64,000 bases of DNA from an uncultured cyanobacterium. Lineage in GTDB: Bacteria > Cyanobacteriota > Cyanobacteriia > PCC-6307 > Cyanobiaceae. Positions 1 through 64,000 of the stretch are shown piece after piece. The notes beneath the pieces are model-generated. The model searched no databases, was not told the DNA's origin, and saw nothing but the letters and a program-made list of their open reading frames with translations. Where the stretch lies: positions 97,237 to 161,236 of the forward strand of contig CAVONQ010000006.1 of NCBI GenBank assembly GCA_963697335.1. Direction: 5' to 3'. How positions within the stretch are numbered: position 1 is the stretch's first letter; each line of letters opens with the position of its first letter. Position numbers and translations under genes: made by a program.

Positions 1-339
1 GGTGTCAACCGATGCCAGCAGCTTGACGGCCCGGGTCTGCTGCACTGGCACCACCAGCCATTCGCCGCGATCAAAGCGATGGTCGGCTTCCACCTCGTTG
101 AGGCTGGCCAGCCGCTCGCTGCCCATGCTGAGGTCACGGGAGAGCTGCTCGATGCTCACCGGCTGGCGCACCTTCACCCACAGCTTTTCAGCACTGGGTC
201 GCGGTCGAGCCGCCAGCAAGGTGTCGGTCGAGGCGTCATCCGACTCGCCGGGAGTGAACGCCTGGGTGACGGCAGGCACCGTGGCAGCAAGGGCTGCAGA
301 GAGAAGGAGCGACGTTTTGATTGGTGACAAAGGCTTCAA
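1..339 (-). CDS. 5' part of an exported LysM/M23-type peptidoglycan endopeptidase (runs off the window)
   Basis: Manual translation from TTG at 339 gives MKPLSPIKTSLLLSAALAATVPAVTQA (signal peptide) then ...SIEQLSRDLSMGSERLASLNEVEADHRFDRGEWLVVP (LysM-like); frame stays open to the edge. Confidence 0.55.
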   Translation of the reverse strand, partial: MKPLSPIKTSLLLSAALAATVPAVTQAFTPGESDDASTDTLLAARPRPSAEKLWVKVRQPVSIEQLSRDLSMGSERLASLNEVEADHRFDRGEWLVVPVQQTRAVKLLASVDT

Positions 340-521
340 AGGTTGTTCCCCAAAACGACAAAGCTCAGTAGAGAAGCCGAGATCTCTGAGCCGCGCAGAC
401 CGTAGCGGACGAGCCCCCAGGGAGCAAGTGCGTCTTGACACGGAATCCACCGGGGCAGTCGCTCCCGCACCCCGGCCAACGGCTGCGCCGCACGGCGACA
501 AGCCTGCCTCAGCCTGCGATC

Positions 522-1004
522 TCAGCAGCTGATCGGCTCCTGCTGACGCAGGGCTTCGAACAGCACAATCCCCACCGACACCGACAGGTTGAGGCTGCGC
601 ACCCCGCCCTCGGGATGCTGGCGCGAGCGGGCCATCGGAATGGTGATCGCCTGGTCGGCCTGGGCCAGCACGTCGGGGGGCAGTCCGTCGCTCTCCCGGC
701 CGAACAGAAGCCAGTCGTCGGGCCGAAAGTGGATGGCGGTGTAGGGGGTGTTCGCAAGGGCGCTGAGGGCCAGCAGCCTCCCTCCGCACTGCAGGCGGTG
801 TCGTCCGAAGGCGGCCCAGTCGGCGTGGCGGCTGAGGGGCACGTAGGGCCAGTAGTCGAGCCCGGCCCGCCGCAGGCTGCGGTCGCTGATCTCGAAGCCG
901 AGGGGCTCCACCAGGTGCAGCTCCTGGGCCGTGGCGGCGCAGGTGCGGGCCACATTGCCGGTGTTGGGCGGAATCTGGGGCTGATAGAGCACGATCCGTG
1001 GCAT
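522..1004 (-). CDS. trmL: tRNA (cytidine(34)-2'-O)-methyltransferase (SpoU family)
   Basis: IVLYQPQIPPNTGN, RRAGLDYW, FGRESDGLP and RSLNLS motifs. Confidence 0.93.
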   Translation of the reverse strand: MPRIVLYQPQIPPNTGNVARTCAATAQELHLVEPLGFEISDRSLRRAGLDYWPYVPLSRHADWAAFGRHRLQCGGRLLALSALANTPYTAIHFRPDDWLLFGRESDGLPPDVLAQADQAITIPMARSRQHPEGGVRSLNLSVSVGIVLFEALRQQEPISC

Positions 1005-1008
1005 GGCT

Positions 1009-1590
1009 TCAGCGCGGCACCGGCTCACTGAGGGCCTGCAGATCGAGGGCCCGGCCGGCCACCACCAGCCAGGAACGCTGGCAGCAGCGGGCCAGCTCCT
1101 GCTCCAGGGCGCCGAGCCGGTCGCGGAACAGGCCGCCGATCGCCGTGGGGGGCACCACGCCCCAGCCCGTCTGCTCACTCACCAGGATCAGCCGGCCCGG
1201 ACACGCTTTCACGGAGCTGGCCAGGGCCTCCACACTGGCCTGCCAGGTGAGCGGTGACTGGTCCAGCCCCCAGGCCACCCAGGAGCCCAGCGCGTCCACC
1301 AGGGCCAGCTCACCGGGCTGGAGCTGGCTCAGGCCGTCCGCCAGCCCCTCCTGCAGCTCCGCCAGACCCCAGTGGGGTGGGCGCCGTTGCCGGTGGATCT
1401 CCAGCCGGGCCTGCCAGTGCGGATCCTCGGGATGGCGGCCGGCGGTGGCGACATACAGCACCGGCCCGGGATGCTGCCGCGCCAGGTGCTCGGCCCAACG
1501 GCTCTTGCCACTGCGGGCCGGGCCCGTGACCAGCTGACAGCGGGGGGACAGGGCCCTGCCGCCTGGGGCCGGAGAATCAGCCGCCGCCAT
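1009..1590 (-). CDS. cobU: Adenosylcobinamide kinase/adenosylcobinamide-phosphate guanylyltransferase
   Basis: GPARSGKS P-loop, HRQRRPPHW, EQTGWGVVP, FRDRLG. Confidence 0.93.
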   Translation of the reverse strand: MAAADSPAPGGRALSPRCQLVTGPARSGKSRWAEHLARQHPGPVLYVATAGRHPEDPHWQARLEIHRQRRPPHWGLAELQEGLADGLSQLQPGELALVDALGSWVAWGLDQSPLTWQASVEALASSVKACPGRLILVSEQTGWGVVPPTAIGGLFRDRLGALEQELARCCQRSWLVVAGRALDLQALSEPVPR

Positions 1591-2722
1591 TCATGTTGCG
1601 CAGGGTGGCCACAGAGGACGGCGACACACGGTTGAGGTAGCGGAAGATCCAGTACTTGAACACCGTGGCCAGGATCACCGGGAAGGTGGCAATGAACAGG
1701 AGGATGAAATTCTCCTGGGCGGGAAGACCGAAATGGTTGGCCACCCCATCCAGCAGCACGGTCCAGCCCTCCGGGCTGTGGAACCCCACAAAGATGTCCG
1801 TGAACAGAATGATCGCAAAGGCCTTGGCGCTGTCGCTGAGGCCGTACACCAGCTCATCCAAGAAACTGCGCAGCACCTGCAGGTCGCGGCGCCACACCAC
1901 GCACACCAGCACGAAGCCCACCAGGCCGCCCAGGTCGGCGAGCACGTTCTTGATGGCGTGGGTGCTCTCCTGATCCGCCGCCTGCTTGAGCTCCTGGGCC
2001 CGCTGGGCCAACTTGGTGTGCAGCTCGCTGGCACTGGGCAGCTCCTGGCCCCTGAGCAGCGAATCGAATTCGATTTCAGCCCGGTAGACCCGCAATTGCT
2101 CGACGGCCCGCTCCTCCAGCTGGGGTTTGGGGTAGCTGAGAAAGGCGTAGTCCGTGGCGAAGCGATCCACCAGGGGCGACACCACGTAGGTGCGGCTGAT
2201 CTGCTGCACGAGCACGGGCACCAGCACCAACAACAGCAGGATCCGCAGCGACACCAGGGTGGAATCGCGGCGCCGGCGGAAGCCGGCCACCATGTTGGCC
2301 TCCGCCTCCGGATCCAGCTGGCGGCGCACCTGGTTCACCACGCCGAGCAGGCTGCGGGGCAGCACCTCAGGCGTGCGGCTGATGGCCGGCAGGGGGTTGC
2401 GCCTGGCGTCGTAGCGCGCCAGCACCGATTCGATCAACTGGAGTTGGCGCAGCTCCTGGCCCACCAGCTCGCCGCGGTGCTGACCCAGACTCACCAGGCT
2501 CTGCCGGCAGACCTCCAGGGCCGCCTGGAAGCGGCGCAGCAGCTGGGCCTGGGCGCCGGCGGGCAGGGGCAGCACAATCTCGGGCCGCACGGGGCGGTCG
2601 TTGTAGTGCTCCAGCTCGATGCTCTGGATCAGCAGCGCTGCCTCATAACCCCGCTCCAGGTCGTGGCTGAGGTCGAGCGCCTGGGCCCGGCGGAAGGAGC
2701 CGAGCCAGTTGGTGAGGGCCAT
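1577..2722 (-). CDS. pxcA: Proton extrusion protein PxcA (CemA family)
   Basis: LSDSAKAFAIILFTDIFVGFHSPEGW and FKYWIFRYLNRVSPS. Confidence 0.93.
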   Translation of the reverse strand: MALTNWLGSFRRAQALDLSHDLERGYEAALLIQSIELEHYNDRPVRPEIVLPLPAGAQAQLLRRFQAALEVCRQSLVSLGQHRGELVGQELRQLQLIESVLARYDARRNPLPAISRTPEVLPRSLLGVVNQVRRQLDPEAEANMVAGFRRRRDSTLVSLRILLLLVLVPVLVQQISRTYVVSPLVDRFATDYAFLSYPKPQLEERAVEQLRVYRAEIEFDSLLRGQELPSASELHTKLAQRAQELKQAADQESTHAIKNVLADLGGLVGFVLVCVVWRRDLQVLRSFLDELVYGLSDSAKAFAIILFTDIFVGFHSPEGWTVLLDGVANHFGLPAQENFILLFIATFPVILATVFKYWIFRYLNRVSPSSVATLRNMNGGG

Positions 2723-2728
2723 GGATGC

Positions 2729-3427
2729 TCAGCGGGAGAAGACCCACCAGGTGGCCATCGGCACCACCGTGCCCACCACCAGCAGCACGATCACCCAGGT
2801 GAAGGCCTTGCTGTCGGCCGTCTCCTCCCGGGTGGGCACGTTGGTAGGCAGGGTGGTGGCCTCCACCTGCAGCGGCTCGCCGGGATCCTCTCCGGTGTCG
2901 AGCACCGTCTGCAGCCGGGCGATGCCATCGAGGCTTGCCTGGCGGAAGCGGGCGCCCTCGCGGATCGGCTGGGCCATGGTGGTGCGGGCCGTGCTCTTGA
3001 GCAGCTCGGCATTGAGCCGGCTGTCCAGGGCCGCAGACGCCACCACGACAGCGGTGTTGGTCTTGCTGTCGATCAGAAACAGCAGCTGGCCCTTGTCGCT
3101 GCCCTGCGCTGCCCAGCGCTCCAGCAACTGCTGGCCGAACTGGCGCAGGCTGATGCCGTAGTCCAGCCGCTCCACGGTCACCAGATGGGCATCCACCTGG
3201 GCGGCCTGCAGGGCTTCGAGCTCCCGGCTCACCTCTCCATTGGCGGCACGGCTGAGCACCTGGGCCTGATCGAGCACCCGCTCCTGGGGCGCCTCGGCAG
3301 GGAAACTGGCCGCTGACACCGCCAGGGCAGGCGTGGCGGTCCCGAACAGGAGCATGAGGCTCACCAGCGCCGCCCAGCAGCGCCGCAGGGTGGGGCCGAT
3401 GGGGCGGTGCTGGGGCTGGAGCGACAT
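2729..3427 (-). CDS. psb32: Photosystem II repair protein Psb32 (TPM domain)
   Basis: Signal peptide, VLDQAQVLSR, C-terminal TM ending TVVPMATWW; start uncertain. Confidence 0.8.
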   Translation of the reverse strand: MSLQPQHRPIGPTLRRCWAALVSLMLLFGTATPALAVSAASFPAEAPQERVLDQAQVLSRAANGEVSRELEALQAAQVDAHLVTVERLDYGISLRQFGQQLLERWAAQGSDKGQLLFLIDSKTNTAVVVASAALDSRLNAELLKSTARTTMAQPIREGARFRQASLDGIARLQTVLDTGEDPGEPLQVEATTLPTNVPTREETADSKAFTWVIVLLVVGTVVPMATWWVFSR

Positions 3428-3515
3428 CGAGGGCCTGGGCGCGCGTGCCTTTAGTTTGCCTGCTCTGGCCAGGCCTGGCTGAACGTCGCCTGGTTCCCCC
3501 CGTATCGCCGCCGCC

Positions 3516-4211
3516 ATGAGCCTGCCTGCGCCAGCGAAGCTGTGCCTGAGCTGCGGGCTGATCGGCCTGGTGCTCACGGTGTCGAATCAGCTCACGGCCG
3601 GCAGCCTCAGCCCACCCCTGGAACGGGCCGGCGTGCTGGCCAGCCTGCTGGCCGTGGGGCTGATGCTGGTGGCCGTGCTGTGGACCAGGGCCGTGCCGGA
3701 AGCGGCGGCCCGTGCCCCGCTGACGGGCCGGGAGGGGCTGGAGCTGGCCGAGGGGCTCTCCGCCGCCGTGGCCGAGGAGCTGGGCTGGGGCAGCCAGATG
3801 CTGCTCACGGCCACCCCCGCCGCCGTGGTTTTTGTGCAGTGGCAGCAGCACTGTCTGCTGCGGCGTGGCCTGCTTGCTGACACCCCGTTCATGCCGGGGC
3901 CCATCTGCCGCCAGGCCATGGCCAGGGGCAGGGTCATCTCGCTGGTGAACCTGGCGCTCTATCCCGGCCGGGAGGAGTTTTCGCCACTGCTGCCGGAATT
4001 GCCCGCCGTGGTGGTGCAGCCCTTGGGTGAGGCGGGGGTGCTGCTGGTGGGGGGCTGGGCGCCGCGCTGCTTCAGCCGCGCCGACCTGACCTGGATCGAA
4101 GGCTGGGGCCAGCGGCTCACAGAGCGATTGGCGGGCGCTTGCGCTCCCCGTGGGGTGCCGCCGGATCCGGCGCCAGGGGCTGGGCCCGGGGAACCTGCAG
4201 CTGGGTCCTGA
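3516..4211 (+). CDS. Cofactor assembly of complex C subunit B (CCB2/CCB4 family)
   Basis: Two N-terminal TMs, ELGWGSQMLLTATPA, LYPGREEF, PRCFSRAD. Confidence 0.8.
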   Translation: MSLPAPAKLCLSCGLIGLVLTVSNQLTAGSLSPPLERAGVLASLLAVGLMLVAVLWTRAVPEAAARAPLTGREGLELAEGLSAAVAEELGWGSQMLLTATPAAVVFVQWQQHCLLRRGLLADTPFMPGPICRQAMARGRVISLVNLALYPGREEFSPLLPELPAVVVQPLGEAGVLLVGGWAPRCFSRADLTWIEGWGQRLTERLAGACAPRGVPPDPAPGAGPGEPAAGS

Positions 4212-5289
4212 CCCGACCGGAGCCGCCGCCCCCGAAGCTGATGAAGCCACTCTGGGCCACCTTGCCCTTGAGGCGATCGGCCCGGGTCAGCTGCTTGTTG
4301 GCCTCCCGGCGCAGCACTACGCCACCGCTGGCCTGCACGGCGCCACTGCTCCAGTTCCACTGACAGCGCTGGGCTGTAAGACGCTCACCAGGTTGGCTGA
4401 GCTGGCAGCCGGAGCCCACCACGGCCAGGGAGGTGTCGAAATCGAGGCTGAGACGATCGCCCACCAGACGGGCCTCCCCCATCTGGGCCTCGAAGGGAGA
4501 GTCGGTGGTGAGCAGGTTGCGTGGGAGGTCGATGCGGGCCTGCCGGGCCGTGAGCATGCCCTTGCGGCCGGGGTCGTCCACCCGCACGGGTCCCTGCAGA
4601 TCGATGATCTGGCGGCGGGTATCGGCGGTGAGCGAGGGGGCTGTCAACCGTTGGGGAGCGCGGTCAGGCAGCAGGCGCTCGCCCCGCACCGGCCCGCGCC
4701 CCTGCAGGGACCCGGTTCGGGGCAGCCAGTCGACGCCATCCATGGCCAGGGTGAGGGGCACGGGCCCACTGCGCACCAGGGTGGGAGCGCCCCGCAGCTC
4801 CAGGCGATCGGCATCGATCAGAAAGCGCACCCGCTGGCTGGTGAGACGCAGGTCGGCCTGGGTGGCCACGGGGCTGCGGTCCAGTTCCATCAGCTTGCGG
4901 GCCGGATACCAGCGCACCCGCTGGGCCGTGATCACCAGGGGCTCGGCCCCATCCTCGAGCCGCTGCAGTCGGGTCGGTCCTTCCAGCTGCACCACCTCGC
5001 CGTCATTGAGCACCACGCCGTTGGCGGCCGTGAAGCGGTAGGCCGGCTTGCCGTTGCTGTAGAGCACCCCCTTGAGATCGCGGGACTGGGCGACCCGGCG
5101 GCTGAGGTCATAGCGGGTTTCCGGACTGGTGAGTTCCCAGAGGGGCCGTCCCTGGGCGTCCTGCTGGCGCAGGTTGAGGCTGCGGAACACAAACGGCTGG
5201 GTCGCCTCCGGTTCGCGCGGGCGGCTGCCGCATCCAGCCACCAGGCCCAGCAGCCCCAGGCTGAGCAGGGCAGCGCCGAGACGCCTCAC
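4117..5289 (-). CDS. lptC: LPS export ABC transporter periplasmic protein LptC (cyanobacterial long form)
   Basis: Lipobox LVAGC, LRQQDAQGRPLWEL, repeated beta-jellyroll segments; overlaps the metG stop. Confidence 0.75.
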   Translation of the reverse strand: MRRLGAALLSLGLLGLVAGCGSRPREPEATQPFVFRSLNLRQQDAQGRPLWELTSPETRYDLSRRVAQSRDLKGVLYSNGKPAYRFTAANGVVLNDGEVVQLEGPTRLQRLEDGAEPLVITAQRVRWYPARKLMELDRSPVATQADLRLTSQRVRFLIDADRLELRGAPTLVRSGPVPLTLAMDGVDWLPRTGSLQGRGPVRGERLLPDRAPQRLTAPSLTADTRRQIIDLQGPVRVDDPGRKGMLTARQARIDLPRNLLTTDSPFEAQMGEARLVGDRLSLDFDTSLAVVGSGCQLSQPGERLTAQRCQWNWSSGAVQASGGVVLRREANKQLTRADRLKGKVAQSGFISFGGGGSGRVRTQLQVPRAQPLAPDPAAPHGERKRPPIAL

Positions 5290-6893
5290 AGGGGGCCGTC
5301 GAGCTCGAGCCGCAGCATCACGGGCTCCGGTTCAGGCAGGGCCTGGCCCGGCTCCAGAACGCCCCAGCGCTGGGCGGCCAGCCATGGCGGATTCTGGGCA
5401 GCGACGCCGACTCCTGGCCCTGGGCCGGAGTCGGCCTCACTGCCCAGGAGCTCCTGGCCCAGCTGGGCCAGCATGCGCCCGGAGAGCTCCGGCACCAGCG
5501 GGGCCAGCAGCACCGCCACCCAGCGGGCCGCCTCCAGCACGGCATAGAGGTCGGCGGCCACCGCCGCTTCCTGACCCGGTTGCTTCATCTGTTTCCAGGG
5601 GGCCTGGTCGTTCAGATAGCCGTTGGCGGTGCCGGCCAGCTGCAGCACGGCCTCGGCGGCGCGGCGGAACCTGAGGGCATCGAGGCCATCGCGCACCTCG
5701 CCGGCGGCATGGGCTGCCGCCAGGGCCAGGGGGTGCTGGTCGCTGAGGGCGGCGCCGGCCGGTGGCACGGCTGCGGCAAACCACTTGCGCGCCATCGAAC
5801 TGGTGCGGTTGAGCAGGTTGCCGATGGTGTTGGCCAGGTCGTTGTTGACCAGATCGCTGAAGCGTTGCTGCTGGAAGTCGCCATCCTCCCCAAACGGGAT
5901 GTCGCGCAGCAGATACCAGCGCACGGCGTCGCGGCCGCAGCGCTCCAACAGCACGTCGGGATCGAGCACGTTGCCCAGCGACTTGCCCATTTTCTGGCCC
6001 TCCCGCGTCAGAAAGCCATGGCCGTAGACCCGCTCCGGCAACGGCAGGCCGGCGGAGAGCAGCATGGCCGGCCAGTAGACGGCATGGAAACGCAGGATGT
6101 CCTTGCCGATCACGTGCAGCTGGGCGGGCCAGCCCTCCTGCAGCAGCTGATCGAGGTGCTGCCGCGGCGCCTCCGGGGCTGGAGCCTCGAGCAGGGCCGA
6201 CAGGTAGCCCAGCAGGGCGTCGAACCACACATAAAATGTGTGGCCGGGATGCCCCGGCACCGGAATCCCCCAGGGAAGATCGAGGCGGGAGATGGAAAAA
6301 TCGCGCAGACCCTGGGCCACGAAGTTCTCCACTTCCCGGCGGCGACTGGCCGGTTCGATGAAGCCAGGCTGGCGGATCAGGTTTTCGATGGCCCCCTGGT
6401 AGCGGGAGAGCCGAAAGAACAGGTTCAGCTCATCGCGCCATTCCAGGGGTTTGCGGTGGATGGAGCACTCCGGATCCTGCGCCTCGTGGGGATCGTCCTT
6501 GAACTCCTCGCAGGCCACGCAGTACCAGCCCTGCTGACGACCCTCCACCACATCCCCGCTGGCCTCCACCCGGGCGAAGAACTCCTCCACCAGCTGGCGG
6601 TGGCGGGGGTCGGTGGTGCGGATGAAGCGGTCGTGGCTGATGCGCCAGCGCTGCCAGAGATCGCGGTAGCCGGCACTCACCTGGTCACAGTGCTCCTGGG
6701 GGGAGACGCCGGCGGCCTCGGCGGTGCGCTGGATCTTCTGGCCGTGCTCGTCGCAGCCGGTGATGAAGATGACCCTCTCGCCCCGCAGGCGCTGGTAGCG
6801 GGCCATGGCGTCGCAGGCGATGGTGGTGTAGGTGCTGCCCAGGTGGGCGCGGTCGTTGACGTAATAGAGCGGGGTCGTGAGGGTGTAAGACAT
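5286..6893 (-). CDS. metG: Methionine--tRNA ligase
   Basis: TTPLYYVN..HLGS (HIGH), DEHGQKI, YVWFDAL, KMGKS (KMSKS). Confidence 0.97.
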   Translation of the reverse strand: MSYTLTTPLYYVNDRAHLGSTYTTIACDAMARYQRLRGERVIFITGCDEHGQKIQRTAEAAGVSPQEHCDQVSAGYRDLWQRWRISHDRFIRTTDPRHRQLVEEFFARVEASGDVVEGRQQGWYCVACEEFKDDPHEAQDPECSIHRKPLEWRDELNLFFRLSRYQGAIENLIRQPGFIEPASRRREVENFVAQGLRDFSISRLDLPWGIPVPGHPGHTFYVWFDALLGYLSALLEAPAPEAPRQHLDQLLQEGWPAQLHVIGKDILRFHAVYWPAMLLSAGLPLPERVYGHGFLTREGQKMGKSLGNVLDPDVLLERCGRDAVRWYLLRDIPFGEDGDFQQQRFSDLVNNDLANTIGNLLNRTSSMARKWFAAAVPPAGAALSDQHPLALAAAHAAGEVRDGLDALRFRRAAEAVLQLAGTANGYLNDQAPWKQMKQPGQEAAVAADLYAVLEAARWVAVLLAPLVPELSGRMLAQLGQELLGSEADSGPGPGVGVAAQNPPWLAAQRWGVLEPGQALPEPEPVMLRLELDGPL

Positions 6894-6966
6894 TCGGCGG
6901 GAAATGGCCCTGTGCCGGTGCCGGATCCTAACGAGCACTCCGCTGCCTCCCCCGCCGATCAACCCC

Positions 6967-8835
6967 ATGCAAGACGAGCGTTGTCCCATCGTGGTGTGGG
7001 GTGGGGGAAGCGGCGGCGTGGCGGCCGCGCTCCAGGCGGCCCGCGCCGGCAGTGCCACCCTGCTGCTCACCCCGGGGGGCTGGCTGGGAGGCATGGTGAG
7101 CGCCGCGGGGGTGTGCTGCCCTGATGGGAACGAGCTCAGCCCCTGGCAGAGCGGCCTCTGGGGGGCCCTGCTGCGGGAGTTGGCTCGACGCGAGCCCGGC
7201 GGGCTCGACCACAACTGGGTGAGCTGCTTCGGCTACCGGCCCGCCACTGCCGAGGCGATCCTGCGCCACTGGGTGGCCAGCACGGAGGGCCTCACCTGGT
7301 GGCCCTGTTGCCGCCTGAGGCAGGTGGATCGCCAGGGTGATCGCATCAGCCGGCTGCTGGTGGAGCGCTCTGGCCCTGGGGGCCCTGATGGCGCGAGCGC
7401 CCCTGCGGACACCGTGGCGCTCCATCCCGAGCTGGTGATTGATGGCAGTGACCGCGGCGAGCTGTTGGCCCTGGCCTCGGCCGGCTTCCGCCTCGGCTGG
7501 GAGGAGCAGGAGCTCTGGCAGGAGCCCAGTGCGCCGTCGCGGCAGCGCCTCAGCAGCGAACCCTTCTTCCAGGCCCAGCCCGTGCAGTCGCCCACCTGGG
7601 TGGCAATGGGCCGCCTGCGCGCGCAACAGGGGTGTCCCGCCGGCAAGAACAGCCTGCCGCCACCCTTCGCCGGTGCCACCAGCCGCTTCGGCCTGGAGCG
7701 CACCCTCACCTATGGCCGCCTGCCCGGCGACCTGGTGATGTTGAACTGGCCCCTGCAGGGCAACGACTGGCACGGCCAGGGCGACTGGCCCAGCCAGCTG
7801 GAGCGGGCCTTCAGCCTTGAGGCGGCCTCAGATCCCTGCGCCCAGGGGGAACTCGAGCAGGCGATGCAGGCCAACAGCCTCGCCTTTGCCGCCGCCCTCG
7901 AGGAGGCCAGCGAGGGCTGGCTGCAGCTGGCCGAGGTGTTTCCCCAGCACCCCGGCAGCGCTGACCTGGCGGGGCCGTCGCCCCTGGCCCTGATGCCCTA
8001 CTGGCGCGAGGGCCGCCGGCTCAAGGGGCTGACCACGGTGGTGGAGCAGCAGCTGCTGCCCCAGGCCGAGGGCGCCTCCATCGCCCCCCTGCCCTGGCGG
8101 CAGGGCCGCATGGAGTCGATCGCCGTGGGCAACTACGCCAACGACCACCACTACCCAGGTCCCGACTGGCCCCTGGCCCCGAAGAGCTGCCGCTGGGGTG
8201 GGCGCTGGAGCGGCACCCCCTTCTGCATGCCCTACGGCGCCCTGGTGAGCGCCGACACGGTGAACCTGTTGGCGGCCGACAAGGCCAGCAGCGTGAGCCA
8301 CATGGCCAATGGCGCCACCCGCCTGCAGCCCCTGGTGCTCAACGTGGGCCAGGCCGCAGGCCTGGCGGCGGCCCTGTGCCTGCGGCTGGGCTGCAGGCCG
8401 GCGGAGCTACCGGTGTTGCAGTTGCAGCAGGCTCTGGTGCAGGACCCCCTGGCGCCGTCTGGCCCCCTGCCCCTGTGGGATACCCCCTGGCACCACCCTC
8501 ACTGGCGGCAGCGCCAGCTGGCGGCCCTGGCGGATCCGGCCCTGGTGGGCGTCGACGGTGCCCTGGAGCGGGGTGGTCGGGCCGAGCTCGGAGCGGATCT
8601 GGATCCCCACCAGGCGCCGACCGAGCCCCACGAGCAGACCTGGTCTGGCCTGTTGACCCCAACCGGCGACGGGGCTTTTGTGCTGGAGCAGGGGAGCAGC
8701 CGCTGGCCCGTGATCACCCTGGAGCCGGCCCTGCATGCCTGGTTGCAGCAGATGAGCGGGCCCCGCCAGCTCAGCCTGGTGGGTTGCGCCAACCCCTGGG
8801 GACCCTGGCTGCGGGTCTCCAGGCTGGCCCACTGA
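6967..8835 (+). CDS. FAD-dependent oxidoreductase
   Basis: VWGGGSGGVAAALQAAR Rossmann motif, PYWREGRR, SHMANGATRLQP. Confidence 0.8.
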   Translation: MQDERCPIVVWGGGSGGVAAALQAARAGSATLLLTPGGWLGGMVSAAGVCCPDGNELSPWQSGLWGALLRELARREPGGLDHNWVSCFGYRPATAEAILRHWVASTEGLTWWPCCRLRQVDRQGDRISRLLVERSGPGGPDGASAPADTVALHPELVIDGSDRGELLALASAGFRLGWEEQELWQEPSAPSRQRLSSEPFFQAQPVQSPTWVAMGRLRAQQGCPAGKNSLPPPFAGATSRFGLERTLTYGRLPGDLVMLNWPLQGNDWHGQGDWPSQLERAFSLEAASDPCAQGELEQAMQANSLAFAAALEEASEGWLQLAEVFPQHPGSADLAGPSPLALMPYWREGRRLKGLTTVVEQQLLPQAEGASIAPLPWRQGRMESIAVGNYANDHHYPGPDWPLAPKSCRWGGRWSGTPFCMPYGALVSADTVNLLAADKASSVSHMANGATRLQPLVLNVGQAAGLAAALCLRLGCRPAELPVLQLQQALVQDPLAPSGPLPLWDTPWHHPHWRQRQLAALADPALVGVDGALERGGRAELGADLDPHQAPTEPHEQTWSGLLTPTGDGAFVLEQGSSRWPVITLEPALHAWLQQMSGPRQLSLVGCANPWGPWLRVSRLAH

Positions 8836-10830
8836 TCAGGTTCTGGCGGTCAGGCGCAGCTGGTCGCGCAGTGGATCCACCAGCTGCACCTCCACCACCA
8901 GGGAGTCGCCCGGCTGGGCCCCCGGGGGACACTCCGCCGCCAGCTCCATCGCCAGCTCCTCGAGATGGAGCAGGCCCAGGCCGTCCTGGGGCCGGAGCCA
9001 GCGCAGGAAAACCGACTCCCACTGCTCGCTGCGATGGGCTTCGAACCACACCTGCTGCCAGTGGCGTTGATCGTCACGACTGATCTGGATGCCCTGGCGG
9101 ATCGGCGCCTCGATCGCCTGGAGCACCTCCTGCAGGGCCTCGGCATCGAGGGGGGGCTCCCCCTGCTGCTGGGCCCAGAGCTGGCGCTGCACCAGCAGAT
9201 CGCCATAGCGGCGGATCGGGGAGGTGGCCTGGGCGTAGGCGTCAAGGCCGAGGCTGAAGTGCGGGCTCGGCTGGGTGCCCGTGTGCCCGCGGCTGAGGCA
9301 GCGCTTGAGGGCGGCATGGCGCACCGGGCCAGCAGGGAGGGCCTTGAGCTCGGCGTCGGGCGGCAGCTCGGCTGGCAGCTGGCTGCGGTAGGGCAGGGCC
9401 AGCCCGTGCTCCTGCCCGTAGCCGGCCACCACGGCGCCGGCCAGGATCATGGCCTCGGCCACCAGCAGCCGGGACGGCCCGGGCTCGGTGATCTCCAGCT
9501 GGGGCTCGCCGTCAGACACCCGGATGCGGCCTTCCGGCTGGTCCATCAGCAGCGCCCCCCGGGCCAGCCTCCACTGGCGGCGCCGCTGCAGCAGGACATG
9601 CAGGTCGCTGAGGTCCGGGTCCTCCGGTGGCGCCAGCTCGATCAGCTCATCGGCGTCGGCATAGCTGAGCCGGTAGGCGGGCCGCACCCAGCTGCGCAGC
9701 AGGCGGGTGCTGGCCACGGCCCCCTCCTCGGTGAGCTCCACCCCCAGGCTCCAGGCAGCATTGCGGCAGCCGGCCCGCAGGCTGAGGGGCCCGGTGGCCA
9801 GGGCCGTGGGGAACATCGGCAGGGTGCCGCTGGCCAGGTAGAGGCTGCTGCCGCGGCGCCGGGCTTCCAGGTCCAGCGGTGACCCCGGGGCCACCAGCCG
9901 ACCCGGGTCTGCCACATGGATCCACAGGCGCAGGCCGCCCTCCGGCCGGCGTTCCAGGGCGAGGCCGTCGTCGATGTCCCGGGTGTCGGGGTCGTCGATG
10001 GTCACGCAGTGCTGGTGGGTGAGGTCCAGGCGCTGCTCATCGCCGGGCCGGGGCTCGGCGGCCTGGGCGATCAACCGCTCGGCTTCTGCCTCCAGCGCAG
10101 CGCTGAAACCCTGCTGCCAGCTGCTGGTCTGCAGGGAGGGCAGGCGGTGGCGGTCCCAGTGGCCCAGGTCCACCAGCAGATGGCGAATGCCGCCGCCATC
10201 GGCGCTGCAGCGCGCCGTGTGCAGGGCCCGGGCCAGCTCCACAGGCAGCGGGGTGTCCTGCTCGCCGCTGGCCCAGGCCAGCAGCAGATCGAGTTCAGCC
10301 TGGTGCTCCGGCGCCAGCTCCTGGCGCTGGATCGGAGTCCGCCGCCGCAGGGCGTCATGCCACTGGGCCTGGCGCTGCTGCTGCCGGGCCAGGCGATGGC
10401 GCTCCTGCCGCAGGCGGCGCAGATCGTCGAAGGGACGGGCACTGATGCCCTGCTGGCGGCTGCGGAACCAGAGCTGGGGGCCCTGGAGCCACTGCCAGCA
10501 GGCGGCCATCACCGGGGGATCACTGCTGGAGGCCACCAGTTCGGCCCAGTCGTGGAAGGTCCAGAGGCCCTGGTCTTCGCTGAGCAGCAGCCAGGCGGCG
10601 GCGAAATCGCGGGGGCGAGGCAGGCTCTGCGCCACCTCGGCCTCGCTGAAGCCCCAGGGGGCAACCCCCAGCCGTGGCGGCGCTGAGGCAGCACCGGTGA
10701 GGGGAAGGATCAACTCCACCTGGCGGCGGGGGAGCTGCTGCTGGCGGTGGTGGAAGCCCACGCTGAGCTCCAGCCTGGATCCCTGCGCCTGGAGCACCAC
10801 GGCGAGGTGAGCACCCCGCTCGTCGCTCAC
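8836..10830 (-). CDS. rnb: Ribonuclease II/R family exoribonuclease
   Basis: TIDDPDTRDIDD, HVADP, TSPIRRYGDL. Confidence 0.9.
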   Translation of the reverse strand: MSDERGAHLAVVLQAQGSRLELSVGFHHRQQQLPRRQVELILPLTGAASAPPRLGVAPWGFSEAEVAQSLPRPRDFAAAWLLLSEDQGLWTFHDWAELVASSSDPPVMAACWQWLQGPQLWFRSRQQGISARPFDDLRRLRQERHRLARQQQRQAQWHDALRRRTPIQRQELAPEHQAELDLLLAWASGEQDTPLPVELARALHTARCSADGGGIRHLLVDLGHWDRHRLPSLQTSSWQQGFSAALEAEAERLIAQAAEPRPGDEQRLDLTHQHCVTIDDPDTRDIDDGLALERRPEGGLRLWIHVADPGRLVAPGSPLDLEARRRGSSLYLASGTLPMFPTALATGPLSLRAGCRNAAWSLGVELTEEGAVASTRLLRSWVRPAYRLSYADADELIELAPPEDPDLSDLHVLLQRRRQWRLARGALLMDQPEGRIRVSDGEPQLEITEPGPSRLLVAEAMILAGAVVAGYGQEHGLALPYRSQLPAELPPDAELKALPAGPVRHAALKRCLSRGHTGTQPSPHFSLGLDAYAQATSPIRRYGDLLVQRQLWAQQQGEPPLDAEALQEVLQAIEAPIRQGIQISRDDQRHWQQVWFEAHRSEQWESVFLRWLRPQDGLGLLHLEELAMELAAECPPGAQPGDSLVVEVQLVDPLRDQLRLTART

Positions 10831-10876
10831 ACCGACCAGATCGCCGGGATGGAGTGCAGCCTGGGCCAGGGGATGC

Positions 10877-11098
10877 TCAGCCTTCGGGGTTCACGAACGG
10901 CAGCAGGGCCACAATCCGGGCCCGCTTGACGGCGTTGGTGAGGTCGCGCTGCTGCTTGGCGGTGAGTCCGGTCAGACGGCGGGGAAGAATCTTGCCGCGC
11001 TCGGTGATGAACTTCTTGAGCAGATCGACGTCTTTGTAGTCGATCGGATCGCCGGGCTTGATCGGCGATAGACGCTTCTTGAAAAAGGAACTGGCCAT
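10877..11098 (-). CDS. rpsR: 30S ribosomal protein S18
   Basis: [26 protein letters not shown]. Confidence 0.98.
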
Positions 11099-11184
11099 GG
11101 GGGAGAACGAAGGGAGAGGTTGAAGAAGACAGGCAATGCCGTTGCGTCACCAGGCCACGACCAGCGCAGCTCAGGTGGTCGGGC

Positions 11185-11379
11185 TCACTTGATTTCCTTG
11201 TGAACCGTCGACTTGTTGCAATGGGGGCAGAACTTCTTCAGCTCCATGCGTTCAGTGGTGTTGCGGCGGTTTTTCTCCGTGGTGTAACGGGAAACACCAG
11301 GAGACCGCTTGGCGGGGTTGGACCGGCATTCGGTGCACTCAAGAGTGATCACGATCCGGACGCCCTTGTTCTTAGCCAT
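11185..11379 (-). CDS. rpmG: 50S ribosomal protein L33
   Basis: [18 protein letters not shown]...KKFCPHC. Confidence 0.98.
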
Positions 11380-11532
11380 GAAGGACGTTGCGCCGCGTGT
11401 GCGATGCGAAAGGGACAATGATGGAGTTTACCTCCCCGCCTCACTCCCTTCCACCGGCCTTCCGGCGGCCAAGCGGGGACAGCCACCCGTGGCTCCCTAG
11501 GATCCGCCCCTGGCTGACAGGGGATGGGCACC

Positions 11533-13980
11533 ATGCGGGTATCGCTCCAGTGGCTGAAGGAGCTGGTCCGCATCCCGGAGTCCGGCCGATTCACCTGGCC
11601 TGCGCCTGAGGCCTTGGCAGAGAGGCTCTCTGTGGCCGGCTTCGAGGTGGAGGCGATCGAGAACCTCTCCGAGCGCGCTGCGGGCGTGGTGGTGGGCCAC
11701 GTGAAGGCGCGCGATCCCCATCCCGACGCCGACAAGCTGAGTGTGTGCCAGGTGGACGTGGGCGCCGCCGAGCCGCTGCAGATCGTCTGTGGTGCGCCCA
11801 ACGTGCGTGCGGGCATCCATGTGCCGGTGGCCCTGGTGGGTACCACGTTGCCGGCGGTGAACCTCACGATCAAACCGGCCGAGCTGCGCGGCGTGGCCAG
11901 TAGCGGCATGATCTGCTCCCTCAGTGAGCTGGGGCTCGAGGGCAGTTCGGGCGGCATTGCCGTGCTCGAGGAGCTGGTGGGTGAGGTGCCGGCGGTGGGC
12001 ATGCCGGTGGGTCCGTGCCTGGGTCTCGACGATGTCGTGCTCGAGCTGGCGATCACCGCCAACCGCCCTGACGGGCTGGCCATGCAGGGCATGGCCCGGG
12101 AGGTGGCGGCGCTGCTGGGACTCCAGACCTGCCTGAAGGAGCCCCCCCAGGCCTGCGCTCCCGAGTCCCTGCCGGTGAGTGCTGCCAGCCGGCAGGTGAT
12201 GGAGCGCGGCGGATTGTTCAGTCTCACGGCCCTCACGGGCCTGCAGGTGGCGGACTCGCCAGCGTGGCTGCAGCGCCGCCTGCACAGGGCCGGCATCCGG
12301 CCGATCAACAACGTGGTGGACATCACCAATCTGGTGATGCTGGAAACGGGCCAGCCCCTGCACGCTTTCGACCGCGACCGCCTGGCGGGGCTCAGCGGCG
12401 GCCAACCCGATCCGGCCCTGCTGGGCCTGCGCCAGGCCATGGATCAGGAGCCTTTCACAGCCCTGGATGGAGAGGGCCGCCAGCTCAGCGGCGAGGCCCT
12501 GGTGGTGACCTACGCCGACCAGCCGATCGCCCTGGCCGGCCTGATGGGCGGCGCCGCCGAAGCCGTGGCGGCGGACACGAGCGCCATCTGGCTGGAGGCC
12601 GCCGTGTTTGCCGCCCAGGACGTGCGCCGCTCAGCCCGCAGTGTGGGCCTGCGCAGTGAAGCCAGCAGCCGCTTCGAGAAGGGCCTGCCCCAGGAGGCCA
12701 CCCTGGCCGCCAGCGACCGGGCCTGTCAGTTGTTGCAGGAGCTCTGCGGCGCCCGGGTCGAGCAGCGCTGGCTGCAGCAGCGGCCCCTGAGCCCGGCGGC
12801 GCCTCTGCGGCTGCGCCGCGATGCCCTGCACAACCTGCTGGGCCCGGTGCTCGTGGAGGGGCAGCCCCAGGATCTGGACGACAACCGCATCGAGGCGACC
12901 CTCGCGGCCCTGGGCTGCACCCTGGAGCGCGACGACGAGGGCTGGACCGTGCAGGTGCCCCCCTCCCGGGCAATCGATCTGCAGCGGGAGGTGGACCTGA
13001 TCGAGGAGGTGGCGCGCCTGGTGGGCTACGACCAGTTCGCCAGCCACCTGCCCGACCCGATCGAGCCGGGCGGGCTCGAGCCGCCCCAGCAGGCGGAGCG
13101 GCGGCTGCGCCGCGCCCTCTGTGGGGCCGGCCTGCAGGAGCTGTGCAGCTTTTCCCTGGTGGCGGAGGCAAAGGGCCGCCTGCCGCTGGCCAACCCGTTG
13201 CTGGCCGACTACGGCCATCTGCGCGACAGCCTGCACGGAGAACTGCTGGCGGCGGCGCTGCGCAACCTCCAGAGTGCCCAACAGGGCTTCTGGGGCTTCG
13301 AGATCGGCGCCGTGTTCGCGGCAGGCGGCAATCAGCGCCAGCTGCTGGCCGGGGTGATCTGCGGGGAGCGCCGCTCGGAGCGCTGGACCAGCAGCGGCAA
13401 GCCCTGCCCTCCCGATTACTTCCGCGCCCGCGGGATCCTGCAACAGGGGCTCGCAGCCCTGGGCCTCAGCACCGAAGACCGCCCCCTCACGGACGAGCCC
13501 CTGCTGCACCCGGGCCGGGCTGCCCAGATCGTGCTGGAGGGCCGCCCGGCGGGCTGGTTCGGCCAGCTCCATCCCGCCGAGGCCGATCGGCTGGGCTTGC
13601 CCCAGGGCTGCCATCTGTTCCAGCTGGAGCTGGCCCCCCTACTCGCCGCCGCCACCCGCGCCAACCGCTGGCAGCCGGCGTTCCGACCCTTTGCCACGGT
13701 GCCGGCGGCGGAGCGGGACCTCGCCCTGGTGATGCCGGTGACCACCCGGGCGGCGGCGCTGCTGCAGGTGATCCGCAAGGCGGGCAAGCCTCTGCTGGAG
13801 CAGGTGGAACTGGTGGACCGCTATGAGGGCAGCCAGGTGGGGGCGGACCAGTGCAGCCAGGCCTTCCGGCTGCGCTACCGGGAGGCCGGCCGCACCCTCA
13901 CCGATGCCGAAGTGGAGAAGGCCCATGCCAAGATCCGCCAAGCCTTGGAAACCCAGCTCGGGGCCCAGCTGCGCAGCTGA
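11533..13980 (+). CDS. pheT: Phenylalanine--tRNA ligase beta subunit
   Basis: MRVSLQWL, HPDADKL, IVCGAPNV, ANRPD, RFEKG, DLIEEVAR. Confidence 0.97.
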   Translation: MRVSLQWLKELVRIPESGRFTWPAPEALAERLSVAGFEVEAIENLSERAAGVVVGHVKARDPHPDADKLSVCQVDVGAAEPLQIVCGAPNVRAGIHVPVALVGTTLPAVNLTIKPAELRGVASSGMICSLSELGLEGSSGGIAVLEELVGEVPAVGMPVGPCLGLDDVVLELAITANRPDGLAMQGMAREVAALLGLQTCLKEPPQACAPESLPVSAASRQVMERGGLFSLTALTGLQVADSPAWLQRRLHRAGIRPINNVVDITNLVMLETGQPLHAFDRDRLAGLSGGQPDPALLGLRQAMDQEPFTALDGEGRQLSGEALVVTYADQPIALAGLMGGAAEAVAADTSAIWLEAAVFAAQDVRRSARSVGLRSEASSRFEKGLPQEATLAASDRACQLLQELCGARVEQRWLQQRPLSPAAPLRLRRDALHNLLGPVLVEGQPQDLDDNRIEATLAALGCTLERDDEGWTVQVPPSRAIDLQREVDLIEEVARLVGYDQFASHLPDPIEPGGLEPPQQAERRLRRALCGAGLQELCSFSLVAEAKGRLPLANPLLADYGHLRDSLHGELLAAALRNLQSAQQGFWGFEIGAVFAAGGNQRQLLAGVICGERRSERWTSSGKPCPPDYFRARGILQQGLAALGLSTEDRPLTDEPLLHPGRAAQIVLEGRPAGWFGQLHPAEADRLGLPQGCHLFQLELAPLLAAATRANRWQPAFRPFATVPAAERDLALVMPVTTRAAALLQVIRKAGKPLLEQVELVDRYEGSQVGADQCSQAFRLRYREAGRTLTDAEVEKAHAKIRQALETQLGAQLRS

Positions 13981-13997
13981 GCTGCCAGCCCGAGCCC

Positions 13998-15362
13998 TCA
14001 GCCCTGGGCTGGTTCGGCATCGGACCGGCGCAACACGGCCAGGGTTTCCACGTGGCTCGTCTGGGGAAAGAAATCCAGTGGCTGCAGCTGATCAAGGGCA
14101 TAGACCTTGCCCTCCAGCAGCAGCGCCAGATCCCGAGCCAGGGTGGCCGGGTCGCAGCTGAGATACAGGAGCGTGGCGGGGGGCCGGCTGCGCAGTGCCT
14201 CCAGCACCGCCGGCTCCAGACCCTTGCGGGGAGGATCGAGAAACACCGCCTGGCAGCGCTCCAGCCAGGCGGGCAGCAGCTCAGCCACCGCCCCGGCCTC
14301 AAAGCTCGCCACGGCCTCCAGGCCGTTGGCCGCCGCATTTTGCTCAGCCAGCCGCACCGCCTCGGGATTGCGCTCCAGCCCATGGACGCGCCAGCCGGAG
14401 CGCGCCAATGGCAGGCCGAAGGTACCGATGCCGCAGTAGGCGTCGATCAGCAGGCCTGGTGGTTGGCTGGCCAGGGCGTTTTGCAGCAGGGGCACCACCC
14501 GTTCGGCCTGGGGGGTGTTCACCTGAAAGAAGGTGTCGGAGGCGATGCGCAGCTCCAGGCCGGCAAAACGCTCGACCAGCCAGCTGCGGCCCGCCACCAG
14601 TTCCGTGGTGGGGCCCAGCAGGGTGTTGGTGGGGAGGGGCTGCAGGTTGAGCGTCACGCCCACCAGCTGCGGCCAGCGGTTCAGCCAGCGGTCGGCCCAG
14701 CGGGGCAGCTGATCCAGCTCCAAGTGGCTGCTCACCAGGGTGAGCAGCAGCTCTCCGGTGTGGTGCCCCAGTCGCAGGGCCAGATGGCGCAGGCCGCCAC
14801 CGGTCTCCAGCTCCCGGTCCACCGGCCAGCCGGCGTCGGCGAGATCGGCCTTGAGCGGGGCGATCAGGGCATCGAGCCGCGGATCGAGCACCGGGCAGTG
14901 GTTCATGTTCACGATCCGGTGGGTGCCGCGGCGGTAGTAGCCCGCCCGCACCAGACCATCATCTCGGCGTTCCAGCGGAATGATCGCCCGGTTGCGGTAG
15001 CCCAGGTTGGCCATCGCGGCCAGGGCTGGAGCCACGCTGATCTGCAGCCCCCCCAGGCGTTCCAGGGCCTGCTGAACGCGGCTGCCCTTCCAGGCCAGCT
15101 CCGCCCCATCCTCCAGGTGTTGCAGGCTGCAGCCCCCACAGCGCTGGGCCAGGATGCACGGGGGCTGGCGGCGTTCGGGGGAGGGTTCGATCACGCCCAC
15201 CAGATCGGCGATCCAGTGGCGCTTGGCCCGATGCACCAGTTGCACAGCCACCACCTCGCCGGGCAGGGCACCAGGCACAAAACAGGCCATGCCATCCACC
15301 CGGCCCACGCCCTGGCCGTCATGGGTGAGACCATCCACCCGGAGATCCACCCTTTGGCCCAT
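13998..15362 (-). CDS. rlmD: 23S rRNA (uracil(1939)-C5)-methyltransferase
   Basis: TRAM domain, C..CGGC FeS motif, FFQVN, DAYCGIG, DPPRKG, SCDPATLARD. Confidence 0.93.
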   Translation of the reverse strand: MGQRVDLRVDGLTHDGQGVGRVDGMACFVPGALPGEVVAVQLVHRAKRHWIADLVGVIEPSPERRQPPCILAQRCGGCSLQHLEDGAELAWKGSRVQQALERLGGLQISVAPALAAMANLGYRNRAIIPLERRDDGLVRAGYYRRGTHRIVNMNHCPVLDPRLDALIAPLKADLADAGWPVDRELETGGGLRHLALRLGHHTGELLLTLVSSHLELDQLPRWADRWLNRWPQLVGVTLNLQPLPTNTLLGPTTELVAGRSWLVERFAGLELRIASDTFFQVNTPQAERVVPLLQNALASQPPGLLIDAYCGIGTFGLPLARSGWRVHGLERNPEAVRLAEQNAAANGLEAVASFEAGAVAELLPAWLERCQAVFLDPPRKGLEPAVLEALRSRPPATLLYLSCDPATLARDLALLLEGKVYALDQLQPLDFFPQTSHVETLAVLRRSDAEPAQG

Positions 15363-15481
15363 CGTTGCGCTCGTGATCAGGCCTCGACCCTAGGTCGTGC
15401 AAAGGGGCGTTACACCTTGAGTCCTGATGCCGGCTGGGCGCGCTGGAGTCGATAGAGTGGCGCTTGCATCTGGTCGCTGCA

Positions 15482-15976
15482 ATGAGCGTCGTTCGGGATC
15501 TGATCCTTCAGGCAGACGACCAGCTTCGCTATCCAAGCGGCGGCGAGCTGCGCTCCATGGTGGACTACCTCAGCGGCGGCGCCCGGCGCCTGGCTGTGGT
15601 GCGCTCCCTCACCGACAACGAAAAGAAGATCGTCGACGAAGCCGCCAAGCAACTGTTCGGCCGCAAGCCCGAGTATGTGGCCCCCGGCGGCAATGCCTAC
15701 GGCCAGAAGCAGCGGGCCCAGTGCCTGCGCGATTACAGCTGGTATCTGCGGCTGGTCACCTACGGGGTGCTGGCCGGCAGCACCGAACTGATCCAGCAGA
15801 TCGGCCTGGTGGGAGCCCGCGAGATGTACAACAGCCTCGGCGTGCCCATGCCGGGCATGGTCGAGGCGATGCGCACGATGAAGGATGCCGCCCTCTCCCT
15901 GCTCTCCACCGACCAGGCCGATCTGGCCGGTCCCTACTTCGACTACCTGATCCAGGGGATGCAGACCCCCACCTGA
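15482..15976 (+). CDS. apcD: Allophycocyanin subunit alpha-B
   Basis: MSVVRDLILQADDQLRYPS, CLRDYSWYLRLVTYG, REMYNSLGVP. Confidence 0.93.
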   Translation: MSVVRDLILQADDQLRYPSGGELRSMVDYLSGGARRLAVVRSLTDNEKKIVDEAAKQLFGRKPEYVAPGGNAYGQKQRAQCLRDYSWYLRLVTYGVLAGSTELIQQIGLVGAREMYNSLGVPMPGMVEAMRTMKDAALSLLSTDQADLAGPYFDYLIQGMQTPT

Positions 15977-16017
15977 AGCTTCCCGCCTCAGGCTCTCAGG
16001 AGGTCACCGTCTCCCTT

Positions 16018-16057
16018 GCCCCACGCCCTGCAGCGCCCTGCAAGACGTGGGGTTTTT
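16018..16057 (+). terminator. Intrinsic terminator after apcD
   Basis: CCCCACG(16019-25)/CGTGGGG(16046-52) stem with inner TGCAG/CTGCA pairing, followed by TTTTT. Confidence 0.65.
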
Positions 16058-16416
16058 GCTCGCTGGTGCTGGCTGCCCTTGCCTGCTGAGCCCCTGGGAC
16101 GAGCGAAAATGATCCAGAAGGTCTCAGCTTGGTCTCGCTACAGGTCCCTTCTTGAGTCTCATCAGCGAGAGCCGAGTCTCGCCCAGGCGCGCTCGGGCTC
16201 CGTCCCGCCGGGCGGTTTCGGGAGCCAGCGAGTAGGGGAGCACTGGCAGCCCGGGCGGCCTCAAGCTTGCGGCCAGGCCAGGGAATCCCTGGGCGCATTG
16301 CGTTCATCAGTCTCAGCAATCCCGTTTGGGTCTGGAGACAGGTCTAACTAGCAGCCCCAGATGAGACTTGCTTGACGACACAGGGGCCTGGTGACGACAA
16401 GCACCGCCAGCGGTCT

Positions 16417-16445
16417 TGCGTACCTGCATTTGACACAGGTACGCA
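16417..16445. repeat. Perfect 10-9-10 inverted repeat TGCGTACCTG-catttgaca-CAGGTACGCA
   Basis: Read directly from the sequence. Confidence 0.85.
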
Positions 16446-17072
16446 GATGAACTGTCTTCAGTGCTACCAGTCTTTTTGAATGGCGCAGTCGGCTCTTGGA
16501 CACAGTGCCAGGCTGTCTCTGGACATGGCATGCGGCAGGTTTGATGCCTTTCTCCTGCATGGCGCCGACTCCCAGCACAGCCCACCAGGTCTCACGGGAG
16601 TTGGCGGCAAGCAATTCGAAGCAGAACGACGACTGACTCTTGAAAGCGAGGAGCTCAATCAAGGCTGGATTCTCCAGGCTCGGTACCCCGGATGCCGCAG
16701 GTGAAAACACTGAAAAACCATGGTCCCGGATTTCTCTCTCGGGTCCCATGCTGTGGCCAGTTTATGGTCCCGCCCGAGACAAGCGAGAACGTCGCAAGGC
16801 GCCCGAGCTGCTCCCCCGTTCCATTCGCGGGGTGGGCACACCCAATCAGGCGCAACTGCGGCTGCCGCCATGACGATCGCGAGGACGGACCATCTGGACA
16901 GGCGCCCTGTCCCTGCGCCAATGGAGTCCATGGCCTAAGTCGAGATCGCGGAGCGAAACACAAGGCTCGGCAGTCTCGACTTGGTCGCATTAACAGACTC
17001 GATCTGTGGCGCAGTCGCGCCATGTGAGACGGTGCTTGCGTTGCCCGCCCTCGCCAGTGCCGGGCGTGGGGA

Positions 17073-18275
17073 TCAGCGCGTGCGGTAGAGCTCCTTGAGC
17101 AGCTGGTAGGCCTCGTTGAGGCGACGCATCAGATCATCCGATCCTCCTGCGTCCGGATGGTGGGCCAGGGCCATCTCGCGGTAGGCCTCGCGGATCTGGG
17201 GCAAGGTGAGTCGTTCGCCGGGATCCGTGGGCAGCTCCAGCAACTTCAGGGCCCCCAGCAGGGTCATGGTGTGCTCCAGGCTCTGGAACGAGGTGCCGCT
17301 GCGGCGCTGGCGGAAACGGTGCACAAACCGACGGATCAACGTGGGGATGCGGAGCTCGAGGGTGGCACTGCTGAAGGGGTCTTCCAGCACACCGGCCATC
17401 ACCATCACCTTGGCGAAGCTGGCTGGTCCCTCAGGCCAGGACGGAGCCACCAGGCGCATCACCTCCTGGCCAAGCGACCAGGTGAACAGACGCCCCTCGC
17501 TCTGGTCACTCTGGGGCCAGATGTCCTGGGCGATCCAGAGCATCGCGGCCTCGAGCACCGGCGCCTGGGCGGGCTGGGCATAGAGCTCCTGCCAGTGCTG
17601 ATCCGCCCTGGATAAGGCCAGGCTGAGGCGTTCAGCCGACACCTGGGGCATCGGCTCCAGGCGGGTGGGGAGCTCCCTGGTCTGGGGGTCGAGGCTTCGG
17701 CGCAGTTGGTCACTGCGGCGTTGCACGAATCCCGGCAGGTCGATGCCGCGCTTGGCCGGGCGGGAGCCTGGGCTGCTGGACTCAGGGCCAACCCCCTCCT
17801 CTGGGGAGGACTGACTCTGGCCTGACAGCTCCGAGAGGGGATCCACGAGCAGCTCTCCCGGTCGGTTACCGGCCAGCAGCACAAGGGACCCGCATTCGTC
17901 GAAATCGCCGTTCTGCTCCGGCAATGGCGAAGAGGATCCAGCCTCTGCAGATGGCGGCTTGGACAGCCCCGGGTGGTGACCTGCCTGGGAAGGCTGCTCC
18001 AGCGGAGCTGGATCGATGGCTGACTGGCGGCCGGAGCGAACCTCTGGCGGTACGGCGTCCGCCCCAAGCTCAAGCTGATGCGGCTCCAGGGATGGGGAGC
18101 CAAGGGGATCGACCTGCTCGCCCTCAGGACCGAGCAGGTGGTGCAGAAGGCGCTCCACCACCGCGCCGCGGCTGCGGCAGCCGAGTTCTGCTTTGAGCAC
18201 GTCAATGCGACTCACCAGCTCGGCTGAGAGCCGCAGGCTGACCTGCTTGAAGTCCCTGGGGTCGTCGTCAGCCAT
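17073..18275 (-). CDS. Ribbon-helix-helix (CopG-like) protein with C-terminal DnaJ J-domain
   Basis: N-term QVSLRLSAELVSRIDVLKAELGCRSRGAVVERLL (RHH); C-term IREAYREMALAHHPDAGGSDDLMRRLNEAY (J-domain, HPD). Confidence 0.85.
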   Translation of the reverse strand: MADDDPRDFKQVSLRLSAELVSRIDVLKAELGCRSRGAVVERLLHHLLGPEGEQVDPLGSPSLEPHQLELGADAVPPEVRSGRQSAIDPAPLEQPSQAGHHPGLSKPPSAEAGSSSPLPEQNGDFDECGSLVLLAGNRPGELLVDPLSELSGQSQSSPEEGVGPESSSPGSRPAKRGIDLPGFVQRRSDQLRRSLDPQTRELPTRLEPMPQVSAERLSLALSRADQHWQELYAQPAQAPVLEAAMLWIAQDIWPQSDQSEGRLFTWSLGQEVMRLVAPSWPEGPASFAKVMVMAGVLEDPFSSATLELRIPTLIRRFVHRFRQRRSGTSFQSLEHTMTLLGALKLLELPTDPGERLTLPQIREAYREMALAHHPDAGGSDDLMRRLNEAYQLLKELYRTR

Positions 18276-18299
18276 GGCGCCCCGAGCCCAGGAGCCAGC

Positions 18300-19967
18300 T
18301 CACCGCTGCATCAACTCACGCATGATCCGTCGCTGGGCGTCAAGGGCCTCCTGGTAGCGATCGAGCAGATCGGGATTCAGCTTGGTTGCGGCCTGTTCCC
18401 TGGTCAACGCCGCTCCAGCTGGGCGGTTGGGGGCTGGGCCGGGGCGTGCGGCCTGGGGCGAGGGCATGACGCGGGCGGGCGGCGGGTTGACTGCCCTTGG
18501 TGGAGCGGCCGCCCTGGGAGCCGGGGGAACGGGGCGGGGAGCGGGAGCCGCCGGCCCGGGGGCAGCAGTGGCTGGGGTGGAAGCGGCCTGGGCCAGTTGG
18601 CGTGCCTGCACCATGGCGAGCTGGGTGGTGGGTACCACACTCAGCAGGTGACCTGGAGTGGCATCAGCGGGGTAGACGAGGCTGACGCGCACCGGATAGC
18701 CACTCCCCCCTCCAGGCAGATTCAGGGTGGCCAGGGAGAGACTCTCGCCCGAGCGCATGCCCACATGGACCTCCTGCAGTCCCTGGGGTGTGCGGATCTG
18801 GATCGAGCCGCGGAAAGCGGTGAAGGTGTTGACACCTGGGATCGTGGGGTGACTCAGCACCAGCTCGTAGGGGCCGGAACCTTTCAGGTTGAGATCCACA
18901 TCGAAGCGCACGCCGTAGGTGCCGACGTTGTCGAGGGAGGAATCGACCATGCGGCTGGCCAGTTGGTTCACCTGCACATCACGGGTGCCGAAATGATGGC
19001 GGTCGGTGCTGGTGAGCGGCACATGCAGGGGGCCTTCCCGCTTCAGGTCATGGGTGATCGAGGCCTGGTATTCATCCCCCAGGGCCACCCCTCCGACCCG
19101 GGAAAACACCCGGCGGTTCTTGATCGCAGCCACCTGATTGAGGTACACGCGCCCGGGCGCCAGGCGGCGCTGATCCAGCACCCTGACCAGATCTGCATCG
19201 CTGTAGGGATTGCTGGCGGCCACCACCGCCATCTGGAATGGCCCGTTGCTGTGTCCTCGCAGCAGGGCATTGGCGATCCCGAGGGCCGGCAGCTGGGTGC
19301 GGAACAGCACCACGCGGCTGCGGGCAGGAATGGTGATCGTCTCGCTGAGACCACGGTCCAGACCACCCCTGAGCATCTGGACCGCAGTGGCATCCCCGGG
19401 GCCGGTGTTCCAGGGCCGGACACCCAGGGGCTTCACACCCATCAGATTGTTGGCCAGGTAGGGCGCCTGGAAGCTGTTGCGAACAGCACCCCGATCAAAG
19501 CTGATCTGAACGGGTCGTTGACCTGGGTTGATCAGGATCAGCCCGAGGGTGAGCTCGGTGCGGCGCTCACCGGGGCGGATCTGCTTGCGGTAATCAGGAA
19601 AATACTTGTGGTGCATGTGCACCCCGAAGTCACCGTTGAAGGTGAACTCGGCGTTCTTCAGGGCCGCGCCGTTTTCGGCCGCGTAGGTCACCCCGGCTTC
19701 AGTGGTGATCAGGATGCCCGGACCCTCCACCTCTTCGGGCTGGTTGGAGTGCAGCACAGGCACGCTGTTGAAGCTGCCATTGAGGGCCCTGGCCCGTTGA
19801 CCGGCCATCAGGGCCACGGCCGCTTGGGCGGGTTGGGCCGGGACGCCAATCGTGGCGATGGCCACCACCAAGACCATGCGACAGAGGCCGCCTGGGTTTG
19901 GCAGCAGCCGGGAAGCAACCAACGATCTCAATCGTCTAAGGGGGGAAAGTGCTGGGGTGCGGTGCAC
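18300..19967 (-). CDS. DUF3370 family exported protein
   Basis: VPVLHSNQPEEVEGPGIL, GTYGVRFDV, YPADATPGHLL, Pro/Ala-rich tail; start uncertain. Confidence 0.75.
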   Translation of the reverse strand: MHRTPALSPLRRLRSLVASRLLPNPGGLCRMVLVVAIATIGVPAQPAQAAVALMAGQRARALNGSFNSVPVLHSNQPEEVEGPGILITTEAGVTYAAENGAALKNAEFTFNGDFGVHMHHKYFPDYRKQIRPGERRTELTLGLILINPGQRPVQISFDRGAVRNSFQAPYLANNLMGVKPLGVRPWNTGPGDATAVQMLRGGLDRGLSETITIPARSRVVLFRTQLPALGIANALLRGHSNGPFQMAVVAASNPYSDADLVRVLDQRRLAPGRVYLNQVAAIKNRRVFSRVGGVALGDEYQASITHDLKREGPLHVPLTSTDRHHFGTRDVQVNQLASRMVDSSLDNVGTYGVRFDVDLNLKGSGPYELVLSHPTIPGVNTFTAFRGSIQIRTPQGLQEVHVGMRSGESLSLATLNLPGGGSGYPVRVSLVYPADATPGHLLSVVPTTQLAMVQARQLAQAASTPATAAPGPAAPAPRPVPPAPRAAAPPRAVNPPPARVMPSPQAARPGPAPNRPAGAALTREQAATKLNPDLLDRYQEALDAQRRIMRELMQR

Positions 19968-20206
19968 TTGGACGGGCCTGCGCCGCAGAGAATTCCTTTA
20001 AGAGCAGACGCCGTACAGGGAGCAACCATGCACTCGAGGGAAATGCGAGGACGTCCGCGGCGCTGCATCAGACCGACGGGGCCTTGATCACCCTACCGGA
20101 GACGATCCCACTCCCTTCAGCCCCAGCTCCCCCGGGGAAAGGATCGAGGGCCCGCTCTCAGACGGGCCGTGCCACCGCTAGAACCTTGTTCTACGACTCC
20201 ACTTCC

Positions 20207-20398
20207 ATGTTCCTCTCCTTCGGATGCTGCGGCCCTGCTGAGCCCTCCGCCGATGGGCTCCGCCGCCACCAGGAGCGCAAGCTGCGCATGTTGCGCTTCT
20301 GGCGCGATGGCATCGAGCGCCAGCTGGCGGCGGTGAGCGCGGCGATCAGCACCCTGGAACAGCAGATGCAGCGGGATGCCGCTGAACCTCAGGGCTGA
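20207..20398 (+). CDS. Small coiled-coil hypothetical protein overlapping the sigF 3' end
   Basis: RMLRFWRDGIERQLAAVSAAISTLEQQM, coding-like codon use. Confidence 0.6.
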   Translation: MFLSFGCCGPAEPSADGLRRHQERKLRMLRFWRDGIERQLAAVSAAISTLEQQMQRDAAEPQG

Positions 20399-21155
20399 TC
20401 AGCCAGCCCCGCAGCTCGGCGAGTCCCCTGCGCAGCCGGCGTTGCACGGTCATGGGGCTCACCTTGAGGGCCGCTGCCGTTCTCCTGTAGCTCCACCCCC
20501 CCAGCACCACCTTCTCCACCACGAGCCGCAGGGGCTCCTCCAGCCGGGCCAGCAGCGCCGAGGGAGCCTCCAAGGGAGCATGGTCCTCGTGACTTGGGCC
20601 CGCTTCCTGGCTGATCACAGCGGTGGAGCAGTCGTGGGCCCCATCGTGAACTCCCTCCAGCTGCAGGGCCTCCAACGAGGGCAGACGCACCAACCGCTCG
20701 GCGGCCAGCAGCTGCTGCCAACGGTCCTGGCTCAGGCCCAGCAGGCGGCGCAGCTCATCCTCCGTGGCCGGGCGGTGGTGGGTGGCGAACCACTCACCCC
20801 TGACCCGGGCCAGCTGCTGCCGCTGTTCATCGAGACGCCGGGGCAACCGGATCGGCAGAGCCACATCACGGAGGTAGTGGAGCATTGCCCCACGGATATG
20901 GGGTCGGGCGAAGGCCTCAAAGGGAGTGGCCGTGGCGGGCCGGTAGAGCTCCGCGGCCCGCAGCAGTCCCATCAACCCCACCTGGATCAGGTCGTCAAGG
21001 GGCTCAGGGGAGCGGAGGTGGTAATGCAGGGCGATCGGCCGCACCAGGGCCCTGTACTGCTCCACGCGGCGGTTGCGGGCCTCGACGCTGCTGGCGACTG
21101 GAGCCGGGGCGAGGCCAGGGACGGGGTTGGAAAGTGTGGCTGTAGAGGTCGTCAT
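20346..21155 (-). CDS. sigF: Group 3 RNA polymerase sigma factor (SigF type)
   Basis: DDLIQVGLMGLLRAAE, IRGAMLHYLRD, IRLPR, region 4 VSPMTVQRR. Confidence 0.85.
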   Translation of the reverse strand: MTTSTATLSNPVPGLAPAPVASSVEARNRRVEQYRALVRPIALHYHLRSPEPLDDLIQVGLMGLLRAAELYRPATATPFEAFARPHIRGAMLHYLRDVALPIRLPRRLDEQRQQLARVRGEWFATHHRPATEDELRRLLGLSQDRWQQLLAAERLVRLPSLEALQLEGVHDGAHDCSTAVISQEAGPSHEDHAPLEAPSALLARLEEPLRLVVEKVVLGGWSYRRTAAALKVSPMTVQRRLRRGLAELRGWLISPEVQRHPAASAVPGC

Positions 21156-21274
21156 AGGGGGGTGCCAACGGAAGAGTGGCTGGGAGCAACCCCATGGGGC
21201 TGTCCCGTTTCCAGCGACGCCCATCCCCCGCCGACCTGACAACCGTGGAACCACCGAATCTCATGGCCTGGGCC

Positions 21275-22102
21275 TCATAGCGGTGTTGCCACCCGCCGCA
21301 GCAACTCCCAGGGGCCGTGGCACAGCAGCCAGGAGAGATCGGAGCGCTGCGTGGCCAGGAGATAGCCGGCGAACCCCAGCCCATTGACGCTGTAGCCGGC
21401 GCAGTGCTCCTGCTCCCGCCGCACCGTCAGAAACCACTCGTCATCGAAGAGCAGGTTGTAGGGATGGCGCGGCTGGGGGTCCCGCTGGGGATCACCCAGG
21501 CCCAGCTCTTGCGCATGGTGCAGGTAGAGCGCCTCCAGCTCCGAGGGATCGTGGGGGCACTGGCGGGCACTGAGCCGGTAGCGCCAGGGCCAGGGGCGGG
21601 TCTGCTGGCGGAGCTGGCTGCGGAACGTCTCCACCAGGGGACAACTGGCTTCGTCGGCGTGGCGCGGCAGCAGCTGCAGATGGCGATGGGGCTGACTGGC
21701 GCCCGCAGCGGCGCAGCTGTTGAAGAACCAGAAGCCCGCGGTGTCCGCCGCCAGATAGGCCACGGCCTGCCAATCAGCCAGGCCGATCCAGCCGGCCTGG
21801 GGCGCCCAGTCCTGCGTGATCACCAGCAGGTGGCCGGGCTGAACGGGGAACTTGTTGAGCAACAGCACGTGGCTGTGGCCCAGTCGCTCCACCTCCAGCG
21901 CCCGATCCCAGGGCAGGAAGGGGTTGGGCCGAGGCCCCTCCCGGCGCAGGTGCTTGGGGGTGGCGCTCAGCAGACGGCGCAGCACAAAGGGCTGCAGGGC
22001 GGGCTGGGCCACCAGCTCGGTGCGCAGCGGCACCAGATCACCACTCGCCCTGGCGGCCTGGGAGATCTCCAGCGCCGCCTTCCAGAGGCGTTCAACCCGC
22101 AC
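21275..22102 (-). CDS. ATP adenylyltransferase (Ap4A phosphorylase) family protein
   Basis: NPFLPW, LLNKFPV, FFNS..AGASQPHRHLQ. Confidence 0.85.
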   Translation of the reverse strand: MRVERLWKAALEISQAARASGDLVPLRTELVAQPALQPFVLRRLLSATPKHLRREGPRPNPFLPWDRALEVERLGHSHVLLLNKFPVQPGHLLVITQDWAPQAGWIGLADWQAVAYLAADTAGFWFFNSCAAAGASQPHRHLQLLPRHADEASCPLVETFRSQLRQQTRPWPWRYRLSARQCPHDPSELEALYLHHAQELGLGDPQRDPQPRHPYNLLFDDEWFLTVRREQEHCAGYSVNGLGFAGYLLATQRSDLSWLLCHGPWELLRRVATPL

Positions 22103-23129
22103 CGGCCTTCAGACGCGCCAGGGAGGCCCCCTGGTAGTAGTGGCCGAGGATCTGGTTGTAGAGGTAGCCCTGCTTGGCGAGGTCCTGGGCGCCGTGCTGG
22201 CTCATGCTGGCGCCGAGGTGGCCGTGGGCTTCCAGGGTGATCTGCCGGTTGGCGGCATAGAGGCTCTCCACGATCGCGCCCTGGTAACTCAGGATCAGCC
22301 CGGCGGTGGAGGCTGCGGCCTGGCGGGTCGGCTCGCTGACACTGGCCATGCCCCGGTAGGCCTGCCAGCGGGTGGTGTCGCCCAGGTGCCAGTGCCGATC
22401 GGCGGGTCTGGCCATGTGGGCCAGGGCGTAGGAGCGGGCCGCCACCGCCTGGGCCCGCAGGGCCTCCGGCGACCAGCTGCTGGGCATTTCCGCCCCCACC
22501 ACCGAGGTGATGTACGTCTCGAGGGGCAGATGGTTCACCAGCCGCAGCTGGCCCTCCTGCTGGATCAGCCGGATGCGGCCGGCATAGGGCTGACCGTTCA
22601 CCAGCAGGGCATCGCCGCTGGTCTGGAACCAGGCTTCCGGCACGGCCTGCAGGGCACCGGAGAGACGCACCCTCTCGCCGGCCCCGCCCTGCTGGAGCAG
22701 GGCCCCGTCGCGGCTGAGCAGTTGCCAGGGCCCGCGGGCCGAAAGGCTGGGGGCGGCGCCGGCCCGTAGCAGGGCCACGCGGATCTCGAGGTCGAGCGGG
22801 GCTGCGGCGGCGGGCTCCGCCAGACCCAGCGAGGGGGCCTCAGGGGTGGGCAGGGGGGCCATCCTGCGGGCCTCGAGGCTGCGCAGCTGGTCGGCGGCCG
22901 CATCCGTGTCGAGGGCCGGCGGCGGCACCGCCATCAGCGTGTCAAGCAGCTCGCCCTGCACGGTCCCGTAGGACTGGGGCGCCAGGGTCTGGGCGGCGAA
23001 GCCCGTGGCCACGGCCACGACGGCCAGGGGCGTGGCCACCAGCACCTGACGGGTGAAGGGGCTGTTCAGCCTCAGCCCCAGGGGCCAGGCCAGCCGTCTC
23101 CAGGGCCGAGATGCACGTGTCCGTCCCAC
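22092..23129 (-). CDS. SpoIID/LytB domain protein
   Basis: LVNHLPLETYITSVVGAEMP, EALRAQAVAARSYA, GHLGASMSQHGA; start uncertain. Confidence 0.85.
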   Translation of the reverse strand: MGRTRASRPWRRLAWPLGLRLNSPFTRQVLVATPLAVVAVATGFAAQTLAPQSYGTVQGELLDTLMAVPPPALDTDAAADQLRSLEARRMAPLPTPEAPSLGLAEPAAAAPLDLEIRVALLRAGAAPSLSARGPWQLLSRDGALLQQGGAGERVRLSGALQAVPEAWFQTSGDALLVNGQPYAGRIRLIQQEGQLRLVNHLPLETYITSVVGAEMPSSWSPEALRAQAVAARSYALAHMARPADRHWHLGDTTRWQAYRGMASVSEPTRQAAASTAGLILSYQGAIVESLYAANRQITLEAHGHLGASMSQHGAQDLAKQGYLYNQILGHYYQGASLARLKAGAG

Positions 23130-23971
23130 AGGAGATGTCCCGATCCGCTCAAGCGGATCATGCCTGAAAACGCGTCTTCGCACACCATCCCACCCGGCCT
23201 GGGGGAACACTGCCAGCCCGCCACCTTGGCCAGCCCCAGCTGCTGCAGCCACCAGGGAGCCACCAGAGCGTGGGCTGAGCCCGTCACGGGATCTTCGTCG
23301 ATGCCCAGCCCCGGCGCCAGAAAACGGAGCTGGTAGCGGCAGGTCTCGTCGAGGACCGTCGGCGCCGGCGGCCCCGCGGCAGCGATCGGCTGCATCAGCA
23401 CCAGTCCCTGGCGTTGGCCGGGCGGAACGGCGCTGGCCGGCAGAGCGGCCGAGGCCAGGGGGGCGGAGCCCGGCAGCAGCACCACCGTGTAACCCAGGGG
23501 TGAGGTCCAGTAGCCCTCGACGCCGCAGGCCAGCCATGCACTCACCAGGGAGCCCAGGTCCTGGGGCAGCGGGGCAGGCACCAGGCCACTGCTGGGCAGC
23601 ACGATCCAGCCGGCGCCCAGGCCGTCTGCCGACGTTGCCGGGCTGGCAAGCAGCCTGGCCTCCAGGGGGCCGCTGAGGCTGTGGAAGCGCAGCGTCGACC
23701 CTGGCGCCACCAGCCCCCAGTGCCCCAGGGCCAGCAGCGCCGCCAAGGTGGCATGGCCGCACAGGGCCACCTCACAGGTGGGCGTGAACCAGCGGAGCTG
23801 CCACTCCTGCTGGCGCTGCCAGAGGAAGGCGGTTTCCGACTGGTTGAGGCTGCGGGCCAGTCCCTGCAGGCAGCTGTCCGGCAGGGGCTGGTTGACCAGC
23901 ACCACAGCAGCACCGTTGCCGCTGCAGGGCTCCGAGGCGAAGGCTTCCACCAGCACTGCAGGCAGCTTCAT
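23072..23971 (-). CDS. PhzF family protein
   Basis: GNGAAVV, NQSETAF, EVALCGHATLA, EDPVTGSAH. Confidence 0.9.
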   Translation of the reverse strand: MKLPAVLVEAFASEPCSGNGAAVVLVNQPLPDSCLQGLARSLNQSETAFLWQRQQEWQLRWFTPTCEVALCGHATLAALLALGHWGLVAPGSTLRFHSLSGPLEARLLASPATSADGLGAGWIVLPSSGLVPAPLPQDLGSLVSAWLACGVEGYWTSPLGYTVVLLPGSAPLASAALPASAVPPGQRQGLVLMQPIAAAGPPAPTVLDETCRYQLRFLAPGLGIDEDPVTGSAHALVAPWWLQQLGLAKVAGWQCSPRPGGMVCEDAFSGMIRLSGSGHLLWDGHVHLGPGDGWPGPWG

Positions 23972-24924
23972 GGCTGCGCCCGTGGCTGGGGCTGGGGCTG
24001 CAGCTCCCCCTGGGCCTCGGACCGCAGCTGGCGCAGCATCAACGCCTGGGCCGCCTGCAACGGACTGCAGCGGCCATCCAGCAGGGCCACCACCTGGGCC
24101 GTGATCGGCAGCTGCCAGCCATGGCGCTGCGCCAGCACCAGGGCCGCCCGCGCCGTGCGCAGGCCCTCCACCGTGGCACCGATGCTGCGCTCCACCTCCG
24201 CCGGGGCCAGCCCCTCCGAAAGCAGCCTGCCACTGCGGTAGTTGCGGCTGAGGTCGCTGCTGGCCGTGGCGATCAGATCACCCAGGCCGGCGAGGCCATA
24301 GAGGGTGGCGGGCTGGCCGCCGAGGCCGGCGAGCACCACGCCGATCTCCGCCAGGCCGCGCGTCAGCAGGGCCGCCCGGGCGTTGGCCCCCAGGGCGAGG
24401 CCATCGGCGACGCCGGCAGCCACGGCGATCACGTTCTTGAGCGCCCCTGCCACTTCCGTGCCGATCGGATCGGGATTCGTGTACAGCCGCAGGGTGCTGC
24501 CGCTGAGCTCGGCCTGCAACCGCTGGGCCAGGGGCAGATCGTCGCTGGCGAGCACGGCAGCGGCGGGAAGGCCCTGACGCAGTTCCGCCGCCAGGTTCGG
24601 GCCGCTCAGCACCAGCAGGGGCACCGGGCCGAGCTGGCGCCGCCAGAGCTGGCTCGGGGTGGCCAGCAGGTCGAGGTCGAGGCCCTTGGTACAGCTCAGC
24701 AGAGGCGTGCCCGAAGGCCAGTGGGGCCCGAGCCGCCGGCTCAGGCTGTCGATACCGGCCATCGCCACGGCCGCCACCACCAGGTCTGCCCCTGGCAGCA
24801 CGCCGGCGGGGGCGACGCCATCGCGCCTGGACCAGATGCTGAGGCTGTGGCCCTGCTGCTGCCACAGCTCGGCCAGGGTCTGGCCCCAGGCTCCGCGGCC
24901 GAGCACGGCGATGCGAAGGGGCAT
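23968..24924 (-). CDS. gpsA: NAD(P)H-dependent glycerol-3-phosphate dehydrogenase
   Basis: LGRGAWG, LSGPNLA, GALKNVIA, GLAGLGDL, SRNY. Confidence 0.93.
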   Translation of the reverse strand: MPLRIAVLGRGAWGQTLAELWQQQGHSLSIWSRRDGVAPAGVLPGADLVVAAVAMAGIDSLSRRLGPHWPSGTPLLSCTKGLDLDLLATPSQLWRRQLGPVPLLVLSGPNLAAELRQGLPAAAVLASDDLPLAQRLQAELSGSTLRLYTNPDPIGTEVAGALKNVIAVAAGVADGLALGANARAALLTRGLAEIGVVLAGLGGQPATLYGLAGLGDLIATASSDLSRNYRSGRLLSEGLAPAEVERSIGATVEGLRTARAALVLAQRHGWQLPITAQVVALLDGRCSPLQAAQALMLRQLRSEAQGELQPQPQPRAQP

Positions 24925-25009
24925 GGGGGCAGTGCGGCGTAGAAGCCGACAAGGTTGGCACCATGGGGCTTCGTCGGCTCCCCCCTGGGCCCGCTTCCCC
25001 TCTGCCGCC

Positions 25010-25756
25010 ATGGCCCGCGCCGAATCCGTCTTCCACTCCTGGTGTGGTCGGGCCCTGGTGGTGGGCTGCGGCGGCATCGGCCAGGCCCTGCTGCGGGAGC
25101 TGGCCCGCCGGGCGCCTGGGCTGGAGTTGCTGGGGGCCTCCCGCCGCGACTTCCGCACGGCCGGGCCTGGCGTGGGCTGGTTGCCGGTGGATGTGACCAG
25201 CGACCACAGCCTGCAGCAGCTGGGCGAGAGCCTGGCCCAGGGCCCTCCCCTGCGGCTCGTGCTCAACAGCACCGGCCTGCTGCATGACGCCGAGCTCAAG
25301 CCCGAGAAGCGGCTGGCCCAGGTGAAGCGAGCCTCCCTGGAGCGCAGCTTCGCGGTGAACGCCTTCGCCCCGATCCTGCTGGCCCAGGCAATCGAGCCGG
25401 TCCTGCCCAGGCAGGAGCCATTCCATCTGGCCAGCCTGTCCGCCCGGGTGGGCAGCATCGGCGACAACGGCCTGGGGGGCTGGTATGGCTACCGGGCGGC
25501 CAAGGCCGCCCAGAACCAGCTGTTGCGCACCCTGGCCCTGGAATGGCGCCGGCGGCTCCCCCTCGGCTGCGTCAGCCTGCTGCACCCCGGCACCACAGCC
25601 ACGGCCCTCTCCGGGCCCTTTCAGGCCAACGTGCCCCCGGATCGGCTGTTCAGCCCCGAGCGGGCCGCTGGCCACCTGCTCGACGTGCTCGAGGGGCTCG
25701 GACCGGAGCAGAGCGGCCGTTTCTGGGCCTGGGACGGAGCGCCGATCCCCTGGTAG
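25010..25756 (+). CDS. SDR oxidoreductase (CsgA/C-factor-like)
   Basis: GCGGIG, SARVGSIGDN.LGGWYGYRAAKAA, LHPGT. Confidence 0.85.
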   Translation: MARAESVFHSWCGRALVVGCGGIGQALLRELARRAPGLELLGASRRDFRTAGPGVGWLPVDVTSDHSLQQLGESLAQGPPLRLVLNSTGLLHDAELKPEKRLAQVKRASLERSFAVNAFAPILLAQAIEPVLPRQEPFHLASLSARVGSIGDNGLGGWYGYRAAKAAQNQLLRTLALEWRRRLPLGCVSLLHPGTTATALSGPFQANVPPDRLFSPERAAGHLLDVLEGLGPEQSGRFWAWDGAPIPW

Positions 25757-25777
25757 CGGCCACGGCTGGGGGCCAGC

Positions 25778-26161
25778 TCAGGCGGCGTTCTGGCGCAGCA
25801 CCTCCAGGGGGATCACCTCCAGGGTGCTGGCCTCGGTGGCCTGCAGCCGCACCGGTGGGGCCATGCCGTCCTCATAGGCCTCCAGCCAGCGCGGTGCGCA
25901 GACGCACCAGTGGTCGCCGGGACGCAGGCCGGGGAAGCCGTACTGCGGCGCCGGGGTGCTCAGGTCATTGCCCTGGGCCCGGCTGTAGGTGAGGAAGGCC
26001 TCATTGACCACACAGCAGACGGTGTGGCGGCCCAGGTCGGCGCCGTTGGTGCGGCAGTTGCCGTCGCGGAACCAGCCGGTCATCGGCTCACAGCTGCACA
26101 GCTCCAGAGGATCCCCTAGCACGTTCTGGTCGGCCACCGGCCTGGCACTGGTCTTGGTCAC
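25778..26161 (-). CDS. DUF2237 family protein
   Basis: NVLGDPLELCS..PMTGWFRDG, GNDLSTP, WCVCA.RW. Confidence 0.85.
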   Translation of the reverse strand: MTKTSARPVADQNVLGDPLELCSCEPMTGWFRDGNCRTNGADLGRHTVCCVVNEAFLTYSRAQGNDLSTPAPQYGFPGLRPGDHWCVCAPRWLEAYEDGMAPPVRLQATEASTLEVIPLEVLRQNAA

Positions 26162-26313
26162 GTGGTCCGAACAGACTGCGCTGACCAGTCTGGCGAATGT
26201 GACGGACTGCCCGCCATCTCGGCAAAGTTCGGCCAGATGGTTGACGGATTCCGGGGGGGAGGCGTTAAAGGTCGGAGAGCGCGATCAATCCGTCGTTCTG
26301 TGCGCCCCCCTAC

Positions 26314-26541
26314 ATGAGCTGGGAATTCACCGAAGATGCGGCCTTCCTGGCCCTCTGCGATGCCTACAAAGAAAGTGGTGAACCGTCTGCCATGGAGTTC
26401 CTGGCCCATGGGGAGGGGGCGTTCCACTTCCAGGAGCTCACCCAGAACGCTGCTGGGGAGGGCCTCGACCTCAGCGACTCCTCCGACCTGGAGGAGTTCC
26501 AGCAGGAGGTGATCGACAGCCTCGAGGAGATGTGCAGCTGA
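26314..26541 (+). CDS. Small acidic hypothetical protein
   Basis: 75-aa ORF with coding-like codon use. Confidence 0.7.
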   Translation: MSWEFTEDAAFLALCDAYKESGEPSAMEFLAHGEGAFHFQELTQNAAGEGLDLSDSSDLEEFQQEVIDSLEEMCS

Positions 26542-26585
26542 GGCCGGAGTCCAGCACCTGCCCTATGCCTCGCCAGCTCCGGTGA

Positions 26586-26858
26586 TCAGCCGTAGAAGAA
26601 GGCGATCTCCTTGGCCTTGAGCCCCTCCCAGCCGGCCGCCTTGAGGCGGGCGTCGAGGCTGGCCTGGTCCAGGTGTTTGGAGCCGGTCTTGACCACCCGG
26701 TTGCGCATCGATTTGGTCACGCCGCTGCGGGCGCGGCGGCTTTCGAGCTCCATCACCTCGGTGTAGAGGCTGAGCATGCCTGCGGGGATGGGTGAACCGT
26801 CCAGGTCCACACCCGCCTGGATGGCGGCATCGACACCATCAGGACCGGCAATCGCCAT
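26586..26858 (-). CDS. DUF4090 family protein
   Basis: GVDLDGSPIP, RARSGVTKSMRNR, KEIAFFY. Confidence 0.75.
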   Translation of the reverse strand: MAIAGPDGVDAAIQAGVDLDGSPIPAGMLSLYTEVMELESRRARSGVTKSMRNRVVKTGSKHLDQASLDARLKAAGWEGLKAKEIAFFYG

Positions 26859-26917
26859 GGAGACTCCAGGGAGGAGGCCCCAGGCTACGGGGCATTCAGG
26901 CGCCATCCGGCACGCCT

Positions 26918-29900
26918 TCAGGCACTGAAGTAGCGGGCTTTGCTGTGCAGGGCCACAAGGGCCGTGGTGCTCTGCTCGGGCTCCAGCTGGTCGCTCTCGT
27001 CCATGCTCAGCCCGATGCGTTCAGCGCCGAGCCACTCCAGTTGCTGGCGCGAGTCAGCCACGTTCGGGCAGGCCGGGTAGCCGAAGGAGTAGCGGCTGCC
27101 GCGGTAGCGCTGGGCCAGCACGTCGCGCAGTGCCTGGGGCTCTTGGGCCGCGAAGCCCAGCTCCCGGCGGATGCGGGCGTGGAGCCACTCGGCGAGGGCC
27201 TCGGCCAGCTGCACGCCCAGGCCGTGGAAGTAGAGGTAGTCGGTGTACTGGTCGGCCGCGAACAGCTGCCGGGCAAACTGGCTGGCCCGCTCGCCCATGG
27301 TCACCGCCTGCATGGGCATCACGTCGGTGGCCACGGGCTCGCCTGCGGGGCCGCTGGCCAGGTCGCGGTAGAAGTCAGCGATGCAGTAGCGGTTGCCACC
27401 ACGCTGGCGCGGCAGCTCGAAGCGCCCCAGCTGCCGCTCGGGCTGCTGGGGGTCGAACAGCAGCACGGCATTGCCCTGGCGGCCGCAGGGAAAGTACCCA
27501 TAGGCCACCCGGGGAGTGAGCAGCTGCTCCTCAAGGCAGCGCTGCCGCCACTGCTGCAGCACCGGTTCCGCCTTGGCGGTCAGCATGGCCTCGTAGGCCT
27601 CGCGGCTCTGCTGCTGGGTCTTGCGCAGCTGCCACTGACCGGCAAAGAGGGCGTTGCGATCGAGATAGGCGAACACCTCCTGCAGCGGAATCTCGGCCTC
27701 ACTGAGCACGCGGCTGCCCCAGAACGGTGGATCCAGGGCCGGCTCCTCCGGCACGTTGTCGGAGCGGTGATCGTTGGGGCCAGCCTGGGCTTTCTGGGCG
27801 ACTTCAGCCGGGGCCGCCTCGGCGAGTGTTGCTTCCCCGTCCTCTGCAACGGGTCCGGAGCTGTCGCCGGGCTCCGCTGCGGGGCCATCGCTGAGACCTA
27901 CGCCCTCCGGGGTGCCGTTGAGAAACCCCTGATGGTCGTCCCAGCCATCAGCCGCCTTGGCCTCCATCAGAGCGTCCATGAAGCGCAGATCGGCAAAGGC
28001 ATCGCGGCCGTACACCACCTGCCCCGCATAGGTGGAGCGGCAGTCGCCATGAACGAAACGAGGCGTCAGCGCCGCGCCGCCGAGAATCACCGGGGCGGTG
28101 ATGCCCACCTCATTGAAGGCCGCCAGATTGTCCTTCATGAAGGCAGTGGACTTCACCAGCAGGCCACTCATGGCGATGCAATCAGCCTGGTGCTTCTGCT
28201 GGGCTTCGATGATGGCATCACAGCTTTGTTTGATGCCCAGATTGATCACTTCATAGCCATTATTTGTGAGGATGATATCAACGAGATTCTTGCCGATATC
28301 ATGCACATCGCCCTTCACCGTAGCAATCAGAAACTTGCCCTTGCTTGAGCTCTCGCCTTCGAGCCGCTCCATGTGGGGTTCCAGGGTGGCCACGGCCGCC
28401 TTCATGGTTTCAGCGCTCTGCAACACAAACGGCAGCTGCATCTGTCCGGAGCCGAACAACTCGCCCACCACCTTCATGCCATCCAGCAGGAAGGTGTTGA
28501 CGATGTGGAGGGCCGGGTAGCGCTGCAGAGCCTCCTCCAGGGAGCCCTCCAGCCCGATGCGCTCACCATCGATGATGTGCTGCTTGAGCCGCTCTTCCAC
28601 CGGCAGATCGGCCAGGGAGGGGCCCGAGGCCCGCGCCTCCTTGGCACTCACTCCCTCAAACAGGGTGGTGAGCACGGTGAGGGGGTCATAGGTGCAGATC
28701 GCACCGGCCTGGTCTGCCTCGAAGCGGCGCTTGTCGTAGATCAGATCGCGGCAGACCTGCTGATGCTCCTCACTGATCTTGACCAGCGGCAGGATCTTGG
28801 CCGGGCTCACGATGGCCGCATCCATGCCGGCCTGGCAGCACTCGTGCAGAAACACCGAGTTCAGCACAATCCGCGCTGCTGGAGAGAGGCCAAAGCTCAC
28901 ATTGCTCACGCCGAGCAGCACGTGCACGCCCGGCAGGTTGGCGCGGATCATCCTGATCGACTCCACCGTGGCCAAGGCATTGGCACGGTCTTCCTCGATG
29001 CCCGTGGAGATCGGCAGGGCCAGGGTGTCGTAGAAGATCTCGTGGGCTGGGATTCCAAATTCCAGAGCATCGCGATAGGCCCGCTGGGCAATGGCAAATT
29101 TGCGTTCGGCCGTGCGGGCCATGCCCTCCTCATCAATCGTGCCCACCACCACGCCGGCCCCGTACTGGCGGGCCAGTTCGAGCACCTTGAAGAAGCGTTC
29201 ATCGCCGTCTTCGTAATTGGTGGAGTTGAGGATGCACTTGCCACCGGCCACCTTCAGGCCCGCTTCCATCTTCTGCCACTCGGTGGAATCGAGCATCAGT
29301 GGCAGGTTCACGTTGGTCACCAGCCGACTCACCAGGGCGCGCATGTCGCGCACCCCATCGCGGCCCACGAAGTCGACGTTGACGTCGAGGACATGGGCGT
29401 TCTCCTTCACCTGGCCCCGCGCCACGGCCACCAGGCCGTCCCAGTCCTCCTCGGCCAGCAGCTCGCGCACCTTTTTGCTGCCGCTGGCATTGAGGCGTTC
29501 GCCAATGATCAGGAAGGAATTGTCCTGGTGGTAGGGCGTGGTGCCGTAGATGGAGGCAGCTGCAGGCTCCACCTGCAGCAACGGCCGCGCATGGCGGTTT
29601 TCGGGGGTGCGCACCGCCCGGGGCGCCGGCCTGAGGCTGGCCGCCATCTCCGTGAGGGCGCCGATGTGGGCCGGGGTGGTGCCGCAGCAACCGCCGATCA
29701 CCTGCACGCCCAGATCTTCGACGAAGTGCATCAGCTGCATCGTCATTTCCACCGGCGTCAGCCGGTAGTGGGCCACGCCTCCCACGTTCTCCGGCAGGCC
29801 CGCATTGGGGATGCAGCTCACCACGAAGGGGCTGTGGGCGCTGAGGTAGCGGATGTGCTCCTTCATCTGCTCGGGCCCGGTGGCGCAGTTGAGGCCCAGC

Positions 29901-30628
29901 ACGTCAATCGGGAACGGCTCCAGGATCGCCACCACGGCGGCGATGTCGGAGCCCACCAGCATCGTGCCGGTGGTTTCCATCGTGACGCTCACCATCAACG
30001 GCCGCCGCTCACCGGTGCGCTCGAAGGCGGTCTCGATCCCCTGGAGCGCCGCCTTGATCTGCAGCACGTCCTGGCAGGTCTCCACGATGAAGAGATCCAC
30101 ATCGCCGGCCAGCAGGCCCTCAGCCTGCTCGGCGAAGGAGGCCTTCATGGCGTCGAAATCCACGTGGCCCAGGGTGGGCAGCTTGGTGGTGGGGCCCATG
30201 GAGCCGGCCACGAAGCGGGGCTTCTCGGGGGTGCTGTAGGCGTCAGCCACCTCACGGGCCAGCTCAGCGGCGCGCTTGTTCAGCGCAAAGGCCTGATCGG
30301 CGATGTCGTATTCGGCCAGCACCAGGGAGGTGGCCCCGAAGGTGTCGGTTTCGATCACATCGGCGCCCACCTCCAGAAACTGCCGGTGCACGGCCTGCAC
30401 CGCATCAGGACGCGTCAGCACCAGATACTCGTTGCAGCCCTCCAGGGCGGCACCACCGAAGTCCTCAGCCGTGAGATCCATCTGCTGCAGAGAGGTGCCC
30501 GTGGCACCGTCGAACACCAGCACCGGCCGCTCGGGGGCGTGCAGGCGCTCGAGGAAGCCCAGGCGCTGGGGCTTAGAGCCGGCCGAGGGGGCCGAGGCGG
30601 CCGGGCTCGATGACAGGGCTGGGGTCAT
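26918..30628 (-). CDS. metH: Cobalamin-dependent methionine synthase
   Basis: [39 protein letters not shown]. Confidence 0.97.
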
Positions 30629-30652
30629 GGCGTCGGGGTGATGGCTGGGGCG

Positions 30653-31570
30653 TCAGCTGTCGAGGCGAAGGCGCGTCACCCAATGCTCATAGGCGGGATC
30701 GCGGCCTTCCGTGATCGCCACGAGCCGCTCGCGCAGGCGCTCCATCACCGGGCGCTCCGGGGGCAGGTCGGTGGTTTCCACCCGCCGCACCGGCGTCACC
30801 TTGGCGGCTGTGCCACTCAGGAACACCTCCTCGGCGATGAACAGCTCGCTCTTGTCCACGCCGCGCTCGATCACCTCCAGGCCCATGGAGCGGGCCAGTT
30901 CGATCACACTGGCGCGGGTGATGCCCTCAAGGATGTCCTGATCCACCCCGGGGGTGATCAGCTGGCCGTCGCGCACGAGGAACAGATTCATGCCGCTGGC
31001 CTCACTCACCTTGCCGCGGCTGTTCATCAGAATGGCCTCGTCGAAACCGCTCTGCACCGCCTCGGTCTTGGCCAGGGAACTGGTGATGTACGCCCCACTG
31101 ATCTTGCCCCGCAGGGGCAGGGAGCGATCCTCCTGACGGGTCCAGGAGCTGATGCGGCAGCTCACCCCCTCCGGCGAGAGGTAGTCGCCCAACTCCAGCC
31201 CGTAGATCAGGAAGTTGGTTTCGATGTTGTGCAGGCGCGGGGCGATGCCGAGGTCGCTGGTGTAAACGAAGGGACGCAGATACACCGGGCAGGTGGGCTG
31301 ATTGGCCTTCAGGAAAGCCACGATGGCCTCATGAATCGTGGCCTCCGGCAGGTCGGTGAGCAGCAGCCGCGCGCTCTGGCTCAGCCGCCGGGCGTGGCGA
31401 TCAGCCCGGAACAGCAGGATCTCCCTGGGATCGGCGGGATTGGGCAGGGCGCGCATGCCGCCGAAGGCCCCCGTGCCGTAGTGCAGGGCGTGGGTGGCCA
31501 CCGAGAGCGTGGCGTCTTCGAAGCGCACAACCTTGCCATCGAACCAGGCATAGGGCAGGAACTGATGCAT
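30653..31570 (-). CDS. ilvE: Branched-chain amino acid aminotransferase
   Basis: HALHYGTGAFGG, EASGMN, ILEGITR, LSGTAA. Confidence 0.93.
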   Translation of the reverse strand: MHQFLPYAWFDGKVVRFEDATLSVATHALHYGTGAFGGMRALPNPADPREILLFRADRHARRLSQSARLLLTDLPEATIHEAIVAFLKANQPTCPVYLRPFVYTSDLGIAPRLHNIETNFLIYGLELGDYLSPEGVSCRISSWTRQEDRSLPLRGKISGAYITSSLAKTEAVQSGFDEAILMNSRGKVSEASGMNLFLVRDGQLITPGVDQDILEGITRASVIELARSMGLEVIERGVDKSELFIAEEVFLSGTAAKVTPVRRVETTDLPPERPVMERLRERLVAITEGRDPAYEHWVTRLRLDS

Positions 31571-31638
31571 GGGTGCGCGGGCTGCGGGTAGGGCCTGGGT
31601 GCCCCGATCTTCTCACTGCAGCCAGCAGGATGGGGGGC

Positions 31639-34600
31639 ATGCACAGGCTGGCGGCGCAACCGGGGGGATCTGAGCAGGGCGATGCTGGCGCCTACGTGGA
31701 GCAGCCCGCGGCTCCGGTGCTGCTGCTCACCAGCGCCGACACCGATCTGGTGAGCATCGAGCGGGTGCTGACGGCCGAGCCCGGACTGGTGGGGACCGAA
31801 CTGCGGGGCCTGAATCTGGCGGCCCTGGCCCACCCGGCCGTGATCGATCACTACCTCTCCAGCACCGTCCGCCACGCCCGGGTGGTGGTGGTGCGCCTGC
31901 TGGGTGGCCGGGGCCATTGGAGTTACGGGCTCGACCAGCTGGGGCTCTGGGCAGAGGGGAGCCTGGCCCCCGGCGGGCAGGCGGCCAGCGGGCAGGCTCG
32001 CCGCCAGCTGGTGGTGCTGGCCGGCACGGCGGAGGACGAGCAGGCCCTGGCCAGCTGCGGCACGGTGGATCCCGAGCTGGCCCTGGCCCTGGGGCGCTGC
32101 CTGCGCGAGGGCGGAGCGGCCAACGTGCGGCTGGTGCTGGCTGCCCTCGGCGCGCTGGTGGGGGGGCAGGCGCCAGCGCCCCCGGTGCCGCAACCACTGC
32201 CGGACCCCACCCCCCACGACTGGCGCCAGGAGGGCGGGCCACGGGTGGGGGTGATCGCCTACCGCGCCCTGCTGCAGGCAGGCGATCTCGACCTCATGGA
32301 GAGCTGCCTGGCGGCCCTGCGACGCCAGGGCCTCTGCCCCCGGGCCCTGTGGGTGAGCGGTCTGCGTGAGCCGGCCGTGCAGCAGGGGGTGGCCGATCTG
32401 CTGGGCCGCGAGGGGGTGGAGGCCGTGCTCTGCAGCACCTCCTTTGCCTCGGTGCAGTTTGAGGAGGCCGGCCTGGGCGCGCCGCTGTGGGAGGTCCTGG
32501 CCGTGCCGGTGCTGCAGCTGCTCTGCAGCAGCCGGCCCCGCCAGGAATGGCAGGCCAGCAGCATCGGCCTGGCCCCCACCGATCTCACCCTGCAGGTGGC
32601 CCTGCCGGAGCTGGACGGCCGCATCACCACCCGGGTGGGGGCCTTCAAGCAGACCCGCCGGGCCAGTGAGAGGCTGGCCTCGGCCCTGCAGGGCTACCAC
32701 CCGGACCCGGAACGGCTCGACTGGATCGCCACCCTCACAGCCCGCTGGGTGACGCTGCGTTGCACGGCGCCGCAGGAGCGCCGAGTGGCCCTGGTGCTGG
32801 CCAACTACCCCACCCGCAACAGTCGCCTGGCCAACGGCGTGGGCCTGGACACGCCGGCCTCCACCGCCCTGATGCTGCGCTGGCTGCGGGACGCGGGCCT
32901 CACCCTCGGTGACGACCCCCTGCCCGATGGCGGCGACGCCCTGATCCAGCAGCTGCTGGCAGGCCTCACCAACGACGCCGAGAGCGGCCACCGCCCAGCC
33001 CTCGACCAGTTGCCTCTGGAGAGCTACGAGGCCTGGTATGGCGAGCTGCCGGTTGAGGGCCGCCAGCGGCTGGAGGCGGTGTGGGGCCCCCCCGGCCAGG
33101 ACGCCGGGCTGGTGCCTGGGCGCAATGGGCGGCCGGCCTTTCCGATCCGCGGGCTGCGCTTCGGCCACGTGGTGGTGCTGATCCAGCCCGAGCGGGGCTA
33201 CGACCGCGACCCGAGCCTCTGCTACCACTCCCCCGATCTGCCGCCCACCCACGCCTACCTGGCCCAGTACCTCTGGCTGCGGGAGGGTTTCGGCGCCCAT
33301 GTGGTGGTGCACGTGGGCAAGCATGGCAACCTGGAATGGCTGCCAGGGAAGGGCCTGGGCCTCTCGAACCAGTGCTACCCGGAGTGGGCCCTGGGGCCGA
33401 TGCCCCACCTCTATCCGTTCATCGTCAACGACCCCGGCGAGGGATCCCAGGCCAAACGCCGCAGCCAGGCGGTGATCCTCGACCACCTCACGCCGCCCCT
33501 GGGCCGGGCCGGCCTCCACGGGGAGCTGCAGCAGCTGGAGGCGCTGTTGGATGAGTACTGGGAGGCCTGCCAGCTGGGCAGCGACCGTCGCGCACCCCTG
33601 CGAGCCACGCTGCTGGAGCGGCTGCGGGCTCTGGAGCTGCCCCTGGGGACGGCGGACGGGTGCAGGGAGGCGGAGTTAGAGGCGCGGCTGGAGGCTGCGG
33701 ACGGCTACCTGTGTGAGCTGAAGGAGGCTCAGATCCGCCTGGGGCTGCACACCTACGGCCAGCTCCCCGCCGAGGCGCCCCTGGCGGAGCTGCTGCTCTG
33801 CCTGGCCAGGCCCCCCCAGGCGGGTGTGGCGGGCTTCACCCAGGCCCTGGCGAGGGACCTGGGGCTGGAGCTCGATCCCTGGGCCGACCCCGAGGAACTG
33901 CCCCTGCCCAACGGCGACCGCCAGCGCCTGCTGTCCCGCGGTGCCGGCAGCGCCACGGGCCTCAGGACCGTGGGCGATGCGGTGGCCTGGCTGGAGGAGC
34001 ACGCCCTGGCGCTCTGCCAGCGGGAGCTGGACGAACAGCCCAACCGGGGCGGGAGAGTCCCCCGGCCAGCGGAGGAACTCCTGGTGATTGCCGGGGCCAG
34101 CCAGGCCAGTCTGCAGCATCTGCGCCAGCAACTCCTGCCCCGCCTGCTGGCCTGCGCCGATGCGGAGAAGCAGGCCTTCCTGGGGGGCATCGCCGGCGAG
34201 CGCATCGCCGCGGGCCCGGCCGGCGCCCCCACCCGCGGCCGGCCCGACCTGCTGCCCACGGGCCGCAATTTTTACTCGGTGGATCTGCGCGGCCTGCCCA
34301 CCGAGGCCGCCTGGGACCTGGGCCGCCGCAGCGCTGAGCTGCTGCTCGAGCTGCACCTGCAGGACGAGGGGGAGCCCCTGCGCCAGCTCGCCCTCTCGGT
34401 GTGGGGCACCAGCACCATGCGCAACGGTGGCGAGGACATCGCCCAGGCCCTGGCCCTGCTCGGGGTGCGGCCGGTGTGGGACGGCCCCAGCCGGCGCCTG
34501 GTGGATGTGGAGGTGATTCCCCTCTCCCTGCTGGGGCGGCCCCGGGTGGATGTGACCCTGCGCATCTCAGGGCTGTTCCGCGACGCCTTCCCCCAGTTGG

Positions 34601-35451
34601 TCGACTGGGTCAACAGGGCCACGGCGCTGGTGGCCGCCCTGGATGAGGACGGGGCCGCCAACCCCCTGGCGGAGGCGGCCCGGCGCGAGGGCCACAGCGC
34701 CCGGGTGTACGGCTCTGCTCCCGGGGCCTACGGCGCAGGCCTGCAGGGCTTGATCGATAGCGGGGCCTGGGAGCAGAGAGGCGATCTGGGGGAGGCCTTC
34801 CTGGCCTGGAGCAGCTGGCGCTACGGCGCCGCTGACGGTGCATCAGGCGGGGCCCCAGGCGCTGGCCTGGCGGCCAGCCCGGACCGCGGTGGCCTGGAGC
34901 AGCGGCTGCGGGCCGTGCAGGTGGTGCTGCACAACCAGGACAACCGCGAGCACGACCTGCTCGACTCAGATGACTACTACCAGTTCCAGGGGGGCCTCAG
35001 CGCCGCTGCCGAGGGCCTGCAGGGTCAGGCGCCAGCGCTCTGGTTCGGCGACCACTCGCGCAGCTCACGCCCCCGCATGCACCGGCTGGAAAAGGAATTC
35101 GACAAGGTGCTGCGCAGCCGGGTGCTCAACCCCCGCTGGATCGAAGCCATGCGCCAGCACGGCTACAAGGGGGGCTTCGAGATGGCCGCCAGCCTCGACT
35201 ACCTGTTCGCCTATGACGCCAGTACTGGACGGGTGCCGGACTGGGGCTATGGAGCGATCTGCGAGCGCTGGCTTGCCGATCCCGAGGTGCGCACCTTCCT
35301 GGAGCAGAAAAACCCCTGGGCCCTGCGGGACATGGGGGAACGACTGCTAGAAGCCCACCACCGCGGGCTGTGGGAGGGGGCGAGCGACACCCAGCTGGCG
35401 GGCCTCAGGCGGCTGGTGCTGAGCAGCGAGGCCCGCATCGAGCAGGCCTGA
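31639..35451 (+). CDS. cobN: Cobaltochelatase subunit CobN
   Basis: VALPELDG, HVGKHGNLEWLPGK, LPTGRNFY, NQDNREHD. Confidence 0.96.
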   Translation: MHRLAAQPGGSEQGDAGAYVEQPAAPVLLLTSADTDLVSIERVLTAEPGLVGTELRGLNLAALAHPAVIDHYLSSTVRHARVVVVRLLGGRGHWSYGLDQLGLWAEGSLAPGGQAASGQARRQLVVLAGTAEDEQALASCGTVDPELALALGRCLREGGAANVRLVLAALGALVGGQAPAPPVPQPLPDPTPHDWRQEGGPRVGVIAYRALLQAGDLDLMESCLAALRRQGLCPRALWVSGLREPAVQQGVADLLGREGVEAVLCSTSFASVQFEEAGLGAPLWEVLAVPVLQLLCSSRPRQEWQASSIGLAPTDLTLQVALPELDGRITTRVGAFKQTRRASERLASALQGYHPDPERLDWIATLTARWVTLRCTAPQERRVALVLANYPTRNSRLANGVGLDTPASTALMLRWLRDAGLTLGDDPLPDGGDALIQQLLAGLTNDAESGHRPALDQLPLESYEAWYGELPVEGRQRLEAVWGPPGQDAGLVPGRNGRPAFPIRGLRFGHVVVLIQPERGYDRDPSLCYHSPDLPPTHAYLAQYLWLREGFGAHVVVHVGKHGNLEWLPGKGLGLSNQCYPEWALGPMPHLYPFIVNDPGEGSQAKRRSQAVILDHLTPPLGRAGLHGELQQLEALLDEYWEACQLGSDRRAPLRATLLERLRALELPLGTADGCREAELEARLEAADGYLCELKEAQIRLGLHTYGQLPAEAPLAELLLCLARPPQAGVAGFTQALARDLGLELDPWADPEELPLPNGDRQRLLSRGAGSATGLRTVGDAVAWLEEHALALCQRELDEQPNRGGRVPRPAEELLVIAGASQASLQHLRQQLLPRLLACADAEKQAFLGGIAGERIAAGPAGAPTRGRPDLLPTGRNFYSVDLRGLPTEAAWDLGRRSAELLLELHLQDEGEPLRQLALSVWGTSTMRNGGEDIAQALALLGVRPVWDGPSRRLVDVEVIPLSLLGRPRVDVTLRISGLFRDAFPQLVDWVNRATALVAALDEDGAANPLAEAARREGHSARVYGSAPGAYGAGLQGLIDSGAWEQRGDLGEAFLAWSSWRYGAADGASGGAPGAGLAASPDRGGLEQRLRAVQVVLHNQDNREHDLLDSDDYYQFQGGLSAAAEGLQGQAPALWFGDHSRSSRPRMHRLEKEFDKVLRSRVLNPRWIEAMRQHGYKGGFEMAASLDYLFAYDASTGRVPDWGYGAICERWLADPEVRTFLEQKNPWALRDMGERLLEAHHRGLWEGASDTQLAGLRRLVLSSEARIEQA

Positions 35452-35453
35452 GC

Positions 35454-35996
35454 TCAGCTGTTGAGGTCCTTGACCATCTGGCGGAAGGGATCGATGGCGC
35501 CGGGCTTGCCGGTGGGCTGCTGGGTGATCTGGGGCTGGGTGGCCTTGGCTGCGGCAGCCTCCTCCTTCTCCTGCTTCATGGCAGCGGGCCCCCCGGGCAC
35601 GTTCACCCCTGCGGAGGAGCCCTTCTTGCGCTGGTCCAGCTGAGCCGCGGACATCTGCTGGGGGAAGGTCTTCTTGACCGGCGTGGGCACGCCTCCGGAG
35701 AGGTTCAGCCGTTGATCAGGGGCGGCACCGCCGGGCATGCCTTCGGACATCCTGTCGAGCTTGGTCTCCATCGAGGAGACCTCCACCACCATTTCCTTGT
35801 TGCCCGGGTTGTCGGCGCTGCCGGGGAAGGTGTGGCGAATCGTGTAGGCGCGCTTCATCAGGTTGACGTCGCCCAGGCTGCTGGAGGCGTCCGCGTCCAG
35901 GAACATGGCCTCCGTCTTCTTGGCGGGCTGGCGCTTGGTGACTGGGGCGCTCTTCGCATCGGAGCCAGAAGAGAACAGGCGATCAAACAGACCCAT
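35454..35996 (-). CDS. Hypothetical protein
   Basis: MGLFDRLF...FLDADASSSLGDV; coding-like. Confidence 0.7.
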   Translation of the reverse strand: MGLFDRLFSSGSDAKSAPVTKRQPAKKTEAMFLDADASSSLGDVNLMKRAYTIRHTFPGSADNPGNKEMVVEVSSMETKLDRMSEGMPGGAAPDQRLNLSGGVPTPVKKTFPQQMSAAQLDQRKKGSSAGVNVPGGPAAMKQEKEEAAAAKATQPQITQQPTGKPGAIDPFRQMVKDLNS

Positions 35997-36025
35997 CGAC
36001 TGCCAAGAGAATGCTTCTGCAAACC

Positions 36026-36706
36026 TTAGCGGCCATGGAGGTGCAGACCATGGGTATCCGTACCACAACTCATCAATAGGCCCCGGGCCCGCAGGTCCCT
36101 GGCGATCGCCTCGCACACCAGCGGCGTGGGCTGCCAGTGGGGCTGCATGCCGTAGTCGTACCAGGCCTCAGCGCCATCGAAACCGAGATCGGCCGCCGCG
36201 GCGATCAGGCGCTGGAAGGGCAGCCGGTAACGGGCCGGATGGGCCAGCAAGGCCAGGCCCCCCGCGGCATGGATCGCCTCCACCACGGCGGCAGCCCGCA
36301 GCTCAGGCCCCACGACGGCCTGACCCAGCAGGTAGGGCGCCAGGCTCGGGTGCTGTTCGGCAAAGCCGAGGGCGAGCACGTGCACCAGGCAACCCTCAAG
36401 CAGACAGCTGATCTCCACGCCCCGCCAGAGGGTGGGGGCCTCGCCTCCTGAGGCTTCTGCCGCCTGAAAGGCCTCGAGCACCAGCGGGTAGGAGCCGAGG
36501 GCGTGGTGATCGGTCACGGCCAGATGCTCCAGGCCGAGGGCCAGTGCCTGCTCGGCCAGGCCCCCCGGGCTGAGGCTGCCGTCGCTGCACGTGGTGTGGC
36601 AGTGGAAATTGAGTCGGCTGGGGCAGCTGCCGGACTCCACATCGGCCAGCACCGCCGCCAGGGGATGGCGCGATCGGAGCAGGCTGCCGGAGCACATCGC
36701 CATCAC
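36026..36706 (-). CDS. PHP domain phosphoesterase
   Basis: HCHTTCSDG, TDHH, GVEIS, AHPARY, GTDTHG. Confidence 0.88.
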   Translation of the reverse strand: MMAMCSGSLLRSRHPLAAVLADVESGSCPSRLNFHCHTTCSDGSLSPGGLAEQALALGLEHLAVTDHHALGSYPLVLEAFQAAEASGGEAPTLWRGVEISCLLEGCLVHVLALGFAEQHPSLAPYLLGQAVVGPELRAAAVVEAIHAAGGLALLAHPARYRLPFQRLIAAAADLGFDGAEAWYDYGMQPHWQPTPLVCEAIARDLRARGLLMSCGTDTHGLHLHGR

Positions 36707-36711
36707 CCCGC

Positions 36712-37299
36712 TCAGGCCTCGCCGGCCAGCTGCTCAGCCCTGAGCCGCCGCCAGCGGGCATAGAACTGGATCGAGCCCGCCATGGCCACCACCAGGGCCA
36801 CCAGGAACCAGGTGGCCGCTCCGGTGGGGAACTGGTTCTTGAACACCACCAGCATCACCACCACCACCAACAGCAGGGTGGGGAGTTCATTGAGGGCCCG
36901 TAACTGGCGCCCGCTCCACTGGCAATCCTGGCGCTGCAGCTGCCCCATCAGCCGGTAGCAGAAGGCGTGATAAGCCAGCAGCGCCACCACAAAACCCAGC
37001 TTGGCGTGCATCCAGCCCTGGTGCAGCCAGGCGGGGTTCACCAGCAGCAGCCCCACGGCACAGACCACCGCCACCACCATGCCCGGGGTGGTGATGATGT
37101 TGGCCAGGCGCCGCTCCATCAGGCTGTATTGCTGGTGGAAGGCCTGGCGCAGAGGGGGTTCGAACGCTTCGGCCTCACGGTGGTAGATGAACAGCCGCAC
37201 CAGGTAAAAAAGCCCGGCGAACCACACCACCACTCCCACGATGTGGAGGGTCTTGAACCACAGGTAGGCCTCCGGAGGCCAGGTGAGGGCGAGCAACAT
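36712..37299 (-). CDS. hemJ: Protoporphyrinogen oxidase HemJ
   Basis: FKTLHIVGVVVWFAGLFYLVRLFIYH, MERRL, NELPT. Confidence 0.93.
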   Translation of the reverse strand: MLLALTWPPEAYLWFKTLHIVGVVVWFAGLFYLVRLFIYHREAEAFEPPLRQAFHQQYSLMERRLANIITTPGMVVAVVCAVGLLLVNPAWLHQGWMHAKLGFVVALLAYHAFCYRLMGQLQRQDCQWSGRQLRALNELPTLLLVVVVMLVVFKNQFPTGAATWFLVALVVAMAGSIQFYARWRRLRAEQLAGEA

Positions 37300-37405
37300 G
37301 CCGCACTGGTGGGGCTGCTTCAGGGTAGGAGGCGCCCCCGGCGGCGGCCGGTGGCCTCCGAACGAGTCACCCGGCCGCCAGCATGGGAGCTGACTGGAGC
37401 TTTCC

Positions 37406-37816
37406 TTGACTCAGCCGGCGTCTCCGATCCTGCTGGTGTTTGACGGCGGCTGCCCCTTCTGCCGCCACTTCGCTGAACTGAGCGAGCTGCGCAGCGGCAT
37501 CCCTGGCCTCGAGATCCGGGATGGCCGGGCCGACACGGCCCTGCGCCGGCAGCTGGCCGCCGGGGGCTATTACCTGCGCGACGGAGCCATGGTGCTGGAA
37601 GGATCCAGGGTTTGGCATGGTGCCGAGGCCATCGCCTGGATCTGCGAGCGGATGGAACCCAGCGCAGCTCTGCTCCGGGTGCTGGCCCCCGTGATGGCCG
37701 ACAGTCAACGCAGTCAGATGCTCTACCCGGCCCTGCTGCTGGCCCGGCGTTTGGCCCTGGGCTGGCGCGGCCTGCCGGTGGATCCAGAGACCGAGGGTCT
37801 GGCCGGCACTGGCTGA
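37406..37816 (+). CDS. DCC1-like thiol-disulfide oxidoreductase
   Basis: FDGGCPFC motif. Confidence 0.75.
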   Translation: MTQPASPILLVFDGGCPFCRHFAELSELRSGIPGLEIRDGRADTALRRQLAAGGYYLRDGAMVLEGSRVWHGAEAIAWICERMEPSAALLRVLAPVMADSQRSQMLYPALLLARRLALGWRGLPVDPETEGLAGTG

Positions 37817-37836
37817 GGCCTCAGGGCCTCACGGCT

Positions 37837-38148
37837 TCAGGAGGAAGCTCGGGCCTTGCTGGCGGCGGCGGCGGCCTCCCAGGCAGTAACGCCGGCCAAC
37901 ACCAGGAACCCACCCAGGCCGATCAGCTGGTTGCGTTGCAACAGATCAGGCTGCAGCGCCGGGTCGAACCCCTGGGCCTGCAGGGCCCCGGCCACGAACC
38001 AGACCGTGGCCAGGGCGGAGGTGATCCAGTAGGCCTTCCAGCGCCGTTGGTAGATGTAGCCCGTACCAAGCCCCGGCACCAGGTTCAGCACGACGGCCAC
38101 CCAGACACTGCCGCTGGCCAGGATCTGCTGCTTGCTGGGGGGTTCCAT
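37837..38148 (-). CDS. Small membrane protein
   Basis: PGLGTGYIYQRRW and TM segments. Confidence 0.7.
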   Translation of the reverse strand: MEPPSKQQILASGSVWVAVVLNLVPGLGTGYIYQRRWKAYWITSALATVWFVAGALQAQGFDPALQPDLLQRNQLIGLGGFLVLAGVTAWEAAAAASKARASS

Positions 38149-38262
38149 GGGCGGCAAGGGGAAACGGGCAGTCCGGTAGAGCCCACCTCTAGCGCACGGG
38201 GATGGGCCCTAGGCTCGCCCCAAGGACAGGTGCAGACCATGGTCAGAGAGGTAGAGGTAGAG

Positions 38263-38502
38263 ATGGTGAAGCAGGACGCCCCGCCAGCGGGGTCAGAGGC
38301 GTTCAGCTACGAGCCGGTGGAGCGTTTCGGCGAAGGCCTCACCACCAGTCGGCCCTGGAATGTCACTGCCCTCAGCGCTGTCGAGCGCCTCAACGGCCGG
38401 GTGGCGATGCTCGGATTCCTGGCCGCCGTGGTGGGGGAGCAGCTCACCGGCGAGGGCATCGTGGGCCAGCTGGCGGCAGTGCTGCGCTGGTATCTGGGCT
38501 GA
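38263..38502 (+). CDS. hli: High-light-inducible (CAB/ELIP/HLIP) protein
   Basis: ERLNGRVAMLGF..EQLTGEGIVGQL; alternative start at 38239. Confidence 0.85.
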   Translation: MVKQDAPPAGSEAFSYEPVERFGEGLTTSRPWNVTALSAVERLNGRVAMLGFLAAVVGEQLTGEGIVGQLAAVLRWYLG

Positions 38503-38602
38503 CCCACCCCATCCTCTGTCCCTGGTCGCCATGACCCCACTGCCTCGTCAACGCTGCGTCCGACGCCATCCCGCCAGCTCCGGCAGACGCCTGATGCCAG
38601 CG

Positions 38603-39127
38603 ATGATTCAAGGCTTCCTCGCTTGCCTGATGGGCCTGCTCCTGGTCGCCGCTCCGGTCCTCGCTGCGGACCTCCAACTGGAGCTGCGCAGGATCGATGC
38701 AACTGGTGTGGGGGATCCGATCGGCAGTCTCAGCCTGCGCGACACACCCGCGGGTCTGGTGATCCAACCCGCACTGTCGGGCCTGCCCCCCGGGGAGCAT
38801 GGTTTTCACCTCCATGCCCTGGGCAGCTGTGAGCCCGGCATGGGCAAGGACGGTCCTGTGGCCGGGCTCAGCGCCGGCGGCCACTGGGATCCCGAAGACA
38901 GTGGCCACCACTATGGCCCCGACGGCAACGGCCACCGCGGCGACCTGAGCCGTCTGATCGTGGCCGCCGATGGCAGGGCCCAAGAGCTGGTGCGGGCCCC
39001 GCGGCTGCAGGTGAGCGATCTGGCCGCCAAGGCCCTGATCGTTCATGCCGGGGGCGACACGTACACCGATACACCCCCTCTTGGGGGTGGTGGTGCCCGT
39101 ATCGCCTGTGCAGTGGTGCCCGCCTGA
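38603..39127 (+). CDS. sodC: Cu/Zn superoxide dismutase (exported)
   Basis: HGFHLH, GGHWDP, HRGDL, GGGGARIAC. Confidence 0.92.
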   Translation: MIQGFLACLMGLLLVAAPVLAADLQLELRRIDATGVGDPIGSLSLRDTPAGLVIQPALSGLPPGEHGFHLHALGSCEPGMGKDGPVAGLSAGGHWDPEDSGHHYGPDGNGHRGDLSRLIVAADGRAQELVRAPRLQVSDLAAKALIVHAGGDTYTDTPPLGGGGARIACAVVPA

Positions 39128-39198
39128 GCCGGGTTGGGAGGTTGCACCGGGAGCCTTAGGGTGGATCCGGGCAACAGCAACCTTTGGGTGTGATCAAC

Positions 39199-40152
39199 AT
39201 GTTCACAATTGAAAAGGCCACCAGCATCTTTCCGGAGACGCTTAAAGCGGATGTGGTGCCAGCCATCACCGCCCGCTTTCGGCTTCTGAGCGCAGAGGAC
39301 CAGCTGGCGCTGATCTGGTTCGCCTATCTGGAAATGGGGCGCACCATCACGATCGCCGCTCCTGGCGCCGCCAGGATGCAGTTTGCAGAAGGGGTGCTCA
39401 ACGAAATCAAGGGCATGGACTTCGCCGGCCAGAGCCAGGTGATGTTCGATCTGGCCAACCGCACGGATTCACCGATCTGCCGCACCTATGCCAATTGGTC
39501 GGTGAACATCAAGCTGGGCTTCTGGTATCAGCTTGGCGAGTGGATGGCGGCGGGCCTGGTAGCTCCGATTCCCGAGGGCTATCGGTTGTCGGCCAACGCC
39601 GTTGCCGTGCTCAGCTCCCTCAAGGAAGTGGATCAGGGCCAGCAGATCACCCTGCTGCGCAACTTTGTGGTGGACATGGGCTTTGATCCGGCCAAGGGTG
39701 AAGGCCAGCGGGTGATGGAGCCCGTGGTGACCCCGACCCCCGAAGAGAGCAGGAAGAAAGTGTTCATTGAGGGGGTGATCAACCCCACGGTGAACAACTA
39801 CATGGACCTGCTGAACGCCAACGACTTCGACAACCTGATCCAGCTCTTCCTGCCGGACGGAGCTCTGCAGCCGCCGTTCCAGAAGCCCATCGTGGGCAGC
39901 GATGCGATCCTGCGCTTCTTCCGGGAGGATTGCCAGAATCTGCGGCTGCTCCCAGAGCGGGGTTATGCCGAGCCAGCCGAGGGGGACTACACCCAGATCA
40001 AGGTCACCGGCAAGGTGCAGACGCCCTGGTTCGGAGCCGGAGTGGGCATGAATGTGGCCTGGCGTTTCCTGCTTGATCCCTCGGGCAAGATCTACTTCGT
40101 GGCGATCGATCTGCTGGCCTCACCGGCCGAACTGCTGAAGTTCGCCCGTTGA
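39199..40152 (+). CDS. ocp: Orange carotenoid protein
   Basis: DQLALIWFAY, KLGFWY, NTF2-like C-domain VQTPWFG. Confidence 0.96.
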   Translation: MFTIEKATSIFPETLKADVVPAITARFRLLSAEDQLALIWFAYLEMGRTITIAAPGAARMQFAEGVLNEIKGMDFAGQSQVMFDLANRTDSPICRTYANWSVNIKLGFWYQLGEWMAAGLVAPIPEGYRLSANAVAVLSSLKEVDQGQQITLLRNFVVDMGFDPAKGEGQRVMEPVVTPTPEESRKKVFIEGVINPTVNNYMDLLNANDFDNLIQLFLPDGALQPPFQKPIVGSDAILRFFREDCQNLRLLPERGYAEPAEGDYTQIKVTGKVQTPWFGAGVGMNVAWRFLLDPSGKIYFVAIDLLASPAELLKFAR

Positions 40153-40162
40153 GCCCATCGCT

Positions 40163-40954
40163 GTGAGTGGCACCAGTTGCAGAGGCTTGCTTCTCGCCGC
40201 TGGGATTGTGCTGGGCTGGCTGCTCAGCCTGATCGCCCTGGTCGCTATTGAAGCGCTGGGGCTGGCTGGGGGACTGCTCGCGGTGGCGGTGATGGCCCGC
40301 ACCCTGGCCCAGACGGGCCTGTTCATCGTGGGACACGACGCCATGCACGGTGTCCTGCTGCCGGAACACCCCCGTTGGAACGACCGGCTCGGGGCCGCCT
40401 GCCTGGGGCTCTATGCCGGCCTTCCCTATGGCCGCTGCCACCGCAACCATCTGCGCCATCACCGTCAGGAAGCCACCCCCGGCGACCCGGACTTCCACCC
40501 CGATCCCCAAGCAGGCCCGTTGCGCTGGTATCGCCGCTTCATGGGGGGCTACCTCTCCACCGCCCAGATGGCCAGGCTGCTGGTGGGGTGGATGGGACTC
40601 ACCGTGCTGCTGCACAGCCTGCCTGGGCTGGGCTGGGACCGGGCAGCCCACAGCGTGCTGCTCTTCTGCACCCTGCCCCTGCTGCTCAGCTCCCTGCAGT
40701 TGTTTCTGGTGGGCACCTACCTGCCCCATCGCCACCAGCGTTTCTGCTCCGGTGACGCCACCAGCCTGGATCTGCCGGTCTGGGCCTCGCTGCTGGCCTG
40801 TTATCACTTCGGCTACCACCGGGAACACCACGAGGCGCCCACCCTCCCCTGGTTTGACCTGCCCCGGCAGCGACTCGCGTCCGGCAGGGGTGTGTCGGTA
40901 TCCTTGAACACAAGGAATTGCTCGGACCTTTGCCGTGATGGAGACCACCCTTGA
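40163..40954 (+). CDS. crtW: Beta-carotene ketolase (CrtW type)
   Basis: His boxes HDAMH, HLRHH and HREHH; DPDFH; sits between ocp and frp. Confidence 0.85.
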   Translation: MSGTSCRGLLLAAGIVLGWLLSLIALVAIEALGLAGGLLAVAVMARTLAQTGLFIVGHDAMHGVLLPEHPRWNDRLGAACLGLYAGLPYGRCHRNHLRHHRQEATPGDPDFHPDPQAGPLRWYRRFMGGYLSTAQMARLLVGWMGLTVLLHSLPGLGWDRAAHSVLLFCTLPLLLSSLQLFLVGTYLPHRHQRFCSGDATSLDLPVWASLLACYHFGYHREHHEAPTLPWFDLPRQRLASGRGVSVSLNTRNCSDLCRDGDHP

Positions 40955-41264
40955 GGGCTGGACAGAGACCGAGCAATCCATCGCCCGGGATGCCTTTGAT
41001 CGGGCCTACAGCCGTGCCATCGCCAAGCTGATCGCCCGGGTGAGGGCGAGTGTGGAGGAGTTAGAGAGCGCCGACACCGTGTGGCATCTGCACGACTACC
41101 TGAGCATTGAGCGCCACACCATGGAAGGCCGCTTCGACTTCCGCCTGCAGGGCATCCTGTTTGTTTTTGCCAGCCTGGTGAAGGATGGTTTGCTCGACCT
41201 CAGTGAACTCGAAGGTCTTGAGACGCAGAAGCTCGCCAAGATCACGGCGATGTCGCGGTTCTGA
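40938..41264 (+). CDS. frp: Fluorescence recovery protein
   Basis: WTETEQSIARDAFDRAY, WHLHDYLS, ELEGL..KLAKI. Confidence 0.9.
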   Translation: METTLEGWTETEQSIARDAFDRAYSRAIAKLIARVRASVEELESADTVWHLHDYLSIERHTMEGRFDFRLQGILFVFASLVKDGLLDLSELEGLETQKLAKITAMSRF

Positions 41265-41318
41265 ATCGGGGTGATCTCGCCCTGGCGAGACCGGCCAGAG
41301 CCTGTGGGCCTCTGCTGA

Positions 41319-41588
41319 TCAGGGCAGAAAACCGAGATCCTGGAGTTGGGGCACCAGCCATAGGGGGATGCCATCCAGCTCCCAGCGCCAGAAATCGCCA
41401 CGACCCAGGTACACCGACTCCTGTCTGAGGAAAGCCTGAGCCAGGTTGGCCAGGTCAATCAGCTGGAGGGCGTCCTCGCGGGTGGAGCGACGCAACCGGA
41501 CTGCTGCGGAGGCAGATGGGGCCTGGGGGATGGCTCGGCCGGGCCAACGGGTGAGGCCCTGCAGGTCAACGGCAGTGTTGCCTTTCAT
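41319..41588 (-). CDS. Hypothetical protein
   Basis: 89-aa ORF, no recognised motif. Confidence 0.45.
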   Translation of the reverse strand: MKGNTAVDLQGLTRWPGRAIPQAPSASAAVRLRRSTREDALQLIDLANLAQAFLRQESVYLGRGDFWRWELDGIPLWLVPQLQDLGFLP

Positions 41589-41720
41589 GGGCTTCCGGCT
41601 GAGTCCGGCAACTGAAGAGGCCCAAAGGTAGCCGCACCTGTTCGAAAAAGCTCACAGCTCTTTGCCCACCGCCACAGACGGCTCAGCAGCAGACGCCGGC
41701 TCATCCCACCAGAATGCCTT

Positions 41721-41907
41721 CATGGACCATGGTCCGTTTGCCTTCGCCTCCCCCGCCCTGCTGCTCTGGTGCGGGCTTGTGGCCCTCAAGCTGGTGGGCT
41801 GGCAGCAGCGCTGGCGCCAGCACCAGGCGCGGCAGCTGGGCCAGGCCTTCCAGGCCGAACTGCGGCGGCGCCAACAGGCCAGGCCGGCTTACTTCTGGAA
41901 GCGCTGA
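41721..41907 (+). CDS. Small membrane hypothetical protein
   Basis: One TM plus Q/R-rich tail; start approximate. Confidence 0.4.
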
Positions 41908-42134
41908 TCGGTTTCCATCCAGCGCTCCAGGGCAGCCAGGCCCTCGATCGAGGCCCAGATGGTGAGGCCGAACACCAGCACCCCGCCGGCCGCCAGGATC
42001 GTGGCCACCAGCACGGGAATGGCCGCCAGCGCCACCAGAGGGATCACCACCACGGCACCCACGGCCGCCAGGCCCAGCACCGGGGCCACGAGGGCCGATG
42101 GGGGACCGTTCCTGAGCGATTGAAGCGAGGCCAT
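41889..42134 (-). CDS. Small membrane hypothetical protein
   Basis: Two hydrophobic segments, EGLAALERWME. Confidence 0.55.
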   Translation of the reverse strand: MASLQSLRNGPPSALVAPVLGLAAVGAVVVIPLVALAAIPVLVATILAAGGVLVFGLTIWASIEGLAALERWMETDQRFQK

Positions 42135-42249
42135 GGCACCCATACCCCATAGATGGATCCATTCTGCTCTGCTCTTCCAGGGGCTTGCGTGCCCCTGGGG
42201 GGGTGAACCGCACCGCCAGCACAGACCGCCGGGCAGCGGCGGGCGCCCA

Positions 42250-42720
42250 TCAGCTGGGCAGGCTGTGGCGCAGGGTCTGCTCGAACTGCACCAGGTGGCG
42301 ACGGTTTTCCTCACTGGGCTCCTGCAGGTAGCGCTGGCGCAGGTCCTGAAGCAGGGCCGCCATGCTGGGTGGCAGCAGCGGGTGCCATCCCGGGGGATCC
42401 AGCCCCAGCAACAGCGTTTCCACGGCACAGCTCTCGAGCAACTCCGGCTCCTGGGGAGCTGGCCCGTAGATCAGCGCCGTGGCACCGGCGGGGGCATGGA
42501 AGGTGAGCAGCTCAAAGGGGAAAATCACCCGCTCCAGGGCGAAGCCAGCCGGTCCGCTGCAGCAGAGCATCACCAGGTGGGAGCGCTCATTGCGGTAACC
42601 ACAGTCGAGCATCGGTTCGAGCATGGTTTCACACCGCCTGGGACACCACTGTTGAAGGGCTGCCCCAGGCAAATCCGTCGTGACGCGCACCAAAACAGCC
42701 GGATGAGCAACAGCACTCAT
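42250..42720 (-). CDS. DUF1830 domain protein
   Basis: CGYRN, LERVIFPFELLTFHAP; start uncertain. Confidence 0.65.
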   Translation of the reverse strand: MSAVAHPAVLVRVTTDLPGAALQQWCPRRCETMLEPMLDCGYRNERSHLVMLCCSGPAGFALERVIFPFELLTFHAPAGATALIYGPAPQEPELLESCAVETLLLGLDPPGWHPLLPPSMAALLQDLRQRYLQEPSEENRRHLVQFEQTLRHSLPS

Positions 42721-42763
42721 GGGCAAAGGGGCTGGTTGGTGCCATCCCGACAGAGGGACATCG

Positions 42764-43078
42764 TCAGTTCTTCCTGCGGCAGTAGCCACCACCCACGTTC
42801 ATCCAGCCCTCCAGGCAGGCCTTGCCGTTGGTGGGCGTGACCGTGTAGTTGAAGGCGCCCAGGTTGCTGCACTTGCCGTTGAACAGATCCACATAGCCCA
42901 GGGGGCAGATGGTGCCGATCTTGGGCACCACTTTTTGGGCCATGGCGGGGGGCGCGATCAGGGCCATCCCGGAGCAGGCCAGCAGAGCGGCAAGGGAGCG
43001 AGGCAGAAGAGATCGCAGCACGGGTCGCAGCAGCAGAGGATGATCTTCAGCCTCAGCATGCCTCAAAGTGCCGGCCAC
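42764..43078 (-). CDS. Small exported Cys-containing hypothetical protein
   Basis: Signal ..AMAQ, CPLGY, C..GW..GGGYC. Confidence 0.65.
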   Translation of the reverse strand: MAGTLRHAEAEDHPLLLRPVLRSLLPRSLAALLACSGMALIAPPAMAQKVVPKIGTICPLGYVDLFNGKCSNLGAFNYTVTPTNGKACLEGWMNVGGGYCRRKN

Positions 43079-44013
43079 AGCACCTCAATCCAGCGATCGC
43101 CGCTGAACAGACCCTGCCCCCAGCGGGCCTCAAGGTCGGCCAAGGGCTTGGCGGCCACGGCCTGATCGGGCTCGAGCCCCTGCTGCTTCAGGGCGGACAG
43201 CCGCTGCTGGGCAGTGTCCAGCATGGCCCGGTAGGCGGTGAGGTCCTCACGGCTGCCGACGCTGCCATGGCCCGGAATGATGCGGGTGTCGGGCCCGGCC
43301 AGGGCCAGGATCCGATCAACGCCGGCGATCGCCCCCGCCAGGGTGCCGCCGTTGCCGGCATCGATGAAGGGATACATGCCGTTGAACCAGACGTCACCGG
43401 CATGGATCACATCGGCCTTCTCGAAGCGCACCAGCACGTCGCCATCGGTGTGGGCGGCGGGCAGATACTCAAGATCAAGGCGTTCGCCGTTGAGCGAAAG
43501 CTGCAGGCTCTGCTCGAAGGTCACCACCGGCAGGGCCTCCGCTGGAGCCGGGGGGGTCACCAGGTTGAAGGCCGGGATGCTGGAGCCCTCCGCCAGGCGG
43601 CGCCGCACGTTTTGATGGGCCACGATGCGGGCGCCCGTGCGGGCAAAGCCCGCGTTGCCATCCGTGTGGTCGAAGTGGAAGTGGGTGTTGATCAGCCAGG
43701 TGGGGTCGCTGCCCCCCAGGGCCTTCACCGCCCCCCGTACGGGCGTGCCCAGACGCTCGAACTTGGCATCCACAAGAACGGTGCCGTCGGTCCCGGTGAG
43801 CACAGCGATGTTGCCTCCCTCGCCGCCGATCACTGCCACGGGGCCTCGCACCGGTGAGGCCAGAAAGGGTTCAGCGGCTGCCCCATGGACGCTGCGCAGC
43901 CAGGGGCTGTGCCATGGACTGAGCAGCCCCAGGGCCAGGGCCGCCGTGAAGGCAAGGGCTGTCAGCCAGCGGAAGCGGGGCGGCACGGCGGAAGTGCAAG
44001 AGGGTGGAGCCAT
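43063..44013 (-). CDS. Exported MBL-fold metallo-hydrolase
   Basis: THFHFDHTDG, AHTDGD, HAGD, IPGHG. Confidence 0.88.
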   Translation of the reverse strand: MAPPSCTSAVPPRFRWLTALAFTAALALGLLSPWHSPWLRSVHGAAAEPFLASPVRGPVAVIGGEGGNIAVLTGTDGTVLVDAKFERLGTPVRGAVKALGGSDPTWLINTHFHFDHTDGNAGFARTGARIVAHQNVRRRLAEGSSIPAFNLVTPPAPAEALPVVTFEQSLQLSLNGERLDLEYLPAAHTDGDVLVRFEKADVIHAGDVWFNGMYPFIDAGNGGTLAGAIAGVDRILALAGPDTRIIPGHGSVGSREDLTAYRAMLDTAQQRLSALKQQGLEPDQAVAAKPLADLEARWGQGLFSGDRWIEVLWPAL

Positions 44014-44034
44014 TCTTCAGGGGGCTGGAGCACT

Positions 44035-44460
44035 TCAGACCCAGGACTCCTCCCGCAGGGCCTGCCACTGGCTCAGCAGGGACTCTGGCACCCGCCTGGG
44101 CAGGTAGTCGCGGGGATCGCTGGGGCCATGGCGCAGCACGGCGTTCACCAGCAGGGCCGGGGTGCGGCCGCGGTTGATGGCGCCGTGGGGAACACCGGGG
44201 GGAATGCGCACCCAGACCCCTTCGTCCTCCCGCAGGCTGATGCGCCGCAGGCTCCTCTCCTGGAGCACCACCAGGTCGATGGCGCCGCGCAGCACCATCA
44301 GCTGATCGGTCTGCTGGCGATGACAGAAGAGCTCGCAGGCCGCCTGGGCGCTGATCTCGGCGATCAACGTTTCATCACAGGGCTGGGGTGTGGAGAAGAA
44401 GGCTTGGCCGGAACGGCTGCCGGCGAAGGGCAGGATTTCCACCTGGCGCGCAAGGGACAT
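44035..44460 (-). CDS. RmlC-like cupin protein
   Basis: FCHRQQTDQL, IPPGVPHGAIN. Confidence 0.7.
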   Translation of the reverse strand: MSLARQVEILPFAGSRSGQAFFSTPQPCDETLIAEISAQAACELFCHRQQTDQLMVLRGAIDLVVLQERSLRRISLREDEGVWVRIPPGVPHGAINRGRTPALLVNAVLRHGPSDPRDYLPRRVPESLLSQWQALREESWV

Positions 44461-44591
44461 GGACGAAACAACAAGTTCATGAAGTTTCGCGACCAGTTCG
44501 GCCTTGATGTCGCAATGGCTGATACCTAATGGGCCAACAGCCCTTGGCTATGGCGGTTTCCACACGCCAGGGGAGCGGCCCGGGCGGGACC

Positions 44592-45047
44592 TCAGGCCAT
44601 GTCGAGATCGGCATGCAGCAGATCCATCGCCGCATGCACGGGGATCGTCACGGCGTCGCCCAGGTTGAGAGTCGCGGCCAGGTTGCTGAGGATGTTGCGC
44701 TCGTCATCTTCCAGGGGACCATCGGAGCGCATGATCTCCGCCGCCACGGCATAGGCGGTGGCGCACTGGCCGGCATTGAGCACCTCGGCAGCCCTCACCA
44801 TCAGGTGCTGGGGACCCTCGCGGCGCAGGGTGGCCATCAGGCCGTCCATCAACCCCACCAGCTGCGCAGGGGCATAGTCGCGGTAGGGATGGCGGTAGTC
44901 CAGCGCGTGCCGCAGGGCCCGGGAGCCGGCCATGGTGAGGGTGCCGTCCCAGGAGACGGCCGCCAGGGCAACGGCCACGAACGCAGCCGCGGGATCGAGG
45001 GGCTCTGCGCTGTCCAGGGCCGTGGGAGAGGTCAGGGTGGAAGTCAT
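44592..45047 (-). CDS. TerB family protein
   Basis: AAVSWDG, TAYAVAAEIMRSDG..ERNIL. Confidence 0.75.
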   Translation of the reverse strand: MTSTLTSPTALDSAEPLDPAAAFVAVALAAVSWDGTLTMAGSRALRHALDYRHPYRDYAPAQLVGLMDGLMATLRREGPQHLMVRAAEVLNAGQCATAYAVAAEIMRSDGPLEDDERNILSNLAATLNLGDAVTIPVHAAMDLLHADLDMA

Positions 45048-45157
45048 GGGGAGCGAAGGCGAGGGGCCCTGGTTCCAGGGAGATCTCCACCCAAGACCTG
45101 CACCGCAACCCTTCGCGGTAGCGGTGCAGACCATGCCGCCAGAATGAAGAGGAATAC

Positions 45158-45940
45158 TCAGCCCGCCCCGGCTCCGCGCCCAGGCTCATCCGTGGGGCCA
45201 TCGAGCCAGCCCTGGTGGATCGCCTCGATCCGGCCGGAGCGCAGCAACCGCAGCAGACTCACGTCGAGGGGCATCTCCAGGGGGCTGTCGGTGGGCATGG
45301 CGAAGCCGTAGGTCTCCTGGGCCAGGCTGAACGGCGCCAGCTTCAGATCCAGTTGGGGGTTCTGGCTGAGGTAGTAGCGCAGGGCCGGAGAGTCGTAGAT
45401 CACGGCCAGCAGGGTGATGATCATCCACACCCCGGCAATCACCCGACCCAGGCGGGTCACCGGGGGCCGGTCGCCATAGCCCACCGTGGTGAGCGTGACG
45501 ATCGCAAACCAGAGGCCGTTGCCCACGCCATGGAGGTAATGGGGTGGGAAATGCTCTGGATTGCGGCGCCGCTCCGCCAGCCAGATCAGGTTGGCCACCA
45601 CGAACAGGGACATCAGCAGCACCCCGATCGACGACAGCGCCGCCACCTGGCCGAAAAAGTAGGACTGGGTGAACTCGATGGCGCCGCTGCTGAGGCGCTC
45701 CGGCGTGATGCTGATCGGGCCGATCGCCAGGTCGAGCTCGCCCCGCTCCAGGGCCGCGAGGTTGGAGGCGGTGTTCGCCTGGGGCACAAGGTCGGCCTCG
45801 AAGCCATTCTCCTCTGCCACCACGCGCCAGATGTCGGGGGTGATGCCCTCCAGGACGTCACCGCGCCGGATCAGGAAGGGCTCGTTGCCGCCGATCCCCA
45901 CCCGCAGGGGCCGGGCTGAAACGGGCCGCAGCAGCAGCGG
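45158..45940 (-). pseudogene. Internally deleted GluR0-like ligand-gated K+ channel (SBP-pore-SBP)
   Basis: DLAIGPISITPER (S1), TLTTVGYGD filter, YDSPALRYY/ETYGFA (end of S2); most of S2 and the signal-peptide start are absent. Confidence 0.65.
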
Positions 45941-45944
45941 TGTT

Positions 45945-47585
45945 TCAGCGGCGGCCGGAGCGCATCAGCGACACCACCAGCCACACCCCCAGCACGTTGG
46001 CGGCCACGAACAGCCCCTGGCTCACCTGGCGCAGCAGCTGCAGCTCCGACTGGGTGGCCATCACTGTGGCGCTCATCAGCAGGGCGGCCACCAGGATCGC
46101 CAGGGCGATGCGGCGCGACAGCACGTCGAGGTTGGCCAGCAGCCGATCCAGCCCCTGCAGCTGGAAGGCGAACACCAGCTCATCGCCGCTGAAGCGCTGC
46201 AGCAGGCCGCTGAGCTGGCGTGGGGATTCGAGCAGCAGGCTGCGCAGATCAAGGCCGAACTGCATCACCCGTTGCTGGGGCAGCAGCAGGGCACGGGCCA
46301 TCAGCCGGCTCACCAGGGGTTTCATCGCCTCGCTGAAGTTGAACTCCGGCGTGAGCGCGCGCGCCACGCCCTCCAGGTTGGTGATCGCCTTGACGAACAG
46401 GCCGAGGTTGCCGGGCACCAGCAGGCCCGAGTTGCTGGCGATCTGCAGCAGATCGGCCAGGAAGTGGGCAAAGTTGAGCTGCTGCAGCGGCTTGGCGAAG
46501 TTGGCGCGGATCAGCTGGTCGAGCTGCCGCCGCAGCCCCCGCCGGTCTGCGCTGCTGGCCTTGGGCGGCGCCAGCTGCACCAGCAGATCGGTGGCGCGGG
46601 CCGGATCTTCGTTGAGCAGGGCCAGCACCAGATCCAGCACCAGGGTGCGGGTGCGGGGGTCAAAGCTGCCCACCATGCCCAGATCCAGGATCGTGATCGT
46701 GCCGTCACGGGCCACCATCAGGTTGCCGGGATGGGGATCGGCATCAAAGAAGCCCTCCACGAAGAACTGCTCCACAAAGGCGCCGAGCAGGGCGTCGGTG
46801 GCGGCCTCGACACCCCCGGCGCGCTGCTCCAGGGCAAAACGCCCCTCCGGGCTCAGGATTGGATCCCCCGCCAGCCACTCCAGCACCAGCACCGCCGGCC
46901 CGCTGAGGTCGCGAAACAGGCCGGGCACCCGCAGCCGGCCATCCCCCACGAAGCTCGAGCGCTTCAGCACCTCCGCCAGCCGCTCGGTGTTGCCCGCCTC
47001 ACGGCGGAAGTCGATCTCCCCCTCGAGGGACGCCACCAGTTGTGCCGCCAGCCCGGGCAGGTCGTAGCTCGACCCCAGGGGCGTCTGGGCGGCGAGGGCG
47101 GCGATCTGGCGCAGCAGCTGGCCGTCTTCCTCCACCTGGCGCTCGATGCCGGGCCGCAGAACCTTCACGGCCACAGAGCGGCCATCGGCCAGCTCCGCCC
47201 GGTGCACCTGGCCGATGCTGCCCGCCGCCACCGGGGTGGTGTCAAAGCTGGCGAAAACCTCGCCCGGGGGCCGCTGCCACTGCTCCAGCAGGCGGGCTTC
47301 CACCTGGCTCCAGGGGGCCGGCGGCACGTCACTCTGCAACCGCGCCAGGGCGTGAACATAGGGGTCGGGCAGCAGGTCCGGGCGGGTGCTGAGCAGCTGC
47401 CCCACCTTCACGAACACGGGCCCCAGCTCGGCAAGCATGCGGCAGAGCACCTCCGGGGCCGGCAGGCTCGGCTTGGTGTCGGCAGCGGCACCCAGCTGGG
47501 CGCTCAGCAGACCGAGCAGGTAGTCCCACTGGTGCTGGGACACCACCTTGACGATCTCGATGGCGCGGGAGGAGCCGCTCAGCAT
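45945..47585 (-). CDS. ABC1/UbiB/AarF kinase family protein
   Basis: LGPVFVKVGQLLSTRPD, AAGSIGQVH, VKVLRP, ADPHPGN, LDLGMVG. Confidence 0.9.
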   Translation of the reverse strand: MLSGSSRAIEIVKVVSQHQWDYLLGLLSAQLGAAADTKPSLPAPEVLCRMLAELGPVFVKVGQLLSTRPDLLPDPYVHALARLQSDVPPAPWSQVEARLLEQWQRPPGEVFASFDTTPVAAGSIGQVHRAELADGRSVAVKVLRPGIERQVEEDGQLLRQIAALAAQTPLGSSYDLPGLAAQLVASLEGEIDFRREAGNTERLAEVLKRSSFVGDGRLRVPGLFRDLSGPAVLVLEWLAGDPILSPEGRFALEQRAGGVEAATDALLGAFVEQFFVEGFFDADPHPGNLMVARDGTITILDLGMVGSFDPRTRTLVLDLVLALLNEDPARATDLLVQLAPPKASSADRRGLRRQLDQLIRANFAKPLQQLNFAHFLADLLQIASNSGLLVPGNLGLFVKAITNLEGVARALTPEFNFSEAMKPLVSRLMARALLLPQQRVMQFGLDLRSLLLESPRQLSGLLQRFSGDELVFAFQLQGLDRLLANLDVLSRRIALAILVAALLMSATVMATQSELQLLRQVSQGLFVAANVLGVWLVVSLMRSGRR

Positions 47586-47666
47586 GCGGGGCTTGGCCAA
47601 CACTGCCGCCATGGTGGCGGCTGGGAGCAAGCTGGAGCGCCAGGGCAGGCCGGCTGTGGGCAAGGC

Positions 47667-48572
47667 ATGATCGAGCGCCAAGGCGATGGCGGCAGCGCCA
47701 GGGCTCCAGGCCGGCTCCGGCCCCTGGCCCCCCGTGACATTCCCCGGGTGGTGGCCTGGGCCCGGGCCGAGGGATTTTGTCCCGGCGCTGGGGATGTGGC
47801 CAGCTACCGCCACACCGACCGCCAGGGGCTGTGGGTCAAGGAGCTCGAGCACCAGTTGATCGGCTGCATCGCGGGTGTTCGCTACAACGCCAGTTACGGC
47901 TTCATCGGCCTGTTCCTGGTGGATCCGGCCCTGCGGGGCCAGGGCCACGGCCTCGACCTCTGGCGCACCGCCATGGACCACCTGGCTGCCCTGCCCTGCA
48001 TCGGCCTGGAAGCGGCGCCGGAACGGGTGGAGGACTACCGCAGCTGGGGCTTTCGTCCGGCCTCCCCCACCCGGCGCTGGCAGGCAGTGGCGACCGGTGA
48101 CGAGCGCCCGATCGACCCCCACGACGGACTCAACCTGGTGAAGGGGAAGCACTTGCCGCAGCGGGCGGTCCAGGCCTATGACGCATTACGGGAACCGAGC
48201 CCCCGGCCCCACTTTCTGGCCGACTGGCTGGGACAGAAAGCCGGCACCGTGCTGGCCCTGATTGATGGGCAGGGGCAGTGCCACGGCTTCGGCAGGATCC
48301 GACCCTGCCTGCTGCGGCGGGGGACGGGCTGGCGCATCGGGCCTCTACTGGCCGACAGCCCCGCGCTGGCTGAGCGGCTGCTGCTCGGCATGCTGGCCCG
48401 CCACCCCGGCGTGGTGCTGGTCGATGTGCCGGGCGCCAACCCCCACGGGGATCCACTGATGCGGCGGCTCGGCTTCCAACCCCAGAGCACCGTGCTGCGC
48501 ATGTACCGGGGGGAGCCACCGCGGGTGGGGCTGGGCGACGTGTACGGCCTGGCCTGCCTGGAGCTGGGCTGA
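47667..48572 (+). CDS. GNAT family N-acetyltransferase
   Basis: FIGLFLVDPALRGQGHG, RIGPLLAD, LELG C-terminus. Confidence 0.85.
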   Translation: MIERQGDGGSARAPGRLRPLAPRDIPRVVAWARAEGFCPGAGDVASYRHTDRQGLWVKELEHQLIGCIAGVRYNASYGFIGLFLVDPALRGQGHGLDLWRTAMDHLAALPCIGLEAAPERVEDYRSWGFRPASPTRRWQAVATGDERPIDPHDGLNLVKGKHLPQRAVQAYDALREPSPRPHFLADWLGQKAGTVLALIDGQGQCHGFGRIRPCLLRRGTGWRIGPLLADSPALAERLLLGMLARHPGVVLVDVPGANPHGDPLMRRLGFQPQSTVLRMYRGEPPRVGLGDVYGLACLELG

Positions 48573-48644
48573 GCCTGCCAGGGCCGCCCGCCAATCCAAC
48601 CCATGATCCCGGCTGTAGACCAGGGACAGCATTGATGGAACGCG

Positions 48645-49346
48645 ATGGCCAGGCTCAGGATGGGATGGCCTCTTGTGGCCTCGCTCGGGGCGGCTCTGGC
48701 GGGGTTGCTGGTGCTGCCGCTGCTGATGCCGGTCCAGCTGCCCCTGCGCCTCGGCGCCGCCAGCGCGGCCGCCCTGCCTGATCCCGCCCTGGATCCGGGC
48801 CGTCGCCCCGGCCCGGATCAGACGGCCGTGCTGGCGGGGGGCTGTTTCTGGGGCATGGAGGCCATCTTTGAGGAGGTGAGGGGGGTCCGCAGCGTCGAGA
48901 CCGGCTACGCCGGCGGCTCTGGGGAGACGGCCCGCTATGCCGAGGTGAGCCGGGGCAGCACCGGCCATGCCGAGGGCATCCGCATCACCTACGACCCGGG
49001 CCAGGTGAGCTACGGGGAACTGCTGAAGGTGTTCTTCGCCGTGGCCCACGACCCCACGGAGGTGAACCGCCAGGGGCCCGATGTGGGTGAGCAGTACCGA
49101 TCGGCGATCTTCAGCGACGATCCACTGCTGCAGAAGGTGGCGCGGCAGTACATCGCCCAGCTCAACGGAGCCGGCAGCTTCGCGAAGCCGATTGCCACCC
49201 AGTTGGAGAGCAACGCCCGCTTTTATCCCGCCGAGGATTACCACCAGGACTTCGTGCGGCGCAATCCACGCCACCCCTATGTGCTCGTGCACGACATCCC
49301 GAAGCTGGAGACGTTCCGCAGCACCTTCCCTGAGTTACGGCAGTAA
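48645..49346 (+). CDS. msrA: Peptide-methionine (S)-S-oxide reductase with N-terminal signal/TM
   Basis: GGCFWG, GHAE, RQGPDVG.QYRS, FYPAEDYHQ. Confidence 0.93.
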   Translation: MARLRMGWPLVASLGAALAGLLVLPLLMPVQLPLRLGAASAAALPDPALDPGRRPGPDQTAVLAGGCFWGMEAIFEEVRGVRSVETGYAGGSGETARYAEVSRGSTGHAEGIRITYDPGQVSYGELLKVFFAVAHDPTEVNRQGPDVGEQYRSAIFSDDPLLQKVARQYIAQLNGAGSFAKPIATQLESNARFYPAEDYHQDFVRRNPRHPYVLVHDIPKLETFRSTFPELRQ

Positions 49347-49415
49347 GGGCAGGAGGCCGAACCTGGCGGCCCTGGCGGCATGGTGGGGTCCACCTCCCCC
49401 TTGACCATCTCCCCC

Positions 49416-50444
49416 ATGGGCCAACCCAACGAGCCGCTCTGGAAGGGGCTGCACCAATCGGCGCTGGTGCTGTTTCTGCTGCTGTTGGCCTGCGGCTGGG
49501 CGGTGGTGCAGCTGGTGGCCTTCTTCCGGCCGGTGCTAATCCTGTTCATCGCCGCGGCAGTGCTGGCAGTGGTGCTGGACTATCCGGTGCGTCGACTGGT
49601 GCGTCTTGGCTGCAGTCGCAGCCTGGCGATCCTGCTCACCGGCCTGGCCGGCTTCGGCGGCGTCAGCCTGTTCACGGCGGTGCTCGGCTTCCAGCTGGTC
49701 AACCAGGGCAGCAGCCTGCTCAATGACCTGGTGCTGGGACTGCAGCGCCCCGATCTGCCCTTTCACGACTACCTCAAGACGATCCAGCTCTCCCAGGTGG
49801 TGGAGCTGCTGCGCGCCAGCCTCGGCAGCGGCCTGGGGATGATCGGCGGCGCCTTCTCCAACCTGTTCGCCGGCGTGTTTCTGCTGGTGATCGTGGTGTA
49901 CATGCTGGTGGACAACGGCGCCACCTGGACCCAGGCCCTGCAGCTACTGCCTGAGCCGGTGCGCGAACACTTCGATCGCAGCGTGCAAAAGAACGTTCTG
50001 GGGTTCCTGCGCGGCCAGATCACCCTGATGCTGTTTCTGAGCCTGGCCAGTTTTGTGGTGTTTGCGCTGATGGGGGTGAAGTTCTCCCTGGTGCTGGCGA
50101 TCGTGGTGGGGGTGCTGGATGCCATCCCCGGCATCGGTGCCACCCTCGGGGTGATCGTGGCCACCAGCCTGGTGTTCCTCACCCAGGGCCAGTGGCTGGC
50201 GCTTCAGGTGGTGATCGCCTCGGTGGTGCTGCAGCAGATCCAGGACAACCTCATCCATCCCCGGGTGATGGGCCGGGCCCTGGAGATCCGCCCGGTGGTG
50301 CTGTTCTTCGCCCTGTTCGTGGGCGAGCGGCTGGCGGGGCTGCTGGGGGTGTTCCTGGCCATTCCCATCACCGGGATGATCCTGGGCTGGGGCAAGGAGG
50401 AGGCAGTCCCCGCCTCGCCGCCTCAACGGGGCGGACCGTTATAA
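49416..50444 (+). CDS. AI-2E family transporter
   Basis: GFLRGQ, IPGIG, QQIQDNLIHPRVMG. Confidence 0.88.
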   Translation: MGQPNEPLWKGLHQSALVLFLLLLACGWAVVQLVAFFRPVLILFIAAAVLAVVLDYPVRRLVRLGCSRSLAILLTGLAGFGGVSLFTAVLGFQLVNQGSSLLNDLVLGLQRPDLPFHDYLKTIQLSQVVELLRASLGSGLGMIGGAFSNLFAGVFLLVIVVYMLVDNGATWTQALQLLPEPVREHFDRSVQKNVLGFLRGQITLMLFLSLASFVVFALMGVKFSLVLAIVVGVLDAIPGIGATLGVIVATSLVFLTQGQWLALQVVIASVVLQQIQDNLIHPRVMGRALEIRPVVLFFALFVGERLAGLLGVFLAIPITGMILGWGKEEAVPASPPQRGGPL

Positions 50445-50815
50445 ATCAACTCCGTAACCTGGGTTCCGTCCGGAGAGATCTGAATCTCTGTTTCGAGGGT
50501 GGGGGGAAGATTGCGCGACTCCCAGGCCGGGGGGCCACCCATGAAGCTGAAGACGAAGCCGTCGCTGTCGCTGCTCGCCAGACAGGGATTGTCGAGCGCT
50601 GCTGTAGCAAACATGCAGCTCGCCGGACGGTAGACCTGGAGTCCTCCATTGATCTTCACGGTGTGGGTTCTGGCTGTGTTGATGGCGCGCACGGCTTCAA
50701 TGGGAACGCGGTCCTGGGCCTGGAGCGGCACGGCAGCGCCGAGCAGAGCTGCTACACCACCCAGGGCTATGAGCTGACGAGTCAAACCTTGCATTTTGAA
50801 GAGCATCACAACCAA
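50423..50815 (-). CDS. Exported hypothetical protein
   Basis: Signal peptide, RAINTAR..NGGL.VYRP..CM, GGPPAW. Confidence 0.65.
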   Translation of the reverse strand: MVVMLFKMQGLTRQLIALGGVAALLGAAVPLQAQDRVPIEAVRAINTARTHTVKINGGLQVYRPASCMFATAALDNPCLASSDSDGFVFSFMGGPPAWESRNLPPTLETEIQISPDGTQVTELIYNGPPR

Positions 50816-51037
50816 GTGCGGATAAGCACATCATGGAGCAGAACTGAGGCCTTGATGAAGCAACAGTTATTTCTTCACCTCAAGCCCTTGCCCGGTGGCA
50901 CGGGAGCTGAAATATTCAGCTATAATCTCCCCAGCCATCAAGTTGATTGACTTTCAATGTCTCCAGTTCAAGATTTCGTGCTCTGAAACAAAGCCCTCGT
51001 GGCTTGCTACTGATTCAACACATTCAAAGTAAGCTGT

Positions 51038-52552
51038 TCAAACTAAGGTGGTCGTGGCCCTCGCCAGGAAGGTCTCAGCGGCGGCAGCCAGGCCATCGCG
51101 CCGCTGGGGGTCGATCCGATCCAGCAGCCGCACCATCATCGAGAGACGGGGGTTGGCCTGGAAAAAGGCCCGGTGGCGATCGATGAAGCGCCAGTAGAGG
51201 CCGTCCCAGATGTCACACCAAGGACCACGCTTGAAATCACCCATCTTGAGGATGTAGTTGGAGCCGCAGATATAGGGTTTGGTGGCAAAGATGCCACCAT
51301 CGCTCATCAGGCCCATGCCGTAGACATTGGGCCCCATCACCCACTCGTAGGAGTCCAGGTAGCGCTCCATGAACCAGCAGTGCACCTCCAGCGGCTGGAT
51401 CTCGCAGAGGAGCATCAGGTTGCTGATCACCATCAGCCGCTCGATGTGGTGGTTGTAGCCCGTGCGGTTCAGCCGCCCGATCGCCGCATCCAGCGGTGGT
51501 AGGCCGGTGCTCCCTTCGCTCCAGCAGGGGGCCAGCCGGCGCTGGTGGTTCCAGAAGTTGCTGCCGGCCTGGCGCTCGCCATGCACGCGATCGATGCCGC
51601 GTACGAACTCCCGCCAGCCGATCACCTGGCGCAGAAACCCCTCCAGCGAGGCGATGGGCACCGGCGCGCCGGCAGTGTCCCGGCGGCGCACGTGGGCCAG
51701 GGCGGCCTCGATCACCCCAGCCGGGCTCAGCAGGCCGATGTTGAGCAGGGGAGAGAGCAGGGAATGGTGCAGGGTGCCCAGGCTCTGGCTGAGGGCGTCC
51801 TCATAGGGGCCGAAGTCATCGAGTCGCTCCTGCAGAAACCGCTGCAGCCAGGCCTCGGCACCGTCCTGATCGAACGGAATCCAGAGTTGGCCCAGCACCC
51901 CGGGGTTGGTGGCGAAATGGGTGGCGATCAGCTGCCGCACCGCCGGCTCATGGGGGCTGGCCGCCACGGCGGGGAGCGACGGCTCCTGGTAATCCTTGGG
52001 CAGCCGGCGGCGGTTCTCGGTGTCGAAGCTCCAGCGGCCGCCACTGGGGCTTCCGTCGGCCTCGAGCAGCAGCCCCAGGCGCCGGCGCTGCCGCTCGTAG
52101 AAGGTCTTCATGAAGGGGCGGCGGCGGCCTTCGAACCAGGCGCGGCTTTCGGCCACGGATTCGAGGAAGGCAGGTGACGGCAGCACCGTCAGCCGCACCA
52201 GGTGCTCCCGGCAGAAGCACTGCAGCCTCTGCTCGAAGCTGCGGTCGGCGATTTCCGCCACCTTCAGCTCCCGGCTTTCGCCCAGCTCCGCCGCCAGCCG
52301 ATCCCAGAACGACACACCCGCCGAAGCAGGCAGTTCGAAGTAGCGCACCGCCAGCCCGCACTCGTGCAGGGTGTCGCGGAAGCTGCGCATCGCGACAAAG
52401 GTGTGGAGCAGTCGCAGCTGGTGGTAGCGATGGCTGGAGGCCACCGCCAGGTCTTCGATCATCAGCACCCGGCTCCCGGCAGCGAGCTGCAGCGGTGAGG
52501 GGTTAAACCACTCGCGGTGCAGCTGATCGCCCAGGATCAGGGTCAGGACCAT
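51038..52552 (-). CDS. Cryptochrome/photolyase family protein (prokaryotic (6-4) photolyase-like)
   Basis: LILGDQL, GGRWSFD.ENR, FGPYEDA, RQVIGWREF, HHIERLM, TKPY. Confidence 0.88.
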   Translation of the reverse strand: MVLTLILGDQLHREWFNPSPLQLAAGSRVLMIEDLAVASSHRYHQLRLLHTFVAMRSFRDTLHECGLAVRYFELPASAGVSFWDRLAAELGESRELKVAEIADRSFEQRLQCFCREHLVRLTVLPSPAFLESVAESRAWFEGRRRPFMKTFYERQRRRLGLLLEADGSPSGGRWSFDTENRRRLPKDYQEPSLPAVAASPHEPAVRQLIATHFATNPGVLGQLWIPFDQDGAEAWLQRFLQERLDDFGPYEDALSQSLGTLHHSLLSPLLNIGLLSPAGVIEAALAHVRRRDTAGAPVPIASLEGFLRQVIGWREFVRGIDRVHGERQAGSNFWNHQRRLAPCWSEGSTGLPPLDAAIGRLNRTGYNHHIERLMVISNLMLLCEIQPLEVHCWFMERYLDSYEWVMGPNVYGMGLMSDGGIFATKPYICGSNYILKMGDFKRGPWCDIWDGLYWRFIDRHRAFFQANPRLSMMVRLLDRIDPQRRDGLAAAAETFLARATTTLV

Positions 52553-52729
52553 CGCTGTTGGTGCGTCTGCTGAAGGTCATAGCGGCACGCGTCACGGTCC
52601 AGCTCGAAGCGGTGCGGCAGGCCTCAATGAGTTAGGCCCTGGGGAGATCCTTTCCGCCTGGATGTTCCATGCGATGGAGAACCCCGATCAGAGCGCCTGA
52701 TCTGGAGCGGGATCCGTTTGGCCTGGAGC

Positions 52730-52874
52730 TCGCCGAACAGGTCGGCGCCTCCCTGCTGGCCCTGCGCCCGGAGGAGGGTTGGAGAAGCCCATCGCCACGT
52801 GGAGGGAGCGGCTCGGCATCAGCCCGCTGATCGGGACCACGCCGTTCCCCGAGCAGCTGGCCCTGCTCAGCTGA
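52730..52874 (+). pseudogene. 3' remnant of a Coq4-like gene
   Basis: LLALRPEEGW-(1-nt shift)-KPIATWRERLGI resembles the Coq4-family C-terminus. Confidence 0.4.
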
Positions 52875-53226
52875 GCGAGCCGATGTCGGGGTATGAGGCC
52901 CTATGCCTGCCGGGGCCGCAACGACGCCAGCTCGAATCACGATGATGGCGGCGATCGAATGGTAGTTTGAGACTTCAGGAAAGGTTTGATTTTTCATATC
53001 GGCAGAGCCGATCGGTTCGTTGCGGGAGCAGCTTCAGCCACCATCTCCCGAACAGGCAACCGAACCCCGACCACGCCATGTCTGCATCGAACCGGCCGGT
53101 TCGCCTCCTGCCCATTGATCAGGCTGGATCGGTCTTTCGGCAACGACGCGGCCCCATTGAAGGCTCGGGGATGAAATCAGCGTTTCCGGAATTCCTTCAG
53201 ACACGGCCCACAGACCCGCCCACGCC

Positions 53227-54474
53227 ATGGAACAGATCACCGATGCTGGCCGGAAGGTCGCCAGCGACCTGGCCCGTCAGTACGGCTTCAGTCAGGACGC
53301 CGTCGCCCACATGATGCTGGCGATGCTGCGCGGCAAAGGCGCCATGGCCCAGTTCGACCATCCTGAGTTCGCCGGCTCCGGCCAATGGATGCGGGGGGGC
53401 ATGCTGATGATCGGCGACATGTTCAACCACTCCCTCAAGGCGCGGGTGGATGGTCTCTGCCAGGCGATCTCAGCTCAGCTTGGCGGTCACCAGCCCCAAC
53501 CGCCCAGCGCGGGAAGCTTCCAGGCCCAGAGCAGCGGCGGCTGGGCCGCCGCGTCGTCGATGCCTGCGATGCCGCCCATGGACCCAGCAGGCGGCAGTTC
53601 GCCCCTGTTCGTGCCTGACCCCCGAGATACATGGTGGCCTGCCGAGCTGGGCGCCCCCGCGGCGCTGGGCAGTCAGAACGACATGAGCTATGCCTTCTTC
53701 CCGTCAGCTGGCCGGTTGGCCATTCAGTCGAACGGCCAGGTGTCGGTGTACGACACAGGCCATCACCAGATCGCTGGCCTGTCCCAGCAGCAGGGCTCCG
53801 GCGGCGCCGTGGTTTTCACCACCCCGGGCGGCACGGTGAGCCTCTCCAGCCTCACCTCGATGGGCGGCGGCAGTCAGCAGCAATCGAACCATGGCGGCAG
53901 CCAGCAGCAGAGCAGCTACGGCGGCGGGCAACAACAGTCATCGGCCGCCACTCCCATGGCCCCGATGGCGATGCAGCCGATGCAACCCATGGCAATGCAA
54001 CCGATGCAGCCCATGGCGCTGCAACCAATGGCGATGCAGCCCATGGCGGGATTCGAGAGCTGGTGGCCTGCGGATCTGGGCAGCCCCAGTGCCACCGGGG
54101 CCCAGAACAACCTGCGTTACGCCTGGTTCGCCGATTCGGGCTGCCTGGCCGTGGAGCACGACGGCACCCTCAGGCTGTTGGATGCCCGCAACCATCCGAT
54201 CAACGGGATCGCCCAGGCCAGCGGCAGCGCCGAGGTGATGTTCGCCACGCCGGGGGGAGCGGTGAGTCTTTCCAGCCTGCCACCCTTCTCCCCGAAAGGC
54301 CCTCCCGCTGCATCGGCACCTGACCCGGTCCCGGCGGAATCGGCAGTCGCAAGCCCCACCTCCAGCGGGGATGTGATCAGCGCCCTGGAACGTCTCGGTG
54401 AGCTCATGGCCAAGGGGGTGCTGAGCGAGGCGGAATTCACCGAGAAGAAGAAGGAGCTGCTGAGTCGGTTGTAA
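53227..54474 (+). CDS. SHOCT-domain protein with a duplicated WWP domain and Q/M-rich repeats
   Basis: WWPAELGAP..QNDMSYAFF and WWPADLGSP..QNNLRYAWF; C-term ALERLGELMAKGVLSEAEFTEKKKELL (SHOCT). Confidence 0.85.
   Translation: MEQITDAGRKVASDLARQYGFSQDAVAHMMLAMLRGKGAMAQFDHPEFAGSGQWMRGGMLMIGDMFNHSLKARVDGLCQAISAQLGGHQPQPPSAGSFQAQSSGGWAAASSMPAMPPMDPAGGSSPLFVPDPRDTWWPAELGAPAALGSQNDMSYAFFPSAGRLAIQSNGQVSVYDTGHHQIAGLSQQQGSGGAVVFTTPGGTVSLSSLTSMGGGSQQQSNHGGSQQQSSYGGGQQQSSAATPMAPMAMQPMQPMAMQPMQPMALQPMAMQPMAGFESWWPADLGSPSATGAQNNLRYAWFADSGCLAVEHDGTLRLLDARNHPINGIAQASGSAEVMFATPGGAVSLSSLPPFSPKGPPAASAPDPVPAESAVASPTSSGDVISALERLGELMAKGVLSEAEFTEKKKELLSRL
53862..54048 (+). repeat. Intragenic tandem repeats: 3x GG(S/G)QQQSxx then MQP/MA repeats
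   Basis: Three ~27-nt units followed by ATGCA(G/A)CC(G/C)/ATGGC(G/A) units. Confidence 0.8.
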
Positions 54475-54705
54475 GGAACCCGCGGCGACCAGGCACCAGG
54501 CAGGAAAACCGCAGCCTGTAGGGATCGGCTCTCGATGCAGGCCGGAGCCCACCCCCGAGACGGCGCATGTCTCGCTCTCCATGGTGCAGCGCAATCCGGG
54601 GAGATTTGCCTGAGTTCGCGCCGTTGGCGCGACAAGACTCTCCAATCGACACCAGGGCCATTCCAGGGCCGCCAGCGCGGTGACAGAGACCCACGACGTT
54701 TCCCC

Positions 54706-55434
54706 CTACCAACGCACATCCGGCAACTCCCGGAACACCTGGCGCACGCCCGTACTCCAGGCGGTGCTCAGTTCCGCGAACTGGGCATCGCCCTCGCAGA
54801 AGCGGCAGCGGTGGGTGATGGCCAGGCTGTCGCGCTCGTAGGCGATCAGATCGATCGGCATCCCCACCGAAAGATTACTGCGCATGGTGGAATCGAACGA
54901 CACCAGCACGCACTTGGCCGCTTCCGCCACCGAGGTGGTGGACTGGATCACCCGGTCAATGATCGGCTTGCCGTACTTCGCCTCGCCGGTCTGCAGAAAC
55001 GGCGTGTCCTCGCCGGCTTCGATGAAGTTTCCCTCGGCATACATCCGGAACAGCCTCGGCGGTTCGCCCCTGATCTGGCCGCCCACCAGGAAGGACGCAT
55101 TGAACCCACTCCCTGAGGCTTCCAGGTGGGCGGCATCGCGCTCCTGCACCGACCGCACCACATCCGACACCAGGACCATCACATCGAACATCGTGCGCGC
55201 CGTCCAGACGTTGGCGCCACCATCAACCTTCTCAGCCCGCTGGCGCAACAGGCTGATCACCGCCTGGGTGCCGGCCAGACTGCCGGAGCTGAGCAACACC
55301 AGCACCCGGTCTCCCTGGCGCTCGAACACCGTCATCTTGCAGAAGCTGGCGACATCATCCAGACCCGCATTGGTGCGTGAATCCGAGCCGAACACCATCC
55401 CGCCCTCCAGTAGCACCGCCACGCAATAGGTCAT
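54706..55434 (-). CDS. Proteasome-type protease Anbu (Ntn hydrolase)
   Basis: MTYC start exposes Thr1; DSRTNAG, GEAKYGKPI, DSTMRSNLSVGMP; ATGA overlap with the upstream gene. Confidence 0.9.
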   Translation of the reverse strand: MTYCVAVLLEGGMVFGSDSRTNAGLDDVASFCKMTVFERQGDRVLVLLSSGSLAGTQAVISLLRQRAEKVDGGANVWTARTMFDVMVLVSDVVRSVQERDAAHLEASGSGFNASFLVGGQIRGEPPRLFRMYAEGNFIEAGEDTPFLQTGEAKYGKPIIDRVIQSTTSVAEAAKCVLVSFDSTMRSNLSVGMPIDLIAYERDSLAITHRCRFCEGDAQFAELSTAWSTGVRQVFRELPDVRW

Positions 55435-56270
55435 GCGGTCCATACCTCGAAGGAGTCCAGGGTCGAGGGGCCGAACGTGGTGGTGAGCGCCACATCGGCC
55501 GCATCCCGGCCGCGGGCGATCAGGATCCTGCCGATCCGCGGCGTGTTGTTGCGCGGGTCGAACACATACCAGCCATCGCCGAGGTAGGCCTCGAACCAGG
55601 CCGCGAAGTCCATGGCCGCGTGGGGCGGCGGCACGCCGATGTCGCTCAGATAGCCGGTGCAGTAGCGGGCCGGGATGTTCATGCAGCGGCAGAAGGCGAT
55701 CGCGAGATGGGTGAAGTCACGGCAGACCCCCTCCTGGTTCTGGTAGGTCGTGAGGGCTGATTGGGTGGGACTGGTGCGGCTGTAGTCGAAGCGCACATGG
55801 CGGTGCACGGCATCACAGATCGCCTGCACCCGACCCCAGCCGGTGGGTGTTTCGGCGAACAACGACCAGGCCAGATCGGTGAGCAGATCGCTCTCGCAGT
55901 AGCGGCTGCTGAGCAGGAAGAGGAGCACCTCGTCCGGCAGTTCATCCACGGGCCGCTGCGGCAGCTCCGGCAGCACCGGATCAGGCTGACCTGAATCGGC
56001 CACCAGCCCCCTCGACTGCAAGCGCAGAACGCCAGCGGGTGCCACCAGCCGCTGGCAATGGTTGCCGAAGGAATCCACATAGGAGCGCAGCGGCACCTCG
56101 GGGGACGCCTGCAGGGTGTCGGCCTCCAGCAGATCCGTCGCCCGGATGGCATGGACACCGAGGGTCACGATCATCGGGGTGGGCTGCGGGCAGCGGAGTT
56201 CCAGGTCGAACCCCACGCCGATCTCGACCGCTCCAGAAGGGGTTGGGGCGGGGTGATGTTGTGAGTCCAT
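55431..56270 (-). CDS. Transglutaminase-like protein
   Basis: DSFGN, SRYCESD, GVCRDFTH, NIPARYCTGY, FDPR, GRDAADV. Confidence 0.9.
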   Translation of the reverse strand: MDSQHHPAPTPSGAVEIGVGFDLELRCPQPTPMIVTLGVHAIRATDLLEADTLQASPEVPLRSYVDSFGNHCQRLVAPAGVLRLQSRGLVADSGQPDPVLPELPQRPVDELPDEVLLFLLSSRYCESDLLTDLAWSLFAETPTGWGRVQAICDAVHRHVRFDYSRTSPTQSALTTYQNQEGVCRDFTHLAIAFCRCMNIPARYCTGYLSDIGVPPPHAAMDFAAWFEAYLGDGWYVFDPRNNTPRIGRILIARGRDAADVALTTTFGPSTLDSFEVWTA

Positions 56271-56273
56271 CCA

Positions 56274-56479
56274 TCAGCCTAGAGACGATGCAGCGTCCGG
56301 CAGCGGCGGGAATTCCTCCGCCAGGGAGGTGTCCAGCACGGCGGCAAGGCGCTCGGCCCATTCCTGCTGCCCTGCGGCTGTGGCCCAGGTCCTGCCGGAC
56401 CTCCAGTTCGACGTGGGGAATCCGGCGCAGCTCGCCGTGCACCACCACGGTGTGGTCGGTGGCATCACTCACCGCTTGG
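56274..56479 (-). pseudogene. 3' remnant of N-formylglutamate amidohydrolase, truncated by the IS and frameshifted
   Basis: VSDATDHTVVVHGELRRIPHVELEVRQDL / ATAAGQQEWAERLA split over two frames. Confidence 0.65.
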
Positions 56480-57551
56480 GAGTTTGCGGAAAAACCGCTT
56501 AAGAAGCCGCGTTTTTCCTCCTTAGAGCTGACCATGCTCCGATCGGACTGGTTTTCAGCTAATCAGCGGCTCAGAACGTCCAATTGCAAGCGTTCTGCCC
56601 TGTTTGAGCTGCCTGATCGCGGCCACTTGACCACACCTCTGGGCAACCACCTGTTCATGCCGTCGGCATTGCCGGTTTGAGCAGGTTGCCCAGCCGGATC
56701 AGGTTGTAGGCGATCACATGCAGGCCAAATACCGCACTCACCTTCTCAATCCCGCGGCGGGCATTGATCGACTTGGCGTAGCCCTGGTGGCGAGTGGTGC
56801 GGCCATCGATGGCGGAGCCACCAGAGCGAGCAGTGTTCTGAGCCACGTGAGGTGTGACGCCGATGCGGCGCATCTCGGCGACAAAGCCCTTGGTCGTAGT
56901 TCTTGTCGGCGCCGATCGTCTTTTGATGGGCACCGGGGACGGCAGCCGCCATCGCTTTCGCGGCATCCCTCTCCCCGGTGCCCGTGGCCTGCGTCACCTT
57001 GCAATCGACGATCAGGGCATGGCGGTTGTCCATGAGCACGTGGCCCCGGTAGCTGGGTAGCGCTGGATGGGCCTTGGATTTACGGCAGAGCAGCGCGTCG
57101 GGATCCGTGCCGGAGCGGTGGGTCTCGTTGCTGAGCTTGATGCCGCGGAAGTCCCCTTTCGCTCGCTTCTTGCCGGGCTTTGGAGCGCCAAAACCCTCGC
57201 CAGGGCCTGACGGCGGCGGCGGTGGATCGTCCTGCCCATCGATCCGCTCCAGCGAGGCATGGGACGCCCAGGCCTGCAGCAGGGTGCCATCTTCTGAGAA
57301 ATAGTCGTCGCTGATGATCGGGCGGTACCGATGGTCGCCCATCTGCGGCGTAGTGCTCACAGAAGGTGGGGTTGAGCCGATCGAGGGCCTGGTCTGCCAG
57401 CTTCCGGATCCGCCGGAGCGGATGACTGGCCGGGATCCGCTCCTCGATCGACACGTAGGAGAACAGGGAGCCGCTGCGCTCCCGGTGACCTCGCATCTGG
57501 ACTGAGCAGTTGGCCCATTTCGCAGAGATGGACGGGTTTTTCAGCAAGCTC
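56480..57551 (-). mobile_element. Degenerate IS5-family insertion sequence
   Basis: Imperfect terminal IRs GAGTTTGCGGAAAAACC (56480) and reverse of GGTTTTTCAGCAAGCTC (57535-57551); transposase fragments inside. Confidence 0.85.
56655..57496 (-). pseudogene. IS5-family transposase with internal deletions and frameshifts
   Basis: MRGHRERSGSLFSYVSIEERIPASHPLR..GRPSVPP | DGTLLQAWAS..TDPDA..GADKNYD | AYNLIRL spread over several frames. Confidence 0.85.
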
Positions 57552-58346
57552 CTAAAGCGCGGGCTGCTGCTGGGCGGTGTCGTCACGGTCCTGGCGGCGT
57601 TGCTGGTGGGGCGCCGCATGTTGCGGCTGGCTTTCCTCCCCCTGCAGCGCCAGGTGAGTGCGCTGCAACGGTTCACCGCCGACGCCTCGCACGAACTGCG
57701 CCACCCGCTCACGGCCCTGCGCACCCAGCTGGCGGCGGTGCCGTCGGAGCTGCGCCGGCAGCCAGCCCTGGCCTGGGGTGAGCTCGACGCCCTCAGCCGC
57801 CGCATGGGCGACCTGCTCGACGATCTGCTGCTGCTCGCCCGCCAGGAGCAGGCCGGCCTGGAGGGGCCACTGACCCCCGCGGAGCTGCAGGATTTTGATC
57901 TGCTGGAGCTGCTGGAAGACCTGCTCCGCTGTTACGTGCCGCAGGCAGCCGCCCGTTTCGTTCGGCTTGAGCTCAATCCTGATCCGGCAACCCACAGCGT
58001 TCCGTTCCGTGGGCAGAGCGAGCCGCTACTGCGGCTGTTCACCAACCTGCTGCTCAATGCCCTCCGTCACAGCCCCGAGAGGGGCACGGTGTCGCTGCTG
58101 GTGAGCAGGGTGGGTCGCCTGATCAGGGTGACAGTGGCGGACCAGGGTCCTGGCATCCCGCCGCAGGACCGCGAGCAGTTGTTCGAGCGCTTCTGGAGCG
58201 GTACCGATCGCGGCGGTCACAGTGGTCTGGGCCTGGCGATCGGCCGTGCCATCGCCCGCCGCCATGGTGGTGTCCTGCGTCTGGGGGAGAGCCGGGCGGG
58301 CCGCTGCGAGCTGGTGGTGGAGCTGCCTTCCATGGACGCTCGATGA
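57528..58346 (+). pseudogene. 5'-truncated sensor histidine kinase (one TM, HisKA, HATPase)
   Basis: FTADASHELRHPL, NLLLNALRHS, DQGPGI, GLGLAI; sequence upstream of the TM is IS DNA. Confidence 0.75.
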
Positions 58347-58370
58347 AGCGTCGCCTGGGCCAGAAACCTC

Positions 58371-59060
58371 ATGACTACCTCATGGGATCTGCCGCACCCT
58401 GCCGCTATGAGCGCACCTCTTCATTCCGATCCCGGCGTGGCGGCCTTCGGGGCCAGCCTCACCGCCATCACCCTGGCCGAACTGGGTGACAAGACCTTCT
58501 TCATGGCGCTGATCCTGGCGGCGCGCCACCGCGCCAGGGATGTGTTCATCGGCGCTTTCGCGGCGCTCACGGCCGTCACGCTGATCTCCCTAGGTCTGGG
58601 CTATGGCCTGCGCGAGTTGCTGCCGGCTTCTGTGGTGCCCTGGCTGGCGGCAGCGCTGTTCCTGGGCTTCGGGGTGAAGCTGCTGGCCGATGCTCAGGGC
58701 ATGGGCGCCGATGAGGCAGAAGAGGAAGAGCAGGAGGCCGAGCAGGCGATCAACGAGGCCGAGAGCCGCCGCCGCATCAGCACCACCTGGGCAGTGATCT
58801 GGGAGGCGTTCGTGCTGGTGTTCATCGCCGAGCTCGGCGATCGCACCCAGTTCACCACCATCTTTCTGGCCACCGCACCGGCGTTCACCTTCGCGGGCCT
58901 ACTGGCTGGCACGCTGATGGGCCACGCCCTGGTCACCTGGCTGGCGGTGGGGGCCGGCAAGTGGATCGGAGGTCACATCAGCGAACAGCTGCTCTATCGG
59001 CTGAGCGGTGGCTTGTTCATCGCCTTTGGGCTGTTCGCGTTCAAACAGGCACTGGGCTGA
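58371..59060 (+). CDS. TMEM165/GDT1 (UPF0016) family Mn/Ca transporter
   Basis: Duplicated ELGDKT / ELGDRT motifs; alternative start near 58407. Confidence 0.9.
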   Translation: MTTSWDLPHPAAMSAPLHSDPGVAAFGASLTAITLAELGDKTFFMALILAARHRARDVFIGAFAALTAVTLISLGLGYGLRELLPASVVPWLAAALFLGFGVKLLADAQGMGADEAEEEEQEAEQAINEAESRRRISTTWAVIWEAFVLVFIAELGDRTQFTTIFLATAPAFTFAGLLAGTLMGHALVTWLAVGAGKWIGGHISEQLLYRLSGGLFIAFGLFAFKQALG

Positions 59061-59157
59061 ACGAGTCAGCAGGGTCCAGGCTGAGCTGGCGGGATGCCTC
59101 CTTCGGGCGTCTCGATGACAAGGCGCCTGACCACATCCCCTCAACCTCTCTCCCCAA

Positions 59158-60066
59158 ATGGTCTTCGCCTCCCCCCGCCACTACATGCTGCTGTCGACGG
59201 CAGCGGCTGTCGCGACGATCGTGCTGAAAACGCTGGCCTGGCGCCTGACCGGCTCGGTCGGTCTCCTCTCTGATGCGATGGAGTCCGGGGTCAACCTGAT
59301 TGCCGCCATCGGCGCTTTCTGGGCGCTGACCCTGGCCGCAAAGCCTGCCGATCGCAGACACCATTACGGCCATTTCAAGGCCGAATACTTCTCCAGCGGT
59401 CTGGAAAGTGTGCTGATCGTGGTGGCGGCCCTGGCCATCATCCACGCTGCCATCGGCCGCCTGCAGCAGCCCCAGCCGCTCGAACAGCTCGGCATCGGCC
59501 TTGCTATTTCCCTCCTCGCAACCGCGCTCAATGGCCTGGTGGCCTGGGTGCTTTTCAAGGCCGCGCGACGCTTTGATTCGATCACCCTGCGGGCGGATGC
59601 CCACCATCTGCTCACCGATGTCTGGACCTCCATCGGTGTGGTCATCGGCATCGGTCTGGTCAAGCTGACCGGCCTGACGATCCTCGATCCGCTGATCGCG
59701 ATCGCCGTGGCGGTGAACATCGTGTTCACAGGCTGGCAGCTGTTGCATGAAACTGCCTCCGGTCTGCTGGATCGCTCCTTGCCCGATCAGGAGCAGCGGC
59801 TGCTGGAGAACCTGCTGGCCTCCTATGAAAGCGACGAGATCCGCTTCCATGCGCTGCGCACGCGTGTGGCCGGCTCGCGCCGCTTTGTGTCGTTCCACGT
59901 GCTTGTGCCTGGTCACTGGAGCGTGCAGGCAGGCCACGACCTCTGTGAGCAGCTGGAGCACAAGGTGGCCGCCACCTTGACCCGCACGCATGTGTTCACT
60001 CATCTCGAGCCGATCGAGGATCCGAAAGCCTGGGAAGACCAGGGCTTCCGCTGGGAGCAGGGCTGA
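59158..60066 (+). CDS. Cation diffusion facilitator family transporter
   Basis: SVGLLSDAMES, HYGHFKAEY, ADAHHLLTDVWTS, THLEP. Confidence 0.9.
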   Translation: MVFASPRHYMLLSTAAAVATIVLKTLAWRLTGSVGLLSDAMESGVNLIAAIGAFWALTLAAKPADRRHHYGHFKAEYFSSGLESVLIVVAALAIIHAAIGRLQQPQPLEQLGIGLAISLLATALNGLVAWVLFKAARRFDSITLRADAHHLLTDVWTSIGVVIGIGLVKLTGLTILDPLIAIAVAVNIVFTGWQLLHETASGLLDRSLPDQEQRLLENLLASYESDEIRFHALRTRVAGSRRFVSFHVLVPGHWSVQAGHDLCEQLEHKVAATLTRTHVFTHLEPIEDPKAWEDQGFRWEQG

Positions 60067-60134
60067 GGCACCGCAAGCAAAGCTCTGCAGAACCAACCCT
60101 CGCGACAACCAGTTTCTCTTTTCGTTTTCGTGCC

Positions 60135-60665
60135 ATGCCCCACCCCTACCAACCTTCCCTTTTGCGCCTGCTGCATGGCGCCACGGCTTTGCTGGTGCCG
60201 CTGGCCTGGCTAACGGGCTTGGTCGTGTACTCCACGTATGACGGGCGATTGGGCCGGCTGCCCTTCTCCCTTCCTGGTGACTGGATCGACATCCACGGCA
60301 CGGTAGGTGTGGTGCTGTGGCCGATCGCCCTGCTGTTCGGGCTCTATGCCCTCTCGCTGGGCCGGGCCCGCCTGAACCAAGCGGCCAATACCGCGGCTCT
60401 GCTTGGCCTGGTGCTGGCTGCAGGCAGCGGCAAGTTGATGCAGGAAGACTGGTTGCCCAGCGACCAACTCGATCACCTCGCCTACAGCCTGCATCTGCTG
60501 GCCTGGATGCTGATTGCCGCTGCGATGCTCTGGCACGTGGCCGCAGTCCTGCGGCGGGGAGGATCCTCACTTGCACGCTCGATGTTCCTGTTCCCTGTGC
60601 GCAGCAATGACCAGCCGCAGCACTGGCCAGCGCAGGTGAGTCGCTGGTTTCGGCAGTCCTTCTGA
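60135..60665 (+). CDS. Cytochrome b/b6 domain membrane protein
   Basis: LRLLHG, DIHG, SLH, WH haem ligands in 4 TMs. Confidence 0.75.
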   Translation: MPHPYQPSLLRLLHGATALLVPLAWLTGLVVYSTYDGRLGRLPFSLPGDWIDIHGTVGVVLWPIALLFGLYALSLGRARLNQAANTAALLGLVLAAGSGKLMQEDWLPSDQLDHLAYSLHLLAWMLIAAAMLWHVAAVLRRGGSSLARSMFLFPVRSNDQPQHWPAQVSRWFRQSF

Positions 60666-60697
60666 GCAGGTCCTCAGCCAAGACGAGCATGAGGCCT

Positions 60698-60980
60698 ATG
60701 ACCAATCACCAAAAGCCCCCGGGAGGGCTGGCTCAGCGATGGCCGCCAGGTGCTGCACTTCAACCCGGTTCGTTACAGCCGCTTTCCTCAGACCCTGGAG
60801 CTCACCAGTGGCGAACTAAACCCCGGACAGGCTCCGCTGCTCTAGTCGCAACCTTCCACGAAATGGTAGTGCCGCAAGGAGATCACGCGGGAGGAGGCAA
60901 TCAAGATCTGTGCCCAGAAGCGTAAGGCCAGCTGGCAGGTCTGCCCGCCCCAGTGGACTCCTCCAAACTTCCCTCATTGA
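60698..60980 (+). pseudogene. DUF1651-like pseudogene
   Basis: GWLSDGRQVLHF...PLL*..*..ITREEAIK...WQVCPPQW with a frameshift and stops. Confidence 0.6.
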
Positions 60981-61030
60981 TATCCATTGAGGCGCGTTGA
61001 GGTCGGGCGATAGCGCCGGCTCCGCCACGG

Positions 61031-61887
61031 TTAGTTGATCGGCCTGCTCTCCTTCACCCCGCCCAGCAGCTGCTCCACCACCAGCTTGAGCAGCAGCGAC
61101 ACCAGCCCCACGCCCCCCAGCACCAGGGCGGCGCCGTAGGCCAGTTCGGTGTCGTATTGCTTGTAGGCATCCTCCACGAACAGCGGCAGGGTCTGGGTCT
61201 GGCCGGCGATGTTGCCGCTCACCACGGCCACGGCGCCAATTCCCCCAGGGCCCTTGCGGTGGTGAGGATCAGGCCATAAACGACGGCCCAGCGCACCGAA
61301 GGCAGCGTGACCTTCCAGAACACCTGCCAGTTGCTGGCGCCGAGGGTGCGAGCGGCCTCCTCCTGATCCCAGCCTTCTTCCTCCAGCAGGGGGATCACCT
61401 CCCTGGCCATGAAGGGGAAGGTGACGATAATCGTGGCCAGGGCCATGCCGGGCCAGGAGAAGATGATCTGCCAGCCCAAGCTGCTCACAATCCCGCCTAG
61501 GAGGCCATTGGTAGGGCTGTAGAGCAGCACCAGCATCAGGCCCACCACCACCGGTGAGATTGAGAAGGGCAGGTCAATCACGCTGAGCAGCAGTGCCTTG
61601 CCGGGGAACTGGCGCCGGGCGATGGCCGTGGCGGCCGCCAGGCCAAAGATCGTGTTGGCTGGCATGGCAATCAGCGTGCAGCGCAGGGTGAGCAGCACGG
61701 CGGAGCGCAGCTCCTCGGTTTGGAAGTTCTCGATGAAAGGGGTCAGCCCCGGAACGGCTCCCGCCACCACCTCCAGGGCCGGCAGCAGGATGATCACGCC
61801 CACATAGAGGCAGGCGATCAAGGGAATCAGCACCGATGCCGATGGGCGAGGCAGGCGATTGAAAACAGTGCGCAGCTGGGATGTCAT
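61031..61887 (-). pseudogene. cysW: Sulfate ABC permease CysW, frameshifted near 61240
   Basis: DLPFSISPVV, EEAARTLGA, ARALGE | AVVSGNIAGQTQTLPL. Confidence 0.8.
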
Positions 61888-61928
61888 GAACGGAGTAGCC
61901 AGGGGAATCGTGGGGAGGATGGTGATGG

Positions 61929-62796
61929 TCAGGCGGTCTGCGCCGGATTGGCTTCCCAGTTGCGGCCCCACACCTGCAGGCCGTTGATCGACCAGCAGGC
62001 TCAGCAGCGAGAACAGCAGCATCACCATGCCGATCACCGTGGCGGAGGCGAAGTCGTATTCCTCCAGCTTCTGGATGATCAAGGTGGGGGTGATCAGGTC
62101 GCGGAACGGCACGTTGGAGGAAATCATCACCACCGAGCCGTATTCCCCCACCGCTCGGCTGTAGCCCTGGGCGACGCCGGCCAGGATCGCCGGCATCAAC
62201 TGGGGCAGCACGACTTTGAGCAGGGTCTGGCGCGGGCTGGCACCCAGGCACCAGGCGGCCTCTTCCTGGTCGTGCTCCAGGGCCTCCAGCACCGGCTCGA
62301 CGCTGCGCACCACAAAGGGCAGGGAGATGAACACCATGGCGATGGCCACCCCCAGCCAGGTGAACGACACCTTGATGCCGAACAGGGCCTGCAGGGGGGC
62401 GCCGAGCCAGCCGTTGGTGCTGTGATGCGGCCAGGGCCAGGCCCGCCACCGCCGTAGGCAGGGCAAAGGGCAGATCGATCAGCGAATCCAGCAGCCGCCT
62501 GCCGGGGAACTCACAGCGCACCAGGGCCCGGCAATCACCAAGCCGAACACCCCGTTGATCAAGGCGGCCAGGAGCGCAAGCCCAAAACTGATGCGGTAGG
62601 TGGCCAGGGCCTCGGGGGAGGTGGCCAGCTGCCAGAACTGGGCCGGTCCCACCGCAGCGGCCTTGAGGGCCAGGGCGCCGAGAGGCAGAAACAGCACCAG
62701 GGCCAGATAGAGCCAGGTGATGCGCCAGGACCAACTGAGCTGTAGCCAGCTCGGCCAGGTGAATCCCCGGCGGCGGGCTGAGAGCGCAGGAGCCAT
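61929..62796 (-). pseudogene. cysT: Sulfate ABC permease CysT, several frameshifts
   Basis: [37 protein letters not shown] in different frames. Confidence 0.8.
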
Positions 62797-62916
62797 GGAG
62801 GGAAACCGGACGTGGGCGGACCGTATCACCGTTTGACGACTTATTCAACGGTTTGCCGGTGGGAAAATCGCTGTTCGCTGTAGGGTGGCGCCCGTCGTCC
62901 TGGTCCCCCTCCTGTC

Positions 62917-63922
62917 ATGGGCATCCGCGTTGCTGGTGTTTGCAAAGAGTTCGGTTCCTTCCGGGCTGTCGACAACGTCACCCTTGATGTCGACACCGGC
63001 TCGCTGGTGGCCCTGCTCGGACCCTCCGGTTCCGGCAAGAGCACCCTGCTGCGACTGATCGCCGGCCTGGAAGAGGCTGATGCGGGGCGGGTCTGGATCA
63101 CCGGCGAGGAGGCCACCACGCGCTCGGTGCAGGAACGCCAGGTGGGCTTTGTGTTCCAGCACTTCGCCCTGTTCAAGCACCGCACCGTGCGCCAGAACGT
63201 CGGCTTTGGCTTGGAGCTGCGCGGCTGGAAGCACGAGGCGATCCGTCGGCGCGTCGATGAGCTGCTGGAGCTGGTGCAGCTGCAGGGCTTCGGCAATCGC
63301 TATCCGTCCCAGCTCTCCGGCGGCCAGCGACAGCGCGTGGCCCTGGCCCGGGCCCTGGCGGTGCAGCCGCGGGTGCTGCTGCTCGATGAGCCCTTCAGCG
63401 CGCTCGACGCCAAGGTGCGCAAGGAGCTGCGGGCCTGGCTGCGCAACCTCCACCGACGAGATGCACGTCACCACGGTGATCGTGACCCACGACCAGGAGG
63501 AGGCCATGGAGGTGGCCGACGAGATCGTGGTGATGAACCAGGGCCGCATCGAGCAGATCGGAAGCCCCGCCCGGATCTAAGACCAGCCGGCCAGCCCGTT
63601 TGTGATGAGCTTTGTGGGGGCGGTGAATGTTCTGCCCTCCCATGTCCCCCTGGCTCACAATCGGGACCGGCGGGGGAGGTTTTCATCCGGCCCCACGATC
63701 TGGAATTGCACCGCCAGCCCCAGGACGGCAGCGTGCCAGCGGTGCTGCGCCGCCTTCCCCATTTGGGCCGCGATATCCAGGCTGAACTCACCCTGGACAG
63801 CGGTGAAATTGTGGTGGCCCAGTTGCCACGGGAGCGTATTGACTATGTAGACCTCAAAGCTGGCGATGCCCTTCACATCACCGCCGCGATTCCCGCACCT
63901 TTGTGCCGGACTTGTGATCTGA
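62917..63922 (+). pseudogene. cysA: Sulfate ABC ATP-binding protein CysA, frameshifts and an in-frame TAA
   Basis: [26 protein letters not shown], then frame change to [11 protein letters not shown] at 63578-80; end approximate. Confidence 0.8.
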
Positions 63923-64000
63923 AGCTCAGGGCCTGGCACCAATCGGTAGGCCCTGGGCGTCAAACACGTTTTCAAAGAGAGCGGTGTGCGATAGCGCTCG

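Follow-up and report, generated by a model that had tools for sequence, protein, structure and literature searches.

The locus lies in a 64-kb stretch of DNA from an uncultured member of the Cyanobiaceae, the whole of which is referred to here as the window. Its centre is a conserved non-coding gap (positions 15977 to 17072) between two convergent genes, which measures 741 to 1188 bp in 20 relatives of the genus. The left gene (15464 to 15976, plus strand) encodes a phycobilisome-family, allophycocyanin-like protein (Pfam Phycobilisome, E = 5.8e-59) that scored 198 bits against the NCBIfam ApcA-like model, below the cut-off of that model. This neighbor is kept in high-GC relatives, its place being taken by RlmD or pheT in low-GC relatives. 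The transcript of the left gene is ended by an intrinsic-terminator-like hairpin and T-run on the plus strand (16035 to 16063; stem at 16035 to 16053, then TTTTGC), indicating that the rest of the gap is not simply its 3' untranslated region. The right gene (17073 to 18275, minus strand) encodes a protein of 400 residues joining a ribbon-helix-helix (RHH) domain to a J domain, designated RHH–J. A DUF3370 gene (18300 to 19967, minus strand; Pfam DUF3370, E = 2.4e-86) lies directly upstream, 24 bp from the RHH–J start, and is its probable operon partner; this synteny is kept within the genus. A sigma factor gene comes next, and the promoter side of the putative DUF3370–RHH–J operon contains a single GTCTC, at position 20099.

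The preliminary description of this DNA had drawn attention to a lower-GC, non-coding gap of about 1.1 kb containing 13 copies of GTCTC/GAGAC, some of them helically phased. All of this held. The GC content of the gap is 0.57 to 0.63, compared to about 0.68 to 0.74 in the surroundings. Stop-to-stop open reading frames (ORFs) of at least 25 residues from 20 orthologous gaps, compared all against all, included none common to more than two other loci; a search of positions 14000 to 20000 with the Rfam 15 covariance models gave no match at E ≤ 1; and neither a tRNA nor a sigma-70-like promoter was found in the gap. The 13 motif copies are where they had been listed, all within positions 16009 to 17030, and the observation as a whole is stronger than had been stated. 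Dinucleotide shuffles of the gap itself contained a mean of 3.1 ± 1.7 copies with a maximum of 11 (none of 2,000 reached 13). Over the entire window the motif is rarer than expected (67 copies versus 120 ± 11 in dinucleotide shuffles), 54 copies being found in the remaining 62.9 kb. The genome-wide count that the preliminary description had put forward as a check was also performed: the genome assembly (G000; 2.58 Mb in 18 contigs) contains 2164 copies, or 0.84 per kb, and its densest 1100-bp window is the gap, the runner-up having 7 copies. The array is not a chance product.

The half-sites, GTCT(C) or (G)AGAC, form a left array (16009 to 16367, with starts at 16009, 16043, 16121, 16132, 16156, 16176, 16310, 16330, 16336, 16342, and 16364) and a right array (16515 to 17030, with starts at 16515, 16589, 16777, 16973, 16995, and 17027). 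Spacings in the left array include the 11 bp from 16121 to 16132, and the sequences TGAGTCTCA and CGAGTCTCG are present at 16153 and 16173, respectively. GTCT-N18-AGAC, one of the spacings preferred family-wide, occurs twice (16342 to 16364 and 16973 to 16995). The arrays of the window consist mostly of direct repeats, and the commonest pairs of the family (GTCT-N6/7-AGAC and AGAC-N9-GTCT) have no exact occurrence in the window itself.

Co-occurrence of the array with orthologues of the adjacent gene, on which the preliminary description had made its proposal depend, was observed in every locus examined. GTCTC/GAGAC was enriched in 20 of 20 orthologous gaps of the genus (4.8 to 11.9 motifs per kb), with no conservation of strand, and the 52 family loci exceeded their shuffles, with 225 motifs versus 110.6 ± 9.2 in 41 high-GC loci and 43 versus 14.4 ± 3.2 in 11 low-GC loci. 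Spacing was constrained as well. AGAC-N9-GTCT was found 19 times in the high-GC loci and 20 times in the low-GC loci, for 0.5 and 0.1 expected occurrences, respectively; GTCT-N6-AGAC (n = 11) and GTCT-N7-AGAC (n = 10) each had an expectation of about 0.5, and direct repeats of the half-site at N8 numbered 13 for 0.5 expected. When 400 kb of a comparison genome, G147, were scanned, 6 of the 19 such spaced pairs fell inside its 0.8-kb gap. Neighboring half-sites are thus 10 to 13 bp apart, approximately one helical turn, in any relative orientation, and both the enrichment and the spacing rules hold from 28% to 68% GC. The part of the original motif definition that did not survive is the strict 5-mer: enrichment was borne out, but the half-site is GTCT(C/T). 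Density is raised family-wide at +150 to +550 of the center of the palindrome described below, the half-sites covering about 0.4 to 0.5 kb on each side of the core. A KOPS-like motif was considered and rejected, since the orientation of GTCTC shows no polarity about the palindrome.

The two arrays flank a palindrome, GCGTACCTG-N9-CAGGTACGC (16418 to 16444), present in a single copy in the genome. The consensus is GCGTAnCTG-N9-CAGnTACGC, and the copy number was one in each of five genomes (G000 and four relatives). The palindrome was found in 19 of 20 genus gaps and, with at most two mismatches, in 152 of 201 family genomes, whereas the exact pattern was not found in any of 75 cyanobacterial genomes from other families. 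It lies on the 3' side of the RHH–J gene, which it adjoins in 29 of the 30 family loci fetched, the 30th being a partial sequence; wherever the retrieved sequence reaches far enough, the two are neighbors. The site extends over 27 to 31 bp, with invariant arms of 9 bp around a 9-bp center or, with extensions, in a 10-7-10 or 11-5-11 layout. Between the near-perfect inverted arms the center is asymmetric, and its orientation flips between clades while the flanks are unmoved. Position 6 of the arms shows symmetric compensatory changes (C:G, T:A, and A:T), and transition mismatches are evenly divided between the strands (39 cells of the G·U type and 39 of the A·C type), which favors a symmetry of the DNA itself over a one-strand RNA hairpin. 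Because the arms lack GTCT, the binder of the arrays need not be the binder of the palindrome. On the RHH–J side, two direct TGGACA repeats follow on the plus strand (TGGACA-N17-TGGACA, 16497 to 16525). Across the family, two or three oriented repeats of this type lie on one side of the palindrome: at least two TGGAC were present at +30 to +140 in 41 of 53 loci, versus 0 of 53 for the mirror window, and TGGACA-N15-19-TGGACA has only three occurrences in G000. The preliminary description had missed this core, both the one-per-genome palindrome and the oriented repeats. A second hairpin with a T-run past the palindrome, first read as a terminator, was discarded, as no more than 5 of the 53 loci have its inverted repeat; when the 9 nt after it were checked automatically for T-richness, no such tail emerged (mean of 2.0 T).

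The assignment of an N-terminal RHH and a C-terminal HPD-containing J domain to the adjacent gene, made in the preliminary description from the translation, was upheld by fold comparison and, for the RHH, by profile score. The RHH domain (residues 12 to 48; 18132 to 18242, minus strand) exceeded the cut-off of Pfam RHH_1 (PF01402; 26.3 bits for a cut-off of 20.5) and has the helices expected of the CopG family, at residues 18 to 31 and 36 to 48 of the AlphaFold model (pLDDT of 88 to 94). By both fold and profile, the nearest solved RHH is that of NikR (Z = 5.5 over 46 residues). The β-strand of the RHH varies between lineages (KQVSLRL, RSIQLKL, and RRISVDL) while the GTCT half-site is constant, which is not as a simple read-out model predicts. 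The J domain (residues 337 to 400; 17076 to 17267, minus strand) scored 25.4 bits against Pfam DnaJ (PF00226) at residues 357 to 394, below the cut-off of 27.8. Its HPD motif (H373, P374, and D375) is the same in all 34 aligned orthologues, and the modeled structure has the predicted J-domain fold, matching 2guz_B with a Z score of 9.9 (rmsd of 1.6 Å over 62 residues); a profile built from the 34 orthologues matched Tim14 at E = 2e-5. Between the two lies a conserved helical domain (residues about 210 to 325; 17301 to 17648, minus strand) modeled with a pLDDT above 90. Foldseek and VIA searches with the model of the whole protein matched just its J and RHH domains and gave no clear PDB fold match for this central one. 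It was present in six of six family genomes and in 0 of 75 other cyanobacteria, accounted for just 49 cluster representatives in a set of 1.84 billion proteins, and was without a match among 50,697 phage and 72,556 plasmid records. The palindrome and the central domain are both restricted to one family. The candidate trans-acting protein thus has a new architecture, consisting of an RHH, an unassigned domain, and a J domain.

The preliminary description had placed this gene block roughly opposite dnaN, and the site was indeed located at 43 to 52% of the chromosome length from dnaN in 13 genomes, although gene order is inherited and these antipodal positions amount to approximately one observation. 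The distance is exact in G012 (44.4%) and G147 (50.0%) and is based on rounded genome sizes in the other eleven; the position of the palindrome in G082, about 860.3 kb, is an estimate from a gene coordinate. The skew analysis that had been proposed gave a divided result. GC skew had no usable switch on contig C6, in G147, or in G012, whereas AT skew changed sign within about 20 kb of the site in two genomes, from −0.043 on the left to +0.024 on the right in G147 and from −0.044 to +0.011 in G012, where the change fell in the bins holding the site; keto skew was also usable. In G012, the geometric antipode is 155 kb from the site and the skew switch tracks the site. Gene orientation around the site on C6 was not clearly convergent at large scale.

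According to a report on vesicles (PMC10913375), vesicle DNA of a Prochlorococcus strain is enriched in a 6-kb window centered on position 829,000 of its replicon, and vesicle DNA of other bacteria peaks at dif. The palindrome of G147 is at position 829,204 of a 1,657,990-bp contig, whose identity with the replicon of that report is only putative. In a multiple displacement amplification (MDA) library (X16), word depth, a per-contig mean, was 1667 to 1878 at positions 9157 to 9423 of locus L078, around the palindrome, versus depths of 339 on its left and 191 on its right. MDA can amplify palindromes disproportionately. A 322-bp joint in X16 that "goes back" (ends at L078 positions 9102 and 9423) was set aside as a possible MDA chimera. 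Raw RNA reads, all from the single strain G147 (X22 and X23), had a depth of 45 to 78 over L078 positions 9021 to 9260, including the palindrome, which is 5 to 10 times that of the flanks, with sharp molecule ends at 9137, 9255, and 9284 and at 8984. The palindrome region is therefore transcribed in that strain, making an RNA role possible. As to the strand of this RNA, two flanking genes gave conflicting hints. An 82-residue ORF overlaps the G147 RNA and abuts the palindrome; it is found in three loci of that lineage only and is absent from G000. Coordinates 8288-8293 were not found in the main text of Steglich 2008 (PMC2518516).

The reading that we favor, with confidence somewhat short of even, is that the gap acts as a protein-bound site, one per chromosome, at the replication terminus, and that it is conserved across the whole family. 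This reading starts from what was observed at the locus: how it is built, how widely it is conserved, that it is unique, that it lies at the terminus, and that it shares its phyletic range with the protein. Adjacency, this shared range, and the known roles of RHH and J domains make the RHH–J protein the likely binder of the site, although the arrays could belong to another protein. On the same grounds we infer that the J domain would recruit Hsp70 there and what cellular role this would serve. In the mechanism proposed, dimers of the RHH domain of the adjacent gene's product would occupy the phased half-sites in a cooperative manner until the site is coated. The J domain would then stimulate DnaK/Hsp70 locally, which would remodel or clear a complex at the end of replication, the outcome being fork fusion or termination, or else the resolution or segregation of sister termini. 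The interpretation given in the preliminary description is partly supported: the non-random array, its phasing, its co-occurrence with the gene, and the position opposite dnaN at a skew switch bear it out, and binding of the array by the RHH domain and delivery of DnaK by the J domain are predictions. A bolder proposal, which we regard as unlikely, is that picocyanobacteria, lacking FtsK, complete their chromosomes at a single dedicated nucleoprotein machine. The unique palindrome would be the missing cyanobacterial dif or termination point, and the RHH–J adaptor, polymerized on the arrays, would load Hsp70 so that forks fuse, dimers are resolved, and the termini are released, whether Hsp70 drives these steps or licenses them; the terminus DNA of Prochlorococcus vesicles would come from the same site.

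Few phototrophs are as abundant as Prochlorococcus and Synechococcus. In the literature we found no description of a picocyanobacterial dif site or of an RHH–J protein. The locus provides a sequence-defined, testable candidate for a terminus site, with the RHH–J protein as the candidate acting in trans, and it may mark the place where picocyanobacteria finish and separate their chromosomes. The RHH–J architecture would tie Hsp70 to a specific chromosomal address. If G147 corresponds to the replicon treated in PMC10913375, the locus may also explain the vesicle terminus-DNA peak of Prochlorococcus at the nucleotide scale.

Also missed in the preliminary description was a divergent tyrosine recombinase found across cyanobacteria. 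This enzyme introduces a rival reading, which we consider improbable, in which the palindrome is a dif-like recombination core with two inverted recombinase arms around a crossover region of 5 to 9 bp. The TGGACA and GTCT motifs would then be accessory or arm-type sites providing resolution selectivity without FtsK, as at cer and psi, with RHH–J as an accessory protein. A single palindrome per genome at the skew switch, with near-perfect inverted arms and an asymmetric center that flips between clades, is what such a core would look like, but 9-bp arms around a 9-bp center differ from the 11-6-11 organization of dif, and the sequence has no evident likeness to known dif sequences. The enzyme, a cyanobacterial core gene product of about 390 to 440 residues with the RHxxR...Y signature, is encoded by 100 of 101 genomes of the family, those of 1.6 to 1.7 Mb among them, and by 60 of 81 genomes of the class, with about 50% identity in most families; against this, the recombinase is class-wide and the exact palindrome is confined to the family. 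The recombinase gene lies 240 to 290 kb from the site in G012, G002, and G019, and neither the palindrome nor TGGACA repeats are found beside the gene itself. Its only named matches are weak (XerA, 18.5 bits; XerS, 16.5 bits), its score with Pfam Phage_integrase (26.1 bits) is below the cut-off of 27.1, and its match to Arm-DNA-bind_2 is not significant (E = 0.022). The search of G000, an assembly with 98.8% completeness, yielded no FtsK_SpoIIIE domain. Three publications are in keeping with a recombination site: prediction of dif failed for the phylum in Kono 2011 (0 of 5 cyanobacteria; PMC3025954), some cyanobacteria have no Xer but simple tyrosine recombinases of a subgroup of their own, "Cyan" (PMC8138268), and vesicle DNA peaks at dif in other bacteria, as noted above (PMC10913375). 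The ends of the X16 joint, on the contrary, are off the palindrome.

The RNA reads bear on a different explanation, according to which the core of the gap is a small non-coding RNA gene or a conserved 3' RNA element with the palindrome as its main hairpin, TGGACA and GTCT being transcription factor sites controlling that RNA. The depth peak and sharp ends at the palindrome in G147 agree with it, as does the position of the left gene's terminator well upstream. So does the complementarity that the arms and two to four flanking pairs retain through two-sided changes (at pair 29-59, 15 rows have C:G and 11 have U:A; at pair 36-52, the numbers are 24 for C:G, 12 for U:A, and 4 for A:U). Yet the equal numbers of G·U-type and A·C-type mismatches favor neither strand, the center is inverted in one clade, and the second hairpin sequence is rare among the loci. 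No Rfam family or sigma-70-like promoter was detected in the searches of the gap, the G147 transcript may simply be the mRNA of the 82-residue ORF, and about 1 kb of phased half-sites on two strands and the terminus position would be left unexplained; we judge an RNA quite unlikely. If the arrays were just operators or decoys for a transcription factor, RHH–J or another, that regulates the neighbors, they would have no chromosomal role, and the terminus position would be an accident of conserved gene order. RHH proteins are generally known mostly as repressors acting on short repeats (Arc, MetJ, CopG, and NikR), the nearest solved RHH is that of NikR, and conserved synteny alone could hold the locus antipodal to dnaN. 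This explanation nevertheless appears very unlikely, as the site is between the 3' ends of convergent genes rather than in a promoter, the promoter side of DUF3370–RHH–J has just the one GTCTC, about 1 kb of sites plus a unique palindrome far exceeds the needs of an operator, and the skew switch of G012 follows the site and not the geometric antipode. Scarcely credible, finally, is a compositional artefact or a functionless relic of a mobile element or plasmid module. The GC content of the gap is below that of its surroundings, and avoidance of GTCTC in the rest of the genome, as gauged in the window, inflates the fold enrichment; but the shuffles of the gap, the genus gaps, and the family loci already contradict this reading, enrichment and spacing persist across the range of GC contents, the locus is syntenic family-wide, and the central domain had no phage or plasmid match.

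Several known systems come close to the favored reading, a protein-bound terminus site. As with ParR–parC of R1, omega, and ParG, an RHH gene adjoins non-coding short repeats phased by approximately one helical turn, and in parC the repeats likewise form two blocks around a central core. The ParR–parC adaptor recruits ParM, an ATPase of the actin/Hsp70 fold; for the present locus DnaK is proposed. ParMRC also includes a partner ParM/ParA gene, whereas no NTPase gene occurs in the operon or among the scanned neighbors (DUF3370 and sigma factor genes). The iterons of parC are contiguous and 11 bp long and its core is a promoter, in contrast to half-sites of 4 to 6 bp in mixed orientation over about 1 kb around a unique palindrome. 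The locus further differs from plasmid partition systems in being chromosomal, in lying at the terminus, and in having a J domain as the putative recruiting module. MatP–matS similarly combines an RHH-containing protein with palindromic, terminus-specific sites, binding being inferred in our case, but matS sites are spread over hundreds of kilobases and those described here are all within 1 kb, in a single 1.1-kb peak of the genome. MatP has no J domain, and Pfam gives only RHH_1 and DnaJ for the RHH–J protein, which is thus not a member of the MatP/matS system. Like XerCD–dif, cer, and psi, the locus occurs once per chromosome at the terminus skew switch, has a core with inverted arms between repeats that resemble accessory sequences, and coexists with a conserved tyrosine recombinase. 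It differs in the geometry and sequence of the core, which is not evidently a 28-bp site in the 11-6-11 layout alignable to the dif consensus, in the failure to find FtsK in G000, and in a divergent recombinase that scores below the Pfam cut-off and is more widely distributed than the site. Joining of a J domain to a DNA-binding function, here a predicted RHH, is known from the polyomavirus large T antigen and from E. coli CbpA. The T-antigen J domain matches that of the RHH–J model (Z = 7.5; profile E = 7.8e-5), but the DNA-binding modules are unrelated, being an origin-binding domain/helicase in T antigen and a non-specific curved-DNA-binding function in CbpA.

The gap of 15977-17072 is flanked by the 3' ends of a convergent gene pair: a phycobilisome-family gene on the plus strand (15464-15976), to which a terminator-like hairpin at 16035-16053 belongs, and a 400-residue gene on the minus strand (17073-18275) encoding the ribbon-helix-helix and J-domain protein (RHH–J). 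The GC content of the surrounding DNA, about 0.68-0.74, dips to 0.57-0.63 at 16200-16950. The 13 copies of GTCTC/GAGAC reported for the gap in the preliminary description were reproduced exactly, in number and in position. The motif is scarce outside the gap, with 67 copies in the whole window versus 120±11 in dinucleotide shuffles, a deficit that could reflect codon usage or restriction avoidance. Because the 5-mer is depleted in the rest of the window, fold-enrichment relative to the genome (0.84 copies per kb over the 2.58 Mb of the assembly, G000) overstates the case. The fair control was the gap itself, shuffled 2,000 times: the mean was 3.1±1.7, the maximum was 11, and no shuffle reached 13. 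In a genome-wide count, the gap was the densest 1,100-bp window of G000 with 13 copies, the second best having 7. Searches of the gap revealed no tRNA, no Rfam match at an E value of ≤1, and no open reading frame kept among relatives. Two short blocks, CACCGTCTC and CCCCACGCCC, occur at one end of the gap (16005-16032) and again, inverted and in swapped order, at the other (17021-17071); they are possibly the terminators of the convergent genes.

The order phycobiliprotein–gap–RHH–J–DUF3370 is kept in the genus, and the RHH–J protein was present in all 24 relatives searched (one match weak, one partial). DNA-level alignment to the gap was obtained only for G012, a member of the same genus (67% identity over 622 bp). 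All 20 delimitable genus gaps (741-1188 bp) contained GTCTC/GAGAC at 4.8-11.9 copies per kb, in an arbitrary mix of strands (e.g., 7:0, 1:9, and 9:4), and an unbiased k-mer comparison returned GTCTCA/TGAGAC as the top 6-mer, seen 85 times versus 3.0 expected from genome frequencies. The family-wide test covered ±450 bp around the conserved core of the gap in 52 loci of the Cyanobiaceae. The motif was enriched both in the 41 high-GC loci (225 copies versus 110.6±9.2 in shuffles) and in the 11 low-GC loci of 28-37% GC (43 versus 14.4±3.2). Thus, composition cannot explain the enrichment.

With GTCT/AGAC taken as half-sites and 100 dinucleotide shuffles as the reference, the commonest arrangement was AGAC-N9-GTCT, found 19 times in high-GC loci (shuffle mean, 0.5) and 20 times in low-GC loci (0.1). 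GTCT-N6-AGAC and GTCT-N7-AGAC occurred 11 and 10 times in high-GC loci (about 0.5 each) and 8 and 7 times in low-GC loci (about 0.1-0.2 each), and GTCT-N18-AGAC occurred 15 (0.6) and 7 (0.2) times, respectively. For the direct pairs GTCT-N8-GTCT and GTCT-N19-GTCT, the high-GC counts were 13 (0.5) and 17 (0.6) and the low-GC counts 5 (0.2) and 6 (0.1). The preferred spacings place adjacent half-site centers 10-13 bp apart and second neighbors 22-25 bp apart, and aligned instances share the recurring unit GTCTyATATrAGAC–N9–GTCT. In the comparison genome G147, 6 of the 19 spaced pairs present in 400 kb were located within the 0.8-kb gap. The arrays of the window obey the rule less cleanly: they comprise direct repeats 11 bp apart (16121/16132), a tight cluster GTCT-GG-AGAC-AG-GTCT (16330-16345), and two GTCT-N18-AGAC pairs (16342/16364 and 16973/16995), and exact copies of the commonest family pairs were sought there and not found. 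Half-site density is increased at -600 to -50 and +150 to +550 of the center of the core and is low over the core. The phasing of half-sites in either orientation strongly suggests cooperative binding by small symmetric dimers.

The only part of the gap conserved in several relatives is a 30-nt stretch in its middle, overlooked in the preliminary description, which contains the palindrome GCGTAyCTG-N9-CAGrTACGC (16418-16444). This palindrome was detected in 19 of 20 genus gaps and, in the five genomes checked, exactly once per genome, the reversed control pattern giving no match. At ≤2 mismatches it matched 152 of 201 family genomes, versus about 23 of 201 for the reversed control. The RHH–J gene lies beside the palindrome in 29 of 30 fetched family loci, the thirtieth locus ending too early. 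Genera missed by the pattern have diverged palindromes at the same place, such as GAGTAACTG...CAGTTACGC, the shorter form GTACTG-N9-CAGTAC, and GCATAACTG...CAGTTATGC, which carries a compensatory pair. Arm position 6 varies symmetrically (C:G 24, T:A 12, and A:T 4 in 48 rows), and complementarity is also retained in two to four pairs flanking the arms. Transition mismatches were equally divided between the G·U and A·C kinds (39 cells each). The asymmetric center (TGTCT...; 16427-16435, with the same place affected in loci L009-L011) is inverted in the clade of the window compared with the majority of other genomes, with the orientation of the arms, the flanks, and the neighboring TGGACA repeats unchanged. 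Because the mismatch kinds are equal and the center is inverted in one clade, we read the symmetry as a property of duplex DNA rather than of a hairpin in a single RNA strand. The direct TGGACA repeats (16497 and 16520 in the window) lie 50-110 bp from the palindrome on the RHH–J side, spaced by N17-18 in high-GC genomes and by N5 (11-bp period) in low-GC genomes. At least two TGGAC copies were present on that side in 41 of 53 loci versus none of 53 in the mirror window.

Alignment of 34 orthologues and fold searches upheld the proposed architecture of the RHH–J protein, an N-terminal ribbon-helix-helix and a C-terminal J domain. In the alignment, the ribbon-helix-helix is followed by a disordered acidic linker that varies in length, the short motifs FDE.GALVL and GIDLPGFV, a strongly conserved central helical domain (residues about 210-325), and the J domain with an invariant HPD. 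In the AlphaFold model, all three folded parts exceed a pLDDT of 90; its fold searches matched Tim16/Tim14 (Z 9.9) and polyomavirus T antigen (Z 7.5) for the J domain and NikR (Z 5.5) for the ribbon-helix-helix, and nothing besides these two domains. Searches for the central domain recovered it from 6 of 6 family genomes but from no phage or plasmid collection, and a set of 1.84 billion proteins yielded only 49 cluster representatives. Both this domain and the exact palindrome pattern were found in 0 of 75 cyanobacterial genomes outside the family; the site and the protein thus share address and range. The DUF3370 gene (18300-19967, minus strand), which is syntenic in the genus and precedes the RHH–J gene by 24 bp in the same orientation, may be part of the same system.

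The proposed position of this block opposite dnaN was confirmed: in 13 genomes of one or two contigs, representing at least eight genus-level groups, the palindrome and dnaN are separated by 43-52% of the chromosome. The distances are exact for G012 (44.4%) and G147 (50.0%); rounded genome sizes were used for G013, G002, G019, G057, G067, G041, G051, G047, G056, G060, and G082, the palindrome coordinate of G082 being estimated from its RHH–J gene. Since gene order is inherited, the 13 positions count as little more than one observation. GC skew was flat in the contig of the window (C6), G147, and G012. AT skew in G147 was -0.043 in the 200 kb to the left of the site and +0.024 in the 200 kb to the right, with the cumulative AT-skew minimum at 849 kb, the keto-skew maximum at 836 kb, and the site at 829.2 kb. 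In G012 it was -0.044 to the left and +0.011 to the right, the sign changing in the 1,199-1,239 kb bins that contain the site (1,219,457); the antipode of dnaN is 155 kb beyond. The leading strand is usually T-rich, a general rule assumed here to extend to cyanobacteria. By this rule, the AT-skew switch places the convergence of replication forks, hence the terminus, at the site. Relative to dnaN, the locus is oriented differently in different genomes, even inside the genus, which fits inversions pivoting on the terminus.

The leading, if tentative, reading is a terminus element occupied by protein, with the neighboring RHH–J protein as the most likely binder of its arrays. An artefact or relic is hardly credible for an array enriched in both GC classes, and an ordinary operator between two gene ends is improbable. 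An RNA gene is unlikely. In raw RNA reads of G147 (runs X22 and X23, among four public runs mapped on L078:8301-10100, where the palindrome is at 9205-9225), depth was 45-78 over 9021-9260 in one direction, of uncertain strand, and 9-18 beyond 9320, with sharp molecule ends at 9137, 9255, and 9284. This RNA coincides with an 82-residue open reading frame (L078:8957-9205, plus strand) restricted to three loci of a small low-GC lineage (L076, L077, and L078); its stop codon falls within the left arm of the palindrome, here in shortened form.

A dif-like site, which would be served by a recombinase, is a serious rival because a conserved divergent tyrosine recombinase exists. This 408-residue protein (G000:C10:97492-98712, equivalent to L073:520-1746, outside the window) has an RHxxR...Y signature, scores below the Pfam cutoff, is the sole one in G000 besides integrases at contig ends, and is plausibly a housekeeping "Xer analogue." It is a core gene product of the family, present in 100 of 101 genomes, the smallest included. 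However, it extends beyond the range of the palindrome, occurring in 60 of 81 genomes of the class with an identity of about 50% for most families, and it is encoded 240-290 kb from the palindrome; the dif-like reading therefore ranks second and appears doubtful. No FtsK_SpoIIIE domain was found in G000 (98.8% complete), a control search in Synechococcus elongatus being likewise without a match. Two tyrosine-recombinase matches of equal score and length at contig ends (C2:1405-1905 and C16:3437-3937) probably mark a repeated mobile element that breaks the assembly. In a reanalysis of vesicle DNA from one Prochlorococcus strain (PMC10913375), 92,377 of 1,368,548 reads fell in a "ter" window of 826,000-832,000, versus a median of 0 for 200 randomly chosen positions; the highest peak is said to be "directly at the dif site," a site taken "from the literature," with no sequence in the relevant passages. 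The G147 contig is 1,657,990 bp long (half, 828,995), with dnaN at 174 and the palindrome at 829,204-829,224, so that the published window would be centered about 200 bp from the palindrome if the two replicons are collinear. Run X16 (2014, multiple displacement amplification [MDA] library) gave single contigs at word depths of 1667-1878 across L078:9157-9423, versus 339 on the left side and 191 on the right, values that, as contig means from an amplified library, lend weak support to the site. In its contig with a depth of 1878, position 9423 is linked back to 9102 with no microhomology, forming a 322-bp circle or tandem with the palindrome inside, which may be an MDA chimera. The remainder of the probability goes to readings beyond those listed.

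The preliminary observation is confirmed and extended. The earlier proposal, a protein acting on the array in partition, replication, or terminus organization, is partly supported: a protein-bound terminus element is favored, and we infer that RHH–J is the most likely protein to bind the arrays. Literature searches, extending to the main text of the cited papers, returned no published description of the locus, of a picocyanobacterial dif sequence, or of an RHH–J protein, and passages of PMC3025954 report that dif prediction failed for cyanobacteria. The "Cyan" subgroup of tyrosine recombinases, as presented in PMC8138268, is offered as the comparison for the divergent recombinase.
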